Origin: Methanobacteriota archaeon
GTDB taxonomy: Archaea; Halobacteriota; Bog-38; Methanoflorentales; Methanoflorentaceae
Length of the DNA stretch: 64,000 nt
Assembly (NCBI GenBank): GCA_963720465.1
Contig: OY970393.1
Coordinates: 256,001 to 320,000, forward strand
Direction of reading: 5' to 3'
Positions within the stretch are counted from its first letter, which is position 1. Each line of letters begins with the position of its first letter. Positions 1 to 64,000 of this stretch are shown piece after piece. Made by a program: the position numbers and the translations under genes. Under the pieces are notes generated by a model that saw only the letters and a program-made list of their open reading frames with translations, was not told where the DNA came from and ran no database searches.

Positions 1-957
1 CGCGTACGTTACGCCGAGTATGACAAGTCCAGCTACAGCGAAGTAGCCCAGGTACTTCGACAGTTCCTTTTTGGAGACCTTCCTCTCGTGCACGGTTCTC
101 GAAACAATGGGAAAGAACGCGCCGGTGAGCGCAAGCACAGCCATGTCCCCTATATTTACGTAGCTGACCGCTGGGGTGTACAGTCCGACCTGCGTCATGT
201 TGGCCAACAGTGAGAGCATTATTGTGTCTATTCCTTGCCAGATTGTCCCAAGTACCCCCGCAATGCCAAACCACACGGCCGGCATTAGTATGGCATAATC
301 TAATACGGGTCTGAAGTTCAGCTTGTAGTAGTGAATTCTTCGGCTGATTACGAAATTCAGCATCAGGCTGACAAAAGCGGCTATAATAATCGCAAGTATG
401 ACACCGGGTACGCCAAGCCCTGCGATCAGAAAGACGAACGCGAGCGAGGAAAAAGTAATTCGTTCAGCGATCTGAATGATCGAGATATACTTCATGTCTT
501 GGTAAATGCTGAAAACAGCGCTGAACATACTCCCGATGCCGCCCATCAAGAGCGTGATAGACATTAACACGATCAGCGCCTTCACCTCGAATGTGTAAGG
601 GGTGAAAATATCGAATATGATCACAGCCAGCATCGATGCGAGGGACATGAAAAACTTGATCCCCATCGAGCTAAAAATGAGATGGTGTGTGTTTTCAGGG
701 TTTTTTGCTCCTTCGCGGATTATGACTGTGTTGATCCCGAAATCAGTGAAGATGCCAAATAAGGTGACGAACGAGATCACCGTGATGTAAGAGCCAAAGT
801 CTGGGACAGGCAGCACTCGCGCGATGTAAACGGTGATGACAAATGAGATTACTGCAGAGATCGCATTTCCACCAAACAAAAGCACGCTGTTCTTTATGCC
901 GCGTACCACTGACCCGCGGCTCAACTTCGCTGTTTTTTCGTCATTAGTTGGTGCCAT
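1..957 (-). CDS. Wzx/MATE-like oligosaccharide flippase (partial, runs off window start)
   Basis: Hand translation from ATG 957: MAPTNDEKTAKLSRGSVVRGIKNSVLLFGGNAISAVISFVITVYIARVLPVPDFGSY..., hydrophobic, flippase-type ARxL..FG.Y motif; next to glycosyltransferases. Confidence 0.8.
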   Translation of the reverse strand, partial: MAPTNDEKTAKLSRGSVVRGIKNSVLLFGGNAISAVISFVITVYIARVLPVPDFGSYITVISFVTLFGIFTDFGINTVIIREGAKNPENTHHLIFSSMGIKFFMSLASMLAVIIFDIFTPYTFEVKALIVLMSITLLMGGIGSMFSAVFSIYQDMKYISIIQIAERITFSSLAFVFLIAGLGVPGVILAIIIAAFVSLMLNFVISRRIHYYKLNFRPVLDYAILMPAVWFGIAGVLGTIWQGIDTIMLSLLANMTQVGLYTPAVSYVNIGDMAVLALTGAFFPIVSRTVHERKVSKKELSKYLGYFAVAGLVILGVTYA

Positions 958-1031
958 CTCTTATGTGCTCACGTCTGCTAATCTACCAAAAAAGCAGCCC
1001 ACAAAACTCGAAGGGTTTGGCAGGGCGCAAA

Positions 1032-2237
1032 TCATTTGGCGTCGACGAGGCTTCCATAGATTCCTTCAAGCCTATCGACCACGGCGCTCCACGTGAATTG
1101 TTCAATTACCTTCGCCCTGCCTTGAATGCTCTTCTTTCGTTCCTGCTCCTCATTATCAAGAATATCAACGATATTTTCGGCAAGAGCTCGTGTATCCCCA
1201 TACTTAAATATTCTGCCGATATCACCGAGGACGTTGGGAATCCCTCCAACGTCTGAAGCAACAATTGGAGTACCACACGCCATTGCCTCTAGCAAAACGA
1301 TGCCAAAAGCTTCCCACTCGCTCGGCAGAACGAAAACGTTGGCAGCAGCATAACCTGACTTAAAAAGTTCGTAACTGTCTATATGGCCAGTGAACTCGAA
1401 GTAATCATCTAAATTGTTTGCCCATATCTTCTTTTTGAGCCTTTTAAGCACGCCCCAATCTTCTCCTACTATCACAAATTTTGTTTTAGGGTACTTCGCA
1501 ACGACGTCATATGACGCGTCGATCAAGTGTTCCAGTCCCTTATTATCGGCTAGTCTTCCGGTATACAGGACCATCTTCTCATCGTCTTCCATCTTATAGC
1601 GCCTCCGGAAAAGTCGACCGTCGGGAATAGGAGTCCAGTCTTCTATATCTAGTCCATTTGGAACGGTTACGCACTTCGTTAAGGGCGCGAATCTTCCGAT
1701 GAAAGGCTTTTCGCTGTCTGTTACAACCAGTACCTTATCGACCATTCTGTAAACGCGACGCGAAAAAAGGATGTCGTCTAGTCCCATGAAGAATCGTGCC
1801 GCGAGTGGTTCCACGTTAGACGGCGGATGAAAGTGAGGGGTGACCACTAGTGGCATCTGGTATCGTCCTTTTCGACGGCCCCGTTTCAATTTCGCCGCAG
1901 CGCATGCAAAAATCTGGTAATAGCGGTGCGAATGGGCGTGCACGACATCATCTTCAGCATCGAAAATTGTCTTGATCAAGCCAGGAATAGTTGGGTATGC
2001 TGCGTAAGGGAACGGGTATCGTTTAACGGGCAGTCGCACTACCCGCACGCCGTTGACGTAACTTTCTGCGGCGTAATCTTCAAAGCATTGCCAAGGCACC
2101 TGTGTTTTCAGGTTTGTTGTATAAACGGTTACGTCGTGACCTCGTTGCACCAATCGCTCTGAAATCTTTTGTATATGCGTTTCCACGCCGCCAGGAGCGA
2201 GATACCTAATGCAAACCTGCGCTATTTTCAATGTCAT
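1032..2237 (-). CDS. GT4 family glycosyltransferase
   Basis: GGVETH N-terminus, GRL..NKG, VLPSEWEAFGIVLLEAMACG motif. Confidence 0.93.
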   Translation of the reverse strand: MTLKIAQVCIRYLAPGGVETHIQKISERLVQRGHDVTVYTTNLKTQVPWQCFEDYAAESYVNGVRVVRLPVKRYPFPYAAYPTIPGLIKTIFDAEDDVVHAHSHRYYQIFACAAAKLKRGRRKGRYQMPLVVTPHFHPPSNVEPLAARFFMGLDDILFSRRVYRMVDKVLVVTDSEKPFIGRFAPLTKCVTVPNGLDIEDWTPIPDGRLFRRRYKMEDDEKMVLYTGRLADNKGLEHLIDASYDVVAKYPKTKFVIVGEDWGVLKRLKKKIWANNLDDYFEFTGHIDSYELFKSGYAAANVFVLPSEWEAFGIVLLEAMACGTPIVASDVGGIPNVLGDIGRIFKYGDTRALAENIVDILDNEEQERKKSIQGRAKVIEQFTWSAVVDRLEGIYGSLVDAK

Positions 2238-2515
2238 CGACCATTTTTTTAGCGACTAAAACGAAGAAAGCGGATTTTTTTGAACTGAGTAGTACAAACG
2301 TTACGAAGCTGTATTTATTTGTAATATGACGAACAGATGGTTGCTCAAAGTGCTTAGCGTGCACCGTCCATATGAGCTCAGCAAAGGCGGTTGACGCACG
2401 CCTGAGATGAGAGCCAACTGCTCGAACGAAAGATCCACCGAAATCGAAGGTGCACGCATTCCAACCTTCGATTCAGAGCGATTATGAGTCGGAGCTTGTA
2501 ACGGCATAAAGGATT

Positions 2516-3679
2516 ATGAAAGTTACTGTCATAGCACCTTTTCCCCGACAAAAAGATGGGATACCACGGGTCGCTGAGGAGCTACTCAAAAGAATATCCG
2601 AGGCTACTGAAGTGGACGCGGTTTCAGTCCTTGCTCGTCAAGGCATGGACTTCCTCACTCCTTCTCTCCTCGTTAATCAAAAAGTCTCACTTTTTACGAT
2701 AGCGCGTTTTCTCACACCTCAGACTATGGTGAAACTCATACGCTTGTATAAGGAAAGTGATGTGGTACTATTCTTGGCACCACCGTGGGATGTGCTGGAC
2801 CCCTTAGAGGCCTTGTATTTTTTTCTTCTGCTCATCAAGTACGGCTTTCTGCCCAGGTCAAGATGGGTTCAAGTAGTGCACGATTTCATACCTTACATTT
2901 TTTCTGAGGACGGAATCCAAGGCAGGCGGACGATAAAGCTCTTCAATACGTTTCAAAAGCACTTCAGCGACGTTCCTGAAAAATATATCGCGGTCTCACA
3001 ATCAACGAAGAAGGACGCGATGCGTTTTTGGGGTCTGCAAGCGGACAGAGTTGTGGTGATTCACCACGGTCCGTTCATCGCTCCAAAAGCTCCTCGCAAT
3101 GATTTTGGAAGCAATAAGATCTTGATCGTGTCTGATATCTCCCCACGGAAAAATCACCTACGGCTGATAAAGGCGTTTGAGCTCGTACAAGAACTATCTA
3201 AAAATCCTTTGGAATTAGTTATCGCAGGATACATGAGAACCGCTATTCCCGAATTGGAGACCATCCTTCAAGATGTCAAAGTGCGAAATGAAAACAGCAA
3301 AATCACATTTGCGGGCTACTTGCCAGACGCCGACATACTGGCCCTCTATGAGCACGCTGACGTTTTTGTTTACCCTTCGCTTTACGAAGGATTTGGACTT
3401 CCTGTACTCGAGGCGATGGCGTGCGGGTGCCCGGTTATTGCATCGAACGTTTCTTCGCTGCCAGAAGTGGTCGGAGAAGCAGCTCTCCTCGTTGATCCTT
3501 ATGACGTCGAAGCGCTAGCGCACGCAATGCTCACAGTGCTCGAGGACGACGACTTAAAAAGGGAGATGAGTAGAAAAGGCGTAGCGCAAGCGCGGAAGTT
3601 TTCCTGGGAAAAGGCTGGTGAGGAATTGCTGGCGGTCTGCCGTGAAGTAGCAGAAAAAACAGGTCAAGCCACGTCTTAA
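2516..3679 (+). CDS. GT4 family glycosyltransferase
   Basis: PRKN and [19 protein letters not shown] motifs. Confidence 0.93.
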
Positions 3680-3766
3680 AAGCGAAATAGCGCGTCGCTG
3701 AGGCGTACGTACAATAAGCGGGAAGGCGCGGAGCTTCGGCAGGCGCAGAAAAGCTTTTTTTTGGCG

Positions 3767-4867
3767 TTACAGGTCGACGCCACAAGCTTCGAAAGCGCTC
3801 TTAAGTATGGACACGATGCGCTGCCCTGAGTCGCCGTTACCGAATGGGTTATCCCAGTTGCGTGGCTTGTTTAGCATCGCTCGTGCACCTGTTACGATCT
3901 GATCAGCGTTGGTACCAACCACTAGGTTGCTATGGACTGCCACCGTCTCAGGCCTTTCGGTGTTATCTCTAACCGTTATGCACGGGACTTTTAGAATGCA
4001 CGCCTCTTCTTGCACACCTCCAGAGTCGGTGATAACAAGCTTCGCATTTGCTTCCAACAGCAAGAACTCGAGAAAACCGATAGGAGAAGTCGATATGACG
4101 CCATCTAAGGCTAGATCGAACTCTGCGACGCGCTTTTTGGTTCGTGGATGCATCGGGAATATTATCGGCGCGTCGAACTCATCGTGCAGCGCTTTCAATC
4201 CTTTCAAAATTCCGCTAAGGCGTTCTTTGTTGTCGACGTTCTCTTGTCTATGCGCGGTTGTTAGAAAGTAGTTTCTTTCGTCAATATTCAGCTCTTCCAG
4301 AATACTGGCTCTTTTTTGTGCAATTTTTAGGTTTTGGTAGACTGCGTCCACGATCGTGTTACCCGTCACCGATATCTTGTTTGAAGGAATTCCTTCGGCT
4401 AAGAGATTCGCTTCTGCTTTCGCTGTTGGGGCAAACAGGAAATCGGAGATATGATCAGTAAGCACGCGGTTTATTTCTTCTGGCATGAATCTGTCGTAGC
4501 TTCGCAAGCCTGCTTCTACGTGCCCCACTTCGACGTGCAGCTTCGTCGCTGCATACGCGCTTGCAAAGACGGAATTCGTGTCTCCTTCCACTAAAACCAC
4601 GTCTGGCTGCTCTGTAATCAAAGCGCTCTCGACGCCAACCAGGATCCTGCCGGTTTGTTCTGCGTCTGTGCCGGATCCGACGCTAAGCGCATAGTCTGCG
4701 TCACGAAGCTCTAGCTCTTCAAAAAAGACCTTATCCATCTCGTACGAATAGTGCTGCCCGGTGTGTATAATCAATTCATCTATTGATTGTTTTTCACATT
4801 CGCGGATCACCGGGGCCATCTTGATTATTTCAGGCCGAGTCCCGACGACAAATGCTAACATGGACAC
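3767..4867 (-). CDS. wecB: UDP-N-acetylglucosamine 2-epimerase (non-hydrolysing)
   Basis: GTRPEIIK, HTGQHY, HVEAGLRS, TDSGGVQEEA motifs. Confidence 0.96.
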   Translation of the reverse strand: MSMLAFVVGTRPEIIKMAPVIRECEKQSIDELIIHTGQHYSYEMDKVFFEELELRDADYALSVGSGTDAEQTGRILVGVESALITEQPDVVLVEGDTNSVFASAYAATKLHVEVGHVEAGLRSYDRFMPEEINRVLTDHISDFLFAPTAKAEANLLAEGIPSNKISVTGNTIVDAVYQNLKIAQKRASILEELNIDERNYFLTTAHRQENVDNKERLSGILKGLKALHDEFDAPIIFPMHPRTKKRVAEFDLALDGVISTSPIGFLEFLLLEANAKLVITDSGGVQEEACILKVPCITVRDNTERPETVAVHSNLVVGTNADQIVTGARAMLNKPRNWDNPFGNGDSGQRIVSILKSAFEACGVDL

Positions 4868-5300
4868 TTATAATGCGCCTACTTCGTCTGACAGCTGTGC
4901 GAGTTCGCATTTTTGTCTATTTATAGTACGAATTATTAGTCCAGCTATGGAATGAGCTTCTACATAATGTTTGTTAGGAATTGGATATGGTACTACGACC
5001 TAGGACGTTGAAATCTGGTGGTTTAGTGCGAATCTCGCTCTCAACCTCGAGGGAATACTGGGACTGAAGACCTGAGGAATATCGCAACAACGCAAGTTGG
5101 AATTACGACGTTGTTGGCTAACCTGATCAAGGCGCCAGTCTTAAAAAGCATCGTCCGGAGTAAAAAATAGGTTAAAAAGCGAGTGCTAGCTCTTCTTTGC
5201 AACCTGGATAACCCGCTAATCCGTTTTGCTGTCTTCAGGGCCGCCTGTTGAGGCTGTGCAGGGTGTGCGCTTGTGCGGAGCACCTTTGGATTGTTTCTCC

Positions 5301-6323
5301 TTAAATGTAGACCACTTGAACCTTTGGGTGTTTTTTGCGAAGCTCCTGGCATAGTGCGTTGAACTTACCCTCGGTACCGGGGAACGGGTCTACTAAGATG
5401 ATATCTACTTCGCAATCTTGAATACTGAACTCCTGAAAATCGCCATGATAAAGCTCTATCACGCCGTTATCGGTGGTAGCTGTGCAGAATAGTTCAGGGG
5501 TCTTATCTGACTCTCTTTTGGTCGTTGACGTGCGCTTTATCGTCCGTATGCTGAGTATTCTTTTGTTCACCCGCAAGTTGAGATACGCATTCTCCACGGC
5601 AGGCAGCCAAGCGTCGTTTAGAATTACTCTTTGAGCGCCCATGAGCACACTCATAAGACCCAGGGAACCTGGCCCGGCGAGTGCGTCAAGCACGACGCGG
5701 CCTGATACTGGAAGCGCTCCGAGTTTTGCCATCTTGACCGCATTGTCGTATTCTATATGAATCTTTGATTGGCTCTTGTAAATTAGGATCTGCCCATAAG
5801 CTGAAGCGACTAGGTCGGCTCGGATGTCGCAACCCGCCAAGACGCGACACGTGTGTGGCTGGGCTTGGCTGTGAGCTAGACCGATTACTCGCTTTGTATC
5901 TCCAAAGATCACTCCTGCGACTTCAGGTACCTCTCGGAGAATTCTGCCGCTCGCATCTGCGATAAGTCGTTGATTGGTCATGAGAAGCAGGTTGTGGTAT
6001 CCGATATGTGGCGGAGCGTATGTAGGGACGCCTGGTGACAACAGCGGGGTACCTACTTCTCGAAGCGACAGCTTTGGTCGATCTTTGCGCCGAACCGACG
6101 TGGCGAGTATGTGTGCCATCACGGCATCAAGGGGCCTTCTTCCACAGTTAGTGCACGTCAAATCGTTAAAATTGATGTCCGACAAATTGATTTCGTCTGT
6201 TTTCTTAAGAACCAAATCGTGACATGCCTGACACTTTGCGTACATTGTGGGGGCAATTTCAACGATGTGCTCGGCAGAAGTCACGCAGGAAAGGCTGCCG
6301 CAACTCGGGCAACGAAATCTCAT
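5301..6323 (-). CDS. Class I SAM-dependent methyltransferase with N-terminal Cys-rich (Zn) region
   Basis: CPSC/CQAC/CTNC N-terminus; VLDALAGPGSLG motif I; NDAW and DPF motifs. Confidence 0.7.
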   Translation of the reverse strand: MRFRCPSCGSLSCVTSAEHIVEIAPTMYAKCQACHDLVLKKTDEINLSDINFNDLTCTNCGRRPLDAVMAHILATSVRRKDRPKLSLREVGTPLLSPGVPTYAPPHIGYHNLLLMTNQRLIADASGRILREVPEVAGVIFGDTKRVIGLAHSQAQPHTCRVLAGCDIRADLVASAYGQILIYKSQSKIHIEYDNAVKMAKLGALPVSGRVVLDALAGPGSLGLMSVLMGAQRVILNDAWLPAVENAYLNLRVNKRILSIRTIKRTSTTKRESDKTPELFCTATTDNGVIELYHGDFQEFSIQDCEVDIILVDPFPGTEGKFNALCQELRKKHPKVQVVYI

Positions 6324-6534
6324 CGCATTTGTTTTATTCTCTGCGTTATATAATGCTGTACCTTGGATAGTTCAAGCGCCGAATCAAATTTGTTAAAGCG
6401 CGAACCGAAAACAGGATCTTTGCGAATCTATAAATCGCAGGAAGCCGGGGCGGCCGAGGGCCCAACATAGGGCGAGCTGAATGAACAGAACTCGCACATA
6501 AAGCGCATGAGGAAAAATCGCCTATTGAAAAAAG

Positions 6535-6606
6535 TGGACCGGTCGGGAATTGAACCCGAGGCCTCTACCATGCCAAGGTAGCGATCTACCCCTGATCTAC
6601 CGGCCC
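6535..6606 (-). tRNA. tRNA-Ala(GGC)
   Basis: Cloverleaf GGGCCGG...CTACC-TTGGCAT-GGTAG...GGTTCAA...CCGGTCCA. Confidence 0.95.
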
Positions 6607-6875
6607 TTCTCTGCGCTCAGTTTGCCTTTAGTAGACTTCCCGAACACTTCAACAGCGTTTTTGGCTCAATGCCATATAAGCGTTACTTTGCGAGAAAGAA
6701 AGATTCGCGCGTCGCCGTCTGCTTAAGGAGCAGACAAGAATTGTTATATAATGCATTGACCCATAGGCATTGCGCTGCCAACGAATGGGCCCGTAGCTTA
6801 GCCAGGTTTGATTCCATTCTGTTTTGTTTCAGGACGGAGAATATGCACACGGCTGATAACCGTGAGGCCAGGCGT

Positions 6876-7340
6876 TCAAATCGCCTCGGGCCCATCATTT
6901 TTGACTGCGCGAGACGGCAATTTATAAGCCAAACCTTCACATATGGCGACGACGCGTTGATCGTCGGTTTTTACTACGATCTTATAAAGCGCGGTGCTTT
7001 TTCCTGAGCTCTCTTCCACAGCCTCTGCTACCAGCTGTGTGTTAACTTGGACAGGCCGTCGGTACGCGATGTGGAACGACAATGCGACTGCCGTCTGATC
7101 ATATGAGTTGCAAGCAGCTGCAAATGCTGCATCAGCGAGCGAAAAAATCAAGCCTCCGTGCGCAAAGCCATTAAAATTGAGCATTCGTTCCGCAACTGTC
7201 AGGTTCGCTTGAGCGTAGCCTCGTTCGATTTTTGTAATGTGAATTCCTAAAAAGCTCGAATAGCGGTCGCTTTTCAGCTTTCCCAAGACGCTGCCGAGCT
7301 CATTATTTTGAGTCTTTCTTCCAGGACTCATCACAATCAA
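6876..7340 (-). CDS. PaaI-type hotdog-fold thioesterase
   Basis: LNFNGFAHGGLIFSLADAAF motif. Confidence 0.88.
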   Translation of the reverse strand: MIVMSPGRKTQNNELGSVLGKLKSDRYSSFLGIHITKIERGYAQANLTVAERMLNFNGFAHGGLIFSLADAAFAAACNSYDQTAVALSFHIAYRRPVQVNTQLVAEAVEESSGKSTALYKIVVKTDDQRVVAICEGLAYKLPSRAVKNDGPEAI

Positions 7341-7495
7341 CTACCATACTCATTCTTGTCGCTCTGACGTTCAGCTGCACCGGCCCTGTTTATCCGCGTG
7401 CACCAATTTACGGGGCTGGTCTATGGGCCGAAACCGCTAAGCCCTAGTGTACGTGTATTTTGGGTTTTGGAGGGTCCCGTATCTACGGTACGAGC

Positions 7496-7870
7496 TTACT
7501 CTGGCTTAGGCGCGGCTTTTGCAAATATTTCATCTATCTTAGCTGCCACTATGAAATCGTTTTCAGACAACCCTCTTATGTTGTGGGTCGTAAGACTGAT
7601 TCGCACGTAGCTGTAGGACACGAAAATGTCTGGATGGTGCCCTTCAGCTTCTGCCAGTTGCGCCACTTCATTGATGAAGCGCATCGACTCGATGAAGTTT
7701 TTGAACCTGAAACTTCGCACGATCTTTGTTGTGTCTTCCAGCTTCCACTTGGGCACCATGGGTAGAAGTCCATTGATGGTCTCCAGGTCAAACGGTTGCG
7801 TGCCGACTTCGCACGGTACGCAGTGTTTCTCCGTTAGACGCGAAGCGACGGTAGTCCCTTCGTTGCTCAT
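7496..7870 (-). CDS. Pterin-4-alpha-carbinolamine dehydratase
   Basis: CVPC, FRFKNF, AEAEGHHPDI, THNIRGLSENDF motifs. Confidence 0.93.
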   Translation of the reverse strand: MSNEGTTVASRLTEKHCVPCEVGTQPFDLETINGLLPMVPKWKLEDTTKIVRSFRFKNFIESMRFINEVAQLAEAEGHHPDIFVSYSYVRISLTTHNIRGLSENDFIVAAKIDEIFAKAAPKPE

Positions 7871-8250
7871 CTTCAACACCTTCTGAGTCTTGCGTCGTTG
7901 TATCGCTTAAGGTTATTGGAAACTGTTAGCACGACACTTGGGTGCAGGAGCACGTGACGTCGCTTGGGGACCAGAATTTTTGTAGTAAGTTTCTGCGCGA
8001 AAGCGCGAAAAAAAAAGCTTTGTCGCGCGTGCATTATCGCGCCGGACCATTGGCGCGTTTGCCAGTTTCTGCCTTCTCGCTCAGACGTGGAAAAGCTTGA
8101 GCGAGGTGCTCAAGGCCCCGGATTTCTGATTGGTGTACAGCAAGCGGGTCTTTTCGAAGTAAACTCTTGCAGACGAGGACCGCTGGCAGAGTAAATTTAT
8201 TAAGGCTCAACGAGCACTTAAGAAATACGTTAAGTGCAAACTAGCAGGAT

Positions 8251-8493
8251 GTGCCTATGAGGGTGTTTTATGCTGCCAAGCCTGCTGAATTTGAAGCAGC
8301 GCTAGTCGAAAAAGGAGTGAGCTTCGAGCACGCGGACGATGACCCCGTGCAGTTTCGCGTTGCGGATAATGACGTAGACGTGGTGGAGAAAATTGCGCGG
8401 CGACTGACGATTTACGTCTACTTGAAAGACGATTATGTTACAAATGCGGCGGCCCTTGGCGATCGTTATAACGATTCGGCCGACCCCAAATAG
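8251..8493 (+). CDS. Small hypothetical protein
   Basis: 80-aa ORF with globular composition and AT-rich TATA-like sequence upstream. Confidence 0.55.
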   Translation: MPMRVFYAAKPAEFEAALVEKGVSFEHADDDPVQFRVADNDVDVVEKIARRLTIYVYLKDDYVTNAAALGDRYNDSADPK

Positions 8494-8552
8494 TTCAATT
8501 GAACGATCCTCTTGCGATCGTACCGATCAGGGATAACCGCCGTGAGGCAATA

Positions 8553-8637
8553 TGCGGGGGGTGCGATTCGAACGCACGAACTCCTGCGAGAATAGGCCCT
8601 GAACCTATCGCCTTTGACCTGGCTTGGCAACCCCCGC
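8553..8637 (-). tRNA. tRNA-Leu(CAG)
   Basis: GCGGGGG...ATAGG-TTCAGGG-CCTAT, long variable arm, GTTCGAATC. Confidence 0.95.
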
Positions 8638-9460
8638 ACTTAAGGCGTCCAACTGTGTGATTTACGGCGCGATATATACGTGTTGCTGCCATCGCCGAGA
8701 ACTCAAAAAAAGCTTTCAACTGGGTGTTTGAGGGCAGCTCAGATACCGCCTCGCTGAGATATTGCCGCAAGCGTTTCTTTGGCTCCTGACAGTATCCAAA
8801 TTGAATGATAATTGCTAGCCCACTTATCAGCGCGATCTTTCTCAAGAACGGCACCGAAGTCCACACTATATCTTTATACGTATTTACATAAAGCAATGCA
8901 TTTGTTTTGTCTGGCAGCTTTGATTAGCCGTTGTCAACGAAGGTAACTTGAGGTTTCATAGTGTTCACTAAAGTTGGTTCATGGCTTGCCGCTGCAGCCG
9001 ACCTAGACAGGGACAGGAGAGACCATTAACGTGAAAGGAATACCTTTCGCTTCAAAAAAGCTTGCCCTGGAGACCGCTTTCGACTTACAGTCCCCTTGTT
9101 GCGATTTTAGCAAGCGCTCGGCGTGAGAGGTACTACACGGCCTCGAAGACTTGAAAATCAAGTGCGTAGTGAACGTGAGCGTCGACCGATTGCTCGCGCT
9201 CCCATTTCTCGGGAGCGACGCTGCAACGAGTTTCCATCGTTTGTAGGCTTGGTCGGCATCTCATAGAAGCGGTAGACGTCTGCGAGCAAGATCATCGTGT
9301 TTGGAAAAAGAATCAGTAGGATCCAGACGGCAGCAATAGCTTTCTTGTGATGTAAAATCAGGTTCACGCTCGGCTTTAAACTGAGCACTGCTATCTTTAT
9401 GTACGATATACTAATTATTAAGACTGTGCCCCCCGATAAGCACGGGGTGCGCAAACAACT

Positions 9461-9990
9461 ATGGAAATTGTGGTTTTGAGAGTGGGTCATCGCATCGATC
9501 GCGATCGACGTGTGACCACGCACGTGGGTCTGTGTGCCAGAGCGTTAGGAGCCCAAGGAATGCTTCTCGCAGCTTCAGACCGCTCTGTCGTTTCTACAAT
9601 ACGCGATGTAGTTCAACGTTGGGGGGGAACTTCTGGATTCGCGATAACGCCAACTGGAGGCGAGAGATCGTAAAATGGAAGCGAGAAACGGGCACGGTGG
9701 TGCACCTGACCATGTACGGAGAGAACCTTCCAAACGCGATCGGCCAACTCGAAAGCGAGAAGCTTATGGTTGTGGTAGGAGCGGAAAAGGTACCTCCAGA
9801 CCTCTACCGACTCGCGGATTATAACGTAGCAGTCACGAATCAACCGCACTCAGAGATAGCAGCCTTAAGCGTCTTTCTCGATCACCTCCAGGGGGGGCAG
9901 GAGCTCAAGGCGGATTTCGAAGGGAAAATGAAGATCATCGGCAACACGAGTAACAAGGTAGGTGTGAAGCGTTCTGAGCAGATCAACTAG
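9461..9990 (+). CDS. trm56: tRNA (cytidine(56)-2'-O)-methyltransferase, split by a frameshift at the G7 run 9621-9627
   Basis: [15 protein letters not shown] in frame 1; VHLTMYG, GAEKVP and [10 protein letters not shown] in frame 2; one extra G restores ...RWGGNFW... Confidence 0.9.
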
Positions 9991-11125
9991 CAGCGCAGGT
10001 CGAAGCGGTGGAGACCAGCGGATCCTTGTCATAGGATATAACACAAGGCATATAATTTGCTCTGCGAAGCGAGCAGGATACTATGTCGAGTCCGTAAGCC
10101 ATTACAAAGATCGTGACTTGATCAAATGCGGTGACGTAACGCGTTTCATAAGAGACGAGTTCCCTGGAATAATCTCTGACTCCGACTATGCCGGCGTTAA
10201 AGCGCTCGTGGGGGGCTTGGACTACGACCATGCAATACTAGCCGCAGGTTTTGAGACGCTTGAAATCCCGCGCACGGCTGGAAATCCTCCGTCGCTGTCA
10301 AGCTTCGTTAATGACAAAGGTCGCATGAGAGACAAGCTCCAATCCTTAGGCTATTCAGTCCCTAAGCGTTATAGGTTAGAAGAAAATTTGCCATTTCCCG
10401 TCATTCTGAAACCGAAGCGAGGTGCGGGTGGATTTAAGAACATTCTGGTCAAAGATGAAGAGCATCTCCAGAGGAGCATTGAGCAGTATCATGAGAACGG
10501 ATGGGGAGATGACTTCCTCGTTGAGGAATACGTTCGCGGTATAGATGCTAGCTCTTCGGTGTTGTCTACCGGCACAGAGGCGGTCACCGTCGCAATAAAC
10601 GAACAGCTTATCGGTCTGCGGAGTCTTGGTCCGATGCGGCGCTTCAGCTTCTGTGGTAGTTTGACTCCGCTTAAAACGAGTTATGCGAAGGAAATTGAAA
10701 GAATTTCGAACTCGCTAGCAGTCGATCTGGGCTTGGTCGGTACTAATGGCATTGATTTCATCATCGGTTCAAGCGGTCCGGTCGTAATTGAGATCAATCC
10801 GAGATTTCAAGGAACTCTCGACACGATCGAGGGATCACTTGGAGTCAACCTGGTCGAGGCCCACATTAAAAGCTGCCAGGGCGAACTGATCCCCGTCGCA
10901 AAGTATCGGAGATTCTCGTGCCGCCTGATCTGTTTCGCGGAGCAAGATTTTCAAGTCACGAAAGCGTGCAACCGTGCGCATTACATGGATATCCCCCAAA
11001 AAGGGGCTTATATCGAGCGCGCGAAGCCGATCATCTCGGCTATCGGATATGGCAAGTCGAGAGATTCTGCGTTCAACACCGCCGCGTGTTACATAGAAGC
11101 TGCAAAAAAGGCCTACCAGAGCTGA
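9974..11125 (+). CDS. ATP-grasp domain protein (COG2232-like); probable CTG start
   Basis: KPKRGAGG, EEYVRG and EINPRFQG motifs; the frame is open upstream of TTG 10118 and encodes RILVIGYNTRHIICSAKRAGY. Confidence 0.85.
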   Translation: MSRSTSSAGRSGGDQRILVIGYNTRHIICSAKRAGYYVESVSHYKDRDLIKCGDVTRFIRDEFPGIISDSDYAGVKALVGGLDYDHAILAAGFETLEIPRTAGNPPSLSSFVNDKGRMRDKLQSLGYSVPKRYRLEENLPFPVILKPKRGAGGFKNILVKDEEHLQRSIEQYHENGWGDDFLVEEYVRGIDASSSVLSTGTEAVTVAINEQLIGLRSLGPMRRFSFCGSLTPLKTSYAKEIERISNSLAVDLGLVGTNGIDFIIGSSGPVVIEINPRFQGTLDTIEGSLGVNLVEAHIKSCQGELIPVAKYRRFSCRLICFAEQDFQVTKACNRAHYMDIPQKGAYIERAKPIISAIGYGKSRDSAFNTAACYIEAAKKAYQS

Positions 11126-11202
11126 GTCGTGCCATGGTGGCCCCCTCGTGCACGAATACACATCATAAGTAGGTATAAGATACTTTAACGCACAAAAATA
11201 AT

Positions 11203-11700
11203 GTGATGGTTAACGATGTTGCCGTTCAAGGCTATTTGAAGAATCTTGTCGGAGATGACGGCTTGGAAATGATTGAGCGTGCGTCCATTGACGAATTGAC
11301 CGACGAAAAAATAGCTGAAGAAACGGGTTCGAACCTTAATACGGTAAGGCGGACTCTGTATATCCTTTATGAAAACCGACTAGCAAACTATCGACGTGAG
11401 CGGGACAAGGACAGTGGGTGGCTCACGTACTTGTGGAAAGTTGATTTGAGCGACATTTCGCGCAATATGGACGAAGAGGCACAGAAGCTTATTAGGAGAC
11501 TTGATACGCGTTTAGACTTTGAAAGACAGAACGTTTGCTATACGTGCGAAAACGGGTGTGGTCGTTTTCTATTTGAGACAGCAAGCGACTATGATTTTGT
11601 CTGCCCCGTCTGCCACGCGGGACTTGATTATCAAGATAGTTCTGTTTTAGTCGATGCGGTGGGAATAAAGCTGGAAGAGCTGAGACGTGCCTTCGAGTAG
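11203..11700 (+). CDS. tfe: Transcription factor E (TFIIE-alpha)
   Basis: TDEKIAE...LNTVRRTLY, RERDKDSGWLTYLW, CENGC..CPVC Zn ribbon. Confidence 0.95.
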   Translation: MMVNDVAVQGYLKNLVGDDGLEMIERASIDELTDEKIAEETGSNLNTVRRTLYILYENRLANYRRERDKDSGWLTYLWKVDLSDISRNMDEEAQKLIRRLDTRLDFERQNVCYTCENGCGRFLFETASDYDFVCPVCHAGLDYQDSSVLVDAVGIKLEELRRAFE

Positions 11701-12232
11701 TCTCCCCTCGTACGACAGAGCGCTTCAGCTTCTCAAGGAAAGCGGCTGCAGCGACGGACTCAAACAACACGTAGAGGCTGTCTCTAAATACGCGGTCGAA
11801 GTTGCCGAATCTCTAGCGGATGTTGATGTGGCGCTTGTCCAAATTGGTGCGCTTTTGCATGACATCGGCAGATGCAAGACCCACGGCATTGAGCACGGCA
11901 TTGTAGGCGGAAAACTGTTGCGGAGCTTCGGAGTCGACGAACGCGTCGCGAAGATCGCTGAAAGACACGTCGGTGCTGGAATAACAGAGAAAGAAGCTGT
12001 ACGCTTGCGTCTCCCCCTTGGAAACTACATCCCAGAGACCCTCGAGGAAAAAATCGTCGCCGCCGCCGACAACCTCATAGAAGGAACGCGGAGAGTCACC
12101 ATTGACAAGGCAGAAGCTGATTTCCACGCTAAGCTCAACGGAAATCCAGCTGCAATTCGCATAAGAAGTCTTCACGACGAAGTTTTTGGCAGCGCCAAAC
12201 GGTCTGTCCCCGCAACGCGTGCGAAGCAGTGA
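11687..12232 (+). CDS. HD-domain phosphohydrolase (TIGR00295-like)
   Basis: LLHDIGR, ERHVGAG, PETLEEKIVAAAD; follows tfe. Confidence 0.9.
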   Translation: MPSSSLPSYDRALQLLKESGCSDGLKQHVEAVSKYAVEVAESLADVDVALVQIGALLHDIGRCKTHGIEHGIVGGKLLRSFGVDERVAKIAERHVGAGITEKEAVRLRLPLGNYIPETLEEKIVAAADNLIEGTRRVTIDKAEADFHAKLNGNPAAIRIRSLHDEVFGSAKRSVPATRAKQ

Positions 12233-12915
12233 AGATGAGAACGATTCATCTTATGCAGCTCGTCTGCGGTAACGCAGATAAGGCAGCCCGATCGTTCGAG
12301 GCGATGCTGCGCAACGACCTAAGTGGATTGCGCATCAAATACTCGCTCACGCTTACCTCGTGGATCTCGGTGACTATCACCGGGAGTGAAGAACAGGTTG
12401 CCGAAGATTTATTGGTGAGGCAATACGGCGAGTTGCGCGACCCCCGACCGGGCGACATCGCGCGTGCTTGGGTGGCGGGGATCAACGATGATGGCATTGC
12501 CCTTGACACGGGCTGCAAACGTGTTTTGGTGCCTTGTGTCCGGCTTGAACCGTTCGGGCGTGGCACTGTTGAACAGATCGCCTCCAGATTCGGCTTGATT
12601 CATTGTTTGCCCCTGCAGGTCCGGCTAGTAGGAGAATTTGATGCAGAGTTTACGAAAAAGCAAATCGACGCTTTGTGGCGGTGGAGAAAAGGGACCGACC
12701 GGATAAATGTCAACAATGCTACCCGCGCGCAGGTCCACGCTGCTCTGAAACGGAGTGGCCACGCACGAGATGTCTACGCGATCGAAAGGCTCGGCATTTT
12801 GGAGCACTCTATCGTCTGTAAGCAAGGGACTGATGCACCAGGCTTGGTCCCGCAAATCGGCCCTTACTTGGAATCAGAGCTGGCATGTGTCAGAGGCGCC
12901 CGAAACGCTCGCTAG
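12229..12915 (+). CDS. DUF2110-like archaeal protein
   Basis: GHARD...IERLGILEHSIVCK.GTDAPGL...IGPYL; position in tfe cluster. Confidence 0.75.
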   Translation: MKMRTIHLMQLVCGNADKAARSFEAMLRNDLSGLRIKYSLTLTSWISVTITGSEEQVAEDLLVRQYGELRDPRPGDIARAWVAGINDDGIALDTGCKRVLVPCVRLEPFGRGTVEQIASRFGLIHCLPLQVRLVGEFDAEFTKKQIDALWRWRKGTDRINVNNATRAQVHAALKRSGHARDVYAIERLGILEHSIVCKQGTDAPGLVPQIGPYLESELACVRGARNAR

Positions 12916-12957
12916 CCGCCTCTGTGACCTCCTCAGCCATTCGAAAGAGCGCCTATT

Positions 12958-13461
12958 TTAGAAGACCGAAACGCCTTTGACGCTTGCAAGTTGCAGGAGC
13001 TTGTCAACAAGCGAACCGGGAACGCGCGTGTCGCAGATAATCGTCAGCTTGGGTTCATCAATAAAGTAAGGATCATCAGTCACGGCCTGTCTGATGCGCA
13101 CATCAAACGCTGTAACAGTCTCTGCAACTTCTTCGATGATGCCTATCTGCGTAGCATCTTGAGGCGTTATGACGATTACGCCAAGTCCCAGAAGAGGCGC
13201 AACGTCGCGGAGGAATATCAACGTTTTCACGTTTGAAAAAAAGCGCTTGAGCATGTCGTCGCCTAGAATAGTGGCAGTTGCCTCGTCGACCGCCCTCCGA
13301 TCGACTTTGGCCGCGCGCGAGATCTCGGTGTCAGGGATCCTAATGGTGCCCGAGATAACCTCCCCCGTGCTGTTCACTTGGAATCCGTGCTCAAGCAAAA
13401 CCTCTGCAACCCGCTCTTGAGCGGGAAACTTGGCAAACCTTGCGAGCACTTCACTCCACAT
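12958..13461 (-). CDS. ACT-domain regulator (COG2150-like)
   Basis: FPAQERVA..LL..GF, ISRAAKVDRR, IRQAVTDDP. Confidence 0.85.
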   Translation of the reverse strand: MWSEVLARFAKFPAQERVAEVLLEHGFQVNSTGEVISGTIRIPDTEISRAAKVDRRAVDEATATILGDDMLKRFFSNVKTLIFLRDVAPLLGLGVIVITPQDATQIGIIEEVAETVTAFDVRIRQAVTDDPYFIDEPKLTIICDTRVPGSLVDKLLQLASVKGVSVF

Positions 13462-13532
13462 AAGAAGCAACTTTGTAAAGCTTTTTAGCTTGTACTCTAA
13501 TGGATGATACATACAAGAAGCTTGTGCACACC

Positions 13533-14222
13533 ATGCGGCTGGACACGTATCTCGTTCGGGAAAAGCTTATTGCATCGCGCTCACGCGCACAAAGGGCGAT
13601 CAAAAGTGGGTTTGTTACAGTCGACGGAAGGACTGTCGTGAAGGCTTCGTTTGACATCACGCGTCGCCAGTTGGTTACCGTTGGCGCTGCCGCGGACAAC
13701 CCTGCTGGGTATTGGAAACTAAGAGGAATCCAAGAGGCGTTTGAGCTGATAAAAACTGGTGACGCTGTACTCGACATTGGTGCGAGCGCGGGAGGCTTCT
13801 TGTCGTACGCGGCGGAACTAGCGCACGAAGTCTACGCGGTCGAGTTCAGTTCGTCATGCAAGCCATTTCTTGAGGCGGTCGCAGGAAGGTATCCCGGCCA
13901 GGTAACTATCATTTACGCTGACGCATTTTCTTTTGATTTTGGCCGTCTTGGGGTACTTTTTGACGTTCTGCTGAACGATATAACAGTGGAACCAACCGAT
14001 GCACTTAAGCTTCTCGCAAGGTTGTCAGCGGTTCTCAAAACGGGAGGGCTAGTCTTGCAGGTTTTTAAAGGGAAAGTAGCCGAACAAGCATTAGGAGGTC
14101 TTACGAAGCGCATCGAGGATGAAGGCTTCAAAATCGTTAAGCTGTTTAGCGCGCAAAAAGACGAGCTTTACGTCATCGCTCAAAAGAAGAGGGATGATCG
14201 AGACGCCGAGGAAGGGATTTGA
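13533..14222 (+). CDS. S4-domain / FtsJ-like (TlyA-like) RNA methyltransferase
   Basis: MRLDTYL...SRSRAQRAI S4 domain; LDIGASAGGF SAM motif. Confidence 0.88.
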   Translation: MRLDTYLVREKLIASRSRAQRAIKSGFVTVDGRTVVKASFDITRRQLVTVGAAADNPAGYWKLRGIQEAFELIKTGDAVLDIGASAGGFLSYAAELAHEVYAVEFSSSCKPFLEAVAGRYPGQVTIIYADAFSFDFGRLGVLFDVLLNDITVEPTDALKLLARLSAVLKTGGLVLQVFKGKVAEQALGGLTKRIEDEGFKIVKLFSAQKDELYVIAQKKRDDRDAEEGI

Positions 14223-14304
14223 ACCCCTGCGAGGCAGAAGCCTCACCAGCTGTCCGATCACGAGACCTCCAGGCTGGCGCCGTAGTCCACTTGGCTACCT
14301 CGGC
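14204..14304 (-). tRNA. tRNA-Ser(GGA) with 15-nt intron (14252-14266) at 37/38
   Basis: CCAGC-CTGGAG-[GTCTCGTGATCGGAC]-A-GCTGG; CUGG pairs with intron UCGG to form a BHB; long variable arm. Confidence 0.92.
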
Positions 14305-14312
14305 ACGTCAGA

Positions 14313-14384
14313 TGCGCCAGCCGGGATTCGAACCCGGGTTTGAGGCTTGGCAAGCCTCAGTGATAACCACTACACTACCAGCGC
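14313..14384 (-). tRNA. tRNA-Gly(GCC)
   Basis: GAGGC-TTGCCAA-GCCTC anticodon arm, GGTTCGAATCC. Confidence 0.95.
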
Positions 14385-14492
14385 AAAAATCGAGCATGCG
14401 ATCATGCGTTGGTATCTATATAAAAGTTATCAGCGCGACAGCAAGGCATTTCGCGCTGGTTTAGCGAAGGAGAGCTCACGATTACTGCGAGG

Positions 14493-14735
14493 TCAGCTTA
14501 AGTAACTTACGCCTTCGAGCTTGAATTTTAGCTTGTAAACAAGGGCTTCAATTTCGAAGATGGACGTGAGCGTGTCATCATAGGCGATGACGACAGTCGC
14601 GTTGTTAACGTTGATCTCCACGTTAGCGACCCCGTGCTTATTTGAAAATGCGTTGCTTAGCGCGTCGGCATTCGTCTGCTCGCTGAGTTCTGCGATTTTG
14701 AGCCGTATTATCTTCAGGTGTTCTATGCGAGTCAA
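14493..14735 (-). CDS. HMA-like small domain protein lacking CxxC
   Basis: GVANVEINVNNATVVIAYD...SIFEIEALV pattern typical of HMA/CopZ folds; no Cys. Confidence 0.6.
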   Translation of the reverse strand: MTRIEHLKIIRLKIAELSEQTNADALSNAFSNKHGVANVEINVNNATVVIAYDDTLTSIFEIEALVYKLKFKLEGVSYLS

Positions 14736-14899
14736 AGAACCACGTTATTTACAACTTATTCATCATTTATAAAACGCGCACCGACGCTGCTTGCGCGGCT
14801 CCTCTTATTCCGCTTTTGTTTGCTCCTGCTTTGTTCGGGGGTCATCGCGTAGCGCGTCGCGATCGCAAAGTATAAGCTGAAAATTCGTAGAGAAAGCCT

Positions 14900-15571
14900 A
14901 TGGAATATCAAATCTTCTACAAACCCACCTACAGCCTCGCAGAAGTCAAACTGTCAGATGGCGAAAGCATTCAAGCTGACCGGCGATCTATGGCCTACAT
15001 GAGTCCGAATTTTAACGTGAGCACCGGAATCAAGGGAGGGGTCCTCCGTGGGCTTAAGAGAACCGTGCTCGGCGGTGCTGACATTTTTCTGAACACGTTC
15101 GTAGCGCAGGGCGACGCGGTCGTCGGCCTCGCTCCCCCTTACGTCGGCGATATTGCGTACAGAGAGATAAGGGATGAGACGCTTCTTGTTCAAGGAGACT
15201 GTTTCTTAGCGGGCTCGCAAAGCTTAGATTTAGATACGAAGTGGGGCGGCGTCAAAGGGTTCTTGTCGGAGACGGGGCTCTTTTTCGTGAAAGTCTCTCA
15301 GTCCGGGTACGTGTTTATTTCAAGTTTTGGGGCCATTCAAGAGCGAAGAATCGACGGACGGTTTCGCGTCGATACCGGGCACATTGTTGGATTCACTGAA
15401 GGCCTCGAATGGAAAATTGGGACTTTTGGAGGTGTTAAATCGACTGTTCTTGGTGGTGAGGTACTGGTTACCGAATTTAACGGAGAAGGGACTGTCTATA
15501 TACAAAGCCGGAGTGAAAAGATGTTTGTTGACTGGTTGACGCCGTTGCTGCCGGAGCAAGAGAAAAAGTGA
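14900..15571 (+). CDS. AIM24/TIGR00266 family protein
   Basis: GGADIFLNTF, SSFGAI, VDTGHIVGF, G.GTVYIQSR. Confidence 0.9.
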   Translation: MEYQIFYKPTYSLAEVKLSDGESIQADRRSMAYMSPNFNVSTGIKGGVLRGLKRTVLGGADIFLNTFVAQGDAVVGLAPPYVGDIAYREIRDETLLVQGDCFLAGSQSLDLDTKWGGVKGFLSETGLFFVKVSQSGYVFISSFGAIQERRIDGRFRVDTGHIVGFTEGLEWKIGTFGGVKSTVLGGEVLVTEFNGEGTVYIQSRSEKMFVDWLTPLLPEQEKK

Positions 15572-16020
15572 AGGCCACTTATCTCCGCTAATTGTTTTGA
15601 AATGTCTCAACCCTATTCGCCTGCGCATCGGCGCTCACGGTCAAGACACGTCGCGCAGTAGAATGCCCCCACAGCCCTCGGCTCGTCCGCATCCGATGCC
15701 CGAGGCGGCGTACGGGAAGGAGGGCGATCGGCCTCTTGAGGTGCATCAGGGCGCCCCCGTCAGCCGGGCGATCGCGTCGATGATCATACGATCTGGAATG
15801 TCGCTACCGGCGTAAAACGGTGCCGATCCGTTCATCGGCGGGTGTCAGTATAGGGGGCAAAAACCGGAATTTTTTCGGGTTTGGTACCGGTCGGCCTCGA
15901 GAGTGATCAGCCTTCAGAAGGCCGATATACGCGTCTGCCCAGCCTCCGGTCACGTCGATGAGCCCCGAAAATGGAAGCATCCGGCCCCGGCTGCGGTGGC
16001 TTTTGACAAGAAATGTAGAG

Positions 16021-16094
16021 TGCCCCAGCCCGGATTTGAACCGGGGACAACCAGATCTTCAGTCTGGCGCTCTCCCAGGCTGAGCTACTGGAGC
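16021..16094 (-). tRNA. tRNA-Phe(GAA)
   Basis: CCAGA-CTGAAGA-TCTGG anticodon arm. Confidence 0.95.
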
Positions 16095-16110
16095 GTCACT
16101 TGCGGGTGAA

Positions 16111-16184
16111 TCCCGCCTCCCCGATTTGAACGGGGGACATGTCGGTCTACAGCCGACCACTCTGCCAGACTGAGTTAAGGCGGG
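16111..16184 (-). tRNA. tRNA-Tyr(GTA)
   Basis: C1-G72 pair; GTCGG-CTGTAGA-CCGAC. Confidence 0.95.
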
Positions 16185-16380
16185 TGACGACAGTATTGCG
16201 ATCGTTATTACTTATTATTTACTGTGTTCAGTGAGCGACGTTATAGTTTCAGAGTGGTTCTGATTCTGGTTTCGGGGCGTTTGAGAGCGTTATGGTGCAC
16301 GGCTTAGTTTAATAGATTTATACATTTTTTTTATAAAAAAGCGATAGCAAAAGTTTAATATTGCAGTAGGGTAATTCACA

Positions 16381-16464
16381 GTCAGACGAAAAACAGACAT
16401 GCGTCTGACACTAGACAGCTTTTTGTAGCCTCTGAAGCAGACAGAAGTCAGCTGTTCGTCTGAC
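16381..16464. promoter_or_regulatory. 11-bp-phased GTCWGAC-like repeat array downstream of a TATA box (candidate CdrS operator)
   Basis: GTCAGAC 16381, AACAGAC 16392, GTCTGAC 16403, GACAGCT 16414, AGCAGAC 16436, GTCAGCT 16447, GTCTGAC 16458; TTTAATA at 16354. Confidence 0.6.
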
Positions 16465-16481
16465 ACACTACGAAAATTCAG

Positions 16482-16667
16482 ATGGTTGCTATGGAGCGAA
16501 TCACCCTGAGATTGCCGAAACAACAGCTAGAACTCATAGATAAACTGGTAGTAGCAGGCGAATTCCCCTCGAAGAGCGAAGCAATTCGTGCAGCTGTTCG
16601 AGATCTGGTTGATACCCATTATGAGAAGCTCCTCAGCAGAAAAGAACGAAGTGCGGTTTTGATCTAG
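16482..16667 (+). CDS. cdrS: Ribbon-helix-helix cell-division regulator (CdrS-like)
   Basis: MERITLRLP...[17 protein letters not shown], immediately upstream of ftsZ. Confidence 0.88.
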
Positions 16668-16684
16668 TACAGGTGGCGGTATAT

Positions 16685-17833
16685 ATGCAAAGTATTGTCG
16701 AAGAGGCCTTGCGACGATGCGAAATGGAGAAGCAGCGATCTCAGATGCTTGAAGATGAAGAAGAAGAGGAATTTGGAGCCCCTCGAATACTCATTGTGGG
16801 CTGCGGCGGGGCTGGCAACAACACGGTTAACCGACTCTACAATATAGGAGTCGACGGCGCCGAGACCATAGCGCTCAACACTGACAAACAGCATTTAGAT
16901 ATGATCGACGCCGATATCAAGGTGTTGGTCGGCAAATCGATTACCAAAGGGTTGGGTGCAGGTGGCGATCCGGAAGTCGGACGGTGTGCGACCGAGTTAG
17001 GTCGTAGGACGCTGGAAACGCTTCTCAAAGCTACCGATCTTGTGTTTGTTACGGCGGGGATGGGGGGCGGAACCGGCACAGGCGCTGCTCCGATCGTCGC
17101 ACAGATAGCGAAAGCGCACGGCGCAATCGTCGTGGCAATGGTGTCGACTCCGTTCAACGTGGAACGCGCGCGGCTGATTAAGGCCGAAGAAGGACTGGAA
17201 GACTTGCGGAGAGATGCTGATACGGTCATTGTTCTTGATAATAATCGTCTGCTTGAATTCGTGCCGAACTTGCCGATTGACCATGCGTTTTCAGTGATGG
17301 ATCAGATCATCGCAGAAACCGTGAAGGGCATCGCTGAAACGATCACACAACCTTCATTGATAAACCTTGACTACGCAGATGTCAGAACCATCATGAATAG
17401 CGGCGGCGTCGCCGCTATGCTAGTCGGTGAATCGCGAAGCCAAGACAAAGCACGCGACGTCGTGCGTGAGGCATTCAACCATCCGCTCCTCGAAGTTGAC
17501 TTCCGTGGGGCAAAAGGCGCGTTGATCCATATCACAGGTGGACCAGACTTGACGCTGAAAGAGGCCGAAGAGATCGCTAAGGCTTTGACCTCCCAGTTGG
17601 ATCCAAACGCTAACGTCATTTGGGGCGCACGGGTTCAGAGAGGGTACGAGGGCCGTGTGCGCGTGATGTCGATCGTGACTGGCGTGCAATCTGCTCAGGT
17701 GTTAGGGCCGACTTATGGCGAGCTGTTCAAGTTTCAAAGCGCAAAACAAAGCGCCAGCGGGACCAGAAAAGAACCGCGCGTGAGAGACTTCGCCCGCGAA
17801 TTTGAATCCGGTGAGATCGACAGCATCCTTTAA
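16685..17833 (+). CDS. ftsZ: Cell division protein FtsZ (FtsZ2 type by cdrS linkage)
   Basis: [17 protein letters not shown] tubulin signature, NLDYADV. Confidence 0.97.
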
Positions 17834-17884
17834 GGTGCTCCTGGGCATTTAACACGCCGCTGGCTCGCGGCTCATTTGGCCGCT

Positions 17885-18763
17885 TTATAGTCTCGAACGC
17901 AGCTCTCTCAGGATTTCACAGCTCTGACAGAGCGCTTTGACCGCGGGTTCTCCGCACTGCACACAGTGACCGAGCTGAAACGGCTCACGCTGCGTTAATC
18001 CCAAGATCCTTTCAAGGCCCTTCACGAGCGCGTACTTGGTGCCTGGGTGCTTGGGCTCTAGTTCATTCAGCATGCTGCGCACCTCGGCTCGAAACACCCC
18101 AGCAGAGAAGCGGCACTCGTCAAGGCTGATGGGAATCCCCTTGAGAACCGCGTATAGCGCGACTTCTTTTTCTGGCACATATTTGAGCGGTTTGACACGC
18201 CGGACCAGTCCTTCTTTGGCGGGGTGATCAAGCCGCAGCAGCCGATCGATGTCCCCGCGCAAATAATTCATTAGAACTGTCTGCGCCTCGTCATCGAGAT
18301 TGTGGCCTGTGGCGAGTGTCGAGGCGCCGACCGTTTTTGCTATGCGATTCAGGAGTGAGCGTCGGAGGATCCCGCAAACCGTGCACGGTCGCTCGTGTAA
18401 GCGATCGATTCTTACGTCCAAGTACTCCTCAAACGAAGCCACCTGCCATCGAACGCCGAGCTCTGCGATGAGCATTGCTGCTGATTCAAGAGCCTTGTCG
18501 CGGTATCCTGCAATACCTTCGTCGATAGTGATGGCCACAATTTCAACGCCACGGCGTGAGAAAAGGTCATTTAATACGGCTAAAACTACGGCAGAGTCCT
18601 TCCCGCCGCTGAACGCAACAGCGAGCGTGCCTTCGATTCGCTTCTTTCTGATCTCTTTCTTGATCTTCTTTTCAACGTCGGCGAAGAAATGTACCTTGCA
18701 AAGGTGTAGTCCTGAATATCTCTGAAATAGAATGGCAGGCGCGCTACATTTATCGCACTTCAT
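17885..18763 (-). CDS. TtcA/Ctu1/NcsA-family tRNA 2-thiolation protein (TIGR00269-like)
   Basis: SGGKDS PP-loop, CTVC, TGHNLDD, terminal Zn fingers. Confidence 0.92.
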   Translation of the reverse strand: MKCDKCSAPAILFQRYSGLHLCKVHFFADVEKKIKKEIRKKRIEGTLAVAFSGGKDSAVVLAVLNDLFSRRGVEIVAITIDEGIAGYRDKALESAAMLIAELGVRWQVASFEEYLDVRIDRLHERPCTVCGILRRSLLNRIAKTVGASTLATGHNLDDEAQTVLMNYLRGDIDRLLRLDHPAKEGLVRRVKPLKYVPEKEVALYAVLKGIPISLDECRFSAGVFRAEVRSMLNELEPKHPGTKYALVKGLERILGLTQREPFQLGHCVQCGEPAVKALCQSCEILRELRSRL

Positions 18764-18838
18764 CTCCTGTACATCTCCGGATGAACACTAATAAACTGTT
18801 CTGCAGCACAGGGAGAAACGGAGGCTGGCCATAAGGCA

Positions 18839-19744
18839 GTGAAGATGCTTCAAGATATCGCACGCGAATTTAGGGAGTTGGAGCGCTATGATTTTCGAGT
18901 GCTGCAAGCGGTCGAAACTGGCATGCGTTTTTTTGACTGGGTTCCTGTCGATGATCTGCCTAACTACGCTCGGCTGCCGCGAGACGAGGTGGATTATCGA
19001 ATCAAGCGGCTTTCCAAATATAAGCTCGTTGAGCGGAGAACGGCCCATTACGTTGGCTACAAGCTAACTTTCGGTGGGTATGACGCCCTTGCCATTAATA
19101 CGCTTGTTCGGCGCGGGGCCATAAAGTCTCTCGGATCGAAAGTGGGTGTCGGCAAGGAGTCTGATATTTACGACGCCGAGCATGAAGGCGGTCGGATCGT
19201 GATTGTGAAATTCCATCGTGAAGGCACGACGTTCCGGCACGTGAAACGATCTAGGGGATATTTCGGTGAGGCCGAACGATGCTCGTGGATGCTTGCTTCT
19301 AGGCTCGCAGCAGAAAGAGAATATGAAGCCATAGCTACTCTCTATGGGAACGTCGCCGTTCCAACGCCGATTGCGCACAACCGACACGTTATCGTCATGG
19401 GACTTGTAAACGGTCGAGAGATGAGCAACACTGCGCTAGGACACCCTGTCGCTATTCTTGAAAAGATCATTGCGCAGATTAAGTTGACGTATGAGCTCGG
19501 CATTATTCACGCCGACTTAAGCGAATACAACGTAATTGTGTGTGCCGACGGAAACATCGCCCTGATCGACTGGCCGCAATGGGTCCCAGCGTCGCACTCC
19601 AACGCTGATGACTTGCTCTATAGAGACGTGAGCACAGTCCTATCGTATTTTGCTAGAAAATATCAAATAGCAAGACGAACAGAAGAAGTTTTGGCATATG
19701 TAAAACAACGCGATCACGGCCCCGCACAACGTTTTTCAGGCTAG
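18839..19744 (+). CDS. rio2: RIO2 kinase
   Basis: N-terminal wHTH (GYKLTFGGYDALA), GVGKES, HADLSEYN, IDWPQW. Confidence 0.93.
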   Translation: MKMLQDIAREFRELERYDFRVLQAVETGMRFFDWVPVDDLPNYARLPRDEVDYRIKRLSKYKLVERRTAHYVGYKLTFGGYDALAINTLVRRGAIKSLGSKVGVGKESDIYDAEHEGGRIVIVKFHREGTTFRHVKRSRGYFGEAERCSWMLASRLAAEREYEAIATLYGNVAVPTPIAHNRHVIVMGLVNGREMSNTALGHPVAILEKIIAQIKLTYELGIIHADLSEYNVIVCADGNIALIDWPQWVPASHSNADDLLYRDVSTVLSYFARKYQIARRTEEVLAYVKQRDHGPAQRFSG

Positions 19745-19755
19745 CGGAGGCTTAT

Positions 19756-21081
19756 TTGGGGGCGCGTTGGAGGTGCGACGCAATTTCGACCACTAACGAA
19801 AACGGCGGGAGTTTAGTTGCGTCAAAGAGGACGTATACTATCGTCGGCGTAGATCCCGGAACAACCGCCGCTTTTGCCGTTTTGGATTTGAAAGGTCGAC
19901 TCCTTAGAACCGGCAGCTCAAGATCTTGGGGTTTTTCTGAGCTCGTGGGGTTGCTAATTGAATCGGGACATCCGCTTATCATCGCCACGGATAAGAATCC
20001 AGCTCCCGGAACTGTCGAACGGATAAAGCGAGCTTTTAACGCGATTCTGCACACACCTGCTTCATCACTTTCGCTGGAACAGAAGCAGCGCGACACGAAG
20101 CTCTTCGACTATTCAAACGAACACGAACGAGATGCGCTCGCCGCTGCAATCGACGCAGCCAGAAGCGTCAGAAACAAGCTTGAAAGTGTGGAGAAGAGAG
20201 CTCCTGCCGACGTTGAACTCGACGAACTTCAGATGCTGGTTTTGCGCGGACATACGGTTGATTCTGCAATCAATTTGCTCAAAAAGCCCCTAGCGCCGAC
20301 CGAGAATCCCCTGCAACGCCAAATTTCAGCCCCAGAGAAGGATCTTCTAGGTCCCGACATTCTCTACTTCAAGGCAATCATCAAACGACAAGACGAGCAA
20401 ATTAATCGGCTTTCGAGCTACGTGGCTGATCTGAATGAATTGTTGCAGTTAGACCAAGAACAGGTGCTGAAGCTGCAAAATAAGATTAATACCATTCGGT
20501 CTCAAGACGCAAAAAACCTGAGAAGGGACAGGGAAGTTATGTTCAGGCAAAAGGAAATCGATCGCCTTTCAGCTGAGCTTGTACGCAGCAAGAGGGTCAA
20601 CGAGGGCTTGCTGAAACGCATTCGTAAGCTGAAGCAAATCGGCGCAACTGAGCGTAACAAAGCGGTCAAGGCAGTCAAAGTAGTCAAATCCTTCAACCGA
20701 GAAGCGATTCAGGCCGCGGATGACCAGTTTGGGCTGAGCAAAGGCATCGTCTTGTTCGAGGACGCAAGCGGTGGCGGCATTGCTGCTGCTGAATTGTTGG
20801 TCAACAAACGAATACGCGCCGTCGTCGTTAGAAACGAAATGTCGCAGGTAGCTCGAAAAACGTTATTTGAAGCTGATATCCCTATTTTTTCGATGCGCGA
20901 GCTCGCATTGAATCATTCTGGTACTTTGATGACGATCGACAAGAATGAATTGGAGCTTATGATCGAAAAGGGTCAAACAGAAATCGCCAACGCAAAACAA
21001 CAGGAACAGCTTCGCCGGCTTGAGTCGCTTGTTGAAGCGTACAAACACAAGCGGACCATAGGCATCCGGAAAAAAGATTGA
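19756..21081 (+). CDS. DUF460 (COG2433-like) RNase H-fold plus coiled-coil protein
   Basis: IVGVDPGTT, IIATDK.P, N.HERDALAAA, long coiled coil; start uncertain. Confidence 0.85.
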   Translation: MGARWRCDAISTTNENGGSLVASKRTYTIVGVDPGTTAAFAVLDLKGRLLRTGSSRSWGFSELVGLLIESGHPLIIATDKNPAPGTVERIKRAFNAILHTPASSLSLEQKQRDTKLFDYSNEHERDALAAAIDAARSVRNKLESVEKRAPADVELDELQMLVLRGHTVDSAINLLKKPLAPTENPLQRQISAPEKDLLGPDILYFKAIIKRQDEQINRLSSYVADLNELLQLDQEQVLKLQNKINTIRSQDAKNLRRDREVMFRQKEIDRLSAELVRSKRVNEGLLKRIRKLKQIGATERNKAVKAVKVVKSFNREAIQAADDQFGLSKGIVLFEDASGGGIAAAELLVNKRIRAVVVRNEMSQVARKTLFEADIPIFSMRELALNHSGTLMTIDKNELELMIEKGQTEIANAKQQEQLRRLESLVEAYKHKRTIGIRKKD

Positions 21082-21095
21082 TGCGGCCGGTAGGC

Positions 21096-21680
21096 TCATA
21101 GAGCGCGTTTTCGCTCAGCGATCAAGCGTAGGAGACGTTCGTGCGAACGCGCACGGACGGTTTCGTAGATGCTGTCGCCTCGAGAGTCTGTCGCTACCAA
21201 AAGAGGCCCAAAGTTGAGCACTTTGAGTTTCCACACAGCTTCCGTGGCGCCTAGCTCCTCGTAGTACACATCTAAGACCTCCACGATTTTTTCGCGCGCC
21301 AGCATCCCGCAGCCTCCCGTGAACGCGAGATACATGCAGCGACCAGCAAACGAACGGGCAACTTCTTGAGACACGCCTCCTTTGCCGATTATCGCCGTCA
21401 CGCCATGCTTCACAATGGAGGGCGTCTGCGCGTTCATTCGCGCACTGGTCGTCGGTCCTGCCGAAACAACACGATACGTGTCCCCCTCTTTCACGATGAG
21501 CGGCCCGCTATGGTAAATGCAGGCGTCCTGCAAACTGAACGGGAGGTGCGGGTCGGCAAGCATCCTATCGTGTGCTTTGTCTCTAGCTGTATAGAGAACC
21601 CCGCTGATAAAAACGACGTCGCCAATCTTGAATGGGGCTATATCTGCTGGCGATATCGGGGTGTGCAGCACGGTTGACAT
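21096..21680 (-). CDS. Fe-S fumarate/tartrate hydratase beta subunit
   Basis: TARDKAH, GPTTSARM, IGKGG, FGPLLVATDS. Confidence 0.92.
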   Translation of the reverse strand: MSTVLHTPISPADIAPFKIGDVVFISGVLYTARDKAHDRMLADPHLPFSLQDACIYHSGPLIVKEGDTYRVVSAGPTTSARMNAQTPSIVKHGVTAIIGKGGVSQEVARSFAGRCMYLAFTGGCGMLAREKIVEVLDVYYEELGATEAVWKLKVLNFGPLLVATDSRGDSIYETVRARSHERLLRLIAERKRAL

Positions 21681-21712
21681 AGCGTTTGATCGATCCAAGC
21701 TACGACTCCTCG

Positions 21713-22525
21713 TTATAACTTGATGCTGAACCTAGCCTTTCGATCGGCCCAGCACTGGATTGCCACTGCTACAGGAAGCATGGCGGTGTGACACGGGGCC
21801 TCTTCGACGAAAACGCGCAACGCAGTTGTGTCGCCGCCAAGGCCCATCGGTCCGATGCCTAGTTCGTTGATCTGTTCTAAGATCTCTGCTTCAAAGGGGC
21901 TCTGCTCTTCTTCTAAAGATCTCAACAGCGTTCTTTTCGCCAGACGCGCGCAGCCGTCAAACGTGCTTCCGATGCCTAGCCCCACAATAATAGGTGGACA
22001 CGGCTTGCCGCCGCTTTCCCGTATCGTGTTGAGGACGAACGGCATAATGTCTTGAAGCGGCTCCAGCATAGCCAAAGCGCTTACGTTTCCTGAACCCGCG
22101 CCGTTGACTAGCACGGCAACCGATAGCCTGTTCCCTTCGCTGACGTCACAAATCATATCGAAGAGCGGTTCATCGCAGCTCATTCTTGTGAGCGGGTAAA
22201 CCGCGTGTTTTCTGAGAGGCACTGCGTCAGTCGCACGCTGTACAGCAGTTGCGAGTGCCTCTATCAGGCCGAAATCGATGTTTGCTTCTCGTCCGATCTC
22301 TACAAAGAAGATAGGAACGCCCGTGTCCTGGCACATCGGAAGGCCAGCAGCACCCGCTAGCCTGACGTTTTCAAGAATTGCGCATATCTGTTCTTTGGCC
22401 CGATCGTCCGACTCGGCCTTTGTTGCTTTGGCGAGTGCCCGCGTAACATCGCGCGGCAGACGTGTCTCAGCTTCTTGCAGCGCCTGTGCCGCGTGACGTA
22501 TAAATGCTTCTCTATGAGACGGCAT
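21713..22525 (-). CDS. Fe-S fumarate/tartrate hydratase alpha subunit
   Basis: PMCQDTG, PCPP, GIGPMGLGG, QCWADR. Confidence 0.92.
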   Translation of the reverse strand: MPSHREAFIRHAAQALQEAETRLPRDVTRALAKATKAESDDRAKEQICAILENVRLAGAAGLPMCQDTGVPIFFVEIGREANIDFGLIEALATAVQRATDAVPLRKHAVYPLTRMSCDEPLFDMICDVSEGNRLSVAVLVNGAGSGNVSALAMLEPLQDIMPFVLNTIRESGGKPCPPIIVGLGIGSTFDGCARLAKRTLLRSLEEEQSPFEAEILEQINELGIGPMGLGGDTTALRVFVEEAPCHTAMLPVAVAIQCWADRKARFSIKL

Positions 22526-22528
22526 TAG

Positions 22529-23065
22529 TCACTCAAGATAATCCATTTGGGAACGCTTCAGTTCCTGCCGTTTTCTTTCAAGGAAACTGTAGACCGCAGC
22601 GTGTTTGGCCCCTTCTGCGAGCATTTCGATTGCTGTTCTTACCGTCTGAATCTGATCGATGTACCCGATCGTGCTCACAGTCTTTCCGTAAATAGACACG
22701 TTCGCGCCCGTGAGACTCTCAAGAGCCTCCCGCGACTTTCCCTCTTTTCCAATTATGCGTCCCATAATCCGTTTGAGCTCCTTCGGCGTATCGGCGACCT
22801 TTGATAGGTCGATAATGTCGAGGGTAATCTGTTCATCCTCGAAAATCCGGAAGGCTTTTTCTGGGCTAAAACCGCGAGCAAGCGCATTAATGACTTCTGT
22901 TGCCTTCAGAATGCCGAGTGAATCGCTCTCGATGGTGACCGTCCCCTCGGCGCTATCGATGTCAAGTTTTACAGTGCTTTTTTCCTCAATCTGCGCTTTC
23001 GTGCTGCCACCAACGCCAATGATGACCCCTATGCGGTCTTTGGGAACCTTTAGATACTCCCTCAT
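22529..23065 (-). CDS. KH-domain ribosome biogenesis factor (Dim2/Pno1)
   Basis: RIGVIIG, ARGFSPEKA, GRIIGKEG. Confidence 0.93.
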   Translation of the reverse strand: MREYLKVPKDRIGVIIGVGGSTKAQIEEKSTVKLDIDSAEGTVTIESDSLGILKATEVINALARGFSPEKAFRIFEDEQITLDIIDLSKVADTPKELKRIMGRIIGKEGKSREALESLTGANVSIYGKTVSTIGYIDQIQTVRTAIEMLAEGAKHAAVYSFLERKRQELKRSQMDYLE

Positions 23066-23850
23066 TTAGTGATCTCTCCCAAAACTGTGATGGCTGAAGC
23101 CCGAACTCCGGCTTCATTGAAGAACTTCACCACGTTGCTGACGTCGCGCTGCAGAAACTCCTGTGCGCGAGGGTGCTGCACAAGCACGGACTGGCCCATA
23201 TCGATGAATACCGGCTCGGCTTGATCGTCGATTAGTATGTTGTATTCACTGAGGTCGGCGTGGACCAAGTGTGCATCTTGATAAAGTCTCTTCATGAATT
23301 CGATTGTCGCGTCGTATACTTCTTTGACGTTTTCTAAGCTCTCTACCGCCTGCTTCAAAGGCGGACAAGCGACGCCGTTTCGGCCTATAAACTGCATGAC
23401 GAGGACATTCTCCCTATATTTGAGCGGCTCGGGGACGCGGACGCGTGCTTTACGCGCTCGCGTTAAGTTCCTGAATTCTTTTTTTGTCCACGCGAATACC
23501 ACGTCCTTTTTGGTTCTCCTGACGTTCGCGAACCTGTAATCGCCCAGTATGTAGTCGTGCATAGCCTTAAAGTCGCTCGTTCTTATTCGGTAGATCTTGA
23601 TCGCAAGTTCACGTCCGCTCGGTCCTATTGCATAGAAAACGTTCGCTTCTTTTCCCGTCGAAATGGGGCCACCAAGCGCTTGTATAAGCCCGGTGCTTGC
23701 GAGGCGATATAGGGCCTTTAGGGTTAGCTCGTCGAATACTTCATCTCGAACCTTGAAATCGTCTGCTTCTTTATCGCGTGCCCGTAGCTCGTCAACGTCT
23801 CTCTCTATGCGCTTTATCTTATCGTCAATCAAATCAGGCACGTCGGTCAT
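23062..23850 (-). CDS. rio1: RIO1 kinase
   Basis: ISTGKEANVF, AIKIYR, WTKKEFRNL, HADLSEYN, IDMGQSV. Confidence 0.93.
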   Translation of the reverse strand: MTDVPDLIDDKIKRIERDVDELRARDKEADDFKVRDEVFDELTLKALYRLASTGLIQALGGPISTGKEANVFYAIGPSGRELAIKIYRIRTSDFKAMHDYILGDYRFANVRRTKKDVVFAWTKKEFRNLTRARKARVRVPEPLKYRENVLVMQFIGRNGVACPPLKQAVESLENVKEVYDATIEFMKRLYQDAHLVHADLSEYNILIDDQAEPVFIDMGQSVLVQHPRAQEFLQRDVSNVVKFFNEAGVRASAITVLGEITK

Positions 23851-23891
23851 GCTTGTTTGGAGGGCTGAGAGGAGCCGCTGTTTCGCGGCAA

Positions 23892-24174
23892 CTACAAGTA
23901 CCCGCTCTTCTTGAGCCACTCAACTTGCGTTCCTTGATATCGCCAGACGATGTCCGCTTTATCGTCTTGAAAATTCCACGGCACCATAACTATGACATCG
24001 CCGACACGTAACCAGACGCGTTTTTTCATCTTGCCGCGAATTCTCCCCATGCGAGTTTTGCCGTCCATAGACCGGATTCTCACCCTGTTCGCGCCGAGCA
24101 TGCTTTCTACGATCCCGAGGATCTCCCCCCCCCTTCTGTGGCAGTCTCACCTTAGTCTGCGGTTCTTGACTCAG
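23892..24174 (-). CDS. eif1a: Translation initiation factor aIF-1A; frameshift at the G9 run 24125-24133; probable CTG start
   Basis: MLGANR...[14 protein letters not shown]...GD...PW; upstream frame gives (M)[13 protein letters not shown]; removing one G joins them as [14 protein letters not shown]. Confidence 0.9.
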
Positions 24175-24223
24175 AGAAACACCTCGTTCGTAATATGACT
24201 CTTCCTTTTTCCGTCGAAATAAT

Positions 24224-25186
24224 TTAGTCGCTGTGTATCGCGCTACGAATAGGTCCTATGATTGCTTCGATATACGTTGCTGCACCGTTTTTGAGATCCA
24301 GCGGGTGAAGCTTGCCGGCGGCGTAATCCAGCTCGAGCGCTGAGAAGTCCTCGTAACAAATCGGGCCGCCGAACTTTTGGGGTCGCTCGAGCTCGACGTG
24401 CTTGAATTGAGGAAAGACGTAATACCGGTACAACTGGAGGATAGGGTTTTCCTCTGGCGTTCGCGGCGGGCAGTAAGCCGATTGAATCTTCTTCTTTATG
24501 GACTCAGGCGAGTCCTCGACGGCAACAAGGTTGTTCCTTGACGAGGACATTTTGTTCGCGTCGAGGCCGAGCAGGATTGGCGTGTGGACGCAGACAGGGG
24601 ATCTAAATCCCATTGAATGAAGCTCTTCTCGCGCCAACATGTGAATCTTGCGCTGATCGATCCCGCCGACGGCGATGTCGATGTTTAAGTATCCTATGTC
24701 TGCTGTTTGCATAAGCGGATAGATCATTTGAGATACGACCGGGTCCTCGGCGTTTCGTGACACCTCGTCCATGCTTCGCCGAGCGCGGTTCAGCGTTGTG
24801 TGCCTCGCTAGTTTCAGAATCAGCTTGGTGTATTCCGGTTCAAGCTGATAATCGCTCCCGCGCACAAATCTCGTGCCTTCAGCAAGGCCTAAAGCGGAAA
24901 AACACTTCTGGTAGTGGTCCGCCCAGTCGCGGATTTGATCCATCGTGCCCTTTTCGTTCAGGTATGCGTGCAAGTCCGCGAGCAGCACAATGACGTCGAC
25001 GCCGACTGACTGAAGATCAATGAGCTTATACGCCGTTAGAAGATGTCCAAGATGGAGTTCTCCGCTAGGTTCGTAGCCGGCATAGGCAGTAATGTTTGTC
25101 TCATTGTCGAGAAGGGCAGCCAGCTCATCTTCGGTTACGGCCTCTTCAACGTTGCTCATGACTTGTTCGAACTTCACATTGATCAC
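24224..25186 (-). CDS. tyrS: Tyrosine--tRNA ligase
   Basis: YAGYEPSGELHLGH, YPLMQ..D, GGIDQRKIH, KMSSS. Confidence 0.96.
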   Translation of the reverse strand: MINVKFEQVMSNVEEAVTEDELAALLDNETNITAYAGYEPSGELHLGHLLTAYKLIDLQSVGVDVIVLLADLHAYLNEKGTMDQIRDWADHYQKCFSALGLAEGTRFVRGSDYQLEPEYTKLILKLARHTTLNRARRSMDEVSRNAEDPVVSQMIYPLMQTADIGYLNIDIAVGGIDQRKIHMLAREELHSMGFRSPVCVHTPILLGLDANKMSSSRNNLVAVEDSPESIKKKIQSAYCPPRTPEENPILQLYRYYVFPQFKHVELERPQKFGGPICYEDFSALELDYAAGKLHPLDLKNGAATYIEAIIGPIRSAIHSD

Positions 25187-25475
25187 GTTGGTCGAATTAA
25201 ATACGCGTTTAAGGACGCTATGGAAATAGACGTGGTCTTGCTTGTAATACGCCTAATGGCGGACCTCATATTTATTTAGCTCGGTGCCATTTGTTCTGTG
25301 CGCCCCAAAAGCCAATTGCCGCGCGTGACGAGCGATAGCTCGACTCGGTCAGTTCATGCTGGTGCAATCTTCCTGGAAAAAAGTTTATTACGCGGCGTTG
25401 GTAGAATTGGACGAGACGCTACTACCTCACGCGACTAATGAGTGAACTGCCCTTGCAATCTCAGAATCTAAGAGA

Positions 25476-25550
25476 TGGGCCTGACCGGATTTGAACCGGT
25501 GACCGCCCGGTTATGAGCCGGGCGCTCTGACCTGGCTAAGCTACAGGCCC
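25476..25550 (-). tRNA. tRNA-Ile2(CAT) (probable, rather than Met)
   Basis: CCCGG-CTCATAA-CCGGG with GGGCC acceptor stem typical of archaeal Ile tRNAs. Confidence 0.85.
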
Positions 25551-25555
25551 GCTGA

Positions 25556-25628
25556 CGCCGCCAACAGGGCTCGAACCTGTGACATCGTGGTTAACAGCCA
25601 CGCACTCTACCAACTGAGTTATGGCGGC
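25556..25628 (-). tRNA. tRNA-Asn(GTT)
   Basis: CGTGG-CTGTTAA-CCACG; discriminator G. Confidence 0.95.
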
Positions 25629-25723
25629 TTGACACATCTCTCTAGTGTGTTTTTTTACTTAAACTTTAAGGTCGTAGAACCGTTCGCGCGACGAGTGATG
25701 CTCATTGTGGGCGCCTTTGAGCT

Positions 25724-26026
25724 TCAATCGCGTTTAATCTTGTAGTTGGCTTTGACTTCACTTAGCTTCTTGAGAAACTGGTCCAGAAGGTGTTCGTAGT
25801 TCTGAACAAATTCTGAAATCTTCGCGCTCGTAATTGCGCCGTACGGTGATGGCTTGATCAAGCCCTCCTGCTCTAATATGCGGAGCGAGTAACGGACTTT
25901 GTACTTGGAATGTCCAGTCACTTCTGACAATTTCGAAATCCCAACAGGCTCAGCGACAACGACTGCGTTTAAAACTTCTAAGTGCCTTTCAAGCATCTCT
26001 ATCTCGTTTTCCAGTCGATCCAACAT
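25724..26026 (-). CDS. Winged-helix protein (COG3388-like)
   Basis: LERHL.VL....EPVGI.KLS.......KVRYSLRILE.EGLI.PS..GA. Confidence 0.85.
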   Translation of the reverse strand: MLDRLENEIEMLERHLEVLNAVVVAEPVGISKLSEVTGHSKYKVRYSLRILEQEGLIKPSPYGAITSAKISEFVQNYEHLLDQFLKKLSEVKANYKIKRD

Positions 26027-26071
26027 CTCTACCACACGTTTAAATAAATTGATTCTAATCATTCATATATT

Positions 26072-27349
26072 ATGAACGTGAAGGTCTCGCAATCCATCAT
26101 TCGCGGCAAGCTCGACGCACCTCCATCAAAAAGCTACACCCATCGCGCTATAGTCATGGCCAGCTTAGCAAAGACTTCACGTATAATCAAGCCTCTGGTC
26201 TCTGCGGACACGTGCGCGACGGTAAGCGCGTGTGAGACGATCGGTGCGACGATAAATCCCGTCGGTGACGCGTTTTTTATCGACGGCGTGCAAGGAAAGC
26301 CGCAAAGGCCTGAGAATGTTATAGATTGCCAGAACTCCGGGACGACGTTGCGCTTTCTGATGGGCGTGTCCTCCTTAATTGACGGTACGACAGTTTTGAC
26401 CGGGGATGCGTCGCTGAGGACTCGACCGAGCTCTCAGCTTATTGACGCTCTCAATGAACTCGGCGCAAAGGTTCTTTCGACGAAGTCGAATGGCACCGCG
26501 CCTCTGATCGTCCAAGGCGTACTTTCAGGCGGAAAATCAACGCTCACGAATCCGATGAGCTCTCAGTTTTTATCATCGCTTCTGATAGCCTGTCCATTGT
26601 GTCAAACTGATAGTATGCTGACCGTCCACAACCTTACGTCGCGCCCTTACGTTGACATGACACTCGAACTGTTGAACAACGCACAAATCAACGTAAGCAC
26701 CGATTATCACGAATTTATGATCCCCTGCTGCCAGCAATATGCAGAAACAGATTTTCAGATTCCCGGCGACTTTTCATCGGCAGCCTTTCATTTGAGTGCC
26801 GCAGCAATAACTAATTCTCGCGTGAGCGTGCACAACCTCTCTGAATCGAAACAAGGTGATGAGAAAATTGTCCCCATTCTCAAAGAGATGGGGGCACATA
26901 TTTCTTGGGAGGGTGATGTCGTCACTGCAGATGGTGCCGAGCTCCAGGGCATCGCGATTGACGCAGGTGACGTGCCAGATCTTGTTCCTATACTTGCGGT
27001 TCTAGGCGCATACGCTCAAGGCACTACCGACATTTCAAACGTAGCACACCTGCGCTACAAAGAGACTGATCGACTCGTCGCTATAATAACGGAGCTGAGA
27101 AAGATGCAGGTGGATATCAAAAAGGTGGACGACACGTTGCGAATCGAGGGTGGAAAGCCGCAGGGAGCTAGTTTGAGCGGATACGGCGACCATCGCATCG
27201 TTATGGCGCTTGCGGTCGCAGCGCTGGGAGCCGACGGGGAGACCCAGATCGACACTGCAGAATCGGTGAAAGTGTCATACCCGGACTTCTTTGATGATAT
27301 CTTCGCCCTCGGAGCAAATCTCGAGCAGACGAGCATTGAGACTCTCTAA
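26072..27349 (+). CDS. aroA: EPSP synthase
   Basis: PSKSYTHR, NSGTTLR, SSQF, LRYKETDR, DHRIVM. Confidence 0.97.
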   Translation: MNVKVSQSIIRGKLDAPPSKSYTHRAIVMASLAKTSRIIKPLVSADTCATVSACETIGATINPVGDAFFIDGVQGKPQRPENVIDCQNSGTTLRFLMGVSSLIDGTTVLTGDASLRTRPSSQLIDALNELGAKVLSTKSNGTAPLIVQGVLSGGKSTLTNPMSSQFLSSLLIACPLCQTDSMLTVHNLTSRPYVDMTLELLNNAQINVSTDYHEFMIPCCQQYAETDFQIPGDFSSAAFHLSAAAITNSRVSVHNLSESKQGDEKIVPILKEMGAHISWEGDVVTADGAELQGIAIDAGDVPDLVPILAVLGAYAQGTTDISNVAHLRYKETDRLVAIITELRKMQVDIKKVDDTLRIEGGKPQGASLSGYGDHRIVMALAVAALGADGETQIDTAESVKVSYPDFFDDIFALGANLEQTSIETL

Positions 27350-27373
27350 AGCTCACTGCGGGGGACTTGCTTC

Positions 27374-28465
27374 ATGAACACTTGGGGACACATTTTTCGG
27401 GTAACGACGTGGGGTGAGAGCCACGGTCAAGCAGTGGGAGCGGTTATCGATGGGTGCCCGGCGGGATTGCGGATAACCCACGAGGACATTCAAAAAGAGC
27501 TCGATCGAAGACGTCCAGGTCAAAGCACTATAACGACACCACGTTCCGAAAAGGATACCGCGCACATACTCTCGGGCATCTACCAAGACAAGACGCTCGG
27601 CACCCCGATTTCAATCATCATCCGGAATGAAGACGTCGACTCGCGGGGCTACGATGAGTTGCGTCACGTGCCGCGGCCCGGCCACGCGGACTACACGTTC
27701 CACGTGAAATACGGGTGGCGAGATCACCGCGGCGGAGGGAGAGCATCAGCCCGAGAGACCGCCTCCCGCGTTGCTGCGGGGGCGGTGGCAAAGAAACTGC
27801 TCGAGCATCGCGAGATCCGCGTTCTCGGGCACGTTATCGATATCCACGGGATACAATCCAAGTTCGTCTTTGAGAGTCCCGAAGATCTGCTCCTCGCTGA
27901 GAAGAGCATCGTAAAATGCTGTGACGCGGCCGCATCGGACGAGATGGTCGCGTGCATCGAACGCATGAAAGAAGCTGGTGACAGCGTCGGTGGTATTGCC
28001 GAAATCGTTGCTTTCAATGTCCCTCCGGGTGTCGGCGAGCCGGTGTTCGGTAAACTCGATGCAGAATTGGGTAAGGCCCTTATGAGTATTGGCGCCGTGA
28101 AGGGCGTTGAAATTGGCGTAGGCTTCCTCGCAGCAAAACTAAAAGGGAGCGAAATGAATGATCAATTCACCACGATGGATGGCCGAATAGAACCGAAAAC
28201 GAACAGAGCTGGCGGAATTCTCGGCGGCATTTCGACAGGGGCGCCGATCATTAGCAGAATTGCGGTGAAGCCGACTCCTTCAATCGGCGTGCGACAAACC
28301 TCAGTCGATTTGGAAACGCTAGAGGAAGTCGATCTGTCGGTATCGGGCAGGCACGATCCGTGTATCCTGCCCAGAATAGTCCCGGTGGCAGAAGCAATGG
28401 TTGCTATCGTGCTTGCGGACTTAATGCTGGCGGGCGGCTTTATCCACCCGGCGCGTCTTTTGTGA
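27374..28465 (+). CDS. aroC: Chorismate synthase
   Basis: [27 protein letters not shown]. Confidence 0.97.
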
Positions 28466-28578
28466 TCATCATCGCTTGGCCCTAAGGTCTCTCCGCTGCG
28501 CCTTCATAACAAGGGCAGGAGCGCGTAGAAGAGTTCCTAACCGACTCTAAGTTTCTTGCGAACGATTTCCCACAACTA

Positions 28579-28599
28579 TTTATCGCGGCCTGCGATAAA
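28579..28599. promoter_or_regulatory. Perfect 8-bp inverted repeat upstream of cobQ
   Basis: TTTATCGC-GGCCT-GCGATAAA. Confidence 0.4.
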
Positions 28600-28672
28600 A
28601 AGTGCTTGAACTCGGCCGTTCGAGATCTTGAGAAACGAACTTGCAGGAAGCAGCGTTAGGTGTTGATCAAGC

Positions 28673-30178
28673 ATGGCACGATTTGTAATGATCTGTGGAA
28701 CGGCATCGCACGTCGGCAAAAGCGTTCTAGTTGCTGCGTTCTGCAGACTTTTGGTGGATAATGGTTACAAGGTTGCGCCGTTCAAGTCCCAAAACATGAG
28801 CTTAAACTCGTGGGTGACGGAGGACGGCGACGAAATCGGAATCGCGCAAGCCGTGCAAGCGTGGGCTGCGAGGATTCAACCGTCAGCAGACATGAATCCA
28901 GTTTTGTTGAAGCCTAAGGGGGACATGGTGTCGCAGGTGATCCTGCACGGAAAGCCCCTAGGTGATCGAAAAGTGGGCGAGTATTATGACTCAACAGAAG
29001 CTATTTTTTTGCATGTCTGCGAGTCATTAAAAGCGCTTGCTCGTTCATACGAGGTCATCGTAATGGAGGGCGCCGGCAGCCCAGCAGAAATCAACCTCTA
29101 CGAGCAGGACATCGCAAACCTACGCGTCGCACGCAGTGCCGATGCCCCTGTAGTCCTAGTCGGCGATATCGAGCGAGGCGGCGTTTTTGCCAGCCTTTAT
29201 GGAACGGTGCAATTGCTGGCAGAGGACGATCAGAAACGCATCAAAGGCTTCATCATCAATAAGTTCCGAGGCGATGAGAAGCTGCTTGAGCCAGGCCTAA
29301 CACAGCTCGAGGAGCTCACCGGGATCCCTGTTCTGGGCGTCATTCCATACGTGAACGTGCGATTGCCGTCTGAAGATTCCGTTTCGCTTGGTGACACGCT
29401 GCCGGCCGCATACAGCGTGCTCGACATCGCAGTGATCAGGCTTCCACATATCTCCAATTTCACCGATTTTGAACCGCTTGAAGCAGTTGCCCGAGTTAGA
29501 TATGTTTCGTTAGATGATGATCTCGATGAGCCCGACGCCATAATTATTCCTGGCACGAAGAACACGGTTGACGATTTGAGAGCAATGCGTCGCTCTGGCA
29601 TGGATAAGCGCATCGAGGCGCGTGCTGGAGTAATCCCCATCATCGGAATCTGCGGGGGATTTCAGATGCTTGGAGAGACAATAACTGACGAAGGCTATGA
29701 GGGAACGCAAAACCAGAGCAATGTCGTAGAAGGGTTGCGGCTGCTGCATGCGCGGACCGTTTTCAATTCTTCTGAAAAAAGAACGAAGCAGGTGGAAAAA
29801 CGCGTCACCGGAACGGGGCCGGTGCTCGACCACCTGAGAAACCAAACCGTGCGGGGGTACGAGATTCACATGGGCACCACAACATCTGCGCTTCCGATAT
29901 TTGGCGATGATGGAGGGCAGGATGCCACAGGCCTCGTATTAGGTACTTACTTGCACGGCTTGTTCCACAACGACAACTTTCGCTCTGCTTTGTTGGAGAA
30001 CCTGCACTCTAAACGTATGGAAAAGCCACACGGTGCACGCCGCGCTGCTCCCCAGCGGTCCACTGCATTAGAGGGCCAGCTGCCCTCCGATCAAGGTGTA
30101 GATCCCTTTGATGAGCTGGCGTGCGTCGTCCTCGAACACGTGGACATGGAAGCGCTATACTCGATTATCGGATTATGA
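28673..30178 (+). CDS. cobQ: Cobyric acid synthase
   Basis: GTASHVGKS, PFKSQNMSLN, EGAGSPAEINL, GICGGFQMLG, GTYLHG. Confidence 0.96.
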   Translation: MARFVMICGTASHVGKSVLVAAFCRLLVDNGYKVAPFKSQNMSLNSWVTEDGDEIGIAQAVQAWAARIQPSADMNPVLLKPKGDMVSQVILHGKPLGDRKVGEYYDSTEAIFLHVCESLKALARSYEVIVMEGAGSPAEINLYEQDIANLRVARSADAPVVLVGDIERGGVFASLYGTVQLLAEDDQKRIKGFIINKFRGDEKLLEPGLTQLEELTGIPVLGVIPYVNVRLPSEDSVSLGDTLPAAYSVLDIAVIRLPHISNFTDFEPLEAVARVRYVSLDDDLDEPDAIIIPGTKNTVDDLRAMRRSGMDKRIEARAGVIPIIGICGGFQMLGETITDEGYEGTQNQSNVVEGLRLLHARTVFNSSEKRTKQVEKRVTGTGPVLDHLRNQTVRGYEIHMGTTTSALPIFGDDGGQDATGLVLGTYLHGLFHNDNFRSALLENLHSKRMEKPHGARRAAPQRSTALEGQLPSDQGVDPFDELACVVLEHVDMEALYSIIGL

Positions 30179-30181
30179 TCA

Positions 30182-31144
30182 ATGTTTTCTTGGCTTCTCG
30201 TTCAGATCTCGATTCTTTTCGTTGCGTTGGCACTCGACGTGTTTCTCGGCGAACCTCCAGCCGTGGCGCATCCGGTTGTGTGGATGGGGAGGATCGTGAC
30301 AATCCTGGAACGAGGCTTGTACGGGGGGACTGATAATGCACAGCGCCTCAAGGGGGCCGCTCTCGCGATAGGCCTTACCGTAACCTTTACCGTACCGGTC
30401 GCGCTTTTCCAGTGGCTAGGCTACCAAATCGCAAGCGGAAACGTCGTGCTGCTGTTGGGCTACGTCGGGCTCAGTGCTTACTTACTCAAGATATCGTTCA
30501 CGATATTCACGCTGCAAAAAGAGGCCAGCAGGGTGACAGATCTCGCCTACACAGACATCGATGCGGCCCGGTCGCACCTACGCGCGCTCGTCAGCAGGGA
30601 AAGGTTGCATCTCGACCGCGAACGCGTGTTGTCGAGTGTGTGTGAGTCAGTCGGTGAGAACACTGTTGACAGTGTAGTTTCTCCCCTTCTGTTCTTTGCC
30701 GTTTTTGGAGTAGCAGGCGCGCTCTGTTATCGTGCCGTGAACACCCTTGATTCGATGCTTGGCTACAGAGATCACAGACTACATGCCGGCTTGTTTTCAG
30801 CCCGACTGGATGACATTTTCAACTACCTTCCCACCCGCTTGGCGATCGTTCCAATGTTGCTAGGATTTCGCATGGTTTCTGGCAAACCGGCCTGCGACGA
30901 GGCATGGAACGTTTTGAAAACGGACCGGCACAAAAAATCAGCCGTTAACTCAGGGATCCCTGTCGCCCTATTCGCAGGGGGATTGGGCGTGACGCTAATC
31001 AAGCCATCAAGTTATGAAATCGGCGACGGTCGAGATAACATAACGAAGGCCACTGTCAACCATGCCCTTAGCGTTATGCTGATTACGTCGATGTTTACCG
31101 TCTCACTCGCCGTCTTGTTTTTGTGCGGAAGAGCCTTGACGTGA
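30182..31144 (+). CDS. cbiB: Adenosylcobinamide-phosphate synthase CbiB/CobD
   Basis: GEPP..HPVVWMG, ESVGEN..D, YRAVNTLDSMLGY, ARLDD..NYLP.R. Confidence 0.93.
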   Translation: MFSWLLVQISILFVALALDVFLGEPPAVAHPVVWMGRIVTILERGLYGGTDNAQRLKGAALAIGLTVTFTVPVALFQWLGYQIASGNVVLLLGYVGLSAYLLKISFTIFTLQKEASRVTDLAYTDIDAARSHLRALVSRERLHLDRERVLSSVCESVGENTVDSVVSPLLFFAVFGVAGALCYRAVNTLDSMLGYRDHRLHAGLFSARLDDIFNYLPTRLAIVPMLLGFRMVSGKPACDEAWNVLKTDRHKKSAVNSGIPVALFAGGLGVTLIKPSSYEIGDGRDNITKATVNHALSVMLITSMFTVSLAVLFLCGRALT

Positions 31145-31217
31145 CCTGCGATTAGGGGCATACGTGGCTCAATAACGCAAACAAGTTAAACTAAGAGCGC
31201 ACAGTTGTGTCCTGGAC

Positions 31218-31712
31218 ATGCTTCAAGGAATAGAGACGCGAGCACTCACCAAACACGCAGATGAGCGAGGGTTTTTCACAGAATTAGTCAGGCAAGATTG
31301 GATCGCTGATGATTCCCTGCAGCAATGCAATTTTTCCATCACGTATCCAGACGTCGTTAGAGCATGGCACAAGCACATTAGGGGACAGACGGACTACTTC
31401 GTCGTTTTGCGCGGGGCGATTAAGCTATGTGCGTATGATGATGCGACCGCAGAACTTAATGAAATCATTCTCACGAGCGGCGTCTCGCAGTCAGCACGGA
31501 TTCCCGGACATTACTGGCACGGATTTAGGGTTCTTGGTGAACAGCGAGCATATTTAGTTTACTTCGTTAACAACCTCTACGAGTACGCTACGCCTGACGA
31601 GGAGCGACGTCCGTGGAATGATCCCACAATCTGCCCCTCTATTATAAATGGCGAGATGCAGGACGTCCGTTGCGGGAAACCGTGGGACTGGATGCAAACC
31701 AGCTACAAATAG
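31218..31712 (+). CDS. dTDP-4-dehydrorhamnose 3,5-epimerase family cupin
   Basis: DERGFFTE, VRAWHKH, IPGHYWHGF. Confidence 0.88.
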   Translation: MLQGIETRALTKHADERGFFTELVRQDWIADDSLQQCNFSITYPDVVRAWHKHIRGQTDYFVVLRGAIKLCAYDDATAELNEIILTSGVSQSARIPGHYWHGFRVLGEQRAYLVYFVNNLYEYATPDEERRPWNDPTICPSIINGEMQDVRCGKPWDWMQTSYK

Positions 31713-31778
31713 CGCAAAGAACGCAGTGGTGCTCTGGACGCGAAACAAGAAAGGTAAAAAAGAGGGTAGGAGGTTTGA

Positions 31779-31985
31779 ATGACTGAATTGCCTATTGCTC
31801 CTGTTGATAGGATTATAAGAAAAGCGGGCGCTGAACGTGTAAGCCAAGAGGCAGCGGAAGCCCTTGCCAATGTTATGGAAAACTATGTAATTGATCTCAC
31901 CGAGAGGGCTTTAATACTGGCGCAGCACGCGGGGAGAAAAACCATTCGCGTCGATGACGTCCGCTTGGCCGCATCGCGAAGTTAA
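31779..31985 (+). CDS. Archaeal histone (HMf type)
   Basis: ELPIAPVDRIIRKAGAERVS...HAGRKTI...D. Confidence 0.96.
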   Translation: MTELPIAPVDRIIRKAGAERVSQEAAEALANVMENYVIDLTERALILAQHAGRKTIRVDDVRLAASRS

Positions 31986-31986
31986 G

Positions 31987-32274
31987 ATGGATCTTTCGAG
32001 CTTTCAGAAGGAAATACAAGAGAGGTACGGCGAGATCGACAAGACATCGGGCTCATTTTTCCTTCTTTCGGTTCTCTTGGAGGAATGCGGCGAGCTTGCG
32101 ACCGCGATTCGACGCCAGGAAGCAACCGCGGCGGAAGAGGTCGCAGACGTGGTTTTTTGTGCCCTCTCAATTGCCAATCTTCTCGATGTCGACGTCGACC
32201 ATTTGTTGCAGGAAAAATATCTGCGGAGAGGATTTGACGAAGTTACGCGAAGCTGGACCGACTTTCAGACGTGA
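31987..32274 (+). CDS. MazG-like nucleotide pyrophosphohydrolase
   Basis: EECGELA...EEVADV...SIAN. Confidence 0.85.
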   Translation: MDLSSFQKEIQERYGEIDKTSGSFFLLSVLLEECGELATAIRRQEATAAEEVADVVFCALSIANLLDVDVDHLLQEKYLRRGFDEVTRSWTDFQT

Positions 32275-32363
32275 AACAGGCGTGGCACAATCCCGCGCAC
32301 GCGCCCTGCCGAAACTCGAGCAATAGTCAGCGATTGTTCGCACGCTCCGTTGAAGCGACACGC

Positions 32364-33596
32364 TCACCACGGCGGGTTCAGCTCGGGGTTCAGCACCCAT
32401 CGAAGTGACTTATCAGGGAATACCCGTTGCCAGGCAAGACTTCGTAGCTCCTCGTCACTCAGTTCGCGTGTCAGCAATTCAGCTTCATACCGTTTTAGTT
32501 CCTCTTGGTTTGCGTTTGTCGTCGGGTGTCGGTGTGCGGCGGTGCAACCCGGAGAATCACCGGCCGTTGATAGACGGTACGTCCCTATGCGTCGCGCCAG
32601 CTTGATGTTTTCCGTCTTGTCGAGACCTATTAGTGGGCGGTAGACGGGAACATTTGCGGCTTCGTCGATTGCAAGGAGATTCTGAGTGGTCTGGCTTGCG
32701 ACCTGTCCGATGCTCTCTCCAGTTACTATTCCGTGCGCGTTCTCTTCTTTTGCGATTGATGCGGCGATCCGGTACATCATGCGCTTGCAAAGTACACAGG
32801 TCATTCGCGGGGCCAGCTTTTTGAATTCACTCAAACTGGCTCCATGATGCACCACTGCGAAATCCAGCGGACGTCCCGCCCACACGGCGAGCGCTCTGAC
32901 GACGGCCTCTGCCCGCTGCCTCCCGGTGTCACCAAGATATGGCTCACAGTCAAAAAACAGTGGAACGATCGTGCAGCCGCGCTTCATCATAAGCCATGCC
33001 GCGACTGGCGAGTCGATTCCTCCGGAGACGAGAGCGATCACTTTTCCTTGGGTTCCCAAAGGCAGGCCTCCGACCCCCGGGACGACCTCAGTGTAGAGAT
33101 ACGCGCTGCTTGCTCGCACTTCAATAAACAGCTGGACGTCTGGCGTTGATAATCGCACGGGCGCACCAGTTGCTTTTTCAATTGTACGTCCGACAACTTC
33201 GCCGATGTCTTTGCTTGAGTAGTCGTGCGTTCCCGTCCGACGTGCTCGAATGCCAAAAGATTTTCCTTCGGTAAGCAACGGTGAAGCAATTCGCACTGCA
33301 GCTGACTGCATGGCATCCAGAGTAGCTGCACTTGTTTGGACAGGGCTGGCTGAAACGACTCCAAAAACGCTTGCAACTGCCGGAGCTGCTGCCGAATCAC
33401 GTGTCTTGACAAAGATGCGGCCGAAATCCCTGACAACGGCATCATATGAGATTGTACAAAAGCGGAGCATTCTCTCTATATTCTTTACGAGCGTGCGCTC
33501 GTATCGACTTCTGACTCTGTCGCTCTTGATTCCGATCTCGCCGTAGCGGACGAGGATCGCGTCGAGTCTCTGCATCTGGTCAGCTTCATTCGTCAT
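32364..33596 (-). CDS. thiI: tRNA 4-thiouridine synthase ThiI
   Basis: RYGEIGIKS, THUMP, GGLPLG, SGGIDS, CVLC, GESIGQVASQT. Confidence 0.95.
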   Translation of the reverse strand: MTNEADQMQRLDAILVRYGEIGIKSDRVRSRYERTLVKNIERMLRFCTISYDAVVRDFGRIFVKTRDSAAAPAVASVFGVVSASPVQTSAATLDAMQSAAVRIASPLLTEGKSFGIRARRTGTHDYSSKDIGEVVGRTIEKATGAPVRLSTPDVQLFIEVRASSAYLYTEVVPGVGGLPLGTQGKVIALVSGGIDSPVAAWLMMKRGCTIVPLFFDCEPYLGDTGRQRAEAVVRALAVWAGRPLDFAVVHHGASLSEFKKLAPRMTCVLCKRMMYRIAASIAKEENAHGIVTGESIGQVASQTTQNLLAIDEAANVPVYRPLIGLDKTENIKLARRIGTYRLSTAGDSPGCTAAHRHPTTNANQEELKRYEAELLTRELSDEELRSLAWQRVFPDKSLRWVLNPELNPPW

Positions 33597-33807
33597 GATG
33601 TATCCGCTAGCACTCCGGTCTTTTCTCGTTGTTCGCGTTTTTGCAACTCTCTATGACGCTTATTCCTGATAAAAGGTAACAACAGGCTAAGTGTTGTACG
33701 AAGAGCCTCTATTAGCAACCGCCCCGAGATCTGGAGCTGCGGCCGACGTGGAAGTGCCTGCGACGCTGATGTAAAGCATTTATATACGTCTAAACATAGT
33801 AAACTTG

Positions 33808-33903
33808 GCCGCCGTGGCTAAGCTCGGCATAGCGGCTGATTCGTATTTGAGCACTGCTCAAAGAATTATCAGCAGATCGAGGGTTCAAATCCCTCCGGCG
33901 GCT
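33808..33903 (+). tRNA. tRNA-Thr(CGT) with 22-nt intron (33846-33867)
   Basis: GCTGA-TTCGTA-[TTTGAGCACTGCTCAAAGAATT]-A-TCAGC; TATA TTTATATA upstream. Confidence 0.92.
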
Positions 33904-34041
33904 TGCCCAAGGTGCTACTTTTTGCCAAGATTTTGGCGCGTCCTTTTGGAGTGTTATTCGAGAAGGACGAGATTTAGAATTTATATCATTAGGTGTAACA
34001 ATACATAAGGTTTATCATCCATAAAGGCAATCCGAAAAACG

Positions 34042-34182
34042 ATGGCCGAGGAGACGAAGCGTCAGAGTATGAAGGAGGACATAATCGAGCAAATAGAGAA
34101 GCTCGACGTCTTGCGTGAAAAGGGATTCATCACTAGCCAAGCGTACGAAAAACGAAAAGCTGAATTACTCGAAATCCTCTGA
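34042..34182 (+). CDS. Stand-alone SHOCT-domain microprotein (46 aa, below ORF-track cutoff)
   Basis: MAEETKRQSMKEDIIEQIEKLDVLREKGFITSQAYEKRKAELLEIL; TTTATC promoter-like element about 25 nt upstream. Confidence 0.75.
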   Translation: MAEETKRQSMKEDIIEQIEKLDVLREKGFITSQAYEKRKAELLEIL

Positions 34183-34205
34183 GATCGCGCACGTCTGTGC
34201 AGCGG

Positions 34206-35525
34206 TCACTTGACGCCTTGTTTTCTCAAGAACTTTTGCATCTCTTTTTGAGAGCGGACACCTTTCATCGCCCGCTGCATCGCTTTGTGATACTTCAAGA
34301 GCTCGCGCACGTAGTCAGAAGTGACTCCTGAACCGCGCGCGATCCGCTTTATTCGTGAACTTCGAATTATCCGTGGATGCTCGAGCTCTTCGTCAGTCAT
34401 TGAGTCCATTACGACTTTGAAACGTTCTAGGGTTTCTTTCGTTGATTGAAGCGCCCCGTTGGGGATGTCGACGCCGAGCGATCCGAGCGGAAGCATTTGA
34501 ACGATTTTGGTCAGAGGGCCCATCTTGCGTATCGCATCCATTTGTTTGTACATGTCTTTGAGCGTAAACTCGCCTTTGAGCATCGCCTCCGCCTCTTCCA
34601 TCTCGATGGGGGGTTCTTCTTCGATCATCTCGACGAGGGTTTTCATGTCGCCCATGCCGAGCAGTCGAGAGATGAATCGGTCTGGTTCGAACTTCTCGAG
34701 GTCGTCGATGGTTTCGCCCATGCCGATAAACGCGATGCCCGTTCCGACCTCGGCCACCGCAGAGAGCGCCCCGCCGCCTTTCGCAGTCCCGTCGAGCTTC
34801 GTCACAATAACGCCCGTTAAGCCGATTGCTTCGTTGAACGCTTTCGCTTGTTCGCTCGCTTGCTGACCGATGCCAGAGTCGAGCACCAGAAAGCGCTGGT
34901 CCGCTTTCGACGTTTCGTTGATTGCCTTCATCTCGAGAACCAAGTCCGTTTCGAGTGCGTGGCGGCCCGCGGTGTCGACGAGTATGACGTCATAGCGTTT
35001 CAGTTCGGCTAAGCCCCGGGTCGTGATCTCGACCGCGTCGCTGCTCTCCGATTCGCCGTAGAAAGCGACGCCGATTCGCTCGCAGAGCTGCGAAAGCTGA
35101 TCGTACGCGCCAGGGCGGTAGGTGTCCGCGCAGATGACCGCGGCTTTTAGACCTTTTTTCTGAAAAAATCGCGCGAGCTTCGCTGTAGTTGTGGTTTTGC
35201 CGCTGCCTTGGAGGCCGACCATAATCACTGTATGACGGGTGAGCGGCACTGAGATTGGCTCACCGAGCAGCGCGACAAGCTCTTGATACACTATGTTGAT
35301 GACGTGCTGACGCGGATTCAGCTTCCCGGAGAGCTCTTCTTTTAGCGCCCGGTCTTTGATGCGTTTCGACAGCTGTTGCACCAGAGCGACGTTGACGTCG
35401 GCGCTGAGGAGCGCCCGCTGAATGTCTTTGACGACTTCGTTGAGCGTTTTTTCGTCGATGCGATTTGCTCGCGCTATTTTCTTTAGCGTATCACGAAGTG
35501 AGCTGCCGAGGTTTTCCATTACCAT
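34206..35525 (-). CDS. srp54: Signal recognition particle protein Srp54
   Basis: GLQGSGKTTT, DTAGRH, TKLDGTAKGGG, M-domain RIARGSG. Confidence 0.97.
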   Translation of the reverse strand: MVMENLGSSLRDTLKKIARANRIDEKTLNEVVKDIQRALLSADVNVALVQQLSKRIKDRALKEELSGKLNPRQHVINIVYQELVALLGEPISVPLTRHTVIMVGLQGSGKTTTTAKLARFFQKKGLKAAVICADTYRPGAYDQLSQLCERIGVAFYGESESSDAVEITTRGLAELKRYDVILVDTAGRHALETDLVLEMKAINETSKADQRFLVLDSGIGQQASEQAKAFNEAIGLTGVIVTKLDGTAKGGGALSAVAEVGTGIAFIGMGETIDDLEKFEPDRFISRLLGMGDMKTLVEMIEEEPPIEMEEAEAMLKGEFTLKDMYKQMDAIRKMGPLTKIVQMLPLGSLGVDIPNGALQSTKETLERFKVVMDSMTDEELEHPRIIRSSRIKRIARGSGVTSDYVRELLKYHKAMQRAMKGVRSQKEMQKFLRKQGVK

Positions 35526-36647
35526 TTACGTCTCTGCCTCGCCGAACAGTCTGCTCAGAAGCCACTGGGGGTTGAACTTGACAATGTCGTCATATTTTTG
35601 TCCGAGTCCTAAAAAGAGGATTGGCTTGTTCGTCGCGTGCGCTATTGAGATGGCGGTCCCTCCTTTTGAATCGGCATCCACTTTGGTGAGAATTGATCCA
35701 TCGATAGCCATTGCGGTATTGAACTGCAGCGCACGTTCCACCGCGTCATTGCCCGCGAGGGCTTCGTCGACAAAAACCACAAGATCCGCGTCAATCACTC
35801 GCTCAATTTTCTTGAGTTGATTCATGAGGTTAACATTGGTGTGGATTCGCCCGGCGGTATCTGCAAGCACCACGTCCTTGTGTTTCGCGCGCGCATACTG
35901 CACCGCGTCATAGATGACAGCAGCGGGGTCCGCACCCTGCTGGTGCTTGATGAGCTTCACTCCCAGGTTATCGGCGTGTCGCTCAATCTGTTCAAGTGCG
36001 CCGGCCCTGTACGTGTCCCCTGCCGCGAGCACAACAGCATACCCCTGATTTTTGAGGCGGTATGCCAGTTTTGCAATGGTTGTAGTCTTTCCTGTGCCAT
36101 TGATGCCGGTAAACACGATGGTCACAGGTTTTGGTGCTTTTTTGACAAGTTCGTCGAAATCAAGGCTGTTCACGTCGAGCACTTTTAAAATTCCGTCGCG
36201 CAACGCCTGCTCGACCAGTGCCCCGACGTCCTGACGCCACTTGCGCTTGGTGCCAATCAGCTCTTTTTTTACCGTGTCAACGATCTCTTCAGAGACTGAC
36301 ATCGCCACATCGCTTTCCAGGAGGGCAATCTCAAGATCCCATAGGGGCTCTTCTAGGTCTTTTTCCTTTATTTCTCTCTCAAAAAGGGATCTGCCCCTTG
36401 TGGGTCTTGTGGCCTCTCCTGGCACTTCCTGCTGCGTAGCTGCTTCAACTGATTGAGAGACTCCGACTGCTTCGTCATCGTGAGCAGCGGGAGGCGTATA
36501 TGTCTCGCCTGCGGTTTCTTCTGGACCTTCGGCTAGACGTGCTGCATCATTTGAAGAGGCCTCGACCTCTGCATCATCAAGCTCGTGCTCTTTGTTAGTG
36601 ACAGTCTTCTTGAACTGATTGAGTTTTTGCCGCAGGCCTTCAAACAT
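35526..36647 (-). CDS. ftsY: SRP receptor FtsY
   Basis: Acidic N-terminus, GINGTGKTTT, DTAGR, TKVDADSKGG. Confidence 0.96.
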   Translation of the reverse strand: MFEGLRQKLNQFKKTVTNKEHELDDAEVEASSNDAARLAEGPEETAGETYTPPAAHDDEAVGVSQSVEAATQQEVPGEATRPTRGRSLFEREIKEKDLEEPLWDLEIALLESDVAMSVSEEIVDTVKKELIGTKRKWRQDVGALVEQALRDGILKVLDVNSLDFDELVKKAPKPVTIVFTGINGTGKTTTIAKLAYRLKNQGYAVVLAAGDTYRAGALEQIERHADNLGVKLIKHQQGADPAAVIYDAVQYARAKHKDVVLADTAGRIHTNVNLMNQLKKIERVIDADLVVFVDEALAGNDAVERALQFNTAMAIDGSILTKVDADSKGGTAISIAHATNKPILFLGLGQKYDDIVKFNPQWLLSRLFGEAET

Positions 36648-37073
36648 CTAGCGTGCCGCCTGTGACTGCGATTGGTACTCCTGTAATTTCGCTTGGAGCG
36701 CGTAGATCTGTGAGCCGATCTGATTCAGTCGAGTCGCGAATTGTCCTTGCATGTCCGTTAGTTTTTTCTTTCGGTCGCTGAGGTACGAAACCGCGTCAGT
36801 GATGTCCACCTCAGCAGAGACGTTCGCGCCGAGTCCGATGATAACCCTTTTCGTTTGAGGAATGCTGCCATAGACGAACGAGCTTGCCCCGATCGGTATA
36901 AGCGTTTCTTTGCCGACCTTTGGCTTGGAAAGAGCTTCAACAGCCGTGATCGCGTTTTCTATCTCGTTGATGGTGAAGCTGATGACCTCCATTTGTTGCT
37001 CGTACGCACGCGCTTCTGCCTCTGTTTGTTGGAGTTGGGCGACCAACACGCGCACTTCTTGCTCGCTAGCCAT
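36648..37073 (-). CDS. pfdA: Prefoldin alpha subunit
   Basis: Coiled coils flanking LIPIGASSF...VIIGLGA; conserved position. Confidence 0.92.
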   Translation of the reverse strand: MASEQEVRVLVAQLQQTEAEARAYEQQMEVISFTINEIENAITAVEALSKPKVGKETLIPIGASSFVYGSIPQTKRVIIGLGANVSAEVDITDAVSYLSDRKKKLTDMQGQFATRLNQIGSQIYALQAKLQEYQSQSQAAR

Positions 37074-37077
37074 GCTA

Positions 37078-37266
37078 TCACACTTCTTCCGCTTCGATGG
37101 ATTCAATTCGAATCATTTTCCGCTTTAGGCCATGCTCACTGCCGATGAGTGAGTAGAGCTTTTCGGCTGCATTTTTCTCGTTGTTGCTCGAGAGTTTTTT
37201 TGTGAATCGTTCCCACGAACGTCCTGCTTTAAAGGAACCCGTTATTTGAAAGGTTTTGCTTTCCAC
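37078..37266 (-). CDS. rpl18a: 50S ribosomal protein L18Ae/eL20 (LX)
   Basis: F.I.G.F...FTK...AEKLYSLIGSEHGLKR..IRI. Confidence 0.92.
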   Translation of the reverse strand: MESKTFQITGSFKAGRSWERFTKKLSSNNEKNAAEKLYSLIGSEHGLKRKMIRIESIEAEEV

Positions 37267-37428
37267 AGTTACACCATCCGTTAATCAGCGTGTGATAAGC
37301 GCATCGGGCGTGCGCACATGAGGTCGACGTCCTCCTGCCGAGGATCCTCGGTCATTGAGTTATTCGCGAGGTTATCTGTTAAATAGCTATCCAAACTGAC
37401 GAGCGCGGCGTTTGTGACGGTCTAAAGG

Positions 37429-38097
37429 CTACAGAAACCCTAACGAGTCCTCTATCCGCCCGAGCTCTATTCCTGTCGTCTCTAGGCCTACGACGTAGCC
37501 CTTTGTGTTTGCAAGAAGTGAAGATCCCACGAGCGGTGATCCATAGTTCACGGTGCCGATGTTGACGGGAACGCCGAAGGTGTCATCCAGCTTCGAAAGC
37601 TCTCCCTCTGTCGCTTTTGGATGCGCCAAAACGCCTTTGTTCGTTGCGCACGCAGCCATCCCCACCGTCTTCAGTCCGGCGACCGTTCCGCGCTGCACGT
37701 CCACTCCTAAGGCCTCAGAAATGACTCGTTCGGCTCGAGCGATTAGGTTGGGATGGATCAGCGCCGCGGTATCGTTTGCGAGGATGACGTTCCCAGCGGC
37801 ATTGATCCTGCCGGGGAGCTTTCGCACAGGCAATCCTCCGCAACTCGCCTTGAGCTGTGCGATCTCGTGCCTGAGCGCGTTATTTGAAACGACATATCCC
37901 TTCGAGTTTCCAGCGACGAGCGATCCGACGACCGCGCTCGAGCCTATGAGGAGTGGGACGGAGGTCACGTCCAGCTCCTGCAGGAAGTTGAGTTGCTCTT
38001 CCTCGGTAGGCGCTGGTGCACTAAGCAAGAAATCTTCGGTACACGCAGCAAAGACGCCGAGCACGGCGCTTCCGCCTATCGAAATGCGCTTGACCAC
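37429..38097 (-). CDS. eif6: Translation initiation factor 6
   Basis: GNVILAND..ALIHP, GTVNYGSPLVGS, TTGIELGRIE. Confidence 0.95.
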   Translation of the reverse strand: MVKRISIGGSAVLGVFAACTEDFLLSAPAPTEEEQLNFLQELDVTSVPLLIGSSAVVGSLVAGNSKGYVVSNNALRHEIAQLKASCGGLPVRKLPGRINAAGNVILANDTAALIHPNLIARAERVISEALGVDVQRGTVAGLKTVGMAACATNKGVLAHPKATEGELSKLDDTFGVPVNIGTVNYGSPLVGSSLLANTKGYVVGLETTGIELGRIEDSLGFL

Positions 38098-38140
38098 GGT
38101 GGATCCTCTAAAGGTGGGTTTCTTTTTGCGAACTCGAACA

Positions 38141-38422
38141 TCACGATTCGGTCGCGAGTTCTGCCTCGACGACGCCATCGTCGAACTTCATCGCCCGGAC
38201 GGTGATCTTATTCGGCGGATTGCTCGAACCTCTCTCCCAGACTTTTTTGTTGATCGAGGGATCAAGCTTGACTTTATCTTCTTCGGCGCTCAAATGGTGG
38301 GCGAGGTACTGACGAATTTCCGACATCGCCTTTTTGCTGCGTCTCCACCTGGGCGTATGTTTCACCGCTCGCAGTGGTATGGTGTACACCCGTTCTTCTT
38401 CCACTTTCGTGTCTTTCGCCAT
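38141..38422 (-). CDS. rpl31e: 50S ribosomal protein L31e
   Basis: ERVYTIPLR, R..KAM, VW.RG..NPP. Confidence 0.95.
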   Translation of the reverse strand: MAKDTKVEEERVYTIPLRAVKHTPRWRRSKKAMSEIRQYLAHHLSAEEDKVKLDPSINKKVWERGSSNPPNKITVRAMKFDDGVVEAELATES

Positions 38423-38428
38423 GAACGA

Positions 38429-38581
38429 TCACACCTTGAGATGACCGCGTCTCCAGTGCCGCCTTTTTGGATGGGTCGTCACGTTGCGGTTTGAACGTAC
38501 CGTAACCCAAGCCGGCACGCGCCTATTTTGACTTGTGGCTTTTGCGAGTCGCTTCTTTTTCCCCTTAGTTACTTTGCTCAT
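38429..38581 (-). CDS. rpl39e: 50S ribosomal protein L39e
   Basis: [17 protein letters not shown]...HPKRRHWRR. Confidence 0.95.
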
Positions 38582-38692
38582 TACAGTCCCTCTGTTGCGG
38601 ATCTCGGTGGATTGCTCGGCATTTTCAAACATCCTCGCGATCAGAGTAGCCTATTGCATTTCATCGTTAATAATTGTTTACGCCAATACGGC

Positions 38693-39280
38693 TCAAAAAA
38701 CCACGCTTTTTCGTCCTGTGACCCTTGACTGGATGTGTTCTGGAGGGAAAACGGCCTTCACGGCCTCGGAGCCGTACGAACTCTCCATAACTCTACGCAA
38801 TTCGACCTCGTAGTCAAACGAGATGCACTCCCCGTACGTGACCTCGAGGTGCGCGTCGGCAAGTGCGTCGATCGCCCTTCGCCCGTAGCCGAGGAGCGGT
38901 CGCACGTAGTCGATCGCTGAGCGATCTTCCAGACTTCGAGCCTCACGCACGTTCAGGAGCGGCGCCTTGTCGTCTCGGCGCGTGCCGTCGGCGACTACCT
39001 GATAGCGTGCGGCGGCGCGTTCAAGCGCCGTTTTGTGCAGGTGGTTGATGCCTCTGTTTGGGTATCCGTCCTCGATCATCGCGTCGACGGTGGCCGTTGC
39101 GAGGGCCGCCTCAAAGCCGATTATCACGTGGGGAAAACCGAGTATGCGCGCCACTGACGCTGCGTCATTCGGCACAATTCCGAACGATACCGTAACGAGC
39201 TCAATTTGCACAAAAGGGCTGAGAAGAATAGCTGCGAGCGCGCTATCCTTGCCGCCGCTGAACAAAACGCCGACCTTCAT
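38693..39280 (-). CDS. PP-loop (COG2117-like) ATPase
   Basis: LFSGGKDS, ADGTRRDD, DYEVELR; conserved position. Confidence 0.85.
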   Translation of the reverse strand: MKVGVLFSGGKDSALAAILLSPFVQIELVTVSFGIVPNDAASVARILGFPHVIIGFEAALATATVDAMIEDGYPNRGINHLHKTALERAAARYQVVADGTRRDDKAPLLNVREARSLEDRSAIDYVRPLLGYGRRAIDALADAHLEVTYGECISFDYEVELRRVMESSYGSEAVKAVFPPEHIQSRVTGRKSVVF

Positions 39281-39606
39281 CTGCGCGTGATGCGTATGTT
39301 CTGCTTCTTGGGGGCAATTTGTTTAAGGAGTTGCTTAAGCTGTTCGTCAGTTATCGTTCCCGTGAGCCTGCCACTTTGGTACAAGGCGAGTAGCTGCGAC
39401 TCCACTGAGTCGGCAAAGTCGGGACGCGTCAGTCGAATGCTGTTCAGCCGTTCCCGAGCTTCGGGGGTGAGTACCTGTCGCAGCAAGGCGCTTTTCCGCG
39501 CCTGTGCCTGTTCTATCTCTTCCGTAGACGGCCCTTGCGTTCCGCTCTGCTGCGCTTGGAGTTGTTCGAGGCGTCGCCTCCGTATTTGTTCAAGGTCATC
39601 ATCCAT
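39277..39606 (-). CDS. PDCD5-like DNA-binding protein
   Basis: DLEQIRRRRLEQL...LTPEARERL..IRL.RP. Confidence 0.93.
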   Translation of the reverse strand: MDDDLEQIRRRRLEQLQAQQSGTQGPSTEEIEQAQARKSALLRQVLTPEARERLNSIRLTRPDFADSVESQLLALYQSGRLTGTITDEQLKQLLKQIAPKKQNIRITRR

Positions 39607-39627
39607 AATCCTCACACTCCGGGTCGC

Positions 39628-40047
39628 CTATGCGCTTTGTGCGAGCTCATACGCGCTGTTGTCGAGGAACGATCTGCCTTGTGACGAGATCTCGCGACCT
39701 TTTGGGGTCGTCTTAACGAACCCCGCGTTCTCGAGCTGTTGCATCGCTTTTCGAATTATTGAGCCGCTCCCCTTGACAAACCGCTCAGGTGTTGACGAGT
39801 TGTCGGTTTTGCCCCCGTAGACCGAGCGGAGTCGTTGCGTGCCAACGGGGCCGTCCATTGCGATGCGTCGCAACAGCGCGGCGCAGCGGACATACCACCA
39901 GTCATCGTTCTGCGGCGGGTGCTCCCTGTGCACCCCCGTCTTTACCCACGACGCCCATTCTGGGGGGGTGAATCGTTCGTCGCTCTTCAGCTTCGTTGCA
40001 GTAAGTTCGATCAGTTTATTTGCAGGAACATCGTACAGCGTCGTCAT
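39628..40047 (-). CDS. rps19e: 30S ribosomal protein S19e
   Basis: PPEWA..VKTG..RE.PP...WWY.R.A, GSGSIIR. Confidence 0.96.
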
Positions 40048-40108
40048 TTAATCTCCTAATTGGACTTTTCTACTGGAACCAAGCGTCTTTACGTTTTTTT
40101 TACTTATA

Positions 40109-40420
40109 TCATTTTCTCTGATACGCGCTGCCATTTTGAGCCGTTTTTTTGATGCGGTACGGCGAAAGATACACAGCGGTGGCGCCTTTCAAATCGACCA
40201 ATCGTGCACCTGAGCTGTGCTCGAGTTCGTGCGCGATCTCTTCCCGACTTGATTCGAACAAGGCGGCCTTAAGCATCTTTACTTTGACCATCTTCTGCAG
40301 CTTGAGTTGACGTCGCAGTTCGAGTGCGATCGAATCGTTTGCGCCGTTCTTGCCGATCCAGAGCGTCGGTATAAGCTCTGCTGAGAGTGCCTTAAGTTTT
40401 TGCATGTCACTTTTGATCAT
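40109..40420 (-). CDS. YhbY/CRM RNA-binding protein
   Basis: PTLWIGKNG...MVKVK. Confidence 0.88.
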   Translation of the reverse strand: MIKSDMQKLKALSAELIPTLWIGKNGANDSIALELRRQLKLQKMVKVKMLKAALFESSREEIAHELEHSSGARLVDLKGATAVYLSPYRIKKTAQNGSAYQRK

Positions 40421-40439
40421 GTGTGTCTTGGATTGCGGT

Positions 40440-40736
40440 TCAATAGCGTCTCAGGTCACCGCACTTTAAGCACGTTATAACGGTACGTTTGTCTTTTATG
40501 CGCACGCGTGCATTCGCTCCGTAGACGAAATACGTCCCACAGCTTCTGCAAAAACGCATCTTCTTTTTTCTGAGTGGCAGGCGGTACCTGGTTGCCAGCC
40601 GCCGAACAAGTTCGACATAGCGATCGCTTCGCTGCGCGTGCACCGGAAACTCTGTGGCGGCCGCTTCGAACAAACGGTCTATGCGCTGCGAAACGATGCC
40701 GTTGATAAACTCCTTCTTTTTTCGTCGTCGGGACAT
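40440..40736 (-). CDS. rnp4: RNase P protein component 4 (Rpp21)
   Basis: RI..LF, RYV, FCRSC...CLKCG..RRY. Confidence 0.92.
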   Translation of the reverse strand: MSRRRKKKEFINGIVSQRIDRLFEAAATEFPVHAQRSDRYVELVRRLATRYRLPLRKKKMRFCRSCGTYFVYGANARVRIKDKRTVITCLKCGDLRRY

Positions 40737-40795
40737 TTTCTAAGCACGCCGTGCAAAGCATTAATATACGTTCTGTTAAAGTAGTTTTGCGTCGC

Positions 40796-40879
40796 GCACC
40801 GATGGTCTAGTGGCTATGACTTGGGCCTTCCAACGCGTGAAGAAAGCCCACAACCCGGGTTCGAATCCCGGTCGGTGCA
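40796..40879 (+). tRNA. tRNA-Gly(TCC) with 12-nt intron (40833-40844)
   Basis: TGGGC-CTTCCA-[ACGCGTGAAGAA]-A-GCCCA; CUUC pairs with intron GAAG. Confidence 0.92.
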
Positions 40880-40905
40880 TTCTCGCGCACGCAGTACCGA
40901 CGGCG

Positions 40906-41175
40906 TCACAGCATTCGGGTTACCGCAACGACTTGAACGCTTTCTACCTCGTCGATTACCGACAGGGATGCTTCGACAGCTTCAGTTCCGCCCTCTTTGT
41001 CCTCAACGATGACGGTGATCAGCAGCGCGTTAAGCCCAAACGCTATCGGCTGCACTTCGCAGCTATGGATCCGTCCGTACTGGGCGACCTGGGATTCAAT
41101 TCGAGTGCTTAGGTTCTTAAAGTCAACGTCGGGGCCGTTGGGCATTATCTTTATCTGTGCGGCTACTTCTCCCAT
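40906..41175 (-). CDS. ef1b: Elongation factor 1-beta
   Basis: KIMP..PDVD, PIAFGL.AL, EGGTE. Confidence 0.94.
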   Translation of the reverse strand: MGEVAAQIKIMPNGPDVDFKNLSTRIESQVAQYGRIHSCEVQPIAFGLNALLITVIVEDKEGGTEAVEASLSVIDEVESVQVVAVTRML

Positions 41176-41331
41176 TTAAGGGCCTCCAAAACCGTACGAA
41201 CATCGGTACGGATTGCTCAACTTCTTGCGCCTCTTGCATCGCGCGATTATCTCTCCGCACGAGGGGCACGGGTACGCTATGGCGTTATCCCTTGTTATTC
41301 GGGTGCCGCATGATATGCACGTTTTCTCCAT
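41176..41331 (-). CDS. DUF1610/HVO_2753-like zinc-finger microprotein (degenerate)
   Basis: CISCG...CPSCG...RCKRR...YRCSYGFGGP; upstream of EF-1beta. Confidence 0.82.
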   Translation of the reverse strand: MEKTCISCGTRITRDNAIAYPCPSCGEIIARCKRRKKLSNPYRCSYGFGGP

Positions 41332-41416
41332 TCTTTCACTTCTCCTTGCGCGGTTCATTGAAAAGTGAGCATCGCCCGTGTTGGCTACTTTTACAGTACC
41401 GCGATGCCTTTATAAA

Positions 41417-42019
41417 CTATTTTCGTCCAATGATCGTCGTACCGATCGTACTGCGTCGCTGGATAGCGGCGATGACCCGTTCAAAGTGGCGACCGTTCAC
41501 AATAGTGCAATTCAAACTGTACTTTTCCAAGAGCTGAGGGAGGAACGCATCGACGCACGTTTGTGATGTGAGCTCGCTAGCAGCGATGCGCGAAGTCATT
41601 CCTTTTGTTGAAAAAATTCCGTCGACATCGGTTGCTATGACTAGATCGGCGTGCAGTTCGTAGGCAACCCAACACGCGATGGAGTCGCTAGTAGCCTCCC
41701 ACGAGTGTGGCAATGGATCGCACTCATACAGAATTTTGAACGGCAACAGAATGCAAATCCCAGGCTCAAGCGCGCACAGATCTTCAACCAATGTCGCTCC
41801 GGACGTGCCCAGATAGAAGCCATATTGATTCATTGCCAGAACGGCCATCCAGTGAGCAGTCGCATCATCGACGCGGTCTCCATAGCGCCGGACAGTCTGT
41901 GCAAATGGTCCACCGCCTGGTACCACCAGCGCGTCCACGTGAGCAGCACTCAGGTACGCAATCAAGTTCGAGGCGACCTCAATTAGGCTGCCTCCGACTT
42001 TGAGCACGGTGTGCGTCAT
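41417..42019 (-). CDS. mfnE: Amino-acid-kinase family protein, probable methanofuran pathway kinase MfnE
   Basis: VLKVGGSL, VPGGGPFA..VR, AHWMA..AM.QYG, LPHSW..TSDSIA, TDVDG. Confidence 0.8.
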   Translation of the reverse strand: MTHTVLKVGGSLIEVASNLIAYLSAAHVDALVVPGGGPFAQTVRRYGDRVDDATAHWMAVLAMNQYGFYLGTSGATLVEDLCALEPGICILLPFKILYECDPLPHSWEATSDSIACWVAYELHADLVIATDVDGIFSTKGMTSRIAASELTSQTCVDAFLPQLLEKYSLNCTIVNGRHFERVIAAIQRRSTIGTTIIGRK

Positions 42020-42388
42020 CCTGTTCTGCTCCCGCATCCCGACCGACGGGGGTCGTGCCACGCTACATCTCTTTTTTGCAGCAAAGGCGATATCTGTTTT
42101 GTCAGGGCCCCGGCACAAGAGATCGAAAGGGTCTATATAAGAGACTTTTGATGTGCTAGGATTCTCAGCAGTTTTTTCTGAAAACGTAGCGCCGCACAAA
42201 GATCGTTCCTAGCTTGGGAGGCGAGGTTAATCGGACGCGTGAAAAAGCGCTTGAAATGTCGTCGGCAAGCCTTGCGGAAAAACTCACGCGATCAAATCGA
42301 GATCGATCGTTGGGTGCTACCGTAATTGTCTCAGCGACCTCTTCGTGTGACTTCAGAATCCCAGCACATCAGAGTCATTTGCGAGCGG

Positions 42389-43963
42389 CTACGGCGGCTT
42401 TTCTTCTGGGATGACCGCGGCCCCCAAACGGCCGAGGTCGAGGCGATCCCACGGAGTCGGCGGAAGTGGTATGTTCATCATTTCATGGCTCAGGTCGTGA
42501 CGTTCCCATTGCAGATACATGTCTTTATAATCATCAGGAAATGAGTCACGACTGCCAGCGATTTTCAAACGCTCCTTGATAAAAGGCTTTAGGTCTCTCT
42601 TTTGCTGGCGGATTGTGCGTAGAATTGTTGTGTCAACCACGTCTCTGCCGTCCCAAAGCCGAAGGATAGGCGTTAGATGAAACATATGCACGAGCCGCGC
42701 GTCTTCCAGCGGCAATTGCTCCGTTGATTCTGCCCATTGCTTGATGAGCGCATGTTCCTTTCTCCAGATCGCCACGCGTCGTGATGTGATCTCTTTTGTT
42801 AGTTGCCGACATCGCGTGCGTCGCGTTATGGGAGCGTCAACTTCGTCGAAAGCCCGCATAAAGCCTTGGTCCATATTGATCTTGATGAGGCCGATATTGA
42901 GCTCTGCAAACCCGTGAACGGGAATCAAGGGATCAATAACGGTAAGGTCTACGCGTCGATCGCTTTGCTGCGCAGCTGCCAGATCGCCGTTGGTGATTTC
43001 GTCAAGAACAATCGCTGCCGCCCGATTTGCTATGTCGAGGAGGTCACGATCGTCGCTGCTGCCCACGGCCCAGTCCATGCAGTTCGTGCTAAAGTCTTCC
43101 GTCCGTATGTCAAACAGACTGCTTGTGGTCCAGTCCTCGGTCGGGTAATCCGCAACCGAGTCTTCGCGGTCTCGACTGAGGCGCGGAAGACAGAGAATAG
43201 CAAAGATCGTGTCGGCGCCGCAGTCTATCGCTCCCCGGATAGGGACAACTTCCCGAACAGAGCCATCGATATACCAGCTGCCGTCCACCTCGACGGGGGG
43301 AAATATCCCCGGAACCGCTGCTGATGCGAGGGCGGCTTTAATGAGCTTCTCTCGTGACTCACACAGTACGTTCACTTTGTCGCCCTTGTTGTCCCTGTCG
43401 CGATCGGTGTCGCACGACCTGTTATAAAAGCAGGTGTGCGCTCCTGTCTTAAGATCTGTCGCGTAAAGACGGAATGCTATTTCTGACGTAAGCGCTTTGT
43501 CGAGATCTTCAACGTCCTCACTCATCTTCTTTTCGAGGCGATCGGCCGGGTAGAGCGAGCGCTTGTCTTTAACGATCTTGATCATGTTTTCGAGATCCTT
43601 GACGGCGCTCGAAACATCCCCGAATAGTTGGAGGCTTGATTCGTGCAAAAGGCCTCCCATCGTGCAAACCCAGGAACCCACTGCACCGTCGACGACGGTT
43701 TTTAGCAAGGGGGCTAATTCTTCTGACCACTCGTGCTGCGGAATCAGATCGACCCGAGTGTTGACGTCCTTAAACCAATACCGTTCCAGCTTGTCAGCGC
43801 AGTCTTCACCCGTAGCAACGATCGCTGCGTTGATCGCACCGATTGAGGTGCCACAAACACACTTAATATCTGGCAAAACGCCCTTTTCATACAGATATTT
43901 GAGCGCTCCGACTTGAAAATCGCCGAGGGTTCCCCCGCCGCCGAGCACAACTCCAGTTGGCAT
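42389..43963 (-). CDS. Patatin-like phospholipase with long C-terminal extension
   Basis: GGGGTLG, GTSIG nucleophile elbow, ASAAVPGIFPP, DGS. Confidence 0.9.
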   Translation of the reverse strand: MPTGVVLGGGGTLGDFQVGALKYLYEKGVLPDIKCVCGTSIGAINAAIVATGEDCADKLERYWFKDVNTRVDLIPQHEWSEELAPLLKTVVDGAVGSWVCTMGGLLHESSLQLFGDVSSAVKDLENMIKIVKDKRSLYPADRLEKKMSEDVEDLDKALTSEIAFRLYATDLKTGAHTCFYNRSCDTDRDRDNKGDKVNVLCESREKLIKAALASAAVPGIFPPVEVDGSWYIDGSVREVVPIRGAIDCGADTIFAILCLPRLSRDREDSVADYPTEDWTTSSLFDIRTEDFSTNCMDWAVGSSDDRDLLDIANRAAAIVLDEITNGDLAAAQQSDRRVDLTVIDPLIPVHGFAELNIGLIKINMDQGFMRAFDEVDAPITRRTRCRQLTKEITSRRVAIWRKEHALIKQWAESTEQLPLEDARLVHMFHLTPILRLWDGRDVVDTTILRTIRQQKRDLKPFIKERLKIAGSRDSFPDDYKDMYLQWERHDLSHEMMNIPLPPTPWDRLDLGRLGAAVIPEEKPP

Positions 43964-44478
43964 ACCTTTACCTCCCTACCGCAATTCATCGCGGCGCTTG
44001 ACCCGCGATCTGCCTGTATGCTCGCGCGTATTTCGTGCCAAACGTTCCAGGACGACGTTAGAGGCGTTACGTCACGGCAGCCAGGTCACTCGTCGCGACG
44101 CGCGATTTTAGGGCAGGCCGCGGTGATCGAAGCTGCGTCGCTGCACGCTTGACGAATCGAAGATCGTTGCATCAATACGTGCGAGCTTACATTTTCGCGG
44201 GTTGACAGTAGGGATGTTGTTTCAATCAAAAAAGTTGTCGACGCTGAGCGCTGTTCCTCGAGACGAGGCGATCGGTGTTAACATGACTAACACACAGCGT
44301 GCCGCTAAATCAGACGTATTCGGATCCTCGAGCCGCGATAATGTAACCTCGCCCGCTAGCTGAATCGGTTATCTCGGCCAGGTATAAGCGCTAGGAACTC
44401 CCCCAAAGTCTGCTGTCCCACCAGCAAGTTTAGCACGGGCACGGCTAAGTTGCGTGCAGCCAGCGCTCACTTGGAAGT

Positions 44479-44721
44479 TCAGCTGCGCTCTTTCGAATAA
44501 CTGATCAACGTGTCGCGCACACATGAAAAATGCTCTGAGACATCATCGTCAAAAGCCGCGCTTCCGCCGTGGTCTGCTTCACCGTCTTTTGCTGCCATCG
44601 AACCCGCGAGCTGGTCAACGGCGCGGGTCAAGCGATCTGCGCACGTTCGGCAATCGGCAAGCGTCGCATTAGGACAGCCGACGCGGAGTCCATAGTAGCA
44701 CACATCGTGTTCTTGGTTCAT
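44479..44721 (-). CDS. Small 4-Cys protein A (80 aa), paralog of 54207-54473
   Basis: MNQEHDVCYYGLRVGCPNATLADCRTCADRLTRAV; 4 nt downstream of the preceding ORF. Confidence 0.65.
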   Translation of the reverse strand: MNQEHDVCYYGLRVGCPNATLADCRTCADRLTRAVDQLAGSMAAKDGEADHGGSAAFDDDVSEHFSCVRDTLISYSKERS

Positions 44722-44725
44722 ACTC

Positions 44726-44860
44726 TTAGGGTGGCGCTCTGTTGCTGGGGCTCTCAACAAGGATCTCCGCCACCGTGGGATCAATCTCAAGTATGGTGCG
44801 AAGCGTCTGTTCAATAATGGCGATGTCGCTTTCCAGTTTCGTTAGTTCCCTGTTTGCCAT
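44726..44860 (-). CDS. Helical microprotein (44 aa)
   Basis: MANRELTKLESDIAIIEQTLRTILEIDP...; strong GGAGGTGA SD upstream. Confidence 0.6.
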   Translation of the reverse strand: MANRELTKLESDIAIIEQTLRTILEIDPTVAEILVESPSNRAPP

Positions 44861-45184
44861 CACGGTCACCTCCAAACCAGACTGCGCAAGAAAGTTTCTT
44901 AAGGCCGCGTGAGACAGGCTTTGTGTGCGAAAGTGTGACAAAGAGCTTGTGCCACACCCTCTCTGAATGTAGAGCGGAACCGGACCGCGGTGCCGCGTGC
45001 CGCATTCAGCTCGAAAAAACGCTGCTAATGCACAATACTAGCGAACTCAAATCTTCTTAAGCGCTCATTTTTCAGCATCGTGCTTAACGGAGGCCCGTGT
45101 GGGCAAACGATAACCAGGGCTAGTGCTAGATAAGAACCTACTTATATGCAATATCTCTAGATGCACTTGAGAACTTTGAGAACT

Positions 45185-46075
45185 ATGCATCTCAGTCAGG
45201 AAGTGCGAGCCTACGGCACCCTCATGCGGCTGCCTTATGTGCTCATGCTCGCCCTTCTATGCATCCTCTTTATCGTCACGTTCCAAAAAGGCTTACCCGA
45301 GCTTGGGCTCGTGGGTTTGGCGGTCATTACCGTAGCGATGGTAACTGCAGGAAGCGCGGCCATAAACGATTACTGCGATCGCGATTCAGACGCGCTCACG
45401 CATCCTGAAAGGCCTATCCCTTCGAACCACATCTCTGCTGCTCACGCCGCGGAGTTTTCTGCTCTGGCGTTCTTTGCTGCAATCGGGGTCTCACTTACGA
45501 TTAACGTCTTTGCTTTTGGCATTGTGCTCGTAAATGTTGGACTCTTCATTCTGTACGCGCGTGCGATAAAGCGAGTCTCTGGGTTTGTGAGCAACTTGGT
45601 TATGGGATATCTGGGAGCAACGATTGCTCTCTTCTCGGGTGCGGTAGTATTTCATACAATCAATGTCACGTCGCTCTCGTTCGTAGGTTTGATTGCCGGA
45701 GCTGCTATCGGTTTAAACGTTCTCAAAGACGTTTTGACCTTAACTGGGGACCGAAAAGTTGGATATCCCACCCTTGCGGCAAAGCGAGGGATACGCGTAG
45801 CAGCGATTGTCGGCGCTCTTTTCCTTCTTCTCTCTGCAATAACGTCGCCATTGCCGTTTTTTGTTGGGGCTGTCAGCGTTGCCTATTTGTTTCCTATTGC
45901 TGTTTGGGGCTGCTTCGTCTTCGTTACGGCCCTTACCCTCCTGAGAGCACCAAACATCGAAAATGTGACAGCGCAACTCAGGATCTTCACGACGTACTTT
46001 CCGTATGTTGCGGGACTCGCCGGCGTTGCGTATATACTTCCCTTCGCCGTCTGGGGGGCGCATTACAGTGTCTGA
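45185..46075 (+). CDS. UbiA-family prenyltransferase (DGGGP synthase-like)
   Basis: INDYCDRDSD...PERPIPS, KD....GD...G.PTL; multi-TM. Confidence 0.9.
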   Translation: MHLSQEVRAYGTLMRLPYVLMLALLCILFIVTFQKGLPELGLVGLAVITVAMVTAGSAAINDYCDRDSDALTHPERPIPSNHISAAHAAEFSALAFFAAIGVSLTINVFAFGIVLVNVGLFILYARAIKRVSGFVSNLVMGYLGATIALFSGAVVFHTINVTSLSFVGLIAGAAIGLNVLKDVLTLTGDRKVGYPTLAAKRGIRVAAIVGALFLLLSAITSPLPFFVGAVSVAYLFPIAVWGCFVFVTALTLLRAPNIENVTAQLRIFTTYFPYVAGLAGVAYILPFAVWGAHYSV

Positions 46076-46105
46076 AGAAAAATCGCACAGTCTAGCTGGT
46101 GCAAA

Positions 46106-46420
46106 ATGGCGTCTCAGGTAGCTGATCACGCCGACAATCTAGAGTCACCTCTTGGTCAGACGAGGAACATATTTGATATATGCAATATCCTCAATGGGTC
46201 AAGAAAAGCTGCAGGTCAGTTACTGCGACTTCATAAAGAGACTTACGCCGCTTCTCTTTACAGCTGGGACGCGTTTTTTGCACGTCGAGTCAATTACGGC
46301 AGGAAATACAAGAAAGACAATCACAAGAAGCTCGCGCGAATAGGTGACGCTTACATCCGAGACATAGATGCCAAAAAAATGGAATGGAACTCGGCCAAGG
46401 GATGCGTTAACTATGGAAGG
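46106..46420 (+). pseudogene. Degenerate duplicate of the methyltransferase N-terminus
   Basis: QTRNIFDI...ARIGDAYIRDIDAKK aligns with QIRDIFDI...ARVVDAYIEDKHAKK of the next gene; no SAM motif. Confidence 0.6.
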
Positions 46421-46588
46421 CGATCGAGGCGAGGGTACCCAACACTCACATTAGAGCGCGGCGCACGCAGCAGCAATTGCTGGGGCGCTTGTCCTTCTAA
46501 TCTCCGCCATAACGTCGCCCTTTCATATCTCGTGAGGGCCGCCAGCGCTGCCTACGCGCTCGCGGTAGCTGCCTGGGGGTCCAGTGAA

Positions 46589-47566
46589 ATGCCTGAAGAA
46601 ACTATTGAATGGAAAACTACTGAATTGACGACCGATTCCACAGCAGACCGCCGCGCTGTAGGACAAGATCCAAATCTCGAGCTATACCTTGCGCAGATTC
46701 GTGACATATTCGACATACCTCGTATTATTGATGCGCCGCGCGATAAGCCGCAGATTATCAACTATTATTTGGCGAATAAACTTTCGTATAGATTGGCATG
46801 GAGTTTGGAGGGATTTATCCACTGCGGCATTAGCTACGACGGAAAACGCAAAAAAGAAGATTTCAGGGAACAAGCTAGAGTAGTTGATGCGTATATCGAA
46901 GACAAACACGCTAAAAAGGTGCTCGAGCTTGGCTATGGATTGGGTTCAAACTCCGCATACCTTGCAAGGCGCAACCCTCACGTGACCTTTGACGCGATTG
47001 ATATATCTAACAAGCCTTTGAGAAGTTTCACAACGATACCAAACTTGAGTTTTTGTTTCGGGGACTATCACAATTTGAGCCAGTTCAAGGATGACTCGTA
47101 CGATATCGTCTTTGTCATTGAGGCTTTGTGTTACTCAACTCAGAAATTAAAAGTATTTCGTGAGGTTAAAACGAAGTTAAAAAATGACGGCTTTTTAATT
47201 GTTTTTGACCCGTACACGAGAAATCGTGTGACTCCTCTGAGTGAGTCGGAAAAAACCATGTGGAAACTCATTTACAGAGGCTCTGTGCTTAAAACGTTCG
47301 AACGCGTGGACGATGTTGAGGATGCGATGCGAAAGGAGTTCTCAATCGTTATCGCTAAGGACCTATCGACGTGTGTTCTTCCGTCCTTGGAGGCACAGGA
47401 ATCCAAGGCGCGCCACTACTTTAATCATCCTGCTATTGCGAGAGTTATCAACAAGGTTCTTCCATTTGACGTCGTAAGACATCTGCCGCAGATATTGCTG
47501 ATGCCCACAAGCGTGCGAAGGCAGGTCGGGTGCTATTACTTACACGTGCTAAAAAACGATCGGTGA
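46589..47566 (+). CDS. Class I SAM-dependent methyltransferase
   Basis: VLELGYGLG, AIDIS, GDY, YDIVFVIEALCY, LKNDGFL. Confidence 0.88.
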   Translation: MPEETIEWKTTELTTDSTADRRAVGQDPNLELYLAQIRDIFDIPRIIDAPRDKPQIINYYLANKLSYRLAWSLEGFIHCGISYDGKRKKEDFREQARVVDAYIEDKHAKKVLELGYGLGSNSAYLARRNPHVTFDAIDISNKPLRSFTTIPNLSFCFGDYHNLSQFKDDSYDIVFVIEALCYSTQKLKVFREVKTKLKNDGFLIVFDPYTRNRVTPLSESEKTMWKLIYRGSVLKTFERVDDVEDAMRKEFSIVIAKDLSTCVLPSLEAQESKARHYFNHPAIARVINKVLPFDVVRHLPQILLMPTSVRRQVGCYYLHVLKNDR

Positions 47567-47597
47567 CATATCTTGCAAGGCGCTTTGCGCCAGCCAG

Positions 47598-48437
47598 TCA
47601 AACCTGCGGTGGGCCTTGTTTTTGTAGTTCTTCAATTCGCCTTGCCGCAGGAACTGACTGTTGCCACAGCATTTCAAAGGTCTCTATCAGGTAATCAGCG
47701 TAGGTGGGGTCATCGGTATAGAGCATTGCAATGGGTTGAGTCAGTGAGAGATGCTTGATATCCAAGTTAATACCATGCAAACAAGTTTTTCTGTCCAGCA
47801 CAGCGAAATATACCCCTCGGTATCCATCTAAATGGCGTACTTCCTCGCCAACGGCCAGTGCTTCTTTAACGAATTCAATTGCGGAGTATGATACATCAGT
47901 CAGCATTCTGAAGCTCGCTCCGCGCTCTATAAGCTTCTTGATTTCGTCTAATATGCCGAATAGCGAAGCGACAGCGATCACCTCTTCAGGACTTACCAGG
48001 ATCACTTCATTCTCGCATGCAGTTGTGAGAGCATTAGCGATGCCGACGAGTTCCTTAATGCTTTTGATAATCTTGAACGTCTTAACTTCGTCCGAGGGCC
48101 GGAACCGCTGTCGCTTTGAGAGCTGCTGCAGCTCCCGCCTTCGCGCCTCCATCTCTCGCAGCTCACTCTCCTGCTTTTTCACTGCGGCTTGGAGAGCGGC
48201 GTCCAGGTCCACTGCGGCGTAAATCGTTGGAGAGTCGAGTGAGGGCCGCACCATGCCTTTTTCAATGAGGCCAGTCAGCGTGCGGTGCACGTCCTCGCGA
48301 TATGTCTTGAGCGACTTTGCGAGAGGCGAGGGGCTCTTGGGGCCGTACTTGAGCAGGTGAAGATAGGTCTGTGCCTCCTTTTCGTTAAGCCCGAAGCCAA
48401 CCAGACGAGCGATAAACTGTGCGTCGTCGTCCATCAT
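47598..48437 (-). CDS. TrmB-like regulator (wHTH + coiled coil + sensor domain), copy T3
   Basis: FGLNEKEAQTYLHLLKYGP...YREDVHRTL..LIEKG; C-terminal EVRH..YRG..F..D, FE.LW. Confidence 0.88.
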   Translation of the reverse strand: MMDDDAQFIARLVGFGLNEKEAQTYLHLLKYGPKSPSPLAKSLKTYREDVHRTLTGLIEKGMVRPSLDSPTIYAAVDLDAALQAAVKKQESELREMEARRRELQQLSKRQRFRPSDEVKTFKIIKSIKELVGIANALTTACENEVILVSPEEVIAVASLFGILDEIKKLIERGASFRMLTDVSYSAIEFVKEALAVGEEVRHLDGYRGVYFAVLDRKTCLHGINLDIKHLSLTQPIAMLYTDDPTYADYLIETFEMLWQQSVPAARRIEELQKQGPPQV

Positions 48438-48814
48438 GACGAGATATCGTAAGCCGTAAATAAACGTTACTGTCCTGATTTTTATATTGCCCTATTTTGT
48501 TAATTAGATGTTTAACGTTCTAGAGCGCCTTACGCTCTGCTTTTATCGTGTGATTATGCTTGGCGGTTATTATCAGTTCAATGCGCTGAGAATAATTGCG
48601 AGATCAACATCTGAGTCGTGCAAACTCATGGGGGATGCTAGAGTAGATCGTTATCAGTCAACTTACCCTTTCGGGGCAACAATAGGAATGCCGAGTGTTT
48701 TTATGAACTATGGTCTAGCACCGGTCGCAATAAGTATTACAGCGGCAATATGGAAGCAGCTCTGGCAGCGTGCAACTGGTCGGTCGAGTGCTCTCAATGT
48801 GCGCAGACCTTCTC

Positions 48815-49273
48815 CTAAAACTCGTGTATCCGCTTCTGCGCATCAGTCGCTTCTGCCCAGGCTATATCGAAGTTTGAAAGGAGGTACTCGGCGTAGTCAG
48901 GATCATCAGTCCAGAATGCCACGATCTTGTCATCAAGCGAGAGATCTTTGACGTTGAAGTTAGTCGAACTAATGCTTTGGCTCTTATCTCCGACGAGCAG
49001 AAACGAGCCGATATCGTTTTCAATATGGCGCAGGTCTACGCCAATGTCGAGGAGTACGCTTACAGTTTCCGCGTATGGTGATGAGATCGTAGTTATTCCG
49101 CGCACTCGTCCACCCTTTTGCATCAGGCCTCTCGATTTCAAGTTGTATTGCGCGGCCATTGCCAACATCGGTGCTGGGAAAAGCCACGCAATGTCAATCT
49201 CTGCAGATTCTATGATGCTTGAACAAACCGTTATGACATCTTTCAGACTTTCAACGATCGTCTCATGAACCAT
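48815..49273 (-). CDS. HTH-less TrmB sensor-domain protein, copy S3
   Basis: ESAE....W..P, GGRVRGIT, LRH, FWTDDPDYAEYL...FD.AW. Confidence 0.8.
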   Translation of the reverse strand: MVHETIVESLKDVITVCSSIIESAEIDIAWLFPAPMLAMAAQYNLKSRGLMQKGGRVRGITTISSPYAETVSVLLDIGVDLRHIENDIGSFLLVGDKSQSISSTNFNVKDLSLDDKIVAFWTDDPDYAEYLLSNFDIAWAEATDAQKRIHEF

Positions 49274-49308
49274 TAACAGAGTGAAATGTCTCGGGGTTTA
49301 TAATGTTG

Positions 49309-49329
49309 CGTGACATCGTTTCCTTCACG
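49309..49329. promoter_or_regulatory. Inverted repeat CGTGA-N11-TCACG next to the TATA of S3
   Basis: Same motif and position at 51361-51381. Confidence 0.55.
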
Positions 49330-49417
49330 TGCTATTATGCCGAGTAGCTGAGTTTCGCTGGGAGGTATGCATTGAGCTTCTCATTGCCGAGCATCCGCGC
49401 TCGCTTTTCACGACTGC

Positions 49418-49545
49418 GCCTCGTTTTAAAAGCTTTTGAATCCGCTCCGCCGCCGGAAATAACGGCTGCGACAATACCTCAAATGTGGCCGTCATGTGTC
49501 GAGCGTAAGCAGCTAATCGGTCCACAGTGCTGCACCTCGTTAATC
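49418..49545 (-). pseudogene. Relic 3' end of a further TrmB-like gene
   Basis: (L)WTD...AAYARHMTATFEVLSQPLFPAAERIQKLLKRG resembles WTDDPAYAQYLTSTFEMLWKQAIPAEQRIEQLLQQG. Confidence 0.6.
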
Positions 49546-49704
49546 AAGCGAAAAACGGGGTATATTTGGGCTAATCTAACTCATAACGCTCGTCAAAAAC
49601 GGAGGTACGTTTCAGTTCAATAGGCTAAGCGTGCGTAGCAAAACGTCACGACACTTCGCAGTCAAGAACAGAGATTATATAGGCGAGTCGGTGATGGGCA
49701 TCCA

Positions 49705-50538
49705 TCAACTTTTCGGAGGGCCTTGCTGTAACAGCTGTTCTATACGCTGCTCTGCAGGGATCGCCTGTTTCCACAACATCTCAAACGTTGACGTGAGGTA
49801 CTGAGCATATGCTGGGTCATCGGTCCAAAGTCCGGAGACAGGCTCGTTGAGGGATATACGCTTGACTTCCGCGTTGATCGCGCTTATAGAGATTTTTCTG
49901 TCAAACACGACGAATGTAACCCCGTGTTCATCAATATGGCGCACTTCTTCACCGATGGCTATCATTTCTCGCACCGGCGCAATAAATGGATACGAAATGT
50001 CGATGATGGCTCGCACCTTTCCTCCGCGCTTGATAAATTCATACGCAGCCTCGTTGACTCCAAAGAGGGAGGCGACAACAGTCAGGTAAGCAGGAGCGGC
50101 TATCAGTCATTCCTCTTGCATCGAGTCAATTAAGGGCATAGAGACAGCGACGAGTTCCTTAATGCTCTTGATGATCTTGAACGTGCTCACTTCATCGGAG
50201 GCCCGGAATCGTTGTTGTTGCGAGAGCTCCTGAAGCTCACGCTTCCTTTCCTCCATCTCCCGGAGTTCGCTCTCCTGCTTCTGCAGAGCGGACCCGAGGG
50301 CGGTGTCGAGGTCGACGGCTGCGTAAACGGTGGGGGAATCAAATGAGGGACGTACCATGCCCTTCTCGATCAACTCAGTGAGGGTGCGGTGCACATCTTC
50401 GCGATACGTCTTCAGCGATTTGGCGATCGGGGACGGAGTCTTGGGGCCGTACTTAAGCAGGTGTAGATACAACAGTGCCTCTTTTTCGGTGAGCCCGAAT
50501 CCAATTAAACGGCGGGTGAACTCGTCGTCAGTGGCCAT
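49705..50538 (-). pseudogene. TrmB-like regulator T2 interrupted by in-frame TGA (50107-50109)
   Basis: Both ORF-track pieces are in the same frame: ...IDSMQEE*LIAAPAYLTVVASLFG..., colinear with paralogs. Confidence 0.8.
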
Positions 50539-50840
50539 TATTGGTCACAACGCATGTGAGCTAAATAATAGATATAGGTTAGCTTCGAAAAAGAAAGGCG
50601 AGGTCAAATACGCTATTTCGAGCGTTACAGCGTCACAGTTCAGTGCTTCAGTAGCATTGAGCCTACATCATTACGCACGGCGTGAGCGGCGGTCGATTGA
50701 AAGCACTATAAGCATCTGCTGTCGGAAAATATTTACGATGTCTACGCAATATGAGAAGAATACGCATGAAAGAATTTTAGTGAACAATCTTGGATATCTT
50801 TACTGATACTATTTGAGCATGCGCTCTTTAACTCGGCGCA

Positions 50841-51326
50841 TTAGAGATGCGAGGGGCTGTCACTAAGCTCTTGTATCCGCTTTTGTGCATCAGTAGCTTC
50901 TACCCAAGTTCTATCAAAGCTTGACAGGAGGTATTCGGCATAATCTGGGTTCTCAGTCCAGAGCGCTACAATCTTATCGTCAAGTGAGAGATCCTTGACA
51001 TTAACGTCAATCGCACTGACGCTTTGCCTGCAGTCTCCTACTACCATAAACGCCCCACTGTACTGTTCCACGTGGCGGACGCCTATCCCAATGTCGATGA
51101 GTTTGCTTACCACTTCGATATACGGCGGTGACACTTGGGTGATCCCTCGCACGTGTCCTCCTTTTTGTATCAGCACTCTGGATTTGTCATTCAGACAGAA
51201 GTGAGCGGCCAAGACCAATAGAGGGGCAGGGACGAGCCAGGAAACTTCCTTCTCTGCAGATTCTAGGATAGTTGAAGCCACAGCTATAGCGTCTTTAACG
51301 CTTTCAATAATGGTCCCATCTATCAT
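50841..51326 (-). CDS. HTH-less TrmB sensor-domain protein, copy S2
   Basis: TIIESVKDA...ESAEKEVSW..P, GGHVRGIT, LWTENPDYAEYL. Confidence 0.8.
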   Translation of the reverse strand: MIDGTIIESVKDAIAVASTILESAEKEVSWLVPAPLLVLAAHFCLNDKSRVLIQKGGHVRGITQVSPPYIEVVSKLIDIGIGVRHVEQYSGAFMVVGDCRQSVSAIDVNVKDLSLDDKIVALWTENPDYAEYLLSSFDRTWVEATDAQKRIQELSDSPSHL

Positions 51327-51360
51327 CAAGCAAAACAGGAGGCCTCGGTTTATAAAGCTG

Positions 51361-51381
51361 CGTGACAAAGTTTACTTCACG
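51361..51381. promoter_or_regulatory. Inverted repeat CGTGA-N11-TCACG next to the TATA of S2
   Basis: CGTGA caaagtttact TCACG beside TTTATAAA (51349-51356). Confidence 0.55.
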
Positions 51382-51451
51382 TTCTAGGTCAGCGACTAAA
51401 AAAGTACTAAAAAGTAAGCAAGGTCAAGCATTTTCCCAAGCGTAGCCCGGC

Positions 51452-52288
51452 TTATGTCTGCGGAGGTCCGTGTTCTAAAAGCTCTTGTATTCGCTGTTCC
51501 GCTGGAACAGCTTGCTTCCAAAACATTTCGAAAGTTGAGACGAGATAGTCAGCATACACGGGATCGTCGGTGTACAGCATGCTGAGCGGCTCATCGAGTC
51601 TAAGATGTTGAATATCAACGTTGATCGCACTGATGCAGTGCTTTTTGTCAAAGACTCCGAAGAACGCCCCGCGGTAATCGGCAAAGTGGCGCACATCGGC
51701 ACCGATATCCAAAAGAGAGCGAATTATGTCGATGAGCCGATACGAGATATCGGCAATGCCGCGGATTTGCGCTCCGCGCTCCTTGAGTTCTTTTTTTGCC
51801 TCAATAATGCCAAACACTTCGCTAAATTCTACTCCTTCCCGATTTGACAGCCATAAGAACTCTTCTTTGGCTGAAAGGATGACAGGTATGGCTGTGCCGA
51901 TAACTTCCTTGATACTTTTGAGGATCTTAAACGTTGCGACGTCTTCGGAGGGTCGAAATCGTTGCTGCTTTGCTAGTTCCTGCAACTCCCGCGTTCGCGC
52001 CTGCATTTCGCGGAGCTCGCTTTCATGTTTCTTGAGCGCGGCCTGGAGCGCGGTGTCGAGGTCCACCGCGGCGTACATTGTAGGTGAATCGAGGGAGGGG
52101 CGCACCATGCCTTTTTCAATCAAGCTTGTAAGCGTACGGTGCACGTCTTCTCGGTAGGTCTTCAGGGATTTCGCGAGAGGCGACGGGGTTTTTGGTCCGT
52201 ACTTGAGCAAGTGAAGGTAGAGCTGTGCCTCCTTTTCGCTGAGCCCGAAGTCTATAAGACGAGTAATGAAGTCGTCGTCGTCACCCAT
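51452..52288 (-). CDS. TrmB-like regulator, copy T1
   Basis: FGLSEKEAQLYLHLLKYGP...YREDVHRTL; full sensor domain. Confidence 0.88.
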   Translation of the reverse strand: MGDDDDFITRLIDFGLSEKEAQLYLHLLKYGPKTPSPLAKSLKTYREDVHRTLTSLIEKGMVRPSLDSPTMYAAVDLDTALQAALKKHESELREMQARTRELQELAKQQRFRPSEDVATFKILKSIKEVIGTAIPVILSAKEEFLWLSNREGVEFSEVFGIIEAKKELKERGAQIRGIADISYRLIDIIRSLLDIGADVRHFADYRGAFFGVFDKKHCISAINVDIQHLRLDEPLSMLYTDDPVYADYLVSTFEMFWKQAVPAEQRIQELLEHGPPQT

Positions 52289-52394
52289 AATCACAGTAAT
52301 TGGACGGCAGCCAGTAGAAAGCGTTACTATCTATAGCTCAGATCAAGAAGCGCCCTAGCGGCAACTGCCGGTTAAACAAACGAAAGAGTGCGTT

Positions 52395-52859
52395 CTACAG
52401 TTCTCGGATCCGCTTTTCTGCATCGACTCCTTCGCTCCATGCGGTCTCAAACGTGGCGATGAGGAATTCAGTGTAGGATTGGTCATTGGTCCAGAATGCA
52501 ACTAGCGGATCGTCAAGCGAGACATCCACGCTATTCACGTTGATCGAACTGATGCTCTCTTTCTTGTCTACGACAAGCATGAACGCTCCCTGGTACTGAT
52601 CGATGTGGCGTAATTCTTCGCCGTTGTCCACGAGTTTGCGCGCCACATCAAGGGAGCTTCCTGAAATCTTGGTGATCCCCCGTACGCGTCCGCCGTTTTC
52701 TATCAGCATTTTGGTCTTGTTTGGTATGCCGAATTGAAAGGATAAGGCCAGTATGGCAGGTTCGAGAAGCCACATGACTTCCTTTTCCGCGGATTCTACG
52801 ATATTTGATCCTGCGGCTAAGGCGTCCTTGACACTTTCAATAATGATCCCTTTGGCCAT
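52395..52859 (-). CDS. HTH-less TrmB sensor-domain protein, copy S1
   Basis: MAKGIIIESVKDA...ESAEKEVMW..P, GGRVRGIT, FWTND..Y. Confidence 0.8.
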   Translation of the reverse strand: MAKGIIIESVKDALAAGSNIVESAEKEVMWLLEPAILALSFQFGIPNKTKMLIENGGRVRGITKISGSSLDVARKLVDNGEELRHIDQYQGAFMLVVDKKESISSINVNSVDVSLDDPLVAFWTNDQSYTEFLIATFETAWSEGVDAEKRIREL

Positions 52860-52996
52860 TATTATCAGATAACGTCCTCGAGCTGATAAAGCTGTGCCTC
52901 CTAGCACGTCGTGAGGGTTCTCGTCGCTTGGATGCGCCTGTGCTGTTTGTACCAAACTGAAACGTCTCAATTCGAGGTTGGAACGGACTCTAATGA

Positions 52997-54241
52997 CTAG
53001 TGCTCTTCCCGCAGCAGCTCGTTTATGCGCTGTTCTGCGCCAGACGCCTGCTCCCAAGCCATCTCGAACGCGCTCATAAGGAATTCCGCTTGCGCAACGC
53101 CATCGCTCCATAGCGCCTCAACATTTTCGTCGAGCGAAAGGGTGGCCTTAAGAGCGGCGTGAATGAGGCTTATGCTTCGCTTGCCATCGGCCACGGCCAA
53201 CGTCATCCCGCGGTATTGGTTTGTATGCCGCAGTTCAATGCCACCATCCAGGTACGCGCGTCCAGCAGAAAGGTTCTGAAGCGAGATATCGAGCACGCTG
53301 CGGACACGCACGTCGCGGCCCACCGCACATTTAAGATGATCGAGGAACCCCCCCATCGTGATGAGGTTGAATCGGGGATGGGCGACGAATACAAGAGACG
53401 TCTCTGCCGAGTTGATGAGCTGTGAGATGGCAGCAACAAGTTCGCCGACGGTTTTCAGCATCTTGAACGCGTGGGCGTCGTCTGCTCCGCGGCTCAGCGC
53501 GCCTTTTGCGTCCCCCGCAAGCTCGTTCTTGACCCTCTGCAACCGATGCAGCTCGCACAGCCGGGACGTGAGCGCGCCGTCGAGTGCGTCTACAAGGTCT
53601 ATAGGCGCGTAGCACGATGAATCCTCCTTGCTTTTCACGATTACACCTGCGTCAATCAATCTCGCGCAACGGCGATAAGCGTCCTCGCGGTACGTCTCGA
53701 GGGATCGCGCGAGGTCTCCAGCACGCTTCGGTCCGTACTTGAGTAAATGCACGTAGAGCTGTGCCTCCTTCTCACCAAGCCCGAGCTCAGTCAGTAGTTC
53801 CGTGAGCCCTTGCTCATTATCGAGAGCGAGAGCTTTAGATGGGGGGGTTTCATCTGCGGTACGTAATTGCGTGCTATTCGCGAGTACGATGAGCTCCCGC
53901 TTTATCGCCTCCATCCGACGAAGTTCGCGTTGGCGCGGAAGCAGCACGGCGTCGAGAGCATCTTCTAAATCGATCGCTGTATAGACAGCCGGGCTCTCTT
54001 TCTTTGCGGTCACAATGGTCTTATCGGCGAGGCTTGCAAGTATTCGATAAACCTGAAGGCGATACGTCTTGAGGGATCGCGCGAGGTCTCCAGCACGCTT
54101 CGGTCCGTACTTGAGTAAATGCACGTAGAGCTGTGCCTCCTTCTCACCAAGCCCGAGCTCACTCAGTAGTTTTGCGCACGGTTCTGCATCGATGCCACAT
54201 GCCCCGTTACTCGTGCGGTAACTCGCTATCTCGCCATACAT
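52997..54241 (-). CDS. TrmB-like regulator with tandem duplicated wHTH domains (T0)
   Basis: Two copies of ELGLGEKEAQLYVHLLKYGPKRAGDLARSL followed by one sensor domain; GGAGG SD before ATG 54241. Confidence 0.85.
   Translation of the reverse strand: MYGEIASYRTSNGACGIDAEPCAKLLSELGLGEKEAQLYVHLLKYGPKRAGDLARSLKTYRLQVYRILASLADKTIVTAKKESPAVYTAIDLEDALDAVLLPRQRELRRMEAIKRELIVLANSTQLRTADETPPSKALALDNEQGLTELLTELGLGEKEAQLYVHLLKYGPKRAGDLARSLETYREDAYRRCARLIDAGVIVKSKEDSSCYAPIDLVDALDGALTSRLCELHRLQRVKNELAGDAKGALSRGADDAHAFKMLKTVGELVAAISQLINSAETSLVFVAHPRFNLITMGGFLDHLKCAVGRDVRVRSVLDISLQNLSAGRAYLDGGIELRHTNQYRGMTLAVADGKRSISLIHAALKATLSLDENVEALWSDGVAQAEFLMSAFEMAWEQASGAEQRINELLREEH
53691..54171. repeat. Near-perfect direct repeat: 53691-53799 vs 54063-54171 (91-nt exact core)
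   Basis: Identical gagggatcgc...ccgagctca at 53699-53789 and 54071-54161. Confidence 0.9.
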
Positions 54242-54473
54242 TGTGCTCCTCCCGCAAAATGTTCGCCACTTTTTTTTCACGCGCCTCTGCAGCGACGCCA
54301 GTGCCGGGCCATGTACATATGCGCGGCGCGTCGGTGCTGCTAACACCCTGATGCAGCACGTAATTTACTGCGTTTGTTAGGCGTTCTGCGCACGTGTCGC
54401 AGTTGGGGTCGCACGCGGCGTTGAGGCAGCCAAAGTGGACGCCGTAATAGCACCCCAACTTCTTCGTGACCAT
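54207..54473 (-). CDS. Small 4-Cys protein B (88 aa), paralog of 44479-44721
   Basis: MVTKKLGCYYGVHFGCLNAACDPNCDTCAERLTNAV; AGGAGG SD; overlaps the T0 start. Confidence 0.68.
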   Translation of the reverse strand: MVTKKLGCYYGVHFGCLNAACDPNCDTCAERLTNAVNYVLHQGVSSTDAPRICTWPGTGVAAEAREKKVANILREEHNVWRDSELPHE

Positions 54474-54693
54474 GCGTGTTGCCTCCTACTCGATCCTACG
54501 CGAAAAAGCGGTATAAGGCCGCGTGAACACATTTGTGTGTCACACGTAGGTGGAGGCGGCAAAAGCGCGAGCACATTGCCGGCGCTTCTGTCACACGCGC
54601 AAAAAAAAAAATAATGTTCGATTACCGATGCGTGAGCCTGTAACGTTCGTGCACGCCTTTCCTCGTCGCGCGTGTTTAGAGGCGACGCGTCGA

Positions 54694-55680
54694 TTACCGC
54701 TGAAACGCGTAGTGCGCCAGGTTTGCCACCGCAAATGCCGGGAACACCTTTGAAAGGGTTTTGCCGTACTGTTGTGAGAGCAAGCTGCACTCAAGCCTCA
54801 CTTTTGAAGCGGCTTTAGCTATCAGAAATTCCCCGAGGCCCGCGCCCACGACCGCGTTCAAGTCGTATTTGCGTGCTTGAAAAGCGAGGGCCTGGGCAAG
54901 CTCATCGACTTGAGCACTCTCTACTTGTCGGGCAACGTCGTGCGCGTTCTTGTGGCCAAGTTCATCCACGTCACAAAGCAGGATCCTTGCGATTCTTCGA
55001 TAACAGTGCTCCAGATCACGCGGTTCACCATCCGGCGTGTCGCATGCGTACTCCTCGGCGCTAATGTTACCGAGAACTCGATGGACGTCGCCGGCAATCG
55101 CGAACAGTTCGGAAGCCAGCCGATACTTCTCTCCATTGACGGTTGCGAGCCGCAAGATGGTCGCGATATTCGTTCTGAGCGCTCCTGCGTAGATGAGTTC
55201 TCGTTCGCGTAACCGTTCAAAGTCCGTTGTCGATGCCGCGGGTTTTCCGTCCCGTATGGGAATCACGTCGCACGTCGTGCTCCCGAGGTCTACGAATATG
55301 CAGTCGCTGACACGCTGCGAAACAAACGTGGCTGAAGCCGCCCAGTTTGACGCGGCGTACAAGGAGGCCTCGCTCTCAGCGATCTGCCGTGTAAACTGGC
55401 CGCGAACGTTCAGGTAGTAGGGCCTAGCGAAAACTGAGTCGACTGATGACGCGATCGAGCAGATCCCTTTCTTCTTACTCGCAAACGCGTCAGCGAGCTC
55501 GCCTGTGATCACCACGCCGACGCGTTTAGGCTGAAACTCATCCCTTATGCGTCGCAACTCGCCGGAGAGGTCGTTTTCCCGCCACAGTGGCAGGTACAGG
55601 CTTTTCGCCTGCCCGCTGGCGGAGGCAACTTTTGTATTTGCTCCTCCGATGTCGATTCCAATCGTATCGTTTAGGGCCAT
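54694..55680 (-). CDS. mfnF: Hydantoinase/oxoprolinase-like H4MPT-linked C1 protein, probable MfnF
   Basis: GIDIGGANTK, TGELADAF, ASNW.A, DLGSTTCD, ASELFA..GD, TPDG. Confidence 0.85.
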   Translation of the reverse strand: MALNDTIGIDIGGANTKVASASGQAKSLYLPLWRENDLSGELRRIRDEFQPKRVGVVITGELADAFASKKKGICSIASSVDSVFARPYYLNVRGQFTRQIAESEASLYAASNWAASATFVSQRVSDCIFVDLGSTTCDVIPIRDGKPAASTTDFERLRERELIYAGALRTNIATILRLATVNGEKYRLASELFAIAGDVHRVLGNISAEEYACDTPDGEPRDLEHCYRRIARILLCDVDELGHKNAHDVARQVESAQVDELAQALAFQARKYDLNAVVGAGLGEFLIAKAASKVRLECSLLSQQYGKTLSKVFPAFAVANLAHYAFQR

Positions 55681-55688
55681 TTGGGTGT

Positions 55689-56573
55689 TTAAACAGGACT
55701 AACAGTTCTGCAGTCGGTTCGGAAGGTGTGTGTGCCGTGAGGTTTCAGACACGTTGGTAATTGTTGCCCGAATCGCGCTTTGAAAATCAAATCGGCAACG
55801 TTCCCTATCACCTTGTCGACACTAACGATGGCCGTCGTCGGACGCGGATTCACGTCAACGATGTTAACGACGCCGTCGGGTTGAAGCACAATGTCGACGC
55901 CGACGTACCCTTCGCACCCCAGCAGCTGTGCGGCTTTTACCGCTTGATTGGTGACGCGGTTGGCGTTAGGAACTGCGTACGGCGTCGTGTTTCCGACGTA
56001 ATGAATCGCATCATCTATGCGAAGGTGCTGCTTGTTGATCGAAAGCGGAAGCGCGGTTCTGCCAATGACGAGGCTTACGCTTATGTGGTCCCCTGTCACG
56101 AACTTTGAAACAATCGTGTTCTCGTCTATGCAGTTAGCATCTAACGTTTCGACGACCCTCACCTCTTCCGCTCCGCAGCCGTAGCGTGGCTTCAGAACGT
56201 AAGGGCCTGTTGAAGGGTTTATTTCGGGAACGGTCAGCGATCCTTCCGAAAGCGCGAGAGACGCGCTGAGCTTGTCCGCCGCTCTCCTTACCCCCTCCGA
56301 GGGACAGCCGAGATTCGTGGTGTGCTGTTCCACGAGCGCTGTGAAATCGTACAAGATGCTGTCAGGTGCTATGATCATGCCTGCGTCGCAGGATCGTGCT
56401 AGCTGTTGTACCTGGCTGTAAAAAGCGTCAACGTTGCCGGTGCGAACGTGCGGCACGTGCACGACGTGTCCCGTGCGTTCAAAGCCTCCTTTCAGCGTGT
56501 CGAGCATGGCTCGCCCCTCTTTAGCGAGATTAGGCAGCATTACGCTTGCGTATTCGGCGAGGAGTATGTCCAC
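55689..56573 (-). CDS. mfnD: ATP-grasp, probable tyramine-L-glutamate ligase MfnD
   Basis: ILLAEYA, EG.AML, IAPD, KPRYGCG, PLSINKQ, GYVGVD, DVNPRPTT; next to mfnF. Confidence 0.8.
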   Translation of the reverse strand: MDILLAEYASVMLPNLAKEGRAMLDTLKGGFERTGHVVHVPHVRTGNVDAFYSQVQQLARSCDAGMIIAPDSILYDFTALVEQHTTNLGCPSEGVRRAADKLSASLALSEGSLTVPEINPSTGPYVLKPRYGCGAEEVRVVETLDANCIDENTIVSKFVTGDHISVSLVIGRTALPLSINKQHLRIDDAIHYVGNTTPYAVPNANRVTNQAVKAAQLLGCEGYVGVDIVLQPDGVVNIVDVNPRPTTAIVSVDKVIGNVADLIFKARFGQQLPTCLKPHGTHTFRTDCRTVSPV

Positions 56574-56588
56574 AGAGCCTCCTTGGAT

Positions 56589-57365
56589 TCACTGCAGCGC
56601 GCGATCGGTCAGGATCGCGTGAGCTGATGAAACGAGCTCTCGGAATGTCGCTTCGCTCGGTATGACGTCTACACACACGTCGAAACTGCCGAGTGCGTCT
56701 GCTGTCGGCTTTCCGATGGCGCCAACAACCAGATTCGCAAGTCTCTCGATGAGGTGTCCTCTTACGCCGACTTGGTCGGCGCAGTCAAACAGTGCGCGCA
56801 CCGTCATGGAGCTCGTAAAGAGAACGCCGGCGACGTCGCTTTCTACAAGCTCGCGGATGAAGTCACGCTGCTGCCGGCCACAGAGCAGTTTCAGCGTGTA
56901 CAGCACGATCTCGTTTACTGTGGCACCGCTGTTCTTGAGCCCCTCGGTTAGCTCGGAGCTGCCAAAGGCGCTGCGCAAGACCCATATGTTCTTGCGCTCA
57001 ACATCGCGCAGCATTTGGACGATGCCGTGTGAGCTATACTCTGACGGCATCATGTCGACGCGGAGATGCGCTTTGAGCATCGCGCTCCTCGTCTTGGGAC
57101 CTATGACCACCACTCGCGTCCAAGATGGAAAGCTTGCTGCATTCAATCTGAGTTCCGCGCAGCTGCGCGCGCCGTTCGCGCTCGTAATCACGACGTAGTC
57201 GATGCGGCCCGTTTTGAGCTCGTCCAAGAACATAGGCCAGAGTAAGTCTCGTATCGGCACGATGTCGACCAGTGCGGTCGCGAGCACGCCGTACCCGAAG
57301 GATTCGACAACTTTTTTCGAATCCTCCAGTTGCTTGTCAGGTCGAATGATTGCTAGTGTCTTCAT
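56589..57365 (-). CDS. hemD: Uroporphyrinogen-III synthase
   Basis: ITSANG, IGPKT, LRS..GS, FTSS, AIG.PTA; in hem operon. Confidence 0.9.
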   Translation of the reverse strand: MKTLAIIRPDKQLEDSKKVVESFGYGVLATALVDIVPIRDLLWPMFLDELKTGRIDYVVITSANGARSCAELRLNAASFPSWTRVVVIGPKTRSAMLKAHLRVDMMPSEYSSHGIVQMLRDVERKNIWVLRSAFGSSELTEGLKNSGATVNEIVLYTLKLLCGRQQRDFIRELVESDVAGVLFTSSMTVRALFDCADQVGVRGHLIERLANLVVGAIGKPTADALGSFDVCVDVIPSEATFRELVSSAHAILTDRALQ

Positions 57366-58113
57366 CGAATGGCTGTAGGATGCGTTTGAGTTTGACTACG
57401 TCGCCGATTATAAGCACTGCCGGGGCTTTCAGATCGGCATCTTTGGCCTTGCGTGCGATGTCGCTAAGAGTGCCGACGACAACTTTCTGCTGTGGCGTCG
57501 TTCCCTGTGCTATGATCGCCGCAGGCGTTTGCGCGTCCTTTCCACACGCGACCAGGTTCGCGACGTTTTCTGCGAGCGTGCCCACGCCCATTAGCACGAC
57601 GAGGGTACCATCAAGCTGTGCGAGAACTTCCCACTGCAGCTGGTTGCCCCCCGCTTCGTGACCTGTAATAATGGTGACGCTTGAGGCGTAATCTCGGTGC
57701 GTGACCGGTATGCCGGCATACGCGGGAACGGCGACCGCTGATGAGATGCCGGGCACGACCTCCACGTCGACTCCGTGCGTCATGAGCTCTTCTGCCTCTT
57801 CGCCTCCCCGACCGAACACGAAAGGATCACCTCCTTTGAGCCGCACGACTTTCTTGCCCTGACGAGCGTAGCTGACAAGCAGCGCGTTTATCTTATGCTG
57901 CGGCACCTTGTGGCGGTCCGGATCCTTTCCCACATCTAGGAGCTCCGTCTCGTGGGGAACGAGCGCGATGATGCGTTCGTCGACGAGTTTGTCGTACAAC
58001 ACCACGTCGGCGTCTTTAATCACGTGCTCTGCTTTTCGTGTCAGCAGGCCCGGATCACCCGGTCCCGCGCCTACCAGAAAGACCTTTCCTCTACTGTTGG
58101 GTGTCGGGTTCAC
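57337..58113 (-). CDS. cobA: Uroporphyrinogen-III C-methyltransferase
   Basis: VGAGPGDPGLLT, RLKGGDPFVFGRGGEE, AGIPVTHR. Confidence 0.95.
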   Translation of the reverse strand: MNPTPNSRGKVFLVGAGPGDPGLLTRKAEHVIKDADVVLYDKLVDERIIALVPHETELLDVGKDPDRHKVPQHKINALLVSYARQGKKVVRLKGGDPFVFGRGGEEAEELMTHGVDVEVVPGISSAVAVPAYAGIPVTHRDYASSVTIITGHEAGGNQLQWEVLAQLDGTLVVLMGVGTLAENVANLVACGKDAQTPAAIIAQGTTPQQKVVVGTLSDIARKAKDADLKAPAVLIIGDVVKLKRILQPFDEDTSNHST

Positions 58114-58120
58114 GTATCGG

Positions 58121-59020
58121 CTAAGCGCTGAAGCCCGTTCCGACGGCTTCTGCGATTAACGCCTCACCTCCACTTTCCTTTATTCGGAGTGCGAATGCTC
58201 GTGAACCGCGGTCGCAGTTCTCTACAAGGATGTGATCGGCGAGGCGGACCGTCCGTTGTCCGTCAAGGGAGAGCACCTCGGCGGTAACGCTGACCAAGTC
58301 GCCTTGGAGTTGTGCGAAGACGCCGAGTGGGACTAAACATCCGCCGCCCAGAGTCTCCATGATGGTGCGCTCGACCATCGCTTCGACGAGCGTCGCTCGG
58401 TCATTGAGTGTGGCAACGGCATCGTCCTCTCGGAGCTCCTCGCTCGCCATTACGACGATTATTCCTTGATTCGGTGAGGGAACGAACGGCAAGCGCTTCT
58501 GGTTGATGCGGATGCCCAAGCGCTCAAGCCCTGCTTCGGCCAGAACGATCGCGTTAAACTCGCTCGCTCTTAGTTTTCGCATTCGTGTGTCAACGTTGCC
58601 TCGAATTTGTCTTCGAACATACTGCGGAAAGTAGCGCGCCAATTGCGCGTGCCGTCTCAAGCTTGAGGTGCCTATGACGGCTCCGTCACGCAGCGGACGT
58701 TCAAATATAAGAACGTCATAGGGTGCAGAACGCGGCAGCACGGCGCACACGCCTATCTGCTGCGGCCGTTTCGTTGGCACGTCCTTCATACTGTGCACGG
58801 CGATGTCGATGTCGCCAGTGAGCATACGGTCGTCTATCTCGCGCACAAACGCTCCGATTCCGGCATCGCGGAAGGGCTTGTCGGTGAAACTGTCGCCGCT
58901 CGTTTTTACGATGACAAGCTTGCTTTCTACACCGTTCTTTGCCAGCAAGCTCTTAACGGTCTCTGCTTGAATCAACGCGAGTTTGCTGCCTCGAGTGCCG
59001 ATACGCAGTATGTTGATCAC
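58121..59020 (-). CDS. hemC: Porphobilinogen deaminase
   Basis: GTRGSKLA..Q, AVHSMKD, GTSSLRR, RGNVDTR, GGGC..P. Confidence 0.96.
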   Translation of the reverse strand: MINILRIGTRGSKLALIQAETVKSLLAKNGVESKLVIVKTSGDSFTDKPFRDAGIGAFVREIDDRMLTGDIDIAVHSMKDVPTKRPQQIGVCAVLPRSAPYDVLIFERPLRDGAVIGTSSLRRHAQLARYFPQYVRRQIRGNVDTRMRKLRASEFNAIVLAEAGLERLGIRINQKRLPFVPSPNQGIIVVMASEELREDDAVATLNDRATLVEAMVERTIMETLGGGCLVPLGVFAQLQGDLVSVTAEVLSLDGQRTVRLADHILVENCDRGSRAFALRIKESGGEALIAEAVGTGFSA

Positions 59021-59055
59021 TCTCTATTCGTTGTTCGCAGTCGCCACTAAAAATA

Positions 59056-60344
59056 CTAATAACCTGGGGTGTCGATGTCAAGGCTATAAAGCCGTTCCAA
59101 CGCGTTTGCGCACGCACGGATGGTGTATTCCAGATCTTCGTTTGAGTGTGCCAGTGAGATAAAGTTGGTCTCATATTGTGACGGAGCCAAGAAGATTCCC
59201 TCGTCGCGCATAAACGCGCTGAATTTCTTGTACAGGGCTGCGTCGCAGGTCAGCGCGTCTTGGTAGTTCCTGACCGGTTTTTCAGTGAAAAAGACTTGGA
59301 ACATCGTTCCTACCCCCTGCACCGAGATGTGGACATCGAGCTCTTCGAGGAGGTCGACAAGCATCCGTCTGAGGAGGTCTCCTAAGCCGTTGACGCGTCG
59401 ATAGCCCTCCTCGTTCAAAACGCTGAGCGTCGCTAGGCCGGCGGCGAGTGAAACGGGATGGCCGCTGAACGTCCCCGCGTTGAATACGCCTCCCGACGGG
59501 GCGACACACTCCATAATTTCCCTTGTGCCGCCAAAAACCCCTATCGGAAATCCTCCGCCGACGATTTTTCCGAGGGTAGTGAGATCAGGAGTGACCCCGT
59601 AGAGGCACTGTGCCCCGCCGATGCACAGCCGGAAGCCAGTAATCACCTCGTCAAATATCAGCAGCGTCTCATTCTCTTCGGTGACTTTTCGCACGTCGGA
59701 CAAATAGCCCTCTTCGGGCACTACCGGTCCTATATTGCCCATAACCGGTTCAATAATAAGACAGGCCGCGTCATTTTTTTCCAAAGTGCCCGAAAGGGCT
59801 TCAACGTCGTTGAACGGCACTTGTACGGTGTGTTTCACCGCTGCGGCGGGTACCCCCAACGAGCTCGGAGCCGAGATCGCGACCGATCCTGGCTTTACAA
59901 GTACCGCATCGTGCGCGCCGTGGTACCCCCCTCAACCTTCACGATGGTATCCTCTCCGGTAAACCCACGGGCGGCGCGAATCGCGCTCATCGTGGCCTCC
60001 GTCCCCGTCGACACGAATCGAAGCATCTCCATTGACGGAAAGTCCACTTGAATGCGCTCCGCTAGGTCAATCTCGGCCTTGACGGGGGTGCCATAATCCC
60101 ACCCCAACTTCAGTTGTTCGGCGACCGCCGCGTAGACCGCCGGGTGAGCGTGGCCAAGGATGAGCGGTCCATAGCCCATGCAGTAATCAATGTACAGGTT
60201 GCCGTCGGCGTCCCATATCCGAGAATCGCTCGCCTTCTGGACGTAAAACGGGTAGGGGTCAATCGCCCTCACCGGACTTGAAACGCCGCCCGGCATCAAC
60301 TTTCGGGCTTTTTCATACAGCTTCGCAGACTCGTCTGTTCGCAT
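59056..60344 (-). CDS. hemL: Glutamate-1-semialdehyde 2,1-aminomutase, frameshifted at the G6 run 59926-59931
   Basis: [18 protein letters not shown]; [17 protein letters not shown]; one extra G restores EGGYHGAHD. Confidence 0.93.
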
Positions 60345-60355
60345 CGGTACCCTCC

Positions 60356-61315
60356 TCACTGTGAGGCTAGTCTCTTTGCCGCCTCTTTGGCAAAATACGT
60401 TACGATCATATCGGCTCCGGCGCGCTTTATCGAAAGGAGCGTCTCGTAGACAGCGTCATCCGTCAAATGGCCGTTGTCGATCGCCGATCGCAACATGGCG
60501 TATTCCCCGCTGACGCTGTACGCTGCGACCGGGACGCCGAAGGTTTGCTTAATCCGGTAGATGATATCAAGATAGGGCAGCGCTGGTTTGATCATAATGA
60601 TATCGGCACCCTCTTCTAAGTCCAAACGCACCTCACGCACCGCTTCGTCGGTGTTGGCAGGATCCATTTGATGAGCTGAGCGATCACCGAACGCGCATCC
60701 CGAATCCACCGCGTCCCGGAACGGCGCATAGAAGCTCGAACAGTATTTTACGGCGTACGGCATGAGGGTGACCCCGTCGAACCCTTCTTCGTCCAGCTTC
60801 GTTCGTATCGCGCCGACCATGCCGTCGATCATGCCCGATGGTGCGACGATGTCGACCCCCGCGCGCGCGTACGATGCCGCGACCCTCTGGAGCATCTCCA
60901 AGGTCGGCCCAGTGCGGATCGTGCCCGCGTCATCGACGATGCCGCAGTGTCCGTGGCTCGTGTACTCACACAGGCAAGTGTCGGCGATAATCGTGGCTTT
61001 TGACACGTCCGCCTTTATCGCGCGTATGGTATTTTGTACGATGCCGCTGAGCGCGGAGCTCCCGGTGTGGTTCTTGTGGCGTGGCACCCCGAACACGATT
61101 ATGGCGGGAATGCCCAGCTCGGTGACCTCCTCGGCTTCGAGCATAGCGGTTTCAACGGTGTGACGAGAGAACCCGGGCAGGGAGGGAATCGGGACCGGCG
61201 CTCGCAGGTTCTCGTCGACAAACAGCGGGCATATCAAATCGTGCGCGTGCAGTGACGTCTCTCGAACCAACGTGCTGATGCCCTTTTTTCGCAGTCGAGC
61301 GGGTCGACCGGCCAC
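60356..61315 (-). CDS. hemB: Porphobilinogen synthase
   Basis: [33 protein letters not shown]. Confidence 0.96.
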
Positions 61316-61316
61316 G

Positions 61317-62564
61317 TCAATCAGCCTCGCGTTTGAAGAGCTTGTGCGCCGAGCGCATCAAGTCATCATCGTCGTTCGCCGCCGCCTCTCGCAGGGAAGC
61401 GGTGAGCTCGAACAGCAGCTTGTTGACGATCGAAGCGGTGAGGTCGTCGAGGATCTGTCGATAGTTGTCCAGATCATCCTCCCTTTGTATGCGTTTGCGC
61501 GCTTTTTCCAGTTCGCGAATTCTGAGCTCCTCTGCGCTCTGATACAAGCCCGCGATCAGCTCATTGGCGCGAGCTTTCTTGTACTGCTCTTCGAGAAGGT
61601 TTAACTCCTGACCGATGATCGCGACTACTTTTCCGATCTCAGAACGCCGCTTTTTAAGGTTGTTCTCCGTGATCTTCCGGAGGTCGTCGATGTTGTGCAG
61701 CTCGACACTGTCGATCGTTGCTACGGCCTCTTCGACGTCCCGCGGGTTGGCGATGTCGATGATGACGAGCGAGTGGCCATTTCGGCGCTGCATCGCGCGG
61801 CTCACCTGATCACGCGTCAATATGCAGTGTGGCGCGGCTGTTGCACTTATAACGAGGTCCGCTTCGCACAGGTAATCGTCGATTGTGTCAAATCGTATCG
61901 CCGTTCCGCCAAGCTGCTTGGCGAGGGTTTGGGCCCGCCGAAAGGTTCTGTTGGACACGAACATCGCTTTCAGTTTTCGTTCGGCGAGGGCGACCATCAC
62001 GAGTGTCCCCAGCTCGCCGGCCCCGATGCTCAGAATCGACTTGTCGTCGAGGGTGCCCATAAGACGTTCGGCAAGGTCGACGGCGGCAGAGCCTACGGAG
62101 ACGGAACCGCGGTTGATCTGTGTCTCGGTTCGCACGCGCTTGCCGACCTTAATAGCTTTGGAAAACGCCAAGCCTAGCTCTAGTCCCAGCGTTCGCTCTT
62201 TGCTCGCGGTTTCCACCGCGTCCTTAAGCTGACCGAGTATTTGGTCCTCGCCGACGATCATCGAATCGAGGCCCGATGCCAGGCGCATCAAGTGTCGGAG
62301 TGACTCGCGTGACTCATAGTGGGCGATGAGCTCGTGGGGCACCGACGGGAAGAAACGTGCGGTGAAAGCGGCGACGTCGAACTCGCTGTTGACGTCGAGG
62401 TAGAGCTCGATCCGGTTGCACGTCTGGACGATGGCACACTCACGAACACCGTCTGCCGAACGCATTGCCCGCAACGCGTCCTTTAGGTCGTCGATGCGGG
62501 CGCACTCGAGATCGTTAAGGCTTGCCCATTTGTGCGAGATTGAGAGGTTGGTAATCCCATTCAC
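61317..62564 (-). CDS. hemA: Glutamyl-tRNA reductase
   Basis: TCNRIE, ASGLDSMIVGEDQILGQ, GAGELG, DIANPRD. Confidence 0.96.
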   Translation of the reverse strand: MNGITNLSISHKWASLNDLECARIDDLKDALRAMRSADGVRECAIVQTCNRIELYLDVNSEFDVAAFTARFFPSVPHELIAHYESRESLRHLMRLASGLDSMIVGEDQILGQLKDAVETASKERTLGLELGLAFSKAIKVGKRVRTETQINRGSVSVGSAAVDLAERLMGTLDDKSILSIGAGELGTLVMVALAERKLKAMFVSNRTFRRAQTLAKQLGGTAIRFDTIDDYLCEADLVISATAAPHCILTRDQVSRAMQRRNGHSLVIIDIANPRDVEEAVATIDSVELHNIDDLRKITENNLKKRRSEIGKVVAIIGQELNLLEEQYKKARANELIAGLYQSAEELRIRELEKARKRIQREDDLDNYRQILDDLTASIVNKLLFELTASLREAAANDDDDLMRSAHKLFKREAD

Positions 62565-62575
62565 GTAAGAACCCC

Positions 62576-63226
62576 TTATATCGTGGCGTGAGACTCGATT
62601 CGCTCGTGTTCCACGATTTCGAGCGCCGCGTGGAGCCCCGCGTCGTAGCTGCTCGCTAGTGCCACCCACACGCCGTGGTCACTGATGATTGACTCAAGGA
62701 TGCGCCTTCGTTCAAGCTGGCTGTCAATCTCCTTTTTTAGAATGCTTCGTAGCTCGCTTTGGAGCGTAACCATGAGGGCGACGTTCTCTATGAGCTCCTC
62801 GATGCGCAGCCTCAGAAATCGGGCTGCCGCGGGACTTTTGCCCATCGTCGAGATCCCGATGTGGATGTCGTCCTTGTGGATGACCGACGGTACGATGACC
62901 TCGCCGATGTCGTCAACCTGGTTTACGAGGATATTCATAGCCTTTGCCTGATCTGCTATTAATCCGTTGAGCGCGCGGTTGTTGGTCGCAGGAACGACAA
63001 TGAACGCGCCTTCGAGGTACTTTTTGACGTCTTTTAGATCGTCGACGATCGCGTCGATGAGCCCACTGTCTGCCATTTTCATCAGTTCAGGAGTGAAGCT
63101 CGTGCTCACTACTCTGGTCGGCCCGTAGGCGCAAAACATCTTGGCCTTCCTCTCTCCGACGTGTCCACCGCCGAATATAACGATGCACTTGTCTCTCAGG
63201 TCGATAAAAAGGGGCACGTGAGCCAT
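62576..63226 (-). CDS. sirC: Precorrin-2 dehydrogenase/sirohydrochlorin ferrochelatase
   Basis: PLFIDL, GGGHVGERK, ISTMGKSP. Confidence 0.9.
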   Translation of the reverse strand: MAHVPLFIDLRDKCIVIFGGGHVGERKAKMFCAYGPTRVVSTSFTPELMKMADSGLIDAIVDDLKDVKKYLEGAFIVVPATNNRALNGLIADQAKAMNILVNQVDDIGEVIVPSVIHKDDIHIGISTMGKSPAAARFLRLRIEELIENVALMVTLQSELRSILKKEIDSQLERRRILESIISDHGVWVALASSYDAGLHAALEIVEHERIESHATI

Positions 63227-63434
63227 AACAATGCCAATTCTGAACGGTGTGATTCGCTGATCGCTCGCCAAAATGACGCAGCGCTCGTTTTAGGATCGCC
63301 CGGCTGGTTCAAATTTCTACCACGTTATCCTCATATAAATGCTTACCTCCAGTCCGGTGGCGTGACGATCGCCGTTGCGTCTCCATTTCAGGCTAAAAAT
63401 CGCGGGAAGAGGGAAGGAGCTGTGCGTAGCCCCT

Positions 63435-64000
63435 TTACTCATGCGTCGTGCTCTCTTCGGGGGATGTCACATCGATTTCTATGTCTTTGAGCGTGCCATC
63501 ATCAGTTTTTACTACGGCAATCAGTTTGATCAGCTTTCCAGCCTGCAGGTCGATCTTTTGCGCGGATCCTTGTGACACCAATTTGCGTAGTGACTTTTGT
63601 GCCCGCCGCTTTACCATGTCACTCGGATCTTGCAGCGCCTTAGCCAACGGATCGAACGCCTTACTGTCACCGATCGTTCCTAGAGCCTTGGTTGAACTGT
63701 ATCGGATTATTGCGTCTCGGTCGGAGAGCAGTGCTATTAACGGCTCTATGGCACGCGCATCGCCTATCTGCCCAAGGGCTTCTATCGACCAGTAACGCGT
63801 GTTTAAGTCCGGGCCATCAATGACCCGTAGCAACGGCTTGACGGCTGGGCGACCGATTTTCACCAGCGCCTCGGCACAATACGCGTCGATCCCTCCCCAG
63901 GTTTTTCTGAAGGCGCTAATGAGGTACAGTATGGCGCGTGTAGAGCCGATCTCTCCCAGCGCCCAGGCGGCGTTCCGGCGTACCGACCAGTGATCGTCGT
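63435..64000 (-). CDS. HEAT/PBS-lyase repeat protein (partial, runs off window end)
   Basis: Repeats VRRNAAWALGEIG, ALGQIGDARAIEPL, ALGTIGDSKAFDPL; frame open to the window end. Confidence 0.88.
   Translation of the reverse strand, partial: DDHWSVRRNAAWALGEIGSTRAILYLISAFRKTWGGIDAYCAEALVKIGRPAVKPLLRVIDGPDLNTRYWSIEALGQIGDARAIEPLIALLSDRDAIIRYSSTKALGTIGDSKAFDPLAKALQDPSDMVKRRAQKSLRKLVSQGSAQKIDLQAGKLIKLIAVVKTDDGTLKDIEIDVTSPEESTTHE

Follow-up and report, generated by a model that had tools for sequence, protein, structure and literature searches.

The closest described counterparts of the proteins studied here are the haloarchaeal C(P)XCG zinc-finger micro-proteins of Haloferax volcanii (e.g. HVO_0758), which are likewise archaeal, shorter than ~70 aa and provided with four cysteines presumed to bind one Zn. 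In the consulted parts of the literature they are encoded by many paralogous genes per genome and mostly lack a known function (PMC10716476, PMC11241148, PMC6562870); several of the predicted Haloferax zinc-finger micro-proteins do not bind zinc, according to the consulted part of one of these reports (PMC11241148). A second system is the Brz / Brb pair of Halobacterium salinarum, in which a small transcription regulator with a zinc-finger motif is expressed from one transcript with another small protein and works beside a larger transcription factor; the abstracts describing it mention no link to TrmB (PMC2253796, PMC3184054).

The window analysed in this work, a whole stretch of 64,000 nucleotides from a Methanobacteriota archaeon, carries two ORFs, hereafter ORF A and ORF B, that are real genes of a previously undescribed, lineage-restricted, multicopy family of proteins of 45-90 aa. 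No sequence relationship was found between this four-Cys family and the C(P)XCG proteins, and the CPXCG motif, which defines the latter in the consulted sections (PMC10716476, PMC11241148, PMC6562870), is absent from ORF A, ORF B and the family consensus. Moreover, C(P)XCG proteins have two C(P)XCG knuckles and form a set of unrelated small proteins, whereas the four-Cys family has one C-x7-C pair plus one CxxC-Ala at the start of a helix, and is a single homologous family with a common promoter. Brz / Brb offers a precedent for the adaptor or regulator role proposed below and for an operon of two small ORFs; it is, however, single-copy, belongs to another lineage and showed no detectable sequence similarity.

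The features of the two loci are collected in Table 1. A sequence-only reading of the window had proposed two paralogous microproteins with unrelated tails on either side of a TrmB array. Both ORFs are present, and their paralogy is borne out by BLASTP (17/32 identities, E=2e-9 in a single comparison) and by a profile search, which also groups them. The profile, built from four copies, retrieved nine family ORFs in the 2.31-Mb genome, all at E<=1.3e-4, with the next match at E=0.06; the similarity between ORF A and ORF B lies far above chance level. The translation of ORF A includes ...VCYYGLRVGCPNATLADCRTCADRLTRAV... and that of ORF B ...GCYYGVHFGCLNAACDPNCDTCAERLTNAV...; the tails are indeed unrelated to each other, and each is conserved among its own orthologs (...SYSKERS in P0069, P0080 and P0087 for ORF A; P0017, P0018, P0030 and others for ORF B). 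The remaining local details of that reading also hold: ORF A is coupled to a 44-aa ORF, with 4 nt between them, and is followed 515 nt downstream by a patatin gene, which is also found at the A-type cassettes L060, L066 and L081, while ORF B has the proposed AGGAGG Shine-Dalgarno sequence and overlaps the start of T0, 35 nt of its 3' end lying past the T0 ATG (54241). The copy number of nine, the common promoter/operator, and the conservation and fusion of the partner ORF had not figured in it.

Table 1. Features of the ORF A and ORF B loci, in positions of the window.
Feature	Position	Strand	Basis or remark
Patatin-like phospholipase (context only)	42389..43963	-	Pfam PF01734 E=2.3e-30; downstream of A-type cassettes, syntenic
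ORF A, four-Cys microprotein, A-type subfamily, 80 aa	44479..44721	-	ORF read and family profile match
Partner ORF of 44 aa, predicted to form an amphipathic helix; ORF A begins 4 nt downstream	44726..44860	-	jackhmmer and AF2
GGAGGTGA, Shine-Dalgarno of partner ORF	44866..44873	-	sequence read
Family promoter/operator of cassette A, GTGTGgCACAAg...TGTCACAC...CTGTCTCACGCGGCCTTAAGAAAC	44894..44959	-	alignment of 50 upstream regions
TrmB array following T0, a series of alternating full-length TrmB genes and C-terminal-domain-only ORFs	47598..53111	-	PF01978 E=1.6e-13, 6.6e-15
T0, TrmB-family regulator, two wHTH domains	52997..54241	-	Pfam PF01978 E=5.6e-28, 2 stretches, 97 bits
ORF B, four-Cys microprotein, B-type subfamily, 88 aa	54207..54473	-	ORF read and family profile match
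AGGAGG, Shine-Dalgarno of ORF B	54482..54487	-	sequence read; 8 nt ahead of ORF B ATG
ORF B promoter/operator, GTGTGACAC...GTTCACGCGGCCTTATACC, shortened family block with TATA-like element	54510..54545	-	compared with family consensus
Additional GTGTGACA copy near ORF B promoter	54584-54598		

Of the 23 genomes that make up the sampled taxonomic family (f1), 21 contain members of the microprotein family, at 2-11 matches per genome, and none of 17 genomes representing 12 further families of the phylum does. Searched exhaustively, 1.84 billion representatives yielded 54 clusters, all of 31-172 aa, and 181 database proteins matched at E<=0.01; the 120 listed of these 181 are all unnamed or annotated as 'hypothetical protein'. 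With no family match to the microprotein in Pfam, NCBIfam or PDB, the proposal of a new microprotein family stands. The search for homologs and their neighbourhoods led to no characterised family, and the homologs that it found carry all four cysteines (CCCC) in 109 of 116 sequences.

The conserved core comprises ~40 residues, C-[YWL]-Y-G-x3-G-C-x8/9-C-x2-C-A-E-R-L-x2-A-V-N, with an observed Cys spacing of C-x7-C-x8/9-C-x2-C. Cys3 is invariant across the 116 sequences, and the core Y, G, A and V are each kept in at least 95% of them. The exceptions to the Cys pattern are three sequences of one intact-looking subfamily (TLYYGR..., 3/116), which lack Cys1 and Cys2 together, and four with single losses; in the own genome, Ser replaces Cys2 in copy 1878882. 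The four-Cys site is therefore dispensable in places. The shortest intact members (P0027, P0022 and P0043, 46-55 aa) end 5-10 residues past the conserved helix. AF2 models are of low confidence (mean pLDDT 49 for ORF B and 60 for the natural fusion P0092; pTM 0.23-0.28). That of P0092 places Cys54 and Cys62 on either flank of a beta-bridge (Y55-G61) and starts a helix (68-91) just ahead of C70-x2-C73, these core elements having a block-mean pLDDT of 56-77; that of ORF B has a helix at 23-42. The family fold is thus predicted to be a beta-hairpin packed on an amphipathic helix, and the Cys pattern, together with this low-to-moderate-confidence model, suggests that the microprotein may bind a metal or an Fe-S centre and might, as the sequence-only reading had proposed, take part in redox or metal sensing.

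The best PDB profile match, not significant at E=0.055, is the copper chaperone ScAtx1 (4a47_A), in which PnCtkCAeRLtnAV is aligned, convincingly only over the CxxC-helix segment, with the metal-site loop and helix MDCTSCAEAVTKAV. The HMA / Atx1-type metallochaperones (MxCxxC loop plus helix 1) show a local likeness to the family, a CxxC opening an amphipathic helix (C-T-x-C-A-E-x-[LV]-T-x-A-V). The alignment is, however, convincing over only ~15 residues, two extra upstream cysteines are present here, and the beta-alpha-beta-beta-alpha-beta fold of HMA domains would need a longer core; Pfam gave no match to PF00403 at E<=1.

A promoter/operator block of ~70-110 nt is found at every intact copy examined, and the family appears to have spread as a unit of ~300 bp made up of promoter and ORF. 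Across 50 aligned upstream regions the block reaches a pairwise identity of 0.79, compared with 0.35 for sequence further upstream, and it differs less between copies (0.21) than do the third codon positions of the ORFs (0.46). All intact copies have one to three units of operator-like direct repeats, ACACAA-N4-5-CTGTCACGC, plus a TATA-like element; therefore, their joint switching-on as a regulon is to be expected, and the shared sequences suggest that the family copies are co-regulated. Within the genome the strict operator pattern occurs only at family copies, and so do all five exact occurrences of the 20-mer CTCACGCGGCCTTAWGAAAC; the other TrmB genes of the array showed no operator copy in their upstream sequence.

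Three gene arrangements are built on this promoter: a ~45-aa helical partner ORF followed by the Cys ORF, translationally coupled and at times fused; the Cys ORF followed by one or more overlapping or abutting TrmB genes; and the Cys ORF only. The partner precedes the Cys ORF in 14/75 members, namely 7/7 of the A-type and 7/7 of the GRHVGC-type; jackhmmer found 14 partner ORFs across 69 loci, each upstream of a member of these two types. Stop and start overlap by 1-4 nt at L036, L060, L064, L066, L068 and L076, and there are two different in-frame fusions (P0092/L081 and P0141). The AF2 model of the partner is a helix at residues 2-26 (block-mean pLDDT 79-92).

A TrmB gene, counted as adjacent if it is a same-strand wHTH gene with its start -100 to +400 nt downstream, directly follows 13 of the 75 members, from at least two clades (4/5 B-type, 8/21 CWYG-type and one fragment), and at those 4/5 B-type members it is of the double-wHTH type. 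Own-genome examples are ORF B, which overlaps its TrmB gene, and copy 369526, whose TrmB gene abuts it; the latter gene scores 49.2 bits against PF01978 and the array genes 50.7, 55.2 and 52.9 bits (cut-off 25.6), with a weak match of the array to PF11495, under its cut-off. The start of T0 (MYGE...) is conserved in L069 and L084. The connection with TrmB suggested by the sequence-only reading stands for these 13 members, ORF B included, but fails as a general rule: 62/75 members, being stand-alone or partner-preceded, have no adjacent TrmB gene, 48/75 have neither TrmB gene nor partner, and ORF A, one of the 62, is merely near the array. The same TrmB subfamily is itself expanded, with 2-21 matches per genome in 22/23 f1 genomes, and at E<=1e-30 it was not found in the 17 other genomes; because both families are confined to one lineage, their co-distribution is a single phylogenetic observation.

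Several other readings of these data have to be considered. A repeated non-coding DNA or RNA element, conserved as such and with fortuitous ORFs, would agree with the DNA-level conservation of the upstream ~100 nt and with the shortness of the duplicated unit (~300 bp, promoter plus ORF), but the coding evidence leaves it hardly credible. Third codon positions are about twice as variable as first and second ones (pairwise differences at positions 1, 2 and 3 of 0.27, 0.23 and 0.46), median dN/dS is 0.28 (calculated from 71 members over 41 columns; dS was usable in 251 of the 400 pairs sampled), 71 members drawn from 24 genomes keep the reading frame open, Shine-Dalgarno motifs are suitably spaced from the start codons, and specific residues are retained at an overall identity of about 25%. 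Judged from these patterns of substitution, the family ORFs are under purifying selection. We also regard it as very unlikely that they are RiPP- or bacteriocin-like precursors of modified or secreted Cys peptides, with an N-terminal leader and the variable tail as core, because the members of 46-55 aa have no core to modify after the conserved helix, and because the most conserved part is the Cys-rich one and not the variable one. The sequences show neither a visible signal peptide nor a leader cleavage motif, and none of the listed immediate downstream neighbours, judged by N-terminal sequence, is like a modifying enzyme. The precursor reading is favoured by the variable tails behind a conserved N-terminal part rich in Thr, Asn and Cys, the numerous paralogs, ABC-2 transporter genes less than 3 kb from several own-genome copies, and a sub-threshold NCBIfam match of the partner ORF to a RiPP peptide family (E=0.026, 14.6 bits, cut-off 50).

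The partner and Cys ORFs might instead form a selfish addiction or toxin-antitoxin-like cassette, of which the stand-alone and TrmB-linked copies would be decayed or domesticated derivatives. The tiny size and translational coupling of the two genes, their conserved promoter with its repeats, copies at many unrelated loci, restriction to one lineage and frequent truncated or degenerate copies (1734991 and 1836948 in the own genome; P0157, P0162 and P0164 elsewhere) all point in this direction. Obligate pairing, as in type II systems, is nonetheless not seen, since 61/75 members have no partner and yet keep intact, conserved ORFs under purifying selection; furthermore, most subfamilies behave as syntenic orthologs from genome to genome and not as mobile units, no plasmid relative was found and the single viral-contig match is an antisense artefact, so that such a cassette appears decidedly improbable. 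A further comparison is with the WhiB-like (Wbl) proteins of Actinobacteria, which are small, have four cysteines with the spacing C-x(n)-C-x2-C-x5-C, occur as several paralogs per genome in one lineage and act through transcription proteins. An Fe-S or Fe(Cys)4 sensor of redox state or oxygen could work in this way, oxidation of the iron centre altering the binding of a transcription factor (TrmB) and the paralogs giving graded or condition-specific responses. The conserved cysteines, CxxC included, the many small paralogs, the transcription-factor genes physically linked in 13/75 members and a host lineage that, in the consulted part of a preprint, appears to be an anaerobic peat methanogen (preprint 10.64898/2026.05.27.727921) are compatible with such a sensor. 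It is nevertheless unlikely: Pfam gave no match to WhiB (PF02467) or any Fe-S family, the Cys spacing is unlike WhiB, ferredoxin, rubredoxin and radical-SAM motifs, Cys1 and Cys2 are missing in one subfamily, and Zn and Fe are indistinguishable from sequence alone. The likeness to WhiB is an analogy of working only, with no homology, another Cys spacing and another domain of life.

The explanation that we prefer, with a probability of roughly 45% as a whole, is that of a metal-binding (probably Zn), co-regulated microprotein adaptor tied to the expanded TrmB family. According to this model, the beta-hairpin would bring Cys1 and Cys2 together and pack on the amphipathic helix, with the CxxC in its first turn, and the four thiolates would hold one metal ion, most likely a structural Zn. 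All promoter-bearing copies would be turned on together as a regulon. The microprotein would act as a small protein-binding adaptor, whose helix may pair either with that of the partner or with a transcription factor from the TrmB subfamily expanded alongside it. One TrmB paralog of this subfamily may be the regulator that binds the common operator, and TrmB-linked cassettes would therefore be autoregulatory. Points that speak against this model are the low AF2 confidence, the sequences that have lost cysteines, the 62/75 members with no TrmB gene next to them, the array TrmB genes with no upstream operator copy, the single-lineage nature of the co-distribution and the Haloferax micro-proteins that do not bind zinc.

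Archaeal small Cys-rich proteins are an under-annotated class, as the unnamed relatives listed above illustrate. What is unusual here is a single homologous multicopy family limited to one uncultured lineage, a promoter/operator that changes less than synonymous positions in the adjoining ORF, and a modular make-up in which TrmB regulators or a helical mini-partner can be joined to the Cys ORF. The consulted part of the preprint suggests that the host lineage is the Bog-38 / Rice Cluster II group (preprint 10.64898/2026.05.27.727921); if so placed, the family would give a testable entry into the regulation of a not-yet-culturable organism, through the operator sequence, the candidate regulators and easily synthesised 46-aa peptides. 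A bolder and unlikely extension is that the family would be an archaeal functional counterpart of WhiB-type regulators, in which the metal centre would sense redox state, oxygen or metal, the helix would dock on TrmB members or on the helical partner, and one common operator would drive all copies; if true, the dominant peat methanogen lineage would possess a regulatory layer devoted to stress responses.

ORF A and ORF B both carry the four-cysteine core that the sequence-only reading had described, and their paralogy is borne out by BLASTP (17/32 identities, E=2e-9). Their immediate surroundings also proved to be as first read: an AGGAGG motif precedes ORF B at 54482-54487; the final 35 nt of ORF B cover the ATG (54241) of T0, a double-wHTH TrmB gene (PF01978, 97 bits, in two stretches); a 44-aa ORF (44726-44860) has its stop 4 nt ahead of the start of ORF A; and ORF A lies upstream of a patatin gene, at a distance of 515 nt. 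The patatin gene is a syntenic neighbour of the cassettes of the A-type subfamily.

Coordinates of the microprotein genes, their promoter blocks and the TrmB array in the window
Feature	Position	Strand	Description
ORF A	44479-44721	-	80 aa, translated from ATG
ORF B	54207-54473	-	88 aa
Promoter block, cassette A	44894-44959		
Promoter block, ORF B	54510-54545		
TrmB array	47598-53111	-	full-length TrmB genes (279-280 aa) and ~146-175-aa C-domain-only ORFs

The own genome, a single contig of 2.31 Mb (G000:C1, in which the window spans 256001-320000), contains nine members of the family at E<=1.3e-4, as found by tblastn and by a profile search across the 56,448 stop-to-stop ORFs with a length of 25 aa or more; the next match has E=0.06. 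Seven copies, named here by genome position, look intact: 4923, 300479 (ORF A), 310207 (ORF B), 369526, 1009912, 1848228 and 1878882. Of the other two, 1734991 is missing its promoter and N-terminus, and 1836948 is only a fragment. The smallest intact members (46-55 aa, among them the products of copies 4923 and 1848228) consist of the core alone, and the unrelated tails of ORF A and ORF B are thus optional extensions; tail conservation is limited to orthologs within one subfamily.

Several particulars of single copies were also recorded. Copy 1878882 (G000:C1:1878882-1879046, plus strand) has serine at the second cysteine (GS for GC) and is otherwise intact with a full promoter; its close relative L043 retains the cysteine. 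Two inverted, near-identical segments about 100 kb apart (1735713-1737165 and 1838139-1839594) each encode a PadR-like protein and an ABC-2 permease with identical N-terminal sequences in both, lie about 1-2 kb or less from the degenerate copies 1734991 and 1836948, respectively, and may represent a segmental duplication. Downstream of the GRHVGC-type cassette (G000:C1:3922-4475, minus strand; L002:518-1071) there are an 89-aa Met/His/Lys-rich ORF, syntenic in locus L044 and probably in L035 and L052 as well, and a 74-aa ORF whose MazE/AbrB-type match stays just below threshold (PF04014, E=3.4e-5, 24.1 bits vs a cut-off of 24.7). After these come an ORF that resembles an ABC ATPase and one that looks like a hydrophobic membrane protein, both read by eye.

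Beyond this genome, a search of a 5.8-billion-protein collection with alignment A2 returned 181 proteins at E<=0.01 from 893 candidates; none of the 120 relatives listed has a Pfam domain, and their names are absent or "hypothetical protein". An exhaustive profile search of 1.84 billion cluster representatives gave 54 clusters at E<=0.001, of 31-172 aa, none of them fused to a known domain. Of 23 genomes from the same taxonomic family (two genera), 21 contain the microprotein, with 2-11 matches each; the two matchless genomes are 61% and 86% complete. None of the 17 genomes that represent 12 other families in the phylum, which are 84-100% complete, gave a match. Named records with relatives are peat MAGs, labelled Methanomicrobia, Euryarchaeota, Methanobacteriota or Halobacteriota archaeon, one of them as "isolate bog_38"; a preprint (10.64898/2026.05.27.727921) treats Bog-38 as the same lineage as Rice Cluster II / Ca. 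Methanoflorens, to which the genome of the window would also belong. Plasmids yielded no relatives by tblastn, and the one match in viral contigs (L114) was rejected as spurious: it runs antisense to a long ORF for a structural protein and shares "CAERLDHA" only. A protein atlas search with the microprotein P0003 gave a sole match, whose score of 0.75 is too low for it to serve as a lead. The sequence-only reading had proposed a new family, and this claim stands: since the core has no significant match in Pfam, NCBIfam or the PDB profile search, and the listed relatives bear no functional name, the family is, judged from these database comparisons alone, previously undescribed.

We consider that the family consists of real proteins, with a probability of about 0.9. 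Pairs of members differ by 0.27, 0.23 and 0.46 at first, second and third codon positions (71 members, 41 well-filled codon columns), and the median dN/dS is 0.28 (251 of 400 sampled pairs having a usable dS). In a 116-sequence alignment all four cysteines are kept in 109 sequences; in three, forming the TLYYGR... subfamily, the first two are lost jointly and a new one appears further along the helix (LRCC), and the remaining variants are CCCY (n=2), YCCC (n=1) and GCCC (n=1). Cys3 and Ala35 are invariant, while Y10, G11, G15, R31, L32 and V36 are retained by 95% or more of the sequences. Selection acts on the four-cysteine core and the amphipathic helix.

The most striking new feature of the family is a shared promoter/operator. 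When the 170 nt preceding the initial start codon were aligned for 50 cassettes from the own genome and its relatives, covering all anchorable subfamilies, a sharply bounded conserved block appeared, whose consensus starts with GGTGTGACACAAAC-N4-5-CTGTCACGCTTTCC, single or in tandem double, and continues with CACACAATCnCTGCCTCACGCGGCCTTA[T/A]GAAAC, about 25 nt, GGAG[A/G]T, 6-7 nt and ATGGCA. Mean pairwise identity is 0.79 in the block, against 0.35 further upstream and 0.54 (1 - 0.46) at third codon positions of the ORFs. Judged by its sequence, TTA[T/A]GAAA is a predicted TATA box, and a regulator would bind at the repeated ACACAA...CTGTCACGC units. The 20-mer CTCACGCGGCCTTAWGAAAC has five exact occurrences in the genome, all at family copies, and a strict two-half-site operator pattern occurs genome-wide at four family copies only; ORF B and copy 1009912 have the block in shortened versions. 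No operator was found in front of the array's other TrmB genes; a string resembling GTCACGC...TTATAAAC precedes 48815-49273, and its shortness permits no judgement. A copy of the TATA-proximal 20-mer with two mismatches (G000:C1:2032578-2032597, plus strand) is situated immediately 3' of a tRNA-like sequence and is not followed by a microprotein ORF; it could be a remnant or a chance match.

Behind this promoter the genes are arranged in different ways, which were surveyed for 75 members in 69 loci (60 loci with 4 kb on either side from 23 relatives' genomes and nine own-genome loci). In 48 members the Cys ORF stands alone, with neither TrmB nor partner. In the partner form (14/75), which includes 7/7 A-type and 7/7 GRHVGC-type members, a 45-53-aa partner ORF with the pattern MA..E.T..ER.IA.IE.TL....D.TVAEI... 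lies between promoter and Cys ORF; the partner stop and the Cys-ORF start overlap by 1-4 nt in six cassettes, and partner and Cys ORF are fused in frame in two different ways, as P0092/L081 (126 aa) and as P0141 (91 aa). In the TrmB form (13/75) a TrmB wHTH gene follows on the same strand, with its start between -100 and +400 nt downstream. This form accounts for four of five B-type members, the fifth lying at the end of a contig, and for 8 of the 21 CWYG-type ones; one fragment also has it. A tree of the core (71 sequences, 46 columns) is weakly resolved; its well-supported branches require that the association with TrmB, and likewise that with the partner, arose at least twice. Because the start context ATGGCAAC of MATN-type copies is colinear with ATGGCAAAC of the partner ORF in the upstream alignment, these copies seem to have arisen through loss of the partner body. 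That the partner product binds the Cys protein has even to slightly better than even odds.

Both ORF B and copy 369526 are followed by a gene of the TrmB family. ORF B heads a minus-strand array in which T0 is followed by C-domain-only ORFs, matching the TrmB C-terminal domain alone (PF11495, weak and below cut-off), in alternation with full-length TrmB genes; it is an unusual tandem expansion of regulator halves. One array gene (49705-50538, minus strand) is interrupted by a single in-frame TGA (50107-50109), which separates a wHTH portion of 143 aa from a C-terminal portion of 103 aa; a genome search reads through it as a single 65%-identical match with "1 TGA", and it is either a nonsense pseudogene or a case of read-through. 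The TrmB linked to copy 369526 (P0166) represents a subfamily with 947 relatives in the database (E<=1e-20); at E<=1e-30 this subfamily has 2-21 matches per genome in 22 of the 23 genomes of the taxonomic family and none in the 17 other genomes. The microprotein family and the TrmB expansion therefore share one narrow range, which counts as one observation, not many, because both are confined to a single lineage. A complex prediction for the TrmB after 369526 (51-row alignment) with P0003 (79-row) scored 0.00, with a mark of 0.32, and is evidence neither way. P0160 (metagenome, 172 aa), in which a degenerate B-type microprotein is joined in one frame to a T0-like TrmB start, looks more like a frameshifted or low-quality read-through than a true fusion, and indicates adjacency only. 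What the sequence-only reading proposed on metal binding and on a possible role in the TrmB system is plausible and in part supported; 13 of 75 members adjoin a TrmB gene and the other 62 have none, and a functional, direct link to TrmB proteins is doubtful.

AlphaFold2 modelling of ORF B with 116 sequences gave a mean pLDDT of 49, and helix 23-42 alone reaches a block-mean of about 60-69. For the natural fusion P0092 the mean pLDDT is 60 and the pTM 0.28; the partner helix 2-26 is confident (block-mean 79-92), a beta-bridge Y55-G61 joins residues adjoining Cys54 and Cys62, and helix 68-91 (block-mean 74-77) starts just ahead of C70-x2-C73. These models fit a hairpin-plus-helix mini-domain with the four thiolates close together, the mutual placement of the parts being unreliable. 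The sole apparent sequence echo of a known metal site is a local, non-significant alignment to the copper chaperone ScAtx1 (PnCtkCAeRLtnAV with MDCTSCAEAVTKAV, E=0.055, profile search). Metal binding by the cysteines is somewhat favoured.

The most economical mechanism, which we regard as plausible, is that the microprotein would be a small metal-stabilised adaptor whose helix would offer a binding surface for other proteins; the copies would be expressed as a regulon via the common operator, to which one of the TrmB paralogs expanded in this lineage would probably bind. The same four cysteines could instead make it an Fe-S redox sensor, as the sequence-only reading had partly envisaged, and this is unlikely. 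It is still less probable that the small paired ORFs form an addiction-like cassette, the partner being absent from 61 of the 75 members, and a RiPP-like precursor is very improbable. A non-coding element, to which the high conservation of the upstream block might point, is scarcely credible beside the codon-position pattern and the dN/dS of the ORFs. The family has its nearest known kind in archaeal zinc-finger micro-proteins, such as the haloarchaeal C(P)XCG proteins (PMC10716476, PMC11241148, PMC6562870) and Brz with its co-transcribed small partner Brb (PMC2253796, PMC3184054). As far as the accessible parts of these sources allow the comparison, the present family is not a member of the C(P)XCG group, having neither the defining C(P)XCG pairs nor a sequence relationship, and it differs from the archaeal zinc-finger micro-proteins in being a single homologous multicopy family of one uncultured lineage, with a dedicated conserved operator and modular partner and TrmB arrangements; with HMA/Atx1 domains it shares a local CxxC-helix motif only. 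The interest of the family lies in its regulatory anatomy: it has been duplicated along with its own regulatory DNA, and repeatedly coupled to a helical mini-protein or to a TrmB regulator.

Follow-up and report, generated by a model that had tools for sequence, protein, structure and literature searches.

In TrmB, TrmBL1 and Tgr a winged helix-turn-helix (wHTH) domain of family PF01978 is combined with an effector domain of two subdomains, the second of which contributes in TrmB six of the seven sugar-contacting residues (PMC4158304). TrmBL2 from Thermococcales (264 aa; PDB 5bpd, 5box, 5bqt) is described as a tetrameric protein without the sugar-binding subdomain, an abundant chromatin protein encoded by a single, highly conserved gene per genome (PMC4877046). 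Outside the TrmB family, paralogues of regulators that consist of the effector/assembly domain only are found among the archaeal Lrp/FFRP proteins: DM1 and the full-length FL11 form a hetero-octamer in vitro, and assemblies of a combinatorial kind were suggested (PMC2995911). In the LuxR family, an HTH-less paralogue encoded near the full-length regulator counteracts it, as reported for the pairs TrlR/TraR and CerN/CerM; TrlR and TraR form inactive heterodimers (PMC11655674). Proteins of the phospholipase D (PLD) superfamily with a single HKD motif form their active site via homodimerisation (PMC10783504).

The locus compared here with these systems is assigned to the family Bog-38 (Ca. Methanoflorentaceae, Rice Cluster II), which a preprint characterises as hydrogenotrophic methanogens that are abundant in northern peatlands (10.1101/2025.08.21.671631). 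Its close relatives appear to be archaea from peat, bog and fen, among them an isolate named bog_38. The region is a lineage-specific two-gene module, amplified in tandem, of a full-length regulator (T) and an HTH-less partner (S).

The array and its T genes

Seven genes and one relic, all on the minus strand, occupy positions 47598–54241 of the window, which is the whole stretch of 64,000 nucleotides that was analysed. They follow each other as T0, S1, T1, S2, T2, T relic, S3 and T3, which is the set of co-oriented paralogues and the order given in an earlier note on this DNA. T0 (52997–54241, 414 aa) has two wHTH-plus-helix modules and one PLD-like C-domain, and T1 (51452–52288, 278 aa) and T3 (47598–48437, 279 aa) are regulators of the TrmBL2 architecture. 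T2 (49705–50538) is a T gene with one in-frame TGA (50107–50109) and the rest in one frame; the genome's own paralogue at locus L001 has W (TGG) at this position. The relic (49325–49525) is the 3′ end of a T gene, its last ~40 codons, and the homologous part of its ORF is about the first 37 codons, with TFEVLSQPLFPAAERIQKLLKRG aligning with the C-termini of the T proteins. At 8 other distinct loci the array likewise begins with a T0 orthologue, and T3, the array's last gene, behind which there is no S gene, has orthologues at array ends in L004, L006 and L009. Directly upstream of T0 lies a small Cys-rich ORF (54207–54473, minus strand; conserved part about the first 42 codons) without a Pfam match. 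In tblastn it precedes T0 in L004, L006, L007, L009, L010, L013, L014 and L018, and a single T gene in L002, L038 and L040. It is possibly an accessory gene.

All T genes are members of the TrmB family by their wHTH. PF01978 matches T0 in two stretches with 97 bits (E 5.6e-28), T1 with 55.2 bits (E 6.6e-15), the N-terminal part of T2 with 52.9 bits and T3 with 50.7 bits (E 1.6e-13), the gathering cut-off being 25.6 bits; on the S proteins it has no match. The window and related loci have 32 intact T genes; 20 of these contain the HTH sequence KSLKTYREDVHRTL exactly, and 31 fit a loosened pattern. The N-termini of T1–T3 are 78–82% identical and their C-domains 49–50%, which bears out the claim of a constant HTH with diverging C-domains. 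Because dS between the N-termini of T1 and T3 is 1.4, the near identity of the recognition helix is due to selection rather than to recent gene conversion. The two modules of T0 are identical in 59 of 100 amino acids; their first 45 codons agree in 119 of 135 nt, yet the recognition helices differ. T0 also has a 127-nt internal repeat (93% identical).

The T profile matches the TrmBL2 structures 5bpd, 5box and 5bqt end to end, with its positions 7–260 aligning with 6–261 of 5bpd (264 residues; E 1.2e-6). The T proteins thus have the TrmBL2-type order of wHTH, dimerisation helix and single C-domain, and no sugar-binding subdomain. This whole-length match and the one recognition helix common to all T paralogues would suit a chromatin protein or global repressor that coats DNA as tetramers or filaments and whose oligomerisation is capped or limited by S, no ligand signal being involved. 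However, TrmBL2 is a single-copy gene (PMC4877046), whereas the T genes are multi-copy, turn over rapidly, include many broken copies and diverge in their C-domains, and the palindromes at the promoters of S2, S3 and T2 (see below) point to specific sites. A role of T in coating DNA is therefore considered improbable.

The C-domain and the stand-alone S proteins

PF11495 is matched only over about positions 1–137 of its 233 (13.8–17.7 bits, under the cut-off of 22.2 bits), and T ends about 10 residues past the first subdomain. A TrmB effector domain of two subdomains is therefore not what these proteins contain. Among solved structures the best match of the T profile for the C-domain is MitoPLD/Zucchini (E 8.3e-10; S profile, E 0.009), and it also matches the poxvirus nicking-joining enzyme (E 1.3e-4) and PLD3 (E 0.047). 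Proteins with fused copies of the domain have PLDc_2 matches both above and below the 27-bit cut-off (E 1e-6 to 3e-3). Similarity to the PLD superfamily is evident at the sequence level. The catalytic HxK(x)4D of PLD is found neither in T nor in S. Opposite the H and K of HKD, T and S have RGA, SGA or QGA; for example, HHK of Zucchini stands opposite RGA in T1 in the HMMER alignment, and in the consensus of the S profile neither H nor K occurs at the HKD position. Conservation in both S and T is highest in a block with R84, H85, G91 and D98 (S2 numbering; G91 invariant in S), located within and next to the part that aligns with Zucchini's HKD region. Since H and K are replaced, nuclease or lipase chemistry is not expected in T and S. 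As judged from these alignments, the C-domain represents just the first subdomain, which is PLD-like, of a TrmB effector domain and is predicted to be catalytically dead. The earlier note had called it a sensor domain. Because the sugar-binding subdomain of TrmB is missing, a role as ligand sensor is an assumption.

Fused proteins of the types HTH-C-C, HTH-C-C-C and C-C-C-kinase and with six C-domains exist, and one HTH-C-C-C protein is encoded in this genome. In the tree they form a separate, distant group and are not T-S fusions, and they can therefore support pairing at the level of the domain family only.

The PLD-type fold and a weak match of T0 to DrmC (E 0.023) could also suggest that the array is part of a mobile element or of a defence island against viruses, in which T and S are regulator and PLD-like effector or an addiction pair. 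The array has a lower G+C (0.476–0.494) than its flanks (0.52–0.58), copy number turns over, and pseudogenes are many. Against this speaks that the array is at one syntenic locus with cofactor-biosynthesis genes on both sides in several species, that viral contigs yielded no relative and that the catalytic HxK is missing. With PADLOC, T gave only weak matches at the wHTH level to Csa3, CasR and CARF models (E 1e-5 to 9e-3), and S and the small Cys-rich ORF gave none. A mobile-element or defence nature of the array is thus very improbable.

The S proteins, S1 (52395–52859, 154 aa), S2 (50841–51326, 161 aa) and S3 (48815–49273, 152 aa), all on the minus strand, are stand-alone PLD-like C-domain proteins. 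S matches the T C-domain over its full extent, its start coinciding exactly with the first residues of that domain, and in hhalign the S and T profiles match with a probability of 100% (E 8e-48). S is thus a paralogue of a full-length regulator that has only the non-DNA-binding domain, as had been proposed for proteins of about 150–160 aa. It was also proposed that the S proteins are closer to each other than to T, and this is the case: they are 47–62% identical among themselves, as compared to 27–40% with the T C-domains. Database models hardly recognise them. S1 has no Pfam or NCBIfam match, S3 matches Pfam Regulator_TrmB below the cut-off (E 0.0022, profile positions 4–136 of 233), and in public annotation S is a "hypothetical protein".

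Of the S rows in the tree, 39 of 40, S2 included, form one clade (SH-aLRT 97), which is sister to the clade of T C-domains (support 99) and older than the split of the two genera. The dN/dS values are 0.15–0.58 in all 46 S pairs scored, with medians of 0.26, 0.37 and 0.36 in three S groups; to their orthologues they are 0.24–0.39 for S1, 0.31–0.37 for S2 and 0.35–0.58 for S3. The S genes therefore neither evolve neutrally nor group with the adjacent T gene as recent truncations. By-products of unequal recombination that decay neutrally might be suspected in an array that has a stop codon in one T gene, the relic of another and a decayed S promoter, and broken S copies do occur in L014, L019 and L032. 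The age of the clade, the dN/dS values, the intact S frames and a promoter that is conserved despite saturated dS make this extremely improbable, and for the class as a whole tree, dN/dS and promoter conservation refute it. S is an old HTH-less partner class that is selectively maintained, as the earlier note had claimed.

Among 23 genomes of the family, 22 have T/S-domain matches, 3 to 32 per genome, and among 17 genomes of 12 other families none has any; in the phylum's other searched families the domain is weakly found or absent. Amplification in one family makes T/S a candidate for a lineage-defining regulatory device.

The T-S unit and its promoters

The earlier note had described S genes that each precede a T gene. 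The pairing is kept in relatives, the order is not: what is constant is T followed by S. Non-redundant loci hold 40 intact S genes. For 30 of these genes the immediate upstream neighbour is of the T type and co-oriented (9 T, 8 T0, 13 broken T), with a gap of 147–212 nt in 21 of the 22 T and broken-T cases, as against 21 of 40 with a T-type gene downstream, at gaps of 34–446 nt. Two genera have this T→S spacing in common despite saturated dS. T then S occurs alone at several loci (e.g., L001, L017, L021, L024, L028, L038) and S then T alone at L036, and that S seems to precede T is due to the tandem array. Several other T genes besides T3 have no S. In Mantel tests co-divergence is seen for T→S pairs (r 0.48, p 0.03, n = 9) and not for S→T pairs (r 0.11, p 0.18, n = 12), a signal that is small and confounded by the split of the two genera.

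The claim of an own TATA box about 25 nt before the ATG of S was found to be right. At S2 (TTTATAAA, 51349–51356) and S3 (ATTATAAA, 49297–49304) the box ends 22 nt before the ATG, and at S1 a TATA-like box (TTTATCAG, 52883–52890) 23 nt before it. The S2 promoter (51349–51381) has in addition a palindrome CGTGA-N11-TCACG (51361–51381) with a GTCAC box (51362–51366), and so has the S3 promoter (49297–49329; palindrome 49309–49329), all on the minus strand. A TATA box is present in 32 of 39 S promoters, and a GTCAC box at −56 to −34 in 26 of 39 S promoters versus 0 of 32 T promoters; the S1-type promoters (13/39) are without it, and their sequence GGCACAGCTTTATAA is kept in orthologues behind T0. 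S thus has a conserved promoter of its own, probably a leaderless one. Its expression is suggested by contigs of one RNA library (90–95% identity), whose source is a relative and which may stem from DNA. The T2 promoter has TCAC-N7-GTGA between TATA box and ATG, which recalls the TGM, TATCAC-N5-GTGATA, of TrmB, TrmBL1 and Tgr (PMC4158304). Behind T2, at 49600–49680 (minus strand), there is a decayed copy of an S promoter that aligns with the T→S intergenic regions; its palindrome (49630–49650) is degenerate, with one mismatch, and its TATA box is broken by insertions.

S could act alone, as a homodimeric binder or buffer of a small molecule, or with another partner, its place behind T being the result of duplication and HTH loss. 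S has its own promoter and is separated from T by oligo-T tracts, and 13 of 40 intact S genes lie behind a broken T, so that S is independent of its neighbour in cis, some of the breaks being possibly long-read assembly errors. An ESM Atlas feature search found clusters of 153–180 aa elsewhere in Archaea, automatically named TrmB sugar-binding-domain proteins, and stand-alone RAM proteins are described to bind ligands by themselves (PMC2995911). Not easily reconciled with an S that works without T are the fixed T→S spacing, the finding of S only in the family with the expanded T set, the replaced catalytic residues of PLD and the absent sugar-binding subdomain. We consider it rather unlikely.

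Proposed function and comparison with known systems

The reading that we prefer, by analogy and with a confidence just short of even, is that S modulates T by pairing with T C-domains through PLD-type dimerisation. T consists of a winged HTH, a dimerisation helix and a single PLD-fold domain predicted to be catalytically dead, and S is the PLD-fold domain alone, encoded about 120–135 nt downstream of T with its own promoter. Since single-lobe PLD-fold proteins are dimeric and the domain is often fused in tandem, S would most likely pair with the T C-domain. Pairing may change the oligomeric state of T and its DNA binding, S thus acting as partner or antagonist subunit, comparable to the stand-alone RAM proteins of Lrp regulators or to TrlR in its pair with TraR. 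The conserved block at the HKD region and the co-divergence of T→S pairs favour this reading; the S genes behind a broken T and the T genes that have no S, T3 among them, speak against it. T0, with two HTH modules and one PLD-like domain, would together with S1 have the domain count of a T homodimer. T proteins may control the S promoters via the GTCAC box beside the TATA box, a candidate T site.

A more far-reaching proposal is a combinatorial code: the T paralogues, with one DNA-reading helix and differing PLD-like domains, would compete for a common operator, S would pick the assemblies by PLD-type heterodimerisation, and T0 plus S1 would be a split single-chain T dimer on an asymmetric site. 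It is unlikely to hold. If true, it would be the first subunit-exchange switch of its kind in the TrmB family and a main environmental sensing device of northern peat's dominant methanogens. These hosts are relevant to methane emission and not yet cultivable.

Of the known systems, TrmBL2 is like T in order and number of domains and in length (264 versus 278 aa). In the literature covered by full-text searches no HTH-less partner gene was found for it. TrmB, TrmBL1 and Tgr share the wHTH family with T and have a homologous first effector subdomain; in T the second subdomain is missing, and no sugar-metabolism genes adjoin the array. Zucchini/MitoPLD and Nuc are, like the C-domain, single-lobe proteins, which must dimerise (PMC10783504); unlike them, T and S have the H and K of HKD replaced.

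The earlier note knew of no described system with such a unit. This is true for the TrmB family, for which a class of HTH-less partner genes is new, but not in general, as the Lrp/FFRP and LuxR families provide precedents (PMC2995911; PMC11655674). DM1/FL11 differ from S/T in having the RAM rather than a PLD-like fold and in belonging to another regulator family. A fixed unit of regulator then partner, a tandem array and a dedicated conserved promoter are not mentioned for them in the parts of the source at hand (PMC2995911). TrlR/TraR and CerN/CerM are bacterial, of another fold, with AHL as known ligand, and are single pairs that are not amplified; CerN and CerM, only 31% identical (PMC11655674), diverged long ago, as did S and T. 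T/S thus extends HTH-less paralogue partners from Lrp and LuxR to the TrmB family and offers a natural series of paired genes in which the evolution of such partners can be studied.

Gene content and domain composition of the array

Read from the list of open reading frames and their translations, the array (47598–54241, minus strand) consists, in the order of transcription and all on the minus strand, of T0 (52997–54241, 414 aa), S1 (52395–52859, 154 aa), T1 (51452–52288, 278 aa), S2 (50841–51326, 161 aa), T2 (49705–50538, one stop interrupting the frame), a relic (49325–49525, a short remnant of the 3′ part of a T gene), S3 (48815–49273, 152 aa) and T3 (47598–48437, 279 aa). T genes code for TrmB-family regulators with a winged HTH, a helix and a C-domain, and S genes for the C-domain alone. 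Pfam scores for the TrmB winged HTH (PF01978) far exceed the cut-off in T0 (two copies), in T1, in the N-terminal part of T2 and in T3; no HTH was found by Pfam in S1–S3. In the aligned translations S matches the C-terminal 150 residues of T, starting at residue 1 of S, and the S profile matches the T profile with E 8e-48 and a probability of 100% (hhalign). The S proteins are 47–62% identical to each other and 27–40% identical to the C-domains of T; among T1–T3 identity is 78–82% for the N-termini and 49–50% for the C-domains. Reading frames, HTH pattern, alignment and identities bear out the array as the earlier note had described it, including its T paralogues with almost identical HTH and diverging C-domains. 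Since the N-termini of T1 and T3 differ with a dS of 1.4 and are only 75–76% identical in DNA over 300 nt, the near identity of the HTH reflects selection rather than recent gene conversion. Of 32 intact T genes, 20 have the recognition-helix string KSLKTYREDVHRTL without change, and 31 fit a loosened pattern.

The frame of T2 is interrupted by a single in-frame TGA (50107–50109), absent from the earlier note, and is otherwise unbroken. At the same position W is encoded by a paralogue from another part of the genome; the stop is either a TGG-to-TGA change or an assembly error. On the 3′ side of T2 follow a decayed copy of an S promoter, the relic and S3, which fits a deletion that took one S and most of the following T. 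The intergenic distances from T to S are 137 nt (T0-S1), 125 nt (T1-S2) and about 135 nt (relic-S3), those from S to T 106, 302 and 377 nt. The G+C content is 0.476–0.494 over 46001–52000 (methyltransferase gene and most of the array) versus 0.52–0.58 in the flanks. Elsewhere in the window ARAGORN reported two tRNA genes with four-base anticodons and extra length (33807–33904 and 40796–40879), both of which are probably intron-containing archaeal tRNAs.

T0 combines a single C-domain with two HTH-helix modules, which are identical at 59 of 100 residues and, in their first 45 codons, at 119 of 135 nt. A repeat of 127 nt (53673–53799 and 54045–54171, 93% identical) spans the start of both HTH modules and ends before the recognition helices, from which on the modules split sharply (TYRLQVYRIL versus TYREDAYRRC). 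This suggests internal gene conversion or strong constraint.

The C-domain, read earlier as a TrmB sensor, is not a full TrmB effector domain, and of the Pfam profile Regulator_TrmB positions 1–137 of 233 alone were matched, with a score below the cut-off. The T profile aligns with TrmBL2 structures from end to end (7–260 versus 6–261 of 264 residues, E 1.2e-6), and its C-domain matches MitoPLD/Zucchini (E 8e-10) and also a poxvirus PLD-type nicking-joining enzyme and PLD3. For the S profile Zucchini is the best solved relative (E 0.009). The catalytic HHK of Zucchini aligns with RGA of T1, and the S consensus has neither H nor K there. By sequence, T is predicted to be of TrmBL2 architecture, with an HTH, a dimerisation helix and one C-domain, and to lack the extra sugar-binding C-terminal domain; S is predicted to be a stand-alone, catalytically dead PLD-like domain. 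Its HTH thus places T in the TrmB family, its architecture places it with TrmBL2, and it is set apart from the sugar-sensing TrmB. In TrmB and TrmBL1 it is an additional C-terminal domain that binds sugars, according to PMC4877046 and PMC4158304. A TrmBL2-like chromatin role of T, with S acting as a cap, would go with this architecture; we consider it improbable.

S genes and the T-S unit in related genomes

A tree built from 81 C-domains unites 39 of its 40 S sequences in one clade (SH-aLRT 97); the remaining one (L013_S_3192) is a C-domain of the T0 type whose reading frame gave no HTH match, and the T0 C-domains form a separate clade (support 100). When outgroups are added, S and T become sister groups (99), with T0 outside the two and with members of both genera inside S, so that S had a single origin from a T-like gene before the genera split. 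The divergent S-like protein P0106, together with P0088 and P0079, also falls inside the S clade in the tree with outgroups; a metagenome scan for the genomic context of P0106 found nothing. The median pairwise dN/dS of three S orthologue groups is 0.26, 0.37 and 0.36 (range 0.15–0.58, 46 pairs), similar to that of the C-domains of T (0.15–0.29) and T0 (0.20–0.26); the N-termini of T are far more constrained (0.08–0.09). One clade, these dN/dS values and a promoter of their own mark the S genes as a maintained class, as the earlier note had suggested, and that they are in neutral decay appears to us scarcely credible.

The unit of S followed by T, on which the earlier note was built, was not borne out: constant in relatives is T followed by S. 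The genome of the window (one contig, 2.31 Mb) contains a second, isolated pair, in which S (154 aa) comes 120 nt after T (278 aa). Matches of the HTH and C-domain profiles were mapped in the window, in 17 loci of public genomes and in 20 further regions of relatives. Directly upstream of 30 of the 40 intact S genes in non-redundant loci there is a T-type gene on the same strand (9 intact T, 8 T0, 13 broken T). The gap from domain to domain is 147–212 nt in 21 of 22 cases with T or broken T, with values near 150 nt for one genus and near 192 nt for the second. Downstream of S a T-type gene was found in 21 of 40 cases only, with gaps of 34–446 nt, and in 15 of 40 there was nothing within 600 nt. 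It should be noted that the loci were picked via S genes, so that these counts describe the neighbourhoods of S and not all T genes. For the 41 intact T or T0 genes, the gene behind is an intact S in 17 cases and a broken S in 7; the next gene after T0 is S in 8 of 9 T0 loci. The T gene between intact S genes is often frameshift-split or fragmentary (L005, L006, L010, L023, L026 and others), and since the short-read assemblies L005 and L010 also show such breaks, long-read error cannot explain all of them. An integrase suspected beside the second pair (L001) was not borne out, Pfam giving no match for those frames.

The array occupies one syntenic locus, flanked in relatives by hydantoinase-like and ATP-grasp genes at one end and by methyltransferase and UbiA genes at the opposite end. 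Gene content at the locus varies, the variants being T0-S-S-T, T0-S-T-T, T0-S-brokenT-S-T, T0-S-brokenT-S-T-relic-T and T0-T-relic-S-S-T-T. Contigs from a peat metatranscriptome cover orthologues of T0, S1 and T3 with 90–95% identity and a joint from 48409 to 52319. They come from a relative whose array is shorter (T0-S1-T3), with S1 joined straight to a gene of T3 type; they are no proof of transcription, and nothing follows from the parts that they leave uncovered.

Of 23 other family members, from two genera, 22 have C-domain matches (3–32 per genome); at E 1e-5 there were none in 17 genomes drawn from 12 other families. Sampled evenly across the phylum, 200 other genomes of at least 80% completeness were searched at E 1e-3: all 12 family members matched, as did 10 of the 188 genomes outside the family, with one or two weak matches each (best E 3e-12). 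The two out-of-family ones among the matches listed lie in T-like frames of 293 and 320 aa. HMMER yielded 413 proteins at E 1e-3 or better from 1.84 billion representatives. All 73 close S homologues in a large protein collection are without a Pfam domain and, where named, are called "hypothetical protein". A feature search of the ESM Atlas gave clusters of 153–180 aa from other archaeal phyla, automatically named TrmB sugar-binding-domain proteins, so stand-alone copies of the C-domain as such are not unique. A mobile or defence role of the array we regard as very improbable, PADLOC being negative and viral contigs showing no relative.

The window's genome has in total 4 S, about 8 intact and 3 broken T-type genes, one HTH-only gene and one HTH-C-C-C protein. 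The last (G000:C1:2023936-2025747, minus strand, outside the window; 604 aa) combines a TrmB-type N-terminus with three tandem PLD-like C-domains, and the HTH-only gene (G000:C1:1767321-1767794, minus strand, outside the window) is an open frame of 158 aa with the HTH-plus-helix part only, a mirror image of S. Similar head-to-tail fusions occur in public data, namely HTH-C-C (425–586 aa), HTH-C-C-C (585–607 aa), C-C-C with a histidine-kinase ATPase (HATPase_c) and a six-domain protein, with linkers mostly of 5–15 residues.

A small Cys-rich ORF (54207–54473, minus strand), whose conserved part of about 42 aa reads GCYYGVHFGCL..DPNC..CAERLTNAVNYVL, immediately precedes T0 in 8 related loci and is found upstream of a single T in L002, L038 and L040. 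It has no match in Pfam or PADLOC. A second copy (44479–44814, minus strand) is found upstream of a 524-aa ORF, which from its motif we take to be patatin-like.

Promoters of the S and T genes

A TATA box is present at −40 to −20 in 32 of 39 S genes and ends 22 nt before the ATG in S2 and S3. With the usual archaeal spacing of TATA box and start, S mRNA would be leaderless or nearly so. Directly beside the TATA box, 26 of the 39 S promoters and none of 32 T promoters have a GTCAC box. The other 13 S promoters belong mostly to the S1 type (behind T0) and to copies related to it, and carry GGCACAGC or something like it in place of the box. In the whole genome the module of GTCAC and TATA is found at S2, S3 and S4 and at one further site.

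At S2 and S3 an exact CGTGA-N11-TCACG palindrome has the GTCAC box as its right arm. With at most one mismatch there are 7 such sites in the window versus 3.1 expected, which is not significant (6 of 100 shuffles reach 7), and 4 of the 6 exact sites in the genome are away from S2 and S3. What serves as evidence is only where the two exact copies lie, at S2 and S3, not how many sites there are. The T2 promoter has TCAC-N7-GTGA between TATA box and ATG, which resembles the TGM of TrmBL1/Tgr (PMC4158304); as a general operator it was rejected, being too rare (2 of 32 intact T promoters plus T2). In the Tgr/TrmBL1 model (PMC4158304) a site upstream of the TATA box fits activation and a site at the start fits repression. 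T proteins are candidates for binding the sites in S and T promoters, where those upstream of TATA would serve activation and those at the start repression. Scans for sigma-70 promoters and terminators gave nothing above shuffles; such models suit archaea poorly.

Possible role of S and comparison with known systems

The T/S array is a real and well-defined feature; its mechanism is a proposal. We think it quite possible, if just short of probable, that S is a partner subunit which pairs with the C-domains of T. What points to such pairing is that PLD-family proteins with one HKD lobe make their site by homodimerisation (PMC10783504), that the C-domain is frequently found fused, and that the residues conserved best in both S and T (R84, H85, G91 and D98, S2 numbering) form a block in and beside the stretch aligned with the HKD region. 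T0 together with one S would have the domain count of a T homodimer. Pairs of T followed by S diverge together to some extent, with a Mantel correlation of 0.48 (p 0.03, n=9), a value confounded by the genus split; it is 0.11 for pairs of S followed by T (p 0.18, n=12). Against pairing of S with T it can be held that the fused C-domain proteins form a distant, separate group in the tree and are not T-S fusions, and that S is often still intact where the T before it is broken (13 of 40). A function of S independent of T would allow for the latter; we judge it rather unlikely.

An HTH-less partner in the TrmB family was not found in the full-text literature searched, largely that outside subscription journals. 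New with respect to known systems are the conserved module of T and S, the latter with its own promoter, that has been amplified to form arrays, T0 with its two HTH, and the use of a single DNA-reading helix together with many C-domains. HTH-less relatives of regulators are known from other families. S resembles the HTH-less LuxR paralogues TrlR and CerN (PMC11655674). The closest likeness to the way in which S may work would be that of the stand-alone RAM proteins of the archaeal Lrp/FFRP family, for example DM1, which according to PMC2995911 forms a hetero-octamer with FL11 in vitro.
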